From: Schmidtea polychroa
Lineage: Eukaryota
Length of the DNA: 64,000 nucleotides
Direction: 5' to 3'
Assembly (NCBI GenBank): GCA_044892525.1
Contig: CM097885.1
Location: forward strand, 5,520,001-5,584,000
The notes under the pieces are model-generated. The model was not told where the DNA came from. It was given only the letters and a program-made list of their open reading frames with translations, and searched no databases. The position numbers and the translations under genes are program-made. This document shows positions 1-64,000 of the stretch, piece after piece (position 1 is the stretch's first letter; the number at the start of each line of letters is the position of its first letter).

Positions 1-14502: not shown

Positions 14503-14795
14503 CGCAAATAATGATTAAAATGAAATGTTACAGGGTTTATATACCTTTGACTCATGCCTATCAACCAATCAGATTATAGCATGTCTTTGTTTAAATTGCA
14601 TGTCATTTGCATTAATGTTGCATTAATGTTTTTATTATTATAAATATTGTTTTTATTATTATTATTTCTAATATTGTTATTACTATTATTATTTATATTT
14701 TTAATATTATTACTATTATTACTATTTCTATTACTATTATCATTTCTATTTCTATTATTTCGATTTACAAAAACAAAACAATTCACCATAAAAAT

Positions 14796-15202
14796 TTATT
14801 TTGATACAATCTGACTCGAGTGGTGATTTCTCAGAGTCTTCACCAAACACCATTCAACATATTGTTGATAACGGAAATTGCAGCAGCTACATCCGAAAAT
14901 GCAAGGAGCCTCTGGTTTCATTTCTTTCATCACCCTTCCTATCTTGACATCCCATAGAAAGGTGTTTATTATATCGAATATCCAGATTCGTGTTTGGTTG
15001 TATACCAAATCCGGAATGATAGCTGGATCTCTATCTTGTAGAATTTCATTTAATTCTGGATAATAGAAGCATAATCTTTGCAGGATAATTGATTGATATT
15101 CATCTGTAAAAATATATATTAATGTAATAATAAAAATTTGAAATTACCATAATTTGCATGCTCTTTCATTGAGGTGATTGCGGAACTTTGTATGTTGTAC
15201 AT
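14796..15202 (-). CDS. Spliced Cys-rich Polinton accessory protein, 120 aa, unknown function
   Basis: ATG at 15202; 44-nt GT-AG intron 15147-15104 joins MYNIQSSAITSMKEHANY to DEYQSIILQRLCF...PCIFGCSCCNF...IVSK*. Confidence 0.7.
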
Positions 15203-15277
15203 TTTTGTTGAATAAATGATTTCAAAACAGAAAACATATTGTTTAAAACAATCATTAACCAATTAGAAATTAACCAA

Positions 15278-15715
15278 TTAGAAATTGACCAATGAAATTA
15301 TCTCATTTCGAACATTGTCAACAAATTCCCTATACTCCAAATTTCTCAACCCCAGCATGACAACCTTTCCACTAGCAAACACGTTGACATATATAGGGTT
15401 ATATTTTATTAGTCTTAGTGCGGGAAAAAATTCCGGTTCAAACATACAATCACATTTTTTCGACATGTTATATAGATTGATACTATGTCCCATATCCATA
15501 GTAATGGTAATTGATTGGATTTTAATATTATTTATTCGATATTGTAATTTATTAATATCCAAGGGTTTCTTACATCCCATGATTCTACATTTACCAGTCT
15601 TGAAAAATATTATCGGGTATTTCCCGCTTCTATCGATAATTTGCTGAGGTTTCCCTGGTGGGAACCTCATATTCGATACATCAAAATTTCCTCGATAATT
15701 TATATTTGCTAACAT
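15278..15715 (-). CDS. TATA-binding-protein (TBP) fold homologue, 145 aa
   Basis: Two TBP repeats: IIFFKTGKCRIMGCK and MFEPEFFPALRLIKYNPIYVNVFASGKVVMLG (compare TBP YEPELFPGL...LIFVSGKVVLTG). Confidence 0.85.
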   Translation of the reverse strand: MLANINYRGNFDVSNMRFPPGKPQQIIDRSGKYPIIFFKTGKCRIMGCKKPLDINKLQYRINNIKIQSITITMDMGHSINLYNMSKKCDCMFEPEFFPALRLIKYNPIYVNVFASGKVVMLGLRNLEYREFVDNVRNEIISLVNF

Positions 15716-15814
15716 TATTAAATCATTTATGAAAGTTAGTCTTTATATACAAATTGATCACGAGTTCATTAAATCATCGAATATAAACAAATACACATTT
15801 ATAAAATTTTTGAA
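15716..15814. promoter_or_regulatory. Candidate divergent promoter between the TBP-like gene and the structural-gene block
   Basis: ~100-bp head-to-head gap; TATA-like boxes on both strands (CTTTATATAC; ATATAAA; TTTATAAAA). Confidence 0.45.
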
Positions 15815-16441
15815 ATGGAATTAAGAAATGATGCAGTATACCAAATCGTTGGTCCGAGTGGTAGTGGAAAAACATTATTTGTTTGTAAATTACTAAAATC
15901 AAATTTATTCAAATCAAAATTCAACAGGATTTATTGGCATAGGGGTGCTGATGAAGAACATGGATTAACTCAATCAAGTTTCTGTAAATTAAAAAACATG
16001 AAAATAGTAAAGGGATTCGATAAAAACTGGTCCAGCCGATTAAAGAAAGGTGATGTCATTATTATCGATGATTTGTATCAAGAAGATAATAAAGAAAAAG
16101 ATTTTAATAATTTATTTACTAAAATCAGCAGACATGTTGGTGTAACAGTAATTTTCATTACACAAAATCTATTTCATCAAGGTGGTGCACATCGAACACG
16201 TAATTTAAATGTACAATATTTAGTTATTTTCAAGAATCCTAGAGATGCAACAGTGATTGATTTTCTTGCACGTCAAGCATACCCTAACAATCGTAATTTT
16301 CTTATCAGTGCATTTCAAGATGCTACAAAATTACCCCATGGATATATATTTCTTGATTTCACACAACAATGTCCCGATGATTTACGAGTAAAAACAGATA
16401 TTTTCAACCCAAAAGATGTCATGGTTTATAAACAAACTTGA
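15815..16441 (+). CDS. A32-like (FtsK/HerA) DNA packaging ATPase
   Basis: Walker A IVGPSGSGKT, Walker B VIIIDD, SRHVGVTVIFITQN motif. Confidence 0.92.
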   Translation: MELRNDAVYQIVGPSGSGKTLFVCKLLKSNLFKSKFNRIYWHRGADEEHGLTQSSFCKLKNMKIVKGFDKNWSSRLKKGDVIIIDDLYQEDNKEKDFNNLFTKISRHVGVTVIFITQNLFHQGGAHRTRNLNVQYLVIFKNPRDATVIDFLARQAYPNNRNFLISAFQDATKLPHGYIFLDFTQQCPDDLRVKTDIFNPKDVMVYKQT

Positions 16442-16456
16442 AAACCTCTATGAATA

Positions 16457-17005
16457 ATGATGTTTTTAAAAGCAAGGGTGAAAAATATTAGGAAATTAAG
16501 AAAAAGTATTAAAAAGAGTATTAAAGTTCCAACAGTTCCACCAACAACTAGTTATACACCATCTAAAAAACTTGTTACTGAAAATTTTTCTGCAATGAAT
16601 CTTATTTCGAAAAATCCTAAACCTAAACGTAAATCCAGTAAACGTAAAACCCGTAAACGTAAAATCAGTAAAAAAGTAGTTAAAAATCATCGCAGTTTTC
16701 CATTTTTTAATGCATTGTTAAAGGCCCCGAGTATGAAAAGAATGAATATATTGCAATCATTCCCAAATTTTGTTGTCGATGATTTACTCAATATTATACT
16801 TAAAGTAGTCAAAGGCAAAATTAAAATCAGTAAATCAAAAAAGCATTTATTGAGCAAACATAGGAAACCATTGTTATCTTTAGTAAATAATAAAAATCGT
16901 AAGCAAATGAGGAAAATTATATATAAACAACAAGGTGGATTTATTGGTTCATTGATACCTCTGGCATTATCATTATTAGGTGGAGTTGTAGGAAATCAAT
17001 CATAA
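16457..17005 (+). CDS. Basic core/DNA-condensing-like virion protein with adenain-type Gly-Gly sites
   Basis: Very K/R-rich; C-terminal QQGG|FIGSLIPLALSLLGG amphipathic segment of the kind seen in Polinton core proteins. Confidence 0.7.
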   Translation: MMFLKARVKNIRKLRKSIKKSIKVPTVPPTTSYTPSKKLVTENFSAMNLISKNPKPKRKSSKRKTRKRKISKKVVKNHRSFPFFNALLKAPSMKRMNILQSFPNFVVDDLLNIILKVVKGKIKISKSKKHLLSKHRKPLLSLVNNKNRKQMRKIIYKQQGGFIGSLIPLALSLLGGVVGNQS

Positions 17006-17066
17006 ACAATGGGTGCTAATCCTTCATTGCCCGACATTAAATTTAATTTTAAATCTTCTTGCTGGA

Positions 17067-18191
<1,125 letters not shown>

Positions 18192-19196
18192 ATTTTTATA
18201 CTATTTTACCGAGCAATAGTTGCCCATTAATTCATCCAGACAATCAAGCCAGTAAATTTATGGTCAATCTCCAGAATCCGATTTCTTTAAATGGTGACTG
18301 GGAAGTTGCACTGCAAGATTTTACATTCGTGTACAACACATTCCCATTTTATAGTCAATGTAAGATTGATTTCAAAAGGAATATTATGAAAACATGTAGC
18401 GGTATCTTTATTATTAGTAATTATGATAAAACATATCATATTCCGAACCAAATATTAGATTCGCATTGCTATATATTTAACAAGGATGGATTATATATCA
18501 GTTGTGATTTTAAACCATTTACAATAACATTCGAAACTATTGAAGATGCCAAACGAATGGGTTGCAATAAGTTGAAAAATATTGTTACGGAGACGGAGTA
18601 TTTATTACGTTTTAATCTATTTGAAGCAAACAGTATAGTGAAAGAAGAAATCAAAATATCTCTGTCGTATAATGATGAAGTTGAAGAATCATTTACCTTT
18701 TCTGATGAATTATATTTTGATAAACTTGATGTATTACTTAAATATTTGAAGTTCAATTGTTCACACATATTTAAAAATTTGGAAATTGTGAAAGACTTGA
18801 TGTTTACCTTCAGTTTGAATGATGATATTTGCGAAGTTACATTTGATAAAAATTTGGCAAATTCACTTGGATTAGATAAGCAAAAATATCGAGAAAAATC
18901 GACTGGTATACGCAAACCAAGAATACTAGAACATCATCAACAAATGTTCATATATACTAACATTATCGAACCCATAATTGTTGGTGATTCCAGTGTTCCT
19001 CTTTTGAAATCGGTATGGATTGGCAAATATGAACATGATGAAGTTGTCAATATAAATATCGATAATCCCATGTATTTACCAATAGCAAGTTCATGTATAA
19101 ACAATATAGAAATAAATATTCGTGATGATAGTGGAAAACTTATAAACTTTCCAAAAGGTTCAAAAACTCATTTGACATTACATTTTCGTAAAGTAG

Positions 19197-19613
19197 ATGG
19201 CAAATTCTGATATTATTAGTATGTATAGTGGTAGCCAATCTGGCGGTGAATTACCATATTTTATTGGTAAACAGTACGGATCGGGATGGTTGAGAACAAT
19301 TGGTAGATTTGCATTGCCTATTCTTAAACGTATTGGTAGTTTTGGTATGAAAACTGCAAAAGATGTTATTATGAATGAACAGAAAATATTACCATCTCTA
19401 AAAACAAATGCTTTAGCAGAATTAGGGAAAGTTTTACCAGGGGTTGCAGGTATGTTTCAAAAAGATACGCCTCCAGCTCCAGCTCCAAAACGTAAAAGAC
19501 ATGGAATATCACGTATAAACAAACGAATGAAAGGACATGGAACTATATTTGCAAATAGATTTGTGGTAAATCTGAATTATGTATATTTGATAGACCGTCG
19601 CCCCAGGCTGTAA
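19197..19613 (+). CDS. Small Polinton virion protein with QxGG/QxGxG sites and an amphipathic helix
   Basis: SQSGGELPYF...KQYGSGWLRTIGRFALPILKRIG; basic tail; lies between mCP and MCP. Confidence 0.7.
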   Translation: MANSDIISMYSGSQSGGELPYFIGKQYGSGWLRTIGRFALPILKRIGSFGMKTAKDVIMNEQKILPSLKTNALAELGKVLPGVAGMFQKDTPPAPAPKRKRHGISRINKRMKGHGTIFANRFVVNLNYVYLIDRRPRL

Positions 19614-20776
19614 TAGAATTTGGGGCATTTGAGGAAGTTTTTCCTATGAATTCAATTACCGATAGTAGAAATGATATAGAGTTTTATATTAATGGTTCGC
19701 AAACCGAATATTTAGATTTGAACGATACTTTATTGACTGTTCAGATTAAGGTTGTAGATAAAGATAGAAAAGTTTTGGATGCCAATGCAGATGTAATACC
19801 GAACAATTTCCTGTTTCATACTCTTTTTAAAGATGCAGTGTTGGGATTTAATAATATCAAGATTGAGGGCGGAAATAATACATTCATTCACAAGGCATTA
19901 ATAGAAACTATTTTAAATTACAATTCTGATACTAAAAATACATGTCTTACTCCTATGGGTTATGGTAGTGATGATGAAAGAAAAAAGTGGGTAAAAGGCT
20001 CAAAGGTTTTCACCATGTGCTCATCATTACAACTTGATTTTATGGATCAACCGAAATATTTACTACCGGGAGTTAATGTACATATTAGACTGAAAAGGTC
20101 TGATTCTGCATTATCTCTTACTAGTGCAACTGGTGCACCAATATGTCAATTAGTTGATGCAAAATTATTGGTGAGAAGAGTACGAGTAGACCCCTCAGTA
20201 TTAGCAGGTCATCAATTGGGTCTTAATTCAAAACATGCAATTTATCCATTAAAAACAAAGGAAATTGTACAATTTGCTATTGCTAAAGGTGCTTCATCTT
20301 TCTATAAAGAACAAATATTTGGTGACCGAAGAATGCCTAATTTTATTCTGATAACATTTCAAAGTGAAGCACAATATAATGGATCATATACTGCGTCCAG
20401 CTCAATTTTCAAAAACTTTGGTGTTACATCATTGACTTTGTCGAAAAATACTGATTATAGAGAAACATATATTCAAGATTTCGAGAATGACAATTACTGT
20501 GCGACATATATGCAGAGTATTGTTAGAAATCTGGGTTATTTAGATAAATTGTTGAATTGCGGAATAACTCTAGAAGATTTTAAAAGCAAATACCCATTTT
20601 TTACATTTGTTTTAGCCCCTGATTTTGATTTAAATCAAAGTCAATTACCTCAAAATGGAAATTTACGACTGGATATAAAGTTTGCAAAAGCTATTACTGA
20701 GCCAGTACATGTTATAATATATGGAGTATTTGAAAATGAAGTTCAAATTACTGCAAATAGAACAGTGTTGGTATAA
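19568..20776 (+). CDS. Major capsid protein (double jelly roll)
   Basis: In-frame KSELCIFDRPSPQAVIE upstream of the first ATG (19646); IEFYINGSQTEYLDLNDTLL, QPKYLLPGVNVHIRLKR, GNLRLDIKFAKA motifs. Confidence 0.9.
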   Translation, partial: KSELCIFDRPSPQAVIEFGAFEEVFPMNSITDSRNDIEFYINGSQTEYLDLNDTLLTVQIKVVDKDRKVLDANADVIPNNFLFHTLFKDAVLGFNNIKIEGGNNTFIHKALIETILNYNSDTKNTCLTPMGYGSDDERKKWVKGSKVFTMCSSLQLDFMDQPKYLLPGVNVHIRLKRSDSALSLTSATGAPICQLVDAKLLVRRVRVDPSVLAGHQLGLNSKHAIYPLKTKEIVQFAIAKGASSFYKEQIFGDRRMPNFILITFQSEAQYNGSYTASSSIFKNFGVTSLTLSKNTDYRETYIQDFENDNYCATYMQSIVRNLGYLDKLLNCGITLEDFKSKYPFFTFVLAPDFDLNQSQLPQNGNLRLDIKFAKAITEPVHVIIYGVFENEVQITANRTVLV

Positions 20777-20855
20777 ATGTATACAGAAACACAAAAAGTT
20801 GTCATGGAGTAAGTAGTTTTTTATACTCTGGATTTATTTAAGTAGTTCTGTTCAG

Positions 20856-21188
20856 GTCAATAAAATCGGAAAACAGATATTGGGAAATGAATTTGTTGGA
20901 GTTTTTCCTCTTGATAAAATTCCATATTTGAGCAATAATCAAGCAATAATCGTCAATACTCAATCGTCTCATCTTGGTGGAGAACATTGGATAGCTATAT
21001 ATATGAAACCTGGTAATATATTCGTGTTCGATCCTATGGGTTTTTATTACCCAGCTTTGTTGATATCAAAACTACAAACAATGGGAAAACCTATTGTGTA
21101 TAATAAAACTATGTTTCAAAATCCTCTGACTCAAACATGTGGTCAACATTGTTTAGCTTGGTTATTGTACAAAAAATTTGATGTTTAA
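20856..21188 (+). CDS. Adenain-like cysteine maturation protease
   Basis: FVGVFPLD, IIVNT...GEHW (His), FDPMG (Asp), Q...TCGQHC (Gln, Cys); start probably near ATG 20777 but that junction is unresolved. Confidence 0.88.
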   Translation, partial: VNKIGKQILGNEFVGVFPLDKIPYLSNNQAIIVNTQSSHLGGEHWIAIYMKPGNIFVFDPMGFYYPALLISKLQTMGKPIVYNKTMFQNPLTQTCGQHCLAWLLYKKFDV

Positions 21189-21244
21189 TAAAATTTGATA
21201 TTTAATAAATGTATCCTTTGTTCTTGTGATTATTATTATTATTA

Positions 21245-21315
<71 letters not shown>

Positions 21316-22473
21316 ATTATTTAGAAAAATATTATTATTTTTAATTAATTTTATTATTATTCACATAAATATTATTAATTCAACATAAAGACCACCTATG
21401 CCTGAAGCATGCACAGTGCAAGTTAACAAAGGCATGACTAACAAAGGCAGTCACATGTAATTTCTGAGTGATTTACATTACATACATGCATGCGTGTGAT
21501 TGGTTGAGAGAGTAAAATATTCAGTGTCTATGTGTGTGTGCCTAAACTCTCATTGGCTGGGACAGGAAAATATTCATTCTCTTTATAAACATTGACAAAT
21601 CTCAAATTTGTCACAATTATTTTAAAATTTTTCAACAACAAACCATTTAAAATTTTTCAACAACAAACCAAAATGTCGAACAATATTTTTCGAGGACTTT
21701 TGTCAACTGGTAAATTATTATTTTTATTATTATTCTATTTTTATTTATTTTTTATTTAGATTCTTTTGACTGGTTAGAAGTAACCGAGGATGAGCCGTTA
21801 TTGAATGTGGATCGAATTTTTGGTAAATTTATTATTCTCATTTTTATGAAATTAATTTGTTTTTTAGAACCGATTACAATTAGCGACGACGATGATGTCG
21901 TGTTTATTGGGCAAACTGATGCCCCTAATGTAAGAGAAAATGATGCTGAAAGTAAATTTATTTTATATTTTGTATATTATTTTTAAAAAATTAAACAATT
22001 TTCGTAATCACTTTTTAAACATTTGCATAAAAATTTTTGTAATGTTATTAAATGTTAATTAATTATGATGATAAGAAGAATATGATGAAAAATGATGATA
22101 TGAAGAAAAATGAAGATATGAAGAAAATGATGATATGACGAATAAGATGATATGAAGAAAATGATGACGAAAATAAAAATGATTATGAAAATGCCGAAAA
22201 TAATGAAAATAACAAAAATTATGATGATGAAAATATGATGAAAATATGACGAAAATTATGAAAATTATGAAAATATGAAGAAAATGATGAAAATATGACG
22301 AAAATGAAGAAAATGATGAAAATGACGAAAATGACGAAAATTATGAAATTATTATTAAGAAAATACTACGTTTCTGAAAAATAATGAAATTATTATACAA
22401 TGTTAAAAAGTGATTACGAAACTATAGTTATAAATATTCCTTGTAGTTTTCAATGTGCATCTACAATAGTTAA

Positions 22474-22579
<106 letters not shown>

Positions 22580-23069
22580 TTTTACATCATTTAATGTAGT
22601 CTGCAGTGAGCATGCAGCTACATATATCTCTAATAATAATATTTTACATCATTTAATGTAGTCTGCAGTGAGCATGCAGCTACATATATCTCTAATAATA
22701 ATAATAATGATGATGATAATAATAATAATAACCTTTTATTCTACATTATCTTATAATAATATACTAAATTTTATTAATTGTTAATAATTAATCCGTTTTA
22801 TAATTATTATATAATAAAAACGGATTAACTACTAAAAATTGGTAATAAATATTTAGAAAAATATTCAAATAATATTTAAGGATTTATCATTATTAGGTAA
22901 ATTATATCCACGATACTGCCAGGCTTCTGGGCATTCAAAATCTTGTCATAAGACAATGAAAAAATATTATGGCCATAAATTCTATGGACTCAAATACTAT
23001 TTATGTCCATCATGCCAGACTTCCCAACATATAAAATATACTGATTTTTACAAAACCCATAGTAACCAT

Positions 23070-23468
23070 CAGTGCTCGAAGTGAGGCGGGATAGCCGGGA
23101 TATTATCCCGGCATTGATTATGTAGGCGGAATTGCATCCCGGCACTTCATTTCATATAATCTATAGGTTTATCCCGGTACTTATTTCATTTTATAGGCAC
23201 ACAAATACTGCAATTAAGGTCACACATAGTACATCCATATATGTATGTATATATATATTCTTTATTCTCTATTCTCTATTCAATTAAGAATTTCCCAAGC
23301 AGCAGTAATGGATAGGTAGGTATATTCTGAAACTTATGATTAAATGGGTGGACACCCTCCCCAAAGTTTTGCAACACCCCCAACTGAAAATTTCTGCATA
23401 AAAGCCTGGAATCCCGGGTGCCACAGCATGCCTATCCCGGCACATATTTTGTTCCACTTCGAGCACTG
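23070..23468. mobile_element. hAT MITE, 399 bp
   Basis: Perfect 14-bp TIR CAGTGCTCGAAGTG / CACTTCGAGCACTG; 8-bp TSD GTAACCAT. Confidence 0.92.
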
Positions 23469-23519
23469 GTAACCATCTTAATCAGTTTTTTATAAAGAAA
23501 CTTACTCTCTTTAAACGGA

Positions 23520-23890
23520 TAAATAAAAATGCAAATAAAAATGTAAATAATGATGCGATTAGCGCAGAACATAAAAATTTAAATAAAACTGTAAATAAAA
23601 ATGTAAATAAAAATGCAAATAAAAATATAAAAAATGATGCGATTAGCGCAAAACATAAAAATTTAAATAAAACTGTAAATAAAACTGTAAATAATGATGC
23701 GATTAGTGCAGAACATAAAACTGTAAATAAAAATGTAAATAAAACTGTAAATAATGATGCGATTAGCGCAGAACATAAAACTGTAAATAAAAATGTAAAT
23801 AAAACTGTAAATAATGATGCGATTAGCGCAGAACATATAATTAAAAATGTAAATAATAATCTAAATAAAAATGTAAATAAAAATGTCAAT
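23520..23890 (+). repeat. Coding minisatellite: 12-bp units inside ~60-bp units (NDAISAEHKTVNKNVNKTVN x5)
   Basis: Five ATGATGCGATTAG(C/T)GCA cores separated by AAATAAAA(C/A)TGT units; all keep the reading frame. Confidence 0.85.
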
Positions 23891-24058
23891 AATAAACGGC
23901 CTGCTGTTATTCAAGATTCTTGTATACCATCTAAAGTTATTAAAGTTAATGGTGGTGATGAAATAAATATTCAAATTAATAAGCCAATAGGTGGGTCAAT
24001 ACACGGTTCAGTCGATATAGATGACGAACCTAATAATAATTATATATCATTTAACAAG

Positions 24059-24592
24059 GTCTTGGGAAAATGTTAATAACTTTGTCAATATTAAAGATGG
24101 TGATGACAACAATAGTTCATTTGAAAGGTCTTGCACCAAGCTTCAAAATAAGCTATCGATCGATGAAATAAGTTGATGGGAACGATAACTTTTGGCAGGC
24201 CAAATAGTAGGTCACCGCGAGTACAAAGACATTAGAAATAATAATATTTTTAAAAATAATAATAATAAATTTATATCATTGATGAGTCATATGTCTTTGT
24301 TCTAAAGTCGACCTTGAATGCTTGATGAGTCATATGTCTTTGTTCTCAAGTCGACCTTGAATGCTTGATGAGTCATATGTCTTTGTTCTCAAGTCGACCT
24401 TGAATGCTTGATGAGTCATATGTCTTTGTTCTCAAGTTGACCTTGAATGCTTGATGAGTCATCAGATGAGTCATATGTCTTTGTTCTCAAGTTGAAAAAA
24501 AAAATTTTTTTAATTTTTCCGGCGGGGGGGTGGGGTAAAAAATGTCTTTGTGCTGGCGGTGACCTGTTTTCGCGGTGACCAATCTATCTACT
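24059..24592. repeat. Right TIR of the Polinton (534 bp) with a 43-bp tandem array
   Basis: Reverse complement of the left TIR; units GATGAGTCATATGTCTTTGTTCTCAAGTCGACCTTGAATGCTT at 24281, 24324, 24367, 24410, partial copies at 24453 and 24465. Confidence 0.9.
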
Positions 24593-25198
24593 TTCTATCT
24601 ATTTTTCCGTGTCAACTTTTAACATTGCTAGATTTCATTTTCTTTTCATAACATAATTAACATAAAATAACATAAATAATATAAAATAACATAAAATAAT
24701 GTAAATAAGAATAGTGCACGCATTACACATTGCAATAATTAATAACGTCCCTGAATTGGGGAGGGGTGTCCGTTACATAAAAATAGGTTTAAAATAAATC
24801 AAAAAACTTTTTTTTGAAAATATGTACTCTGTATTTAGATATAAATAAAAAATATAAAACAGAAACAAAATTCTATTTAATTATCTTCGGACACTCGCCA
24901 TGAAGGGACGTTGCTGTTTGATATCGACGGGCTTACTTTCGGTAATCCTGCTTTAAAAAAGGAATTAAGTTTTGTTTGTATTTTTTAAGTACACTAAATG
25001 CGTTAATTCATTTCGAGTAAACAAGTAGAAATGCTGTAGAGTTGCGCGAATCTCCGCCAGCGTGGCTAACAGCAACGTACTGAGTCGAAAACTACGTGTT
25101 ATTATATTAAAGAATCCTTTCAGTTATATCGATGTTTTACTGTATTAGCACTATTTGATTATTATTATTACTATTATTATCATTATCATTATTATTAA

Positions 25199-25432
<234 letters not shown>

Positions 25433-25459
25433 ATAATCAAAAAAACGTGGCAATGATTT

Positions 25460-27482
25460 AATAATAGAGAAACGCCAACTCAATAACATCAACATAAACG
25501 CGATATATTTCAATTGTACAACAATCTTCGTCAGGCCGCAATCTGGATAATCAATAATAAGACATAAAATATGCAATATCTAAACAAATTAACTAATAAT
25601 AATCATCTCCAAACTGTATCAAAAATTTTAAAAAAAAAATATTTCAAAAAAAACATTTTAAAAAACCAAACCATATTTTACATAACCCACATACATATTA
25701 TTTTAAAATTAAATTTTAATTTAATCACATTTAACATTCAACATAAAATTAACAAATTTTAAAAAAAAATTACATAGTTTACAAAACACAAACATAATTA
25801 TACCACAAACAAGACTCCCAACCTTCATCCTTCAATTACTTAAACACATTCAAAATCTCCGTGGAACGGGCAACTTGATCATTTATTTTTGGATTTAAAT
25901 ATCTAATCAACAATGCCTCACAAGTTACTCGTTCCCAATAATTACTTAAACCTTTTGAAATAATTTTAAAATCAGAGATACCTATTTTTTTACTGACACA
26001 TTTCCTAACATGATTACTAATATTAGTCAATCCTTTTGGTCGACAGTGTTCAAGAACTCGGGTGCAGAGATGACGGGCAGTCTCTCCAATGTATATGGCA
26101 TTACACCCATTACATGAAAATTGATACACAAGCTCAGAACACAAACCAATTGGCGTTGGACATTTACTAGTAAACATACTGCTAACTTTGCAAGAAGTGG
26201 AAACAATCCTGAATTGATCCTTGTCTACATATTTGAGAATTTTATGTTTAAATTCTCTGAAACCCTCCGAATAAGGCAATACTAACACATATTTCGGCTC
26301 CATGCGATTGGATCGATTCTTGTCACTTTCCGAATTTAACATAGTACTTTCCTCAGGATCAATAGGTACCTCAGATTCAGACGTACGCATACCAACGTTA
26401 TCAGATTTAAACATTAACTTATCCACAGTCACTTTTGTCATTTTCTCAAGAAAAGATTTAGAGTAGCCATTTTTAAGTAACAACTCAACCAATACATCAA
26501 TACTTTTTACTGAATTAGCAAACGTGGAGGATAGTGACCAAGCACGAAACACTAATCCTCTCACCATATTCCTTTTATATTTAAACTCACAAAAACTATC
26601 AGGCGTTGTATATAAACCAGTATCCGTCGACTTTCTATATATTTCAGTCTCATAATGTTTCGATTTGCGTTGAATGAGTAAATCTAAAAACGCAATCGAT
26701 GACCCTTTTTCTTCCTCACATGTGAATTTAATATTCTTATGCAAATCATTCATAAAATATAAAAACGGCATTACATGTTCACGACTCTCAAACACCAAAA
26801 AAATATCATCCACATACCGTTTGTACACTAGGTTTAACAAGATGGCATGAAGACATTTTCTTTTCCAAACTAGACATAAAAATAGAAGCCATAGTTGGGG
26901 CTAATGGAGAACCCATAGCAACACCATCCACTTGTTTATACGATTCATTATTAAACAAAAAGTTAACATTCGACGTTGAAAATTCAAGCAATTTGCGAAA
27001 AGCAAATTTATCTACATTCTTATGTTCAGACTCATTATTATTCCACATTTCACAACATAAATCAATCGTTTCCGCCAATGGAACATTAGTAAAAAGACTA
27101 CACACATCAAACGAAACCATCACTTCATCATCAGAACTTTTCTTCAGTGCAGCAATGAATGAAGCAAATTCAAAGCTATCCTTACATTCGAACTCAGACA
27201 CCATTAACGGTTTTAATAACCCATCCAAAAATTTGGCAATTTTATATTGAGCGGTTCCTACCATCGATGTACTTTTGGAAGACCATAAAGCTTTGCGGGT
27301 TGAGATCCTTTCGGTTTTAGGAATTTCACCAAATCTATATCAATATTTTTATCATCCGACAATTTGTTTAACATTTTTATCAAAGTTAGTTCATCTTTCA
27401 GAGGAGGCAACTTCCCATTTTTTCGACAACTACCATCTTTAACAAACTGTGGAGATGACAAAACATCGTTCAATTTATTCAC
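25460..27482 (-). mobile_element. Penelope-like retroelement (RT + GIY-YIG), 5'-truncated and frameshifted
   Basis: LYGLPKVH, FDVCSLFTNVP, GVAMGSPLAP, YKRYVDDIF, LVYQFSCNGCNAIYIGETAR. Confidence 0.92.
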
Positions 27483-29168
27483 ATGATGAAGTGATGGTTT
27501 CGTTTGATGTGTGTAGTCTTTTTACTAATGTTCCATTGGCGGAAACGATTGATTTATGTTGTGAAATGTGGAATAATAATGAGTCTGAACATAAGAATGT
27601 GGATAAAATTGCTTTTCGCAAATTGCTTGAATTTTCAACGTCGAATGTTAACTTTTTGTTTAATAATGAATCGTATAAACAAGTGGATGGTGTTGCTATG
27701 GGTTCTCCATTAGCCCCAACTATGGCTTCTATTTTTATGTCTAGTTTGGAAAAGAAAATGTCTTCATGCCATCTTGTTAAACCTAGTGTACAAACGGTAT
27801 GTGGATGATATTTTTTTGGTGTTTGAGAGTCGTGAACATGTAATGCCGTTTTTATATTTTATGAATGATTTGCATAAGAATATTAAATTCACATGTGAGG
27901 AAGAAAAAGGGTCATCGATTGCGTTTTTAGATTTACTCATTCAACGCAAATCGAAACATTATGAGACTGAAATATATAGAAAGTCGACGGATACTGGTTT
28001 ATATACAACGCCTGATAGTTTTTGTGAGTTTAAATATAAAAGGAATATGGTGAGAGGATTAGTGTTTCGTGCTTGGTCACTATCCTCCACGTTTGCTAAT
28101 TCAGTAAAAAGTATTGATGTATTGGTTGAGTTGTTACTTAAAAATGGCTACTCTAAATCTTTTCTTGAGAAAATGACAAAAGTGACTGTGGATAAGTTAA
28201 TGTTTAAATCTGATAACGTTGGTATGCGTACGTCTGAATCTGAGGTACCTATTGATCCTGAGGAAAGTACTATGTTAAATTCGGAAAGTGACAAGAATCG
28301 ATCCAATCGCATGGAGCCGAAATATGTGTTAGTATTGCCTTATTCGGAGGGTTTCAGAGAATTTAAACATAAAATTCTCAAATATGTAGACAAGGATCAA
28401 TTCAGGATTGTTTCCACTTCTTGCAAAGTTAGCAGTATGTTTACTAGTAAATGTCCAACGCCAATTGGTTTGTGTTCTGAGCTTGTGTATCAATTTTCAT
28501 GTAATGGGTGTAATGCCATATACATTGGAGAGACTGCCCGTCATCTCTGCACCCGAGTTCTTGAACACTGTCGACCAAAAGGATTGACTAATATTAGTAA
28601 TCATGTTAGGAAATGTGTCAGTAAAAAAATAGGTATCTCTGATTTTAAAATTATTTCAAAAGGTTTAAGTAATTATTGGGAACGAGTAACTTGTGAGGCA
28701 TTGTTGATTAGATATTTAAATCCAAAAATAAATGATCAAGTTGCCCGTTCCACGGAGATTTTGAATGTGTTTAAGTAATTGAAGGATGAAGGTTGGGAGT
28801 CTTGTTTGTGGTATAATTATGTTTGTGTTTTGTAAACTATGTAATTTTTTTTTAAAATTTGTTAATTTTATGTTGAATGTTAAATGTGATTAAATTAAAA
28901 TTTAATTTTAAAATAATATGTATGTGGGTTATGTAAAATATGGTTTGGTTTTTTAAAATGTTTTTTTTGAAATATTTTTTTTTAAAATATTTTTTTTTTT
29001 AAATTTTTGATACAGTTTGGAGATGATTATTATTAGTTAATTTGTTTAGATATTGCATATTTTATGTCTTATTATTGATTATCCAGATTGCGGCCTGACG
29101 AAGATTGTTGTACAATTGAAATATATCGCGTTTATGTTGAATTTATTGAGTTGGCGTTTCTCTATTAT
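27483..29168 (+). mobile_element. Inverted second arm of the same Penelope element
   Basis: Near-identical reverse complement of 25460-27131, including the same frameshift. Confidence 0.92.
29088..29133 (+). ncRNA. Minimal type I hammerhead motif in the Penelope 3' end (mirror copy ~25498-25542, minus)
   Basis: CTGACGA-A-GATTG ttgta CAATT-GAAA-TATA-TC; stem I is weak. Confidence 0.6.
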
Positions 29169-29877
29169 TATTATTATTATTATCATTATTATTTAATCGA
29201 TAAATAATGTTGACATTCGACAAAATGTCAACAATTGACATTAGGAACAGAAATCATCCGAAAGAATAAACATATTTCAGGAGAAATGCAAATAGTTTCA
29301 ATTCATTTTGGGAAAAAAATTAATCAAACGCGAATTCGTTTGCTGAAAATTTGAATGATTTATTTTCCCTATTTCATTGAGTGGGAATCTGATTCTAATT
29401 AGCAACCTGATTCTAGCCTCATTTATTATCTGTCAACATTTTTCTTCATTTCATTATAATCTCTTTTAATTTCTATAATTTAAAAAATAAATCATTAAAT
29501 CTATATTAAAAGCAACCCATTGACTTATTATTGTGTGTAACCTACACGTAATTTCATTGGATAACGCAATTATGTTATATAAGCCAACCAATAAGCTTAT
29601 ACGCCAAAACGCAAAATGAGGCCTAAATGACAAAAAATAGAAACTTGAAAACAATAATAAATTCATCAGTAATAAATGTGTGTTTGTGCCATTAACAAAA
29701 ATGACAATAAGTAGAAAAGAAAGCTAAAAAAATCAAGCAATGCAAGCCCTCATTGTATAAACATATTTATATAATAATTACACCATTTCTGTAGTTTTAT
29801 TGTAAACCTTGATTAAATATTAGAAGTTACAAATTGAACAAACAAAATCATAGTGAACTCAGTAAGCGACAATTATT

Positions 29878-29961
<84 letters not shown>

Positions 29962-30362
29962 TCCCGCTTGATAACATTTTCTATAATGAAAATAATAATT
30001 AATAAAAATTATACGTCAAAGCGTAATAAGTAAGAGTCTAATTGGACAAAAATAAAAGCCTCAGTGATATAGAAAGACTAATCAGTAATAAATGTGTGTT
30101 AGTGTCAATTCCCAATATGAAAATAAATAAAGTCCTTTGAGAGTCTTCAATATCGAAAGGTAGATAAATTTATTTTGAAAAAACGAAATTTATAAACAGA
30201 TAAGAGCAATTTACAATAAGTAAGAACCTCATTTTAAATGTAAAAGAGGAATTCCGGATGTTATTAAAGAAATAATTGAGGCGCACCGACGATTGATCAC
30301 AGAACCGTAGCGCCCAGTGCAACTGCGACGTTAGTGCACAAAATATTTGTTTTAATATTGTA

Positions 30363-31230
30363 CATCAAACACCACTGAGATCGGTTCTCTATAGTGGTTG
30401 TTGGCGTGTAAATTCACTCACCAATTTATTTACCAATTCTAATTGGTTGTAATTGTAAATCATCTTTGTCAATTTATCATGTCTCATTTATATATTTTGG
30501 AAATTTATTTTAGACATTTTACAAATGGCTTTCAAGTAATTTTTTTTATTTAAAGTAAATTTTAAGACTTGAATTCTGATCCATATAGATATGAGATCAT
30601 TACTTTTAATCAACAGTATAATTATAAATTATTTTAATTAATTTTCAGGGTTTTTTAGGAATTTTATGATATTTACCTCTATTTATTTTGGAATTATTTC
30701 GAAAAAATGTGAGTTCGATATATTTTTAATTATAATTAATGAAATAAATGAATCAATCACCTAAATATATATTTTGTTAAAACATTTTGAGGAAAATCGA
30801 TGATTAAAATAATTTTTTTAATTTTTGTAATTTTTTTTCTGAGGAGCTTCTTTCAGGAAATCAAATCTGGATTGAAAAGATATTGAACCAAATTCATCTG
30901 CTCTTGATATTTTCATTAAAAATATAATTTTAAAAATTTTTAATGATCTTTTATTTCTAAAAATTGTCTAAAATAGAATTATTATAGAAACGTTACATTG
31001 TTACATTTCTACGAATCAAAAGTTTGTATGTTCTTTTTAGTATGTGTTGTGCTTGTGTGCATTTTTTAATTTTTCTTCCACTTTTCATTTTCTATAATAT
31101 AAGATGAATCTCACTGAGCTATAAATGAGAACATCAACGTGAAATCAAAGTAAGTATGTATGTTTCTATAATGTAAGATTATTGATTTTTTTGTTATATT
31201 ATAGGAAACGGTTCTCAGTGGTGTTTGATG
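30363..31230. mobile_element. TA-flanked MITE; truncated copy at ~32770-33472
   Basis: TIR CATCAAACACCACTGAGA / TCTCAGTGGTGTTTGATG with TA on both sides; internal ~700 bp repeated on the other side of GPCR exon 2. Confidence 0.75.
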
Positions 31231-32136
31231 TATTCACAATTAAAATTACTTTACTGGCAAAATAAGATAATTTCTGACAAACAACATGCTTATCGATAGA
31301 AAGTAAAGTGCTGACATCACAAAAATATTTCTAAATACTTTCTAAATTTCGGGAGAGTATGAATAATATTATGGAATTTGATGGAGATTTATTAACTGTA
31401 TATAAAATAATTACTTGCGCGCAATAGTCGCTGCAGCAATAATTGATATTTCGATTTATTTCTTTTACTCCGTACATACAAACATGTAATCTTTTAGTTA
31501 ATTTATGTTTTTTGGTAGAATTTGTGCCGAGAAAACTTTTACAAATTGCTCATAATATAAAATGTAAAGCAGTTAAAATAAAAAAAACTGAAAATCAAAT
31601 GAAAAGGTAGTCCGCGGTACATGCAAGCACCCGGTAAAATATTACTAAATGTGTAAAATCGAATAAGAGTCATATATTAGAGGTTGTTATTTCATGCAAA
31701 CAATTTCACACCCGTTTGTGCGGAATGAAAACTTCTATAATAGAGGTTGGTGTGCAAATTTATAAATGACTCATAATATATCATCAGTTAAATTCATTCA
31801 ATTTGAATTTGATTTTAATTGTATTATTCCGCATTTTTATTTTTGTAGAATTTATATTATTTTCCACATATTTTTATTTTATTTATCCATTTCGGACAAA
31901 ACTGGTGAATATTTATTAATTAATGTTTTTGGGTTATTTTATATTGATTTTATTTTGTCCATTTACTTTTTCTTCCACTTTTCAATTTCTATATAAAAGA
32001 TTTTATTCTCTGCAACATCAAGGTGTGTTTGTGTGTTTCGATAATATAAGTTTATTGATTTCTAGCTGTTAAGCAGCCAATATTTGTCGGCTTATTATTT
32101 TTGCAATATCTAAACGTATAAATGAATTTAACTTAC

Positions 32137-32353
32137 ATTTATTCCATTTCGAGGCATCCTTCAACCGAGATAGGATCAAGGAGTAGCAAACAATGATGAT
32201 TACCAAAGGTAAAGCATAATTGATTATGTAATGCATCCAGAATACTACTTTTAGTCGCCACTGCTGGACCTTCATGAACAATGATATGTGAACACATTGG
32301 ATGAATGGCAAGGGATACGGCGCAGGCGCCTGGGCAGTGTCAAACATAGTCAC
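32137..32353 (-). CDS. GnRH/AKH-receptor-like GPCR, exon 2 (ECL2, TM5)
   Basis: FIQCVH...YALPLVIIIVCYSLI; acceptor tttcag|GTG (phase 0), donor T|gtaagt (phase 1). Confidence 0.85.
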
Positions 32354-32369
32354 CTGAAATAATATAATT

Positions 32370-32443
<74 letters not shown>

Positions 32444-32463
32444 TTAATAATAATAATAATTTA

Positions 32464-32602
32464 TTGAAAAGAACTTCAAGACTATAAATCAGTAAATATC
32501 TCGATGTTCTTGATATTCACGAATTTTCGGCACTGCCTTTTCAAGTGAATATCAAGAGCATCGATATATAAACTGATTTATAGTCTTCAAGCTCTTTTTA
32601 AT
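32464..32602 (-). ncRNA. Variant (U3-A8) minimal hammerhead capping a ~55-bp hairpin
   Basis: Minus strand GATATTCAC-TTGAAAA-GGCAGTGCC-GAAA-ATTC-GTGAATATC, with flanks pairing further out. Confidence 0.55.
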
Positions 32603-35039
32603 AGATACAATGGAAAAAAATCAGTGGTGTAATTAGAAAAAAAGTTCTTATAATAATAATAATAATGTTACAAATAAAATTTATCAAGATATTGCCGGAT
32701 ATTTTTTTTATAATTTTTTTACGTATGAATTGCTCATCATGAAATTTATTTTAGCCATTTTAGAAATGGTATTCAGGTAAGATATTAAATTTAAAGTAAA
32801 TTTTAAGACTTGAATTTTGATCCATATGGATATGAGATCATTATTCAAGTTCTTAAATATTATTTTTAATCAACAATATAATTATAAATTATTTTTAATT
32901 AATTTTCAGGCTTTTTTAGGAATTTTATGTCTTTTATTAAAGTATTTTGGAATTATTTCGAAAAAATGTGAGTCCGATATATTTTTAATTATAATTTTAA
33001 TTTTTTTAAAACATTTTTGGAAAAATCGCTGATTAGAATAATTTTTTTAATTTTTGTAATTTTTTTCTCAGCTCAATATGAGGGGATTCTTAAAGGAAAT
33101 CAAATCTGGAGTAAAATGATTTTGAACCAAATTCATCTGCTCTTGATATTTTCATTAAAAATATAATTTAAAAAATTTTCAACGATCTTTTTTTTCTAAA
33201 AATTGTCTAAAATAGAATTATTATAGAAACGTATCTCGTCGTTACAATTTTACGAATCAAAAGTTTGTATGTGTTTTTTATTTTGTGTTGTGCTTGTGTG
33301 CATTTTTTAATTTTCCTTCCACTTTTCAGATTTCTATAATATAAGATGCATCTCATTGAGCTGTAAATGAGAACATCAACGTGAAATCAAAGTAAGTATG
33401 TATGTTTCTATAATGTAAGATTATTGATTTTTTTGTTATATTATAGGAAATGGTTCTCAGTGGTGTTTGGTGTAATACGCATGACTGTTAAACTTGTCTG
33501 CACGAATTGCAGTTTGAGAAAGTACAAATGTCGGTTTTGACATCAATATACATTTAATCAAAAATTTTCAATTTTTCAAACATCTTGTTTATTTTATGAT
33601 TATACCACACAAAATTTTAATACTTTTATCCACTAATAATTTTGGGAAGAATATTTTTATGTAATTATAGTGAATACTATTTTCTGTTTAAAGAAATTCC
33701 ACCATAAATTTAATATTTCAATTATAAATTACGTTTTTTGATGCTTTATTTCTGCATTTTTCATAATTTCCGGTAATCTATTCGTAAAAAAATGTTAAAT
33801 TGTATCTTTATTTTTCTTCTACTCATGGGAGACAGAATGCGATAAAGCGTTAGAAATATGCTAGAATTGCATAATTTTATAATTAACGATGTCAGTAATA
33901 CACCCGTTTGCAAGGAATACAAAATTCTATAATATATAAAAAATCAATAAACCTATATTATTGAAACACACAAACTTACCAGTTACAACATGTTAATGTT
34001 AAATGGAATAAAAACTTTTATATAGAATTTGAAAAGTGGTAGAAAATTAAATTCAACACACGAAATGCATGTAAACTTTCGATACATAAAAATGTTTTAG
34101 AAATTTTTTTTTGTAAAATAGTTGCAGATTAAAATTAAGAATACTGCTGAATTCAATTTTGGAAAAATAAGTTTTCGAAAAAATAAAAACAGAAAATGAT
34201 GAAAACGAATTTCATTTAAAATTATTATTATGAATACCAAAATGTTGTGTGTATCGATTCAGCATACACTACAAAAATATTATCGAGTGGAGCTTGGTGT
34301 TGCACATGCATATAGTTTTAGTCCTTATTTCAAATAGGTGTGCATATATTTTTCTATATATAAATTAATTATATCTCATATTAAACCAGTGGTCTTCAAA
34401 GTGGGTTCCGCAAAAAAATATTTTTGTAAAAGGGTTCTGCAAGCATATAAAGTTTGAAGAGCACTTTATTTGATTATAATTTGTGTGCTTTAGTTTATTT
34501 AGTAAATTGTAAGATTGCTTGATATGCGTGAAAACATACAACTCCCATATACCAATATGCTGTAGAAATGAAGCTACATAAACATGGGATACACATGAGT
34601 GAACCCCACTAATGATGGGGCTATGCAAATTATTTTATTAATATTTTTCATCTTTCACTAAAAAGTATGCTGCTTAACCGATAAATTATAGTTACGTTTT
34701 TAAATGAAAATTAAAAAATAACTCTTAGATAAAAATTAAGGGCACTGTATAAAATTTTTTATTCTTACATGACAATAGGATATTGTAATCAATTCCTGGG
34801 GGACTCAAATGCCTGATAAAATCAATTTATTTTTCCACAGAATGTGATTCAATGAATTTAAATTTAGTAATTTTTATTTAGCCTCATTATCTCTTTATTG
34901 TACATGAAATGCAAATTTTCCTCTAGGGAGCAACATTAAATGAATAAATGCAAAAATATAAATATCTTCATTTCCAATACATGGGATAATTGAATCATAA
35001 TTCTTGGTTATATCCTTGTTGGTTTAATTATTCATTTTC

Positions 35040-35140
35040 TCCCACCACCTCCCACCGCCTCCCACCACCTCTCACCGCCTCCCACCACCTCTCACCGCCT
35101 CCCACCACCTCTCACCGCCTCCCACCGCATCTGACCGCCT
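35040..35140. repeat. 10-bp minisatellite C(C/T)CACC(A/G)CCT
   Basis: About ten tandem units. Confidence 0.85.
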
Positions 35141-37129
35141 TTCCCTCAACTTGAACAATTCATTGCAGCTATCCTTTGACTCTCAGAGTTCTTCAGTTTG
35201 GCTATAAGAAAACCTTAAGTACTATTTTTCTATATTTTTTAATAAATTTTTCGTCAATAAATTTGTGAAAATGATAATAATAATCTCCTTTCTCAGTGCT
35301 ATTTCGAAAATTCTACATTTAAAAGTCGTTATGAAAGTCGTTAGAACCTTACTTATCTTTTATTTAAATTGCTGGAGTAAACTTTATTTATGATATAAAG
35401 GACGTAATTCTCAGGTTGGGCTGCGCCAAATTTCGTCAGAACTTTCTCATAATGCATGTGAAAGTAATTAAATTGAAGAAGTATTTAATTTCCAGATTTA
35501 AATAGATTTAAATAATATAATTAAAGTAAATAATAAAATTATAAATTAAAATAATAAATTAAATATATTTAAGAATGATTGAAGATTAAAATATAAAATA
35601 ATTATTGAATGCTTGTGTACGAATATTCCCTATTCAAATATTAACTCATGCTTGCAAAAATATCATCTAAGCTAAAAACAGTGATTGTTTTAATAATAGA
35701 GATTTTTGTTTTGGTTTAAAAAATATAGTTTTGTTTTGTTTTTAAAATATGGATATGATTAATTTAAGAAACCAAACTTCTAATAATGCAAAATGGAGTT
35801 TTGATAACACTTAATAACTAAAATACAGATAAAATAATAAATTATACTTAAACATTTTATAGCTGCTATTGACAGGCTATTGATTGGTCAACTTATTGGT
35901 TAGAAAATATCCAATCATTCATTTAGATTAAGCTTTACACAAATTTTCTGGAATAGTCGTAATAGTTACACTTAAGTTAATGAGATAAACAATAAGCAAA
36001 AATTATTATAATTTGTCTTTTTTTCTATTTCCTGCGCTCGCCATCAAGTTGTAAAAGTTGAATTTTTTCCCAAGACCGATGGCATATTTTCCCAATGAAT
36101 TACATAAAGTATTACAAATCCTTTATCAAAATTAGCATTTGATATTACTTAAGACTGATGTACGAAGCGTAGGTCTATAGGCCGTTATAGACCTTGGGGA
36201 AATGGCATTTCTCGCGTATATTCACTTAAAACTGTTAAGCGTCAAAATGATTCCTAGACACAAATCGAACCGGATCAGGTAACGGTATTTGTCGGGTATG
36301 ATATTAAGGGGTCCCTTATATCTGAGAGGTTTCAGTAATAGATCAAACAAGTGGGAAATTATAAATAAATTATAAACTTGCCAATGTTTACATAGGAAAT
36401 ACGATCCTGAAATCCTGGATTAATACTAGGCAAATTCCGAAAGTGTAGTTAGACAAAGTTTCCCTTGGATAATTCTCGTTTTCATGCCGCTTGAAATTTT
36501 GATTTGGAAAATAAATTTCGCAAATTTCCTATCAATTAACCGGGGCAATAAGATATATTATATTCTTTAAAAGGAAAATAATTCATTTATCAGTCATTCC
36601 AAATTAACGGGGGAAGGGGGGGGGGCACAGTTGAATAAATTTCATAATAAATTCATTTCATAATTTACATTAACTCATTTTAAAATAACTTTCAATTAGA
36701 CTAATTGAATTTAATTATGACATTTGTTTTATTATAATTCGAATAAAATAACGCAAATTGACCTTTTGATAAATTCAAAAAAACAAATATTTATTGAATT
36801 ATTATTATTATTATTATTAATTTTATTTTATTATTATTATTATTATTATTGTAAGGAGTTAGTAAACCTCTATATAAAATTATTATGGTTAAATGTAGAA
36901 GTGAGATCAGTTAGTAGAAATAATTATTTCTGTTAAATTTGTATATTTAAATTCTATATTAAATTATATCATATTATATTAAATTATATTAAATTAAATC
37001 AATTAAATGTATGACCAGTAATTACATTAATATTAATAATTATCACGCCTCGGTGTTTAAATATTCTAGTAAACGGCTCAGTTTTGAAGTTGTTATAAAA
37101 ATAAATGCTTGAAGAAGACTTGAATTTAA

Positions 37130-38179
37130 TTGCGTCTAACATGGCGACCACACCAGGACTTATTGATAAGCAGACTATTACCTGAGAAATTTCACAAAGG
37201 CGATGATTTAGAAAATTTTATCAAGGATTGTCAAAGGTTTTTTGGCGCGACAAAAACAACAATTAGGATGCAAGTAATATTAACTACAACATTACTTGAC
37301 AGATCGCTAATGGAAGATTATGAAGCAGCCGAAGGAAAAACTATGGAAGAGAAACTTCGATATGCATTTTCAAAACCGACATCATTAATGGATGATCTAA
37401 AAGAAGCTTTGAGTTATGAACAAGGATCAGATTCAGCCGAAACTTTTATAGAGAAAATTAAAAAGATGACAAAGAAATTAATAGCGCACAAATGGGATGA
37501 AGAAGAAATAGAAAAATGCCTGCTTACAAACTGTGTAAGAGATCGAGAAGTTAAAAAAGAGATCGAGATGAAAGATTTGAAAACATCAGAAGAAATAAAA
37601 GCGACAATAAAGAAATTAGAAAAGGTAAACAAAATTATGGGCCATGTTAATGTTGTGAAGACTTCACCGGTTGTTCAAAACTACAGAAGCTACAGAGATG
37701 TTGCTCAAAGAGGAATGGTAAACGGAAATAATAATTTCAAGCAGCGAAACGTCAGTAACGGACAATTGGAATGCTGGACATGCAAGAAAATTGGTCATGT
37801 GAGTCGAGAATGCCAAATGAAAAAGAAAATTACGTGTTTTGCATGCGGAGTTGAAGGCCACGTACGGCGAGAATGTTCAACGATTCAATGCCAGAGATGT
37901 CACTTACGTGGACATAAGGAGATTGACTGCTATACAAATTTGGAAAGAAGGAAGTTTCGAACTAATTCAAACATGAGAAACAATAATTATTATGCCCATC
38001 GAACCACAAGCTATCAACAAAAGATCAACAATCCAAGAAGAACAATTACAGCAATTGAACCTAATGATGAGACGATGCCATTGGAGTATTCAGACGATGC
38101 AGAAGACAAATATGAGGAGATTCAGCACCAAAAAGTACATGCTTCGACACGGGAGGCAATGATCGGAGCAATATACTAG
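37130..38179 (+). CDS. Gypsy Gag with three CCHC zinc knuckles
   Basis: CWTCKKIGHVSREC, CFACGVEGHVRREC, CQRCHLRGHKEIDC; start codon uncertain. Confidence 0.88.
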   Translation: MRLTWRPHQDLLISRLLPEKFHKGDDLENFIKDCQRFFGATKTTIRMQVILTTTLLDRSLMEDYEAAEGKTMEEKLRYAFSKPTSLMDDLKEALSYEQGSDSAETFIEKIKKMTKKLIAHKWDEEEIEKCLLTNCVRDREVKKEIEMKDLKTSEEIKATIKKLEKVNKIMGHVNVVKTSPVVQNYRSYRDVAQRGMVNGNNNFKQRNVSNGQLECWTCKKIGHVSRECQMKKKITCFACGVEGHVRRECSTIQCQRCHLRGHKEIDCYTNLERRKFRTNSNMRNNNYYAHRTTSYQQKINNPRRTITAIEPNDETMPLEYSDDAEDKYEEIQHQKVHASTREAMIGAIY

Positions 38180-40575
38180 GTAATTTTGATATTGATGTAA
38201 ATATTGGTCATAATAATTTTAATAATGTAAATAATCCTTATATATATAATAATGTAGAACCTTTATGTAATAATATTTGTAATTTTAAAAAGTTTCCTTT
38301 AAATAATTTTAAATGTTATAGTTATTTTAATGCTGATCGATCTTTAATAAATAATAATATTAATAATCCTAAGAATCAAGAAGAGTATAGTAAAATTAAA
38401 GAAGCAGAATATAATAATAAAATAGTAAATGAAAAAGTTTATAAATTTATTAAGAAGGCAGAAGATAAATTAGAGAGAAATGAAATTGGGTGGATTAATG
38501 AAATATCAGAGGAGCAAAATATTTTCACTAAAGATGAATGGAAACGACCGAAATTGAGTTATGACAAAATGCAAGGTAGGCCGAGTACAACTCTTGAAAT
38601 TCAGGGTTATAGAATGGAATGCTTACTAGATACAGGAGCAAGAGTAAATGTAATGGCAGAAGCAGTTGTGGAAAAATTAGTGAATGTGAAAATCATAAAA
38701 ACAGATGAGATGTTAAGATGTGCAAATGATAGTAAATTAGAGACAATCGGAAAAATATATATTGATGTTAGAATTGGTAATATGGAAAGAAAAATAACAT
38801 TTATAATAGTTAAAAATATTGTTCCAGATATAATAGGCGGAGTGGAATTGCAGAAAGAGTTTGGAATTGAATTAAACTACATCAAGCAAAATGAAGAAGG
38901 ATATAATGAATTTGTATGTGAAATAGAAGCTAGATTTGGGGAAAAGATTACAGATAACGAGAGATGTCAAAGAGCAATAGAAATTCTAAGATTAAACGAA
39001 AATAAAAGACTGTTAGAGATTGTTAAAAACAATAAAAGTGTTTTTATGGCTAATAACTGGGATATCGGATGTACTGATTTAATTGCACATAAAATCATCA
39101 CAAAAGAAGGGCCAATTATGATAAAACCCAGAAGACAACCCATCAATTTAGAGGAGAAAATAAATGCTGCTATAAAAAATTTAGAAAATAATGATATCAT
39201 AAGAAGATGTAATTCACCTTGGAATACGCCGTTAGTATGCGTGTGGAAAAAAGACAAAAAAGATATCAGACTTTGTTTAGATTTTAGACAGCTTAATAAG
39301 ATTACTGAAAGACAAGCTTTTCCTATGCCGAATGTAGAAGAAATTCTAGATACATTACATGGATCTAAGTACTTTAGTTCTATAGACCTTGGGAACGCTT
39401 ATTATCAGGTGAAGTTGGACATAGAATCGCAAGAAAAGACAGCATTTTCTACTAAAGAAGGACAATTTTGTTTTAATAGAATGCCTTTTGGCATTGCGGC
39501 GGCATCGGCTACATTCCAAGAATTAATGACAAAAATATTGAAAGATCTAAGAACAAGAGTTATGGTGTATTTAGACGATATTTTAATTTTTACAAGAACA
39601 ATTGAAGAACATTACAATGTGTTTGGAAAAGTTCTAGAGAAAATAAGGGAAGCTAAATTGAGAATCAACCCAGAAAAATGTCAGTTATTAAAGAGCGAAG
39701 TAAAGTTTTTAGGGCACATTATTAACAGTCAGGGGATTCGGACAGATCAAAGTAAAATTGAGGCTATTAAATCATTTCAGAGGCCTAAGTGTATAAAGAA
39801 TTTGAGAAGCTTTTTAGGTATATGTAACTATTATCGGAGATTTATTAAGGAATATGCAACAAAATCAAGAGCGCTAGAAAGCATATGTGGAAGCAATAGT
39901 GAAAAAATAATCTGGACTGAGGAATGTGAGAAAGCTTTCGAAGAAATGAAAATGGCGTTGACTACAGCGCCAATTCTCGTATTTCCAGATTTCAAGAAAG
40001 AATTCATATTAGATACAGACGCAAGCTTTGATACAATTGGAGCTGTATTATCACAAAGAGATGAAATGGGGCATGAACACGTTATTGCATATGGATCCCA
40101 TGCAATGAGTAGCCATGAAAGAGGATATTGTATAACACGAAAAGAGCTTTTGGCTATATATTATTTCTGTCGCCATTTCAACCATTATTTATACGGTAAA
40201 CGGTTTGTTTTGCGCACTGATCATAAAGCAATAACTTTTATGTTAACGACAAAGAAGCCGATAACAGCACAGTTCCAAACGTGGATAAATTACTTGAGCA
40301 GTTTAGACATAAAAATGGAGTTCAGAAAAGGTACGGCGCATACGAATGCAGATATGCTGTCTAGAAATACATGCGGCAAATGTGTACAATGTTTGATGGA
40401 CCATGATAACCCCAAATCAGGGCGATTAAAAACTAGATTGTTAACATTGATGACCGAAAATAATGGAAATGAATGGCAAAGAGATAATGCAGAAATACAA
40501 GATTATCACGCCTCGGTGTTTAAATATTCTAGTAAACGGCTCAGTTTTGAAGTTGTTATAAAAATAAATGCTTGA
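38128..40575 (+). CDS. Gypsy Pol (protease-RT-RNase H), -1 frame to gag, truncated before integrase
   Basis: LLDTGA, YLDDILI, LDTDAS...TDHKAI; frame is open from ~38128 through an Asn-rich spacer. Confidence 0.88.
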   Translation, partial: PKSTCFDTGGNDRSNILGNFDIDVNIGHNNFNNVNNPYIYNNVEPLCNNICNFKKFPLNNFKCYSYFNADRSLINNNINNPKNQEEYSKIKEAEYNNKIVNEKVYKFIKKAEDKLERNEIGWINEISEEQNIFTKDEWKRPKLSYDKMQGRPSTTLEIQGYRMECLLDTGARVNVMAEAVVEKLVNVKIIKTDEMLRCANDSKLETIGKIYIDVRIGNMERKITFIIVKNIVPDIIGGVELQKEFGIELNYIKQNEEGYNEFVCEIEARFGEKITDNERCQRAIEILRLNENKRLLEIVKNNKSVFMANNWDIGCTDLIAHKIITKEGPIMIKPRRQPINLEEKINAAIKNLENNDIIRRCNSPWNTPLVCVWKKDKKDIRLCLDFRQLNKITERQAFPMPNVEEILDTLHGSKYFSSIDLGNAYYQVKLDIESQEKTAFSTKEGQFCFNRMPFGIAAASATFQELMTKILKDLRTRVMVYLDDILIFTRTIEEHYNVFGKVLEKIREAKLRINPEKCQLLKSEVKFLGHIINSQGIRTDQSKIEAIKSFQRPKCIKNLRSFLGICNYYRRFIKEYATKSRALESICGSNSEKIIWTEECEKAFEEMKMALTTAPILVFPDFKKEFILDTDASFDTIGAVLSQRDEMGHEHVIAYGSHAMSSHERGYCITRKELLAIYYFCRHFNHYLYGKRFVLRTDHKAITFMLTTKKPITAQFQTWINYLSSLDIKMEFRKGTAHTNADMLSRNTCGKCVQCLMDHDNPKSGRLKTRLLTLMTENNGNEWQRDNAEIQDYHASVFKYSSKRLSFEVVIKINA

Positions 40576-40604
40576 AGAAGACTTGAATTTAATTGCGTCT
40601 AACA

Positions 40605-40748
<144 letters not shown>

Positions 40749-40785
40749 GCTAATTATATTATTATTATTGTTAATTTTATTATTA

Positions 40786-41073
40786 CTAGGGGCTTTGCCC
40801 CTGTTCGCATCGCTTCACCAACCCCTTTAGGACGCTGGAAATAATAGCGGGAAAATGATAATCATTTCATGTTTGAAGAAGGAATCGAAGCGGACTTTTA
40901 AAAAAATAAAAAACTTTAAAAAAAATAAGAATAATAAAATTTAAAAAAAATAATAATAAAAAAAAATAAATAAAAAAAACCAAAAAAATAAATAAATAAA
41001 TAAAAATAAAATAAAATAAAGAAAAGTAATATTCGGATGTAGGGAACCCTTAGCTTTTTTATATATAGAGAGA
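40786..41073 (-). mobile_element. Non-autonomous Helitron-like element
   Basis: Minus strand A|TCTCTCTATATATAAAA ... CTAG|T with GGGGC-TTT-GCCCC hairpin next to the CTAG end. Confidence 0.6.
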
Positions 41074-41230
41074 TTCTTATTGTTAATTTAATTATTATTA
41101 TGATTGTTGTTAATATTATTATTAATTTACTAATTTAAGCGTGCTAGGTTCTGCTGAATTCTGATCAAGTTGAGATATGCCATATAAATTCAAAATATAT
41201 TCATAAAGTGCCAAATTATAATAATAAATT

Positions 41231-42264
41231 TGTTGAGGTCTGTAAATTAAAATGAAATTTAGGTTAATAAGTGAAGAGAAAAGACAAATAAAAGTGGGAT
41301 CATGCACAGAATTGATAGTAAAGGAAAATGTGATGGAAGCAGTATTAGAAAATGCCAAAAGTAATTACGAAAGGCAAAAATCCGGAAATCCGAGAAAAAT
41401 CAATAAATGGTAAAATCATCGAAATCGAATGGGAAAACGGGACAGGTATAGATTAGCTAATGGTCAACAAGATGATGATTAGGGATTTATCAGAAAATGG
41501 TTAGGAAGGGTCGGAAAACATTCAAATGTATGAAAACAGAAAACGTTAATTAATTAATTAATTGGCTAATGGAAAACCCGAGCTAATGGGAAACCCGAGC
41601 CAATGGAGAACCCGAGAGATAAAGGAAACCCGAGCTGGGTAAACAAGAAGAAAAGCAAACAGAAGGAAGATTTGGGCCCATTAGCTTGACACAATGATTA
41701 ATGGGAAAAGAGCAAGGAGAAGATAGCGCGCGTAGGAAGACCGGAAGGGCCATTAATTATCTGGATTCGTTGGACCATTATGGGTGACAGCCGAAGCAAA
41801 TACGTGAGAGCAAATGTCAAATGAAAGATTGGCTCGGCAATAACCATTTGTCATCCTGATTTCGAGGAGTATATAAGGAAAGGGAAAATCAGAGAAAATC
41901 GGCATTTTGCCTCAGCTAAGGTTCGAAGAAACAGAGCGTAGGAAAAGGCGGAAACGAATTAGGGAAAGTAGGGAAAAGAAGAAATAGAATTAGGAATACG
42001 GAAAGGTGAAAAAGAAATCAAATCAAACAGAAACCGAGGAAAACGTGGGTCAAGAGAATCCAAAGGAATAAAAGGTGAATATTATCTATTTGCAAAGCAT
42101 CAACGCCGAGCGGAGAATCGTATAAAACTTTGATTAGTAATTGTAAAGTGGTCATAATAAATTGTGAACCTGTTGTTTCAATATACGTTGGGTCGTTCAT
42201 TGTTTTGATTTAAAGAACACTAGGAGTCAGAGGGAACCGACTTGAAATAATCTAAAACCCAACA
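41231..42264 (+). mobile_element. Solo LTR
   Basis: TGTTG...CAACA ends, 4-bp TSD AATT; its 3' end matches the reverse complement of the start of 49973-50600. Confidence 0.7.
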
Positions 42265-42576
42265 AATTTATAAAATAAATTTCTGAAGTAAAAAAATATG
42301 TATATATAATTACATAAATCTGATAAATGTCATTGTGATCGTTACAAATTGATAAATGTTTTACTGATTATCTCAATGATTCTCAAACTTTTTTGTTGCG
42401 GCACACTTTGCACGATTTCAAAATTTTGGGACACACAAAGAAAAAGATAAGTTTAATAATTATTAACTTACATATAACACACTGCGGCAAATAGTTTATG
42501 ATAAAAATTTTAAATGTGTGAAATAAAATAATCTGTACTAAAAAAATAATAAAAGGTTTATTAAGGATTAATTACA

Positions 42577-43368
42577 AGTTGGGTATTTGTGCAAGTCAGA
42601 ATCACTGTCTGACTCCTTCGTGTCCTTTGAAAATAAATTAAACACCCAACACAAAATCTTTATTCGAGATTTATACAATTACACTTTTGTTACACTTTTT
42701 ATTGATTCCATCACAATTGATACAACCCCTTTTTCACCTTTCAACACATTCTGGAAATCTTACATAGGGATGAATCTTCCAATGGGAGATGTCCCTTTCT
42801 GGTACGCTCGATTTAAATTATTCACTTGACACTAACTTCAAGGTTTTCTTTGATCCTCTCGCTAAATTTTACGTTTCCTTTTCTTCGACCAACTGGCGGC
42901 TTGTTCACTTCTGAGCTCTCTTTTTATACTGTTCATTTGAGGGCAATTATCTAGAAAATTGCTCTAAATTATTTCCTGAGACTCAAAATAAATATTTGAG
43001 GTTTTTTAATTAGTTTGCCCTTGATTAGGGCTCAAAATATTACATCTGTTATCTTGTTGTTCGGGTCTCACTGCGCATTGGGTTTCCTACAGAGCTCGGG
43101 TTTCCCATTGGCTCGGGTTTTCCGTTACCGATTAATTAATTTTAATTAATTTGTGTTTTCGCATTAACTTTCCTTGTGAACACCTTAATAAATTTTTATT
43201 ATAATTTCTGAACTCGTCTATCAATTTGGCGTTCAACCATACCCATTCAATATTGATTTTTGATTTTTATTAAATTTTAATTAATTTTGCACTTTTATTG
43301 ATTTTAACATTATTTGTTATACTTTCCTTTTATATATAATTTTTTTGGGTTTTGTGCTAACTCCAATA
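42577..43368 (-). mobile_element. Older solo LTR of the 49973-50600 family
   Basis: Colinear similarity to 49973-50600 with degenerate ends (AGTTGGG...CTCCAATA). Confidence 0.65.
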
Positions 43369-44559
43369 ATAAGAATATTAAATCTCAATTATTGGAAAGC
43401 AAAATTGGGTTGTTCCTCTTCATTCAAAGTTAAGTCAAATACAGAAGTATTCATTATGAGAAATGGATTACGAACCCAATCAAGTTTCTTTATATCTAAT
43501 TTTGGGAAATAATGAATAATGCCATCAAATGGTCATTAATAGTTATATTAATAGTTTCCTAACAGTCCTTTGGGACTGACCCAAATTTTTCTATAATGAA
43601 CTTTATATAATTATGAGATCATTATTCCAGCTCTTAAATATTACTTTTAGTTAACTTTTTGATTATAAATTATTTTTAATTAATTTTCAGTTTTTTTTGT
43701 GATTTTTGACATTTTTTGAATTTGTTTGAAATTACTTTGACATATTACAGTGGCTGAGAAGCACTGGATTATCTCATCACTTTTTGTTTCTTTCTTTCAC
43801 TCACCAATTTTCATTATCTAACACATATAAAATAATCATGTTCATTACATAAGCAATGGCATATCAAATAATGACAATATATAAGTATGATGACTAATTG
43901 TAATTAGTATATCGTTGGTTTACAAGCAAAATTCACTAAGTACATTTTCCAAGATTTTGATTTTTTGTACTAAATTAAATCATTATAATGCCAACTTTAT
44001 ATGGGCAAAATCTTATAAGTCGTAAATTGTAAACTTGTAACTATTTTTTATGCACTAGTTGATAGTAAATACAATTACTAAATTTTCAGATAAACAAACT
44101 TCTTAAATATCGATTTACTAAAAACTATGTTTTTTGACTCAGTGATTTCTGCTTTTAAACCGACGATTTTTTGTAAGATTTATTTATTCGTTTGAATTTT
44201 TAAAAATATTTCTAGTTAACGTTATTAACTAAAATTCTCAGTTTAATAATATATTAATCATTTCAGGAAAATCTCAAATTTTTGTTTTTATCTTCATAAA
44301 ATTGCATTCCAATATCTGAACAATAAAGTAAATAAATTAAAAATCACTTTAAAAAGGCAGTGCCGAAAATTTGTAAATATCAAAAAACGTCGATTTATTT
44401 ACTGATTCATAGTCAAGGTTTTTAATAAATAAATGTAAATTGAAAAAAATTCTTATAATAAATTAAATATAAATAATATTTATTATATATATTTAAAATT
44501 TTTAATTTCATAATCATTTTATTTTTACATTCTTATATTTAAAATCTCTTTAAAAAATA

Positions 44560-45929
44560 TTTTATTTTAAATTTAAATATTTTTATAAATGTTCAAATAA
44601 TTTTCTCGTCAAAAACAAATATTTACAAATTTCATTTTAAATTTCTTAATAAATATTTTATTTAAAATTTAAATTATTAAAATTAATTTAAAAATAAAAT
44701 AAATAATTAAATCGAATTACTGTTATGTAATTTCTGATGGAATATTTAAACAAACAAACAAAATTATTATAAATATAAAATTTCAATATAATTTTATGCA
44801 AAGTGAAATTGGGAATTATAATTTATTGAAATGCTGGCCCGAATAATTCTTGGTCACAATTATAAATACGATTATTAAAAATATAAATATTATTATTAAA
44901 TTATATATTTTTTAAATAAATTGAAAAACTGTAAATATTTAAATTTCCAATGGAATATTTAAACAAACAAAATAAATATAAAATTTCAATGTATATTTAA
45001 TTCCAAATGAGATATGTAATTCTCGGGGAAAATAAAATAATTATTTAATAACCATGACAATCAGCACTTGTAATGAGATGTGTTTACTGATTATCTCATC
45101 ATTTTTCTTTCTTTCTTTCACTCACCAATTTTCATTATCTAACATATATAAAATAATCATGTTTATAACATAAATAATGACATATTAAATAAATATAAAA
45201 TACTAGGTTTTTCACGGCCGCCTGCGGCGCCATTTATTTCAAAATCTCAAGTACCCGACAAGAAAAGAAATTTTGACGTCTCCTGCATATTACTGATGAG
45301 AGCTAAAAGCTCGAAAGTAGTCTACTATTGGGATTTGCAGTGGGTAACACAAAGATTGTGCTGTTTATAAATATTATAATAAATTATAAATTTAAATAAT
45401 TTTATAAACGTTCAAATAATTTTCTCGTCAAAAACAAATATTTATAAATTTTATTTTAAATTTCTTAATAAATATTTTATTTAAAATTTAAATTATTAAA
45501 ATTAATTTAAAAATAAAATAAATAATTAAATCAAATTATTGTTATGTAATTTCTAGTGAAATTTTAAAACAAACAAAAAAAATTATTAGAAATATAACAT
45601 TTCAATATAATTTTATACCAAGTAAGATTTGGAATTATAATTTATTGAAATGCTGGCCCGAATAATTCTTGATCACAATTATAAATAATATTATAAAAAT
45701 ATTAATATTATTATTAAATTATATATTTTTAAAATAAATTGAAAAAATATTTAAATTTATAATATTAATATTTTTAAAAGAAAACTAAATCGAGATTAAA
45801 TTATTAATAAATATTAATTAATTTAAATTTTATTTTTATAAATTATTTTAAATATGAGAAAATTTGTAAATATTTGTTTGAATATATTTAATTGTTATTT
45901 CATATTTAACATTTGACATCCTCTCAACA
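44560..45929. repeat. ABCF 5' flank, partly tandem-duplicated and inverted relative to 5324-6170
   Basis: GAAATGCTGGCCCGAATAATTCTTG block at ~44830 and ~45650, and reversed at ~5850. Confidence 0.75.
45282..45340 (+). ncRNA. Type I hammerhead ribozyme motif
   Basis: ATATTA-CTGATGA-GAGCT aaa AGCTC-GAAA-GTAG-TC-TACTAT, with outer CTGCA/TGCAG pairing. Confidence 0.65.
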
Positions 45930-47549
45930 ATGCCTCCGAAATTTCTTACAAAATCCGAAAGGAAAACATTGGAAGAAGAACAAGATCAACAATTGATCAG
46001 TTGCATCAAATTGTCCCATAATTTTGTCAACAAAACCGAAGATCAAAGCGCACCAATGAAATCATTTGCACTTGAAAATTTGAACATGACGATCCTTGAA
46101 AAGGTTTTGCTCAAAGATTCAACTATCACAATTGAACATGGGAAAAGATATGGTCTTATTGGTAGCAATGGATCCGGTAAATCTATCCTATTCAAAGCCA
46201 TTCAAATGGGCTTATTCGACTTTCCAAAGGATTACACAATCGGAATTGTCGAAGAAGAATGTCTTGCTGATGGAACTAAAGTTGTCGAATGCTTTGTTGG
46301 TAAAGATGAAGTTGAAGATTTCATGGTGAGATTTGCTGACGTGAAAAGCAGAGCTGTCAACAAGAAGAACAAAGATGTTGAAGTACCAAAACTCGTGAAA
46401 ATATTAGATGGAATGGGATTTACTGCTGAAAAGATGAATGACCACGTTGGTAATTTATCTGGTGGTTGGAGAATGAAGATTAGTTTGGCAACTGTTCTGA
46501 TGGCTGAACCAGATCTTTTACTTTTAGATGAACCTACTAACATGTTGGACGATAGAACAATCAAATGGTTGTCGGGATTTTTGAAAGAATGGAAGACGAA
46601 TTTATTTTTCATTTCTCATGACGGAGGCTTTTTATCTAACGTTGCAACGGATTTGTTATCGATTGAAAATAAAACTGTCGTACATTATGCTTGCAAATAC
46701 TACGAATGGTTGAGGAATCAAGAACTCGACAGAGATAAAGTTAGAAATCAAATCCAAGAACAAAAGGCACAGAAAGCTGAATTGATGGAATACATAAAAA
46801 AGTTCGAAAAGACAAAAAAGAAAGAAGTCGCTGCTAAAAGACAACAAATAAAAAAGATGCCCGTCATTGATGAAAGTATTCTAGAACCGAGAGAAATCTG
46901 GAGATTTCCCGCTTGCTTGAAAATCAAGTGCGCTACAATTGAAACGAATGAAATGGGATTCAGTTTTGGTCCCGCTAAAGAAATATTTAGAAACATCACA
47001 TTACGCGTTCAACCCGATTCTAAAATCTGCATCCTCGGAGACAACGGTTGCGGTAAAACTACTCTATTGAAGATCTTCATGAAAATCCTCAAACCCACCA
47101 ATGGAAACATGTTCTTAAATGATCGAACAAATGTCGGCTACTTCAGCCAGCATTACGTCGACCATTTGGAATTGGACAAATCAGCAATTGAAATTATGCA
47201 GATCCGAGTTCCCAACTGCAAACTCGAAACTTATCAAAGTCATTTGTTGAAATTCGGAATCACAAGTGAAGATTGGAACATTCCCGTCAGATGTTTATCA
47301 TCGGGACAAAAGTCAAGAGTAGCTTTCTCCACTATTTACATGCAGAAGCCTAACTTTTTGATTTTCGATGAACCGACAAGCCATTTGGATAAAGATGGAA
47401 CTGAAGCTTTAGAAGATGCTTTGAGGAAATTCAAAGGAGGAGTTATTGTTGTTACTCACGATGGAAGGATGATGTCAAATGTTTGCAAGGATTTGTGGTA
47501 CATCCAGAACAGAACTGTCAGCGTTGTTGAGGACGGCTGTATGATATAA
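45930..47549 (+). CDS. ABCF3: Second intronless ABCF3-like gene, nested antisense in GPCR intron 1
   Basis: Protein identical to 3704-5323 in the ORF track; at least 7 synonymous nucleotide differences. Confidence 0.85.
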   Translation: MPPKFLTKSERKTLEEEQDQQLISCIKLSHNFVNKTEDQSAPMKSFALENLNMTILEKVLLKDSTITIEHGKRYGLIGSNGSGKSILFKAIQMGLFDFPKDYTIGIVEEECLADGTKVVECFVGKDEVEDFMVRFADVKSRAVNKKNKDVEVPKLVKILDGMGFTAEKMNDHVGNLSGGWRMKISLATVLMAEPDLLLLDEPTNMLDDRTIKWLSGFLKEWKTNLFFISHDGGFLSNVATDLLSIENKTVVHYACKYYEWLRNQELDRDKVRNQIQEQKAQKAELMEYIKKFEKTKKKEVAAKRQQIKKMPVIDESILEPREIWRFPACLKIKCATIETNEMGFSFGPAKEIFRNITLRVQPDSKICILGDNGCGKTTLLKIFMKILKPTNGNMFLNDRTNVGYFSQHYVDHLELDKSAIEIMQIRVPNCKLETYQSHLLKFGITSEDWNIPVRCLSSGQKSRVAFSTIYMQKPNFLIFDEPTSHLDKDGTEALEDALRKFKGGVIVVTHDGRMMSNVCKDLWYIQNRTVSVVEDGCMI

Positions 47550-48189
47550 ATAAATTTTTCCATAAATAATTTTGCTTTTTATTTTATTCCTCAAGATCTA
47601 TGAAGGTGTAAGACTATGTAATGAGTCAATTTCAATAATTTAATGTCTATGAGCTTGATATGATTAATAACGTCAGTTAATCATATTTAAAAATGAAATT
47701 ATTTGCTAATTCTATTTATATAAATCGTTGCTAGGAAACCATGCAAAATCTATATATAAAATTGTATGAGTCATACACAGCCGTCATGTATGGGCTTAGT
47801 TTATAATTTGAATACTAAATAATGTTGCATTATTGGTTATGCTCAATGCGTATGAAATGATTTCGTTGGTGACTTTCATTTAACTGTAAAGCAATATATT
47901 TGCATTTTTATTTACATTTCTAAATTGAATTTGCTATAGACCGAAAGTGTGAACAGTGTTCATTGCAAGCCCATATTCAGATTTGTGGCAGGTAATATAA
48001 AATGTGTATATAATTTAAAACCCCGGATATAATTTATTTGCAGCTAAACTTTGTCTCGTGATTGACTCCTCTTGATTATTTTTTTGAAAATAATTATGTA
48101 AAATTAATATTTATAATTTGAAACTTATAGATTTAATAATTTGTTTATAAATTATCAATATTGTATAGTTATTCATCGCCCGTGTGTGT

Positions 48190-48232
48190 TGGTAACCTGA
48201 CGATGATAGTGATCCTATCGAAATATATTGTG
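48190..48232 (+). ncRNA. Minimal hammerhead motif, probably from a Penelope relic
   Basis: CTGACGA-T-GATAG tgatc CTATC-GAAA-TATA-TT; same layout as the 29095 motif. Confidence 0.55.
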
Positions 48233-49157
48233 AAAAATATGTATGAATAGCGTTTTTTAATAATAAAGTCTTTTCCGTATTTATTTAAGTATTTATTATT
48301 TTTCATTTTGTAAATAATTAAATAATATATAATTTCAAATTTAATTTAATATAATGTTAGTAAAAACTACGAAGTTTTCACAAAACTTCCATAAGACAAA
48401 ACAAATCAACTGGCTGCTCTTAACACAAAATAATAAAATTCGAAGAACATCTTATTAACTTTAAAGGGAAGATCTCAGTTGAACCACTATTTCATTCACT
48501 CTTAAAATTTCTTGCCATGATTCTTAAACCTTCTCAAGCCATGACTCTTGTCGCCTTAAAAAGCATAATCCGATTAGCCTCAAAGGTTACAAACTTATCT
48601 GTTCAAATATTTTTGAGATACCGATGAACTTTACAGACTTTAAAATCCTCATGAAAATCCTTCATTTAGTTCAAATGGACAAAACACGTCAATCCACCAT
48701 GATATACCTATAAGATATCTGTCATTTCCTCTCTCAAAAATGGCCTTGTACGATACAATGAGAAACCTCTGAGCTTATCTGACCATAAAATCAAATATTT
48801 TTAATTGTGACTGCTTTTGCCATTATTTTATCAGTTGATTTTGTCTTTTCTAACAGCTCAAAGGTGTGACCCATTTTATATATATAGGATACATATATAA
48901 CTTTCCCCACCCGACTCGATGAACTCATCTAAAACAAAACCACATTGACCACGAATGCCTGTAAAAGGTACATAAATTGTTATATTTTATTGAGGAATGA
49001 AATGCTAAGTCATACACGGCAGCCCAAACAATTCCTTATAAACCTCATCCCCAAAGTACCCCAAAGTAGATGTAAATAGTAATAAATAAAGACTTACGAA
49101 GACCAAAATAAAAGGAAATATAAAACTTCTCAGAGATAAAAATAAATCTTTGCTAAC

Positions 49158-49616
49158 CTGAGATATGTTAATGAGGCCGCTTCCCACGTACATTATTCCA
49201 ATGAGGATCTTGATTCTTTTAGCCATCTTCAAACGGCTTAGTGGATACATAATTACCAAGGTCCGATCTATCGACATTACACAAATGATTCCGGTGCTCA
49301 AGGAAATCGAGAAGCTGATGCTGAATTTGTATAACTTACATAGCCAGCTCGACGCGTGCCACTGAATCGTCAATATCCATAAACATTCGCCAAACATGCA
49401 GAGGATTCCAACGAGAATATCGGCATAACAAAGATGGATAATAAGGATATTTAATGTAGATTTTATTCGTCTGATTCGATATGCGAATGCTAAAACGAAC
49501 ATATTTGTCCCCAAAGACATGATAAACATCGTCAAGAGAACACAAAATTTCATCTTGTGGTACCAACCCAATTCTATGGTGTAATTCCTTAATATCGCAA
49601 ATCCGCTGACATTCAT
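49158..49616 (-). CDS. GnRH/AKH-receptor-like GPCR, exon 1 (TM1-TM4); spliced protein 367 aa
   Basis: LIIHLCYADILV, TIQWHASSWLCK, MSIDRT; donor CAG|gttagc; exons of 459+217+428 nt give one open frame. Confidence 0.88.
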
Positions 49617-49972
49617 TTGAGCTTTTCTACAGCTAGTAAAATAACTTTGAATAAATTTTTATAATATTAAATCATATTGACCAATCATATCTCTTTAAAT
49701 TATTTTCATTGCATTTTCTGTTAAATGATAAACAAAATTTGTTACAAAACATTTTCCTCATTTCCCATTTCTCTGCCTACACTTAAACGTGCCGTAATAC
49801 TAGGGAACCTCAGCGACGGGTTGATTAGCATTTTAAAAATAACTCAAATTGCCGAAAAGAAATAATTAGAGTAAATTATTTGAAATTAAATTAAATTATT
49901 TGAAATTAGGGGGGGGGGTAAATATTTAGTTATTCACTCAGGGACCAAATGCAAGGTTCACCTCTTCAATTC

Positions 49973-50600
49973 TGTTGGGTTTTCATTTTTAAAGTCGGTT
50001 CTCTCTGACTCCTCGTGTTCCTATTCAAACAAATAAGTCAAAACCCAACACAGAATAATTTTATTCAATTTAAATCAAATTACAATTTGTCACTATTTGC
50101 ACCTTTCGCACTGATTTTCTGAATTTCTCCTTTTTTCTTCGACCAAATGGCGACTTGTCTGTTTCTGAGCTCTCTTTTTATACTGTTTCTGAGAGGGAAA
50201 TTATCTACAGAATTTCAATTAATTATTTCCCGGGAACCTTAGGTAAACATTTGATGGTTTCTAAATTGTTTCAATTTGTTTATCCTAGATTCGGGTTCGA
50301 AATATTCTTATCTGATCTATCGGGTCTCACTGCGCATCGGATTTCCCACGGGCTCGAGCTTTCAATTACTGATTAATTAATTTGTATTTTCGCATTAACT
50401 TTCCATGTGAACACCTTATTAAATTTTCATTATAAATTCTGAACTCATCTATCAATTTGGCGTTCAACCATACCCGATATTCAATATTGATTTTTGAATT
50501 TTTGTAAGTTTTAATTAATTTTGCACTTTTATTGATTTAACCAATATTTGTTATGCTTTCCTTTTATATATACATTTTTGTTTTTGTGCTAACCCCAACA
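49973..50600 (-). mobile_element. Solo LTR
   Basis: TGTTGGG...CCCAACA ends, 4-bp TSD ATTC. Confidence 0.7.
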
Positions 50601-51319
50601 ATTCTGTGATTGAATCTTTAGCTTCTATTTTTTTTTCTAAAGACTTCTGAGTTTCTCTTTAAAACATTGGAGTTTCTACCTTAAAGCTCGATCCCAGAGA
50701 TTTTTATTATTAAAATTCATGTTCATTCACATTTATGACTATTATGTAATGCCTTCGACTTTTATATTCTTTTTCTATTTGAGAAAAGTTAATTTCAATA
50801 AAATTTTAATTAAAAAAAATACCCCGAGTATTGATAGCATCAATTAATTAAAAAAGCTTTTCAAAATTCAAAATTTAATGTTATTAACAATATTAAAACA
50901 AAGAGGATTTTTATGTCAATAATATTTTAATCAAGAAAACATCAAAATACATAACCATATTATAATTATATTTACTTTTAAATAGTTAATATATTATTCA
51001 TAACTAGAATAATCTTTGTCAAGCATGACGCGAAAAGTTTAAATTATAATAAAAATAAAGTTAATTTTTTGTAAATTTTATTTATTTAATTTTTCAAGTA
51101 AAATTTTACATGTCAAAGGTTTCCTTATAAACTATATTGTGAGTGAAATTCCTTCTATTTTTTAGCAACTTTCCTTGTTATGGAACAAACAAACAAATTA
51201 ATGATTTAATTAATGATTAATTTATATATAAAGCACAAACATTATACCAAAACTTCTGTGGGTCACCATGTCTCAGCGCACATATAAAAAAATATCAAAG
51301 TTTTATTATTATATAAGAC

Positions 51320-52300
51320 TAGGGTTTCTGAAAAACAGTGGTTTTCAAAAAACAGCTGTTTAACTGTTTCTGATTTTTAAAAAACAGCTGTTTTACTGTT
51401 TTTAATTGTTTTTACTGTAAATAATGTAAGGAAAAAAATTTTTTAACATGAAATTAAAGCCTTTTAATTATTTATTTGATTTATTATAATAATATTTCAA
51501 AAAGACCAATGCTTGCAGTGATTTATCTGATAGACGAGATCGAATTTTTGTGCAAAAACTTGAGGTGACCGAAAAAACGCGTTCTACGTCCGTGGAAGTG
51601 GGTTTGATGGTCAAAATGGCATTAAAGAGTTTTTGTAGGTTTTCAGTTCGCTGTCCAGTGTTCTTGAAAAGTGTAAATTCCGACTTTAGCCACCTGACAG
51701 CATCATTAGCTGGCGTGACTGTAGTTTCACTTTTTTGAAGCAAAGCATTTAGTTCCTCCTGCATTGATAAATTTACAGATATTTCTTCATGAGGTAATTG
51801 ATAATTAATGAGTTGAGATAATTAAATCAGTAAAAATATTTATTTCAGTAAAAGTTGCAATGCTTATTTTATAATGTGAAAATAAACACAAACCAGTGCT
51901 GTTCATTTATATATAAGTGGTGCTATGTCTAGACGTCTAGACAATGCATTGACTGTTGACCTTGAATGGAAAGCGGTCGCGTTGTGTGGCATGTTAAGCA
52001 AAGGCTGTCCATTGATTTGCCTAGCATATGACGCGAGATAAATGATGCGTAAATGACGGGTTAAGATGATTAAATGACGCGAGACAGGTCAATTCAGAAA
52101 AAATTGAGAAAAGAACGCTGAATGACGTGTTTTCTGGTTCTTAATGACGGGAAAACCCGTCATTTTTTTAACAGTGAACTTTAAGTTTTACTGAAAAACA
52201 GTTAAAAACAGTTATGAAAAAACAGCTGTTTGCTGTTTTTGATTTTTTGACGAAAATCAACTGTTTTACTGTCACTGTTAAACAGTATTCAGAAACCCTA
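51320..52300 (-). mobile_element. Internally deleted hAT transposon retaining the dimerisation domain (ORF 51468-51764)
   Basis: TIR TAGGGTTTCTGAA / TTCAGAAACCCTA; TSD TATAAGAC/TATAACAC; PTSTDVERVFS...RSRLSDKSL motif. Confidence 0.88.
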
Positions 52301-52875
52301 TATAACACTGCCGCTAAAGGCATAAAGGGAGAAATTCTCTACCTTTCATTCTCTAAAACTGCTTCTGTTTAAACTCTGAACGAATGAGCTTATAGCTCAA
52401 ACGTTAAACATGGGTTTTGATTTTCATCTGGTGTAACCACAGAACTGTCTGTTTATGGTACAGAGCAGAACGTTGGTTGACTTGTAACTTTTTTGATTGT
52501 TGATGATTGACTGGGATTGGTATTCGGCATTGTTTTACCCATAGCCAGCTATGTTTGATATAGAGCAATGGGCATTTGATTTAATGCATGGTTTATGGCT
52601 GTTGAACATTTGGTTGTTGAAGTTTTTCTGCATATGACAGCCATTCTCTCTGACTGTTTGTATGGCAATGGCAGGTTGGGTTTTAGAGCAGATCATATAA
52701 ATTGTCATGGTGGCTTTAAATAATTATAACTTATATCTTTTTGTAAATAAAAATAGCTTGTACTTTTAGTTGTAAATAATCTTAATTGTAAATAAAATTG
52801 TACATAATTGTAATTTTAATTGTACACAATGTTAATTTAATTGTAAGTAATTATTTAAGCATAGATAATCTAGTA

Positions 52876-53709
52876 CATTGGTTCTTAACCTTTTTGAAGG
52901 TACCGGACCCCGCCAGCTACATGTGCGCATTCACCGAACCCCTCCTAATTTGAAAAATAAAATTTGACTTTTACAAATTCAAAACATGGTATATATTTAT
53001 ATATATATATAGGTGTAGGTGTAGGTGTAGGTGTAGGTGTAGGTGTAGGTGTAGGTGTAGGTGTAGGTGTAGGTGTAGGTGTAGGTGTAGGTGTAGGTGT
53101 AGGTGTAGGTGTAGGTGTAGGTGTAGGTGTAGGTGTAGGTGTAGGTGTAGGTGTAGGTGTAGGTGTAGGTGTAGGTGTAGGTGTAGGTGTAGGTGTAGGT
53201 GTAGGTGTAGGTGTAGGTGTAGGTGTAGGTGTAGGTGTAGGTGTACAAAATGAAAAAAAAACAAAGATCAAAACATTAAATTTTAATGGTTAAATCAAAA
53301 CATGAAACATATTAATTAATATTTACATCAAATCAGTGTGACTTCTGATGTTACCTTTCAGAAACCAATTCAGAAATTCGCGGCTTTACCTTGGCAAGTC
53401 ATTTTCACTAATCTGTAAGATAACCGGTACTGTGCAATGTCAAAAAATGAATCGTCAAGATGGCGTCTATATCGTGACCATAGAATTTTGCCGTTATGGA
53501 GCATTGAGTATAAACATGTTCTTTTTATATTTGAAAGTAGGTACGTACCGAAGATACACGTAAAATGTCTATGGTCCGTATAAAATGTCTATAGTCATTT
53601 TCGGGCGGCCATCTTGACCGGTAATCGCAAGCTCTACCGCTGCGTGATCACCTGCAGCCAATGATGGACAAGCGGGGAGTGTCGATCGAACCCAGGTTAA
53701 GAACCACTG
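52876..53709. mobile_element. hAT MITE containing a (GTGTAG)n array at ~53011-53245
   Basis: TIR CA(T)TGGTTCTTAACC / GGTTAAGAACCACTG; TSD ATCTAGTA/ATCTAATA. Confidence 0.8.
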
Positions 53710-54179
53710 ATCTAATAGAACTTAAATATAAATAACCTAAATACATAAATTGCAATTTTTGATTGTAAATACTTATAAATGTAAATAATCTACAATCTTA
53801 ATCCTAGACTATTTATTAGAAAATTACTTAGATAAACACATACAATCATTTCAAACATTCTATGTTGCTTTCTAACTGTCTCATTTATGCCAATTGTATA
53901 CCTAAGGTAATAATAATAGAGTAAAACTCAAAAAGAGAACTCTTCAATTCACTAAATATTTTGACATAGTCTTCTTACTACAAGGGATTGTACTGTTATT
54001 ATTTTGATTTGGGTAGATTGCTTGGAGCAGATACGGACATGTTTTGTTGTGAATTTTGCATTTTTCATATAATACAAATATTTTTGTTGAGTTTTCACTG
54101 TAATAAAGAATTCCATAAAAATATTTAATCTGACTCACGTACAAACAAATTAATGAAGGCTATTATATTATTAATTACA

Positions 54180-54720
54180 CGAGCGGATGAATATTGAAAC
54201 CAACGTCATAAAAAATTGTTTCTCTCGTTCTTTATCGTTAATAAGTCTTGCAACTCTGCTCAGTATCTCACTCTTCCTGCCAAGACAGCATCACTTAAAC
54301 TTTTTTCTGCAACAACTTTTAATTTTTTAAAGCTATAAAGAAGTGATTTTAAAGAATTATTGACAGCAGTTGTAGAAATAGTCACATTAAACTTTTCTTT
54401 TACCTTTTCTGATAGAACCTTCAGAGTTATATCACATTTATAGTCAAACTTTTCTCGTATAAAGTTTTCTTATCTCATCATTAATTTTATAATTTCTTCT
54501 TCTACCTACAATATTTTTTTCAATGCGTCCTTCACTCTTGTAGACTCGAATAATAGTTCTAATTGAGACTCCGAGAAGATTAAAAATTATTGATATTTCT
54601 TCTATTGATTTGAGGTCGATATAGTTTTGAATAATAAGTTTCCTTATGCAATTTGATATTTTATTTCTTGTCCTGTTATTAAGGATTAGTCTTTTTATAA
54701 ATATTAAATTGAACTTCAAA
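54180..54720 (-). mobile_element. Tc1/IS630-like transposase relic
   Basis: HTH-like EEISIIFNL...SIRTIIRVYKSEGR, DITLKVLSEKVKEKFNVTISTTAV, and FYDVGFN near the first catalytic Asp. Confidence 0.6.
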
Positions 54721-54999
54721 CCCTGTAAAGGCTATATTAATTAATATATAATTAATTAAATTGAATCAAATGTCTAATTTAACTTGATCCTTACAATTAA
54801 TAAATTATATAAAATTAAAACAGAATCAGAAAACAGTCAAAAACCTGTCAACATGGAGAGCGTTGGAAAGGAGATTGGAATGGACTTCTCAGAGATCATA
54901 AATACATTGGATTCACATGCGACATAAACAGTCCAAAAATTTACTTTTTGGCGTCTTGTTTTGCATATGATTTCCAAATTCACTGATTTGAGGCAATTC

Positions 55000-55394
55000 A
55001 TCAATTAATATTTGAACCGGATCCAAAAAAGAACGATGACATGTTCAACCCTTTTATATGCATAGCTTTTAGCAAAAACTCCATATATTGGTACCACACT
55101 TTCCTGACTTTATTGGAACAACGTCTTCCGAAAGTGGCAAGTTTTTCATCTACTGTTATATGGTTAGATGGACCATAATTAGCTTTGGAAGCATTATTGA
55201 ATTGAAACAAAATAAGTTCTAATTGAAGCAAGTTTATCAAAGCGTCTTCTTGAGGGTCTAGAGCCAAATCTAAGTTATAAAGTAAATTCTACAAACAAGT
55301 TTCTAAATATTCTTCATTAAGGAAAAGCCAAATTTCTCACAGGTTGCAATTTTTCCTTTCATTATTCCTATGAGATAAAGCAATCCTATAAAAA
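55000..55394 (-). mobile_element. piggyBac transposase relic, next to a probable LTR at ~55395-56010
   Basis: FIGLLYLIGI and NYGPSNHITVDEKLATFGRRCS (compare YxPxxxLTVDEQLVPFRGRC). Confidence 0.6.
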
Positions 55395-57924
55395 TGTTGA
55401 GGATACCTAAAGGGAAAGGGACTGTTGAGGAAGTCAAGAGGTGGCATCTTCTAAAAATCGACAGCTTTCAGAGATAATAAAAGAATATGAGGTGACCGAA
55501 GGGAATTTACAGGAGAAAGGAATTTAAACTGAAGTCAATATCAGTAAGTGCTATTAATTTGCAGACTATAAAAGGAAACATAACTTGAATCAACACAGAG
55601 AATTTCTATAGAACAAAATTTGAAAAAGAGAAAAAGAAGACAAAATTAGTAAATTAAAAAGGAAGCAGATTTGTAAAGAAAAGAAATTAAATCAAACTTA
55701 AAGCGAAGCCTAAATAAATTACAAAGTTATCGGAGAAGCGATTTAAACAGATTAAAGTAATCGAGTAAATTTAAGCTAAAGCTAAGAAAACAACTAGATT
55801 GAATCTAACGGTCGTTACAACCAGAACAGTATTCAAGTTGTTGTGAATTCCAAACTGTATTGTAAACGTGTTATTTCCTTCCGGAGAGTTGCATTAAGCA
55901 CTCAGGATATTATTGTAATATTTAATTATTTGTGTCTCTGTAAATTGATAATCAATTTTGTAAATTAATAAAAGTTTATATCATCTGGAGTTCGTAATTA
56001 TTGTTAAACAAGGCACGCTTTAGAGTCAGATCAATAACTGGTAATATTTAATTTCACCAGCAATCCCATAAAAATACTCAATTCTTGCATATCAATCTTC
56101 TTTATATGATGTTTTCGTCCTCAATGTATTCATTAGTTTGCAATAGTTTCTTCCTGGACTTTCGGCACACCGAGACTGAACATTTTGAAAATCCCATTTT
56201 CCCACGAAACATCCTCGCCTTTCTCGTCTCTCATTCATTGTAGGATAATGAAACTGCTTTTCTCCATCTTTTTATTTGACAAATGGCACAAATAAGTATT
56301 TTCGTGTTAATTTTCACTATCAAATAGCGTGCAGTCATCTTTTTCATTGATAACCTTTGTTATTGCTTAGTCCATTTCTTCGATAGGTGGACGTCATTGT
56401 AAAGATTGCTTGATTCAGAGTCGCTAGCCAGAATAAAACCCTTTTTCGAAATCCCTGAATTATTTTTATCCAAACAAAAATCCTTTAATTTCTTCTCATA
56501 AAAAACATTTATTCCCAAATTTCTAAATTAATTTAACACAAAATGTTTACATAGTCAGTTCTAACAATCACACTAAATTTTACTAATAAAAACAGAAACC
56601 AATTGTTGATAGGCTCAATTCGACATTGAAATCTCGGCAGTAACTGATGTATTCCATTAATAAGTTAGGAAAATACAAACCAATCTTGAGATTTATAATC
56701 TCCAGAAATATATTGATTGTAAAATGGTGGCTTATGGTCGATGAGATAATCAGACATTGAGACTTACAACATCAACTCGAATTCCAGTTGTATATTTAAT
56801 TTTACGCTGATCCCGAACAAAGATAACATTTCTTTATTTTTCTATTCACCTTCTATCTGTTGTTATTTTCTTTTAAAGGTTATTTATTTCATTACAAAAA
56901 TGGATACAAATTAATTTTCATTTAATACAAATCTTCGGCACTGCCTTTATCAAGTGTTATTTTAAGCGCAATCTTTGAATTTTAGGTTTTGGGACTCCCT
57001 GGAATAGAAACATTTTACAAATTGAAGTTCCAATATAAAAATTAGAATATTTTCACTGAACATCAATAGCATTTCATTGAATATTATGAAGATCCTTCTC
57101 TGTAATTGAGAATAAAATTGAGATTAGTACTGGCTTGATTAGATGGAATGCAAAAATAAAATTTAAATGTAGAATTAATTAATCCCCTTGAGCCCAAAAT
57201 ATTTTCGGTTATAACACAATCTAGAATACAGGTTCAATTTGAGTACAAGCTAATATCTAAGACAGTGTATCCCAACCTTCTATATACCATGCCCCACGGT
57301 AGTATTTTCATATGCTCCACTGGTCCCTTTGAAGTAGCTGTCAAACTTCGATAATCAATATTGCCAGTATGCAAAAATAACAGTCGATGAAATTTCTGTA
57401 TGCACGTTGTTATATTTATTCGTGAATGAGCATATTATATTAAAAAAAATATATGTGGAATAGTTGATAATTACTGATGTGCCCCACCCCTGAGGCGTGA
57501 TGCCCCAACGCATCTATACCAGCGGGTTTAAATTGTGCTTTACATAATTGTCTATAGGTAGCCAGTCTATAGGTAGCAACATTTACTCATATGTAATTTT
57601 TATAAGAAAATAGATACGGTCCACATCAAGCCGGCATTGGAAACTAGATGGTTAAATATTCTTATAATTTATTTTGGAAAACAAAATGGCCAAGTGTAAG
57701 AGGCTTGGTAGCGGCTTGTTAAGCTGAGGTGGCGTAGTAAAATTGATATTTATTAATTTAGTGGTATCGTGTAGAATTGGATGAAAAACGATAAATCCGT
57801 TTGCAGAGCCAAAATGATTAATGTGAACAGAGGGTATAAAGGCAGAGTTAGACTCAGTATAAATCTCACAGTTGTGGTCAACATCAGCGCTTTATTTATG
57901 AAGTGTTGTTTCTAAAATTCTTTA

Positions 57925-63846
<5,922 letters not shown>

Positions 63847-64000
63847 TGACATTATTGTGATAATGAACTGCCCAAAAGTTTATAAAAATAAATATTATAA
63901 ATAAATATTCATATAAAGATTTGTCCAAAATTACATAAATCTGATAAATGTCATTTTGATCATTACAAATTGATAAATGTTTTACTGATTATCTCATCAT

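Follow-up and report, generated by a model that had tools for sequence, protein, structure and literature searches.

An intact TBP-fold gene in a Maverick element of Schmidtea polychroa and the altered TATA box that it probably reads

The gene at 15278-15715 on the minus strand of the window (the whole stretch of 64,000 nt analyzed here) is a real and intact gene of a Maverick element, and it encodes a protein with a TATA-binding protein (TBP) fold. The packaging and capsid genes carry an altered TATA box, which is probably read by this viral TBP. The Maverick occupies 11553-24592 (13 kb) and shows the hallmarks of its class: long terminal inverted repeats, a 6-bp target-site duplication, an integrase (below the Pfam cut-off), an A32 ATPase, an adenoviral protease and a capsid gene. 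Its features are listed below.

11547..11552, no strand: left 6-bp target-site duplication, the same hexamer at both ends
11553..11938, plus strand: left terminal inverted repeat with AGTAGAT terminus, 89-92% match to the right end
14092..14502, minus strand: conserved ORF u140, whose homologues adjoin the TBP gene in many loci
14796..15143, minus strand: open frame u115, between TBP and u140, variable among subfamilies
15278..15715, minus strand: viral TBP-like gene, 145 aa (Pfam, AlphaFold model, alignments)
15741..15749, minus strand: canonical TATA box TATATAAAG, 34 nt before the TBP ATG, in 29/29 copies with an ATPase; predicted early promoter
15782..15789, plus strand: TATAAACA box facing the ATPase, its ATAAACA 32 nt before the ATG and present in 29/29 copies; predicted viral-TBP site
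15815..16441, plus strand: A32/FtsK-type packaging ATPase (Pfam Pox_A32, 31.6 bits, above cut-off)
16428..16434, plus strand: ATAAACA in the last ATPase codons (Y-K-Q), 29 nt before the next gene
16457..17005, plus strand: basic 182-aa protein with pX-like C-terminus; ATAAACA at 16923 and 17002
17067..18128, plus strand: retroviral-type integrase (Pfam rve, E 9e-5, below cut-off; 32-57% identity to long matches in other Mavericks)
18137..19210, plus strand: probable penton (minor capsid), from position and homologues; ATAAACA at 19097
19197..19613, plus strand: 138-aa conserved virion-module protein (p138); ATAAACA at 19515, before the capsid gene
19559..20776, plus strand: double jelly-roll major capsid open frame, via homologue L050 (57% identity)
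20817..21188, plus strand: adenovirus-type cysteine protease, open frame without ATG (Pfam Peptidase_C5, 28.1 bits, above cut-off)
22857..23084, plus strand: remnant resembling, by eye, the start of the PolB frame of sister copy L150
24031..24592, minus strand: right terminal inverted repeat with a 43-bp tandem expansion
24593..24598, no strand: right 6-bp target-site duplication

The plus-strand block runs in the order ATPase, pX-like protein, integrase, penton-like protein, 138-aa protein, capsid and protease. The preliminary description called it an ATPase-led structural block; the integrase lies inside it as well. The pX-like label of the 182-aa protein is our assumption from resemblance. 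The modelled L050 capsid has a double jelly-roll fold and matches iridovirus, PBCV-1 and mavirus capsids at E 6e-16. The window copy is damaged: its integrase carries an in-frame (ATT)n expansion, its capsid frame lacks a start codon where relatives start, and a remnant stands where L150, the one sister copy examined, has PolB (PolB queries gave zero matches in the window element). The protease frame is probably spliced from an upstream exon.

Among the non-structural genes, u140 gave zero matches in Pfam or Atlas and has a CCAAT box and TATATAAA upstream. CCAAT boxes stand near TATA-like boxes at 12446, 13384, 14562, 21498 and 21552, an arrangement of host-type early promoters. A small inverted-repeat element with an 8-bp target duplication (13263-13692), presumably a hAT-like MITE, lies inside an acidic Maverick ORF. 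ORF 12509-12820 has a weak Bcl-2 match (E 0.016, below cut-off); Bcl2 homologues have been reported in adintoviruses (sections of PMC8502044).

The TBP-like ORF runs from ATG to stop with zero internal stops, and because only nine open codons, none of them ATG, precede its start, it has no N-terminal extension, as had been described. The proposed TBP fold was borne out: the protein matches Pfam TBP (PF00352) in two stretches with 54.6 bits (cut-off 22.9; E 9.7e-15), and residues 1-145 of its AlphaFold model (pLDDT 94, from a 49-sequence alignment) superpose on residues 66-240 of yeast TBP with Z 12.2 and rmsd 2.7. When this model was searched against the PDB with Foldseek, every match listed at E<=0.001 was a TBP. 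The two repeats of the preliminary description are present but unequal, the second being complete and the first, as modelled, consisting of five strands without helices H1 and H2 (short form); long-form TBPs of the family retain H1 and part of H2 in the first repeat. The viral protein shares with cellular TBPs the two-repeat saddle (Z about 12, rmsd 2.6-2.8 A), but is about 30 residues shorter, is only 20-26% identical and forms a separate clade. Its best PDB sequence matches are archaeal TBPs, but the tree does not join Maverick TBPs to archaeal TBPs. Contigs from three runs guessed to be RNA, and from one of unknown kind, span the TBP gene; they give no start, strand or level and are counted neither way.

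Residues were counted over 155 distinct family sequences of 135-230 aa, anchored on P0122, after removal of 7 cellular-like rows, duplicates and other lengths; the yeast TBP numbering and most residue roles, as applied to this family, are our working assumption. As in cellular TBP, the intercalating phenylalanines F116 (149/155), F190 (154/155) and F207 (154/155) are retained, together with K120, K211 and the EPE(L/I)FP stirrup, whose C-terminal TFIIB glutamates persist at E186 (142/155) and E188 (153/155). The F99 position is P, leaving three of the four intercalating phenylalanines, and V203 is usually C, both columns being gapped in the 155-sequence alignment and mapped from smaller ones. 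Of N69 and N159, which we take to be the central Asn pair of TBP, the former is retained in 134/155 and the latter is S or T in 153/155. The viral TBP therefore lacks three canonical features, namely the fourth Phe, the second Asn and the first-repeat helices. Its DNA face has also acquired new residues that are nearly invariant in the family: V122>R (148/155), T124>M (153/155) and L205>N (154/155), with I194>R (117/155) and V71>N (112/155) as further changes. At two conserved positions, the window copy differs from 28 of 30 sister copies. The altered-specificity mutant TBPm3 has changes at I194, V203 and L205 that shift the reading of base pair 2 (sections of PMC1636458), and Maverick TBPs are altered at the same three positions. 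With one intercalating Phe and one central Asn gone, the protein might bind DNA weakly or not at all; the new invariant DNA-face residues suggest a new target rather than decay.

The gap between the TBP and ATPase genes (15716-15814) had been described as TATA-rich and about 100 bp long, and indeed measures 99 bp with 81% AT, against 71.5% for the element, with TATATAAAG facing TBP and TATAAACA facing the ATPase. The top upstream words are ATAAAC/TATAAACA. When the 70 nt before each gene start were scanned, with near-duplicates removed, ATAAAC was found before the ATPase in 25/25 distinct elements, 31-52 nt from the ATG (ATAAACA in 23/25), as compared with a shuffle mean of 1.1 (maximum 4) and 0/25 on the reverse strand. 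Within the same distance, ATAAACA precedes 7/10 pX-like, 6/10 penton and 6/10 capsid starts, and, with imperfect start calls, 4/16 integrase, 1/6 p138, 0/6 protease and 3/18 u140 starts. It precedes none of 57 TBP genes. These have a canonical TATA in 24/57 (shuffle mean 4.6), with none within 70 nt in the other 33, and TCAYT in 40/57 (shuffle mean 15.2). A separate promoter class is seen in L044, L048, L057, L064, L083, L099 and others: TGTTT(T/A)A stands about 50-60 nt before the TBP ATG in 17/57 and coincides with a canonical TATA in only 1.

Across 14 structural blocks, ATAAACA occurs 84 times in sense and once in antisense; the 91 observed occurrences stand against 15.7 expected (5.8x the Markov expectation), 67/89 boxes lie 20-120 nt from the next start as compared with 20% at random, and the density on PolB strands is 0.30/kb versus 1.3/kb. 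These counts overstate independence, because the loci are related to one another and the same samples supplied several of them. In the window element, ATAAACA occurs seven times in sense between 15783 and 19515 and never in antisense there; the copies at 16923 and 17002 stand ahead of an MG-starting short ORF (17009) and of the integrase, and that at 18118, in the integrase, precedes the next gene. The short ORF (17009-17071, ATAAACA 86 nt upstream) has similar peptides before relatives' integrases, and its product is possibly a myristoylated virion peptide.

The box is also constrained within genes. The ATPase ends in Y-K-Q in 17/20 cases and all 17 spell the box, with about 45% expected per case; box-compatible tripeptides spell it in 51/59 cases near ORF ends versus 8/52 in gene bodies. 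Judged by codon choice, the box is preserved through synonymous sites in the stretches that it shares with coding sequence. Boxes of the form CATAAACA (24/90) carry two off-consensus bases. The changed base of the box is position 7; by TBPm3 geometry, this end would be read by the first repeat, where the protein is altered most.

Two loci with other TBP types serve as contrasts. L157, which sits in a bacterial genome bin to which it was probably misassigned, is a 3352-bp fragment of Polinton-like make-up with an ATPase and a pX-like gene. Its TBP is near-canonical (44% identity to plant-type TBP) and groups with cellular TBPs, which suggests a separate or less-derived capture. In L157, TATAAAAG lies 35 and 43 nt before the ATPase and pX-like genes; TATAAAAR is found at 0/25 in the elements with the R/M/N signature. 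L119 and L121 carry a divergent Maverick TBP subtype without this signature (99/95 branch), and L119, with one sense and one antisense ATAAACA, shows no excess of the box. ATTTAT is a candidate alternative box for L119; of its 9 sense occurrences (0 antisense) only 3 are within 75 nt of a start. The L119 query found no TBP of this type in the window's genome at E<=1e-12. L157 and L119, each a single locus, fit a covariation of TBP type and box.

The signature loci were all retrieved via the TBP gene. Scans of IMG/VR with ATPase and capsid queries, which could have returned TBP-less Mavericks, gave zero Mavericks. In five virophage-like loci, so labelled from gene content, TBP matches are absent and the ATPase is not preceded by ATAAAC (a sixth locus belongs to a phage); they are a weak control, because virophages use giant-virus transcription. 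Among prokaryote genomes the viral TBP had one match only, a Polinton-like contig in a bacterial bin.

The TBP gene is present in at least 150 copies in the genome: all 150 scored, from 4147 candidates and with a bias to intact copies, share 96-100% identity, and internal stops are absent from 149. A second Maverick family in the same genome has a TBP 53-59% identical and the same head-to-head layout (L128-L135). Further Maverick families are suggested by other genome matches, whose open frames measure 156 and 163 aa. Searches for relatives gave 55 at E<=0.001 and 60 clusters at E<=1e-30. Among the best 80 of 125 metagenome loci, 37 have a Maverick core gene matching the window, 13 only u140 and 30 neither; of these last, 24 are shorter than 2.3 kb, and L089 and L094 carry PolB-like and PLA2-like frames. 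The head-to-head order of TBP and ATPase noted in the preliminary description holds here and in 29/30 fetched copies of the window family (the 30th has no ATPase). The order is a trait of this family and not conserved in the clade, because only 4 of 27 metagenome loci with an ATPase have it (gaps 385-1700 bp); in 22 the TBP gene is upstream and co-directional, and in 1 it follows the protease. In a wider metagenome tally it lies 3' of the protease in 9 loci. Accessory genes differ as well, with a PLA2-like gene in long-form elements and a 138-aa gene instead in short-form elements. Accessory genes of L056, L098 and L106 include a ubiquitin-conjugating enzyme, a RING finger, KilA-N, a PLA2-like protein and a C2H2 zinc finger.

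A tree of 37 rows places 23 element TBPs on one side of a 100/99 branch, and 6 host and 8 other TBPs on the opposite side. The tree is unrooted, rests on a short alignment and includes one context-confirmed giant-virus row, L041, which falls outside the Maverick branch. Maverick TBP is, on pairwise dN/dS, under purifying selection (0.08-0.31 in 15/23 pairs; the other 8 are saturated). With about 22-33% local identity to host TBPs, the gene is not a near-identical host copy. The six host TBP-family loci (L122-L127) range from canonical (L122) to very divergent (L123, L125, L127). Mavericks were also considered as carriers of TFIIB, and this was rejected: an intronless TFIIB-like family sits in host clusters, with an integrase fragment beside only 1/8 loci. 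These divergent genes (301-310 aa frames, 13 matches; L039, L040 and L136-L143, G000 C3 38-39 Mb and C1 23.8-24.2 Mb) are possible specialised initiation factors. The genome is AT-rich and belongs to an animal whose TFIIB has flatworm proteins as its best named relatives, which points only weakly to the affinity of the host.

We consider it quite likely that the viral TBP is made early, recognises (T/C)ATAAACA and draws host TFIIB and Pol II to the packaging, integration and virion genes. Host machinery would transcribe the viral TBP early from its canonical TATA promoter. The remodelled saddle would then bind (T/C)ATAAACA about 30-50 nt before the ATPase, integrase and virion starts, a box that would be a poor site for host TBP, and the conserved C-terminal stirrup would recruit host TFIIB and hence Pol II. 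The H1/H2 surface of TBP is used by the regulators TFIIA, TAF1, Mot1, NC2 and Brf1, and loss of these helices in the short form would remove it. Helix loss is unnecessary for specificity, because long forms with H1 and part of H2 use the same box. The predicted outcome is an early-to-late switch for particle assembly. The earlier suggestion that the protein redirects Pol II to late promoters gains real support from a strand- and position-specific ATAAACA that precedes virion genes and is absent before TBP; the competition with host TBP suggested alongside it is possible, with no positive evidence found in its favour.

The box need not belong to the viral protein, because a C at position 7 can be accommodated by host TBP as a Hoogsteen pair (titles of PDB 1QN3; sections of PMC8643651). 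Host TBP also reads TATAAACG at 27% activity in one plant assay (sections of PMC10005294). For both reasons it is possible, although unlikely, that the box is a deliberately weak TATA for host TBP and that the viral protein serves as a decoy or repressor, either tying up TFIIB or blocking promoters of the host or of the early class. Retention of the stirrup while the DNA face loses one Phe and one Asn agrees with a decoy, as does the precedent of TRF2, in which TATA binding was lost together with a Phe; stirrup glutamates touch TFIIB, and TBP kinks DNA at steps 1-2 and 7-8 (sections of PMC10005294). A decoy would, however, need no new invariant DNA-face residues such as the family's R, M and N, the two off-consensus bases of CATAAACA sit poorly with it, and the element with a canonical TBP (L157) uses a canonical box. 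We regard as somewhat less probable again that ATAAACA has another reader, either a host Forkhead protein or an element protein such as u140, and that early promoters, termini or other sites are where the TBP-like protein acts. ATAAACA does fit the Forkhead consensus RTAAAYA, and u140 travels with the TBP gene in many loci. Other Forkhead variants are nevertheless not enriched (GTAAACA 1.5x, ATAAATA 1.0x, GTAAATA 0.9x), the strict orientation and TATA-like distance of the box speak against such a reader, and long-form elements that have the box have no u140 match.

It is improbable to a still greater degree that ATAAACA serves the preceding gene as a signal for polyadenylation or termination. 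The box resembles AATAAA and is often near the end of the previous ORF, but it usually lies within coding sequence, is kept before the ATPase in the head-to-head loci L001, L052, L086, L115 and L130, where there is no upstream co-directional gene, and is preceded by A in only 7/90 cases, with AATAAA itself at 1.2x. To the idea of a host TBP retrocopy that was captured recently and travels along as a passenger, we give next to no weight: the host does have several TBP paralogues, some intronless, but the tree branch and dN/dS refute such an origin, the identity to host TBPs is low and relatives occur in dozens of Maverick contigs.

By analogy, the Maverick TBP would work like the herpesvirus TBP-like proteins (KSHV ORF24, EBV BcRF1) without being a member of that group. 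These pair with a non-canonical late box and use host Pol II (sections of PMC7498053), and the likeness to the beta/gamma-herpesvirus system lies in a viral TBP-like protein together with a non-canonical box at the TATA position, the Maverick box being known from sequence correlation. The herpesvirus proteins are large, bind the Pol II CTD with an N-terminal domain, act with five other viral factors and read TATT (sections of PMC7498053). The Maverick protein, in contrast, is a bare 145-aa core without a CTD-binding domain that keeps the TFIIB stirrup, and its box is ATAAAC/TATAAACA; structural matches to BcRF1 and U58 are weak only. Nucleocytoviricota TBP-like proteins have the same fold (BFVD matches at E 1e-7 to 1e-3). 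They serve a virus-encoded polymerase, and no virus-encoded RNA polymerase was seen in the Mavericks here. Adintoviruses and MELD viruses (Starrett et al., 2021; sections of PMC8502044) are the same element class with the same virion module. In the sections covered, TBP is a legend label for MELD-virus maps in the non-animal section, the readable Fig. S2 animal-map text has no TBP label, and no family, residues or box are described; the gene so labelled, or the "Adintoc" group, may be the Maverick TBP family. This label was the only mention of a Polinton/Maverick TBP or late-promoter box found in the literature covered, in which subscription journals are largely missing and to which unseen figure and slide supplements could add; a further match, PMC12220804, proved spurious. 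A viral TBP with its own late box is a known kind of system, found for Mavericks in that literature only as a label.

For the broad clade of animal Mavericks we put at about even chances a self-encoded early-to-late cascade in which a minimal TBP and its box co-evolved and TBP was captured more than once. The same reading would pair canonical TBP with TATAAAAG, the R/M/N type with (T/C)ATAAACA and some third TBP type with a different box. If true, the protein would rank as the smallest natural TBP with altered specificity, and its regulation would be direct evidence of a timed, productive virus cycle for these "transposons". It touches on whether animal Mavericks/Polintons are real viruses, and on the way in which capsid production is timed by a genome of 15-20 kb that lacks an RNA polymerase of its own. 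Here a dedicated TBP and the box that matches it would supply a mechanism that is concrete and can be tested, and would mark late genes by sequence in elements still unannotated. To TBP research it offers a natural variant changed at the three TBPm3 residues and with two helices shed. Leaky expression of the viral TBP could bear on host TFIIB-dependent transcription, because its copies outnumber the handful of host TBP genes found.

Elsewhere in the window, an intronless 539-aa ORF, ABC-F ATPase-like by eye, occurs at 3673-5521 and 45732-47580 in two inverted copies that are 99% identical, and this gene may be mobile. The region 25621-28993 is a perfect 1.5-kb palindrome of an RT/GIY-YIG element, Penelope-like by eye.
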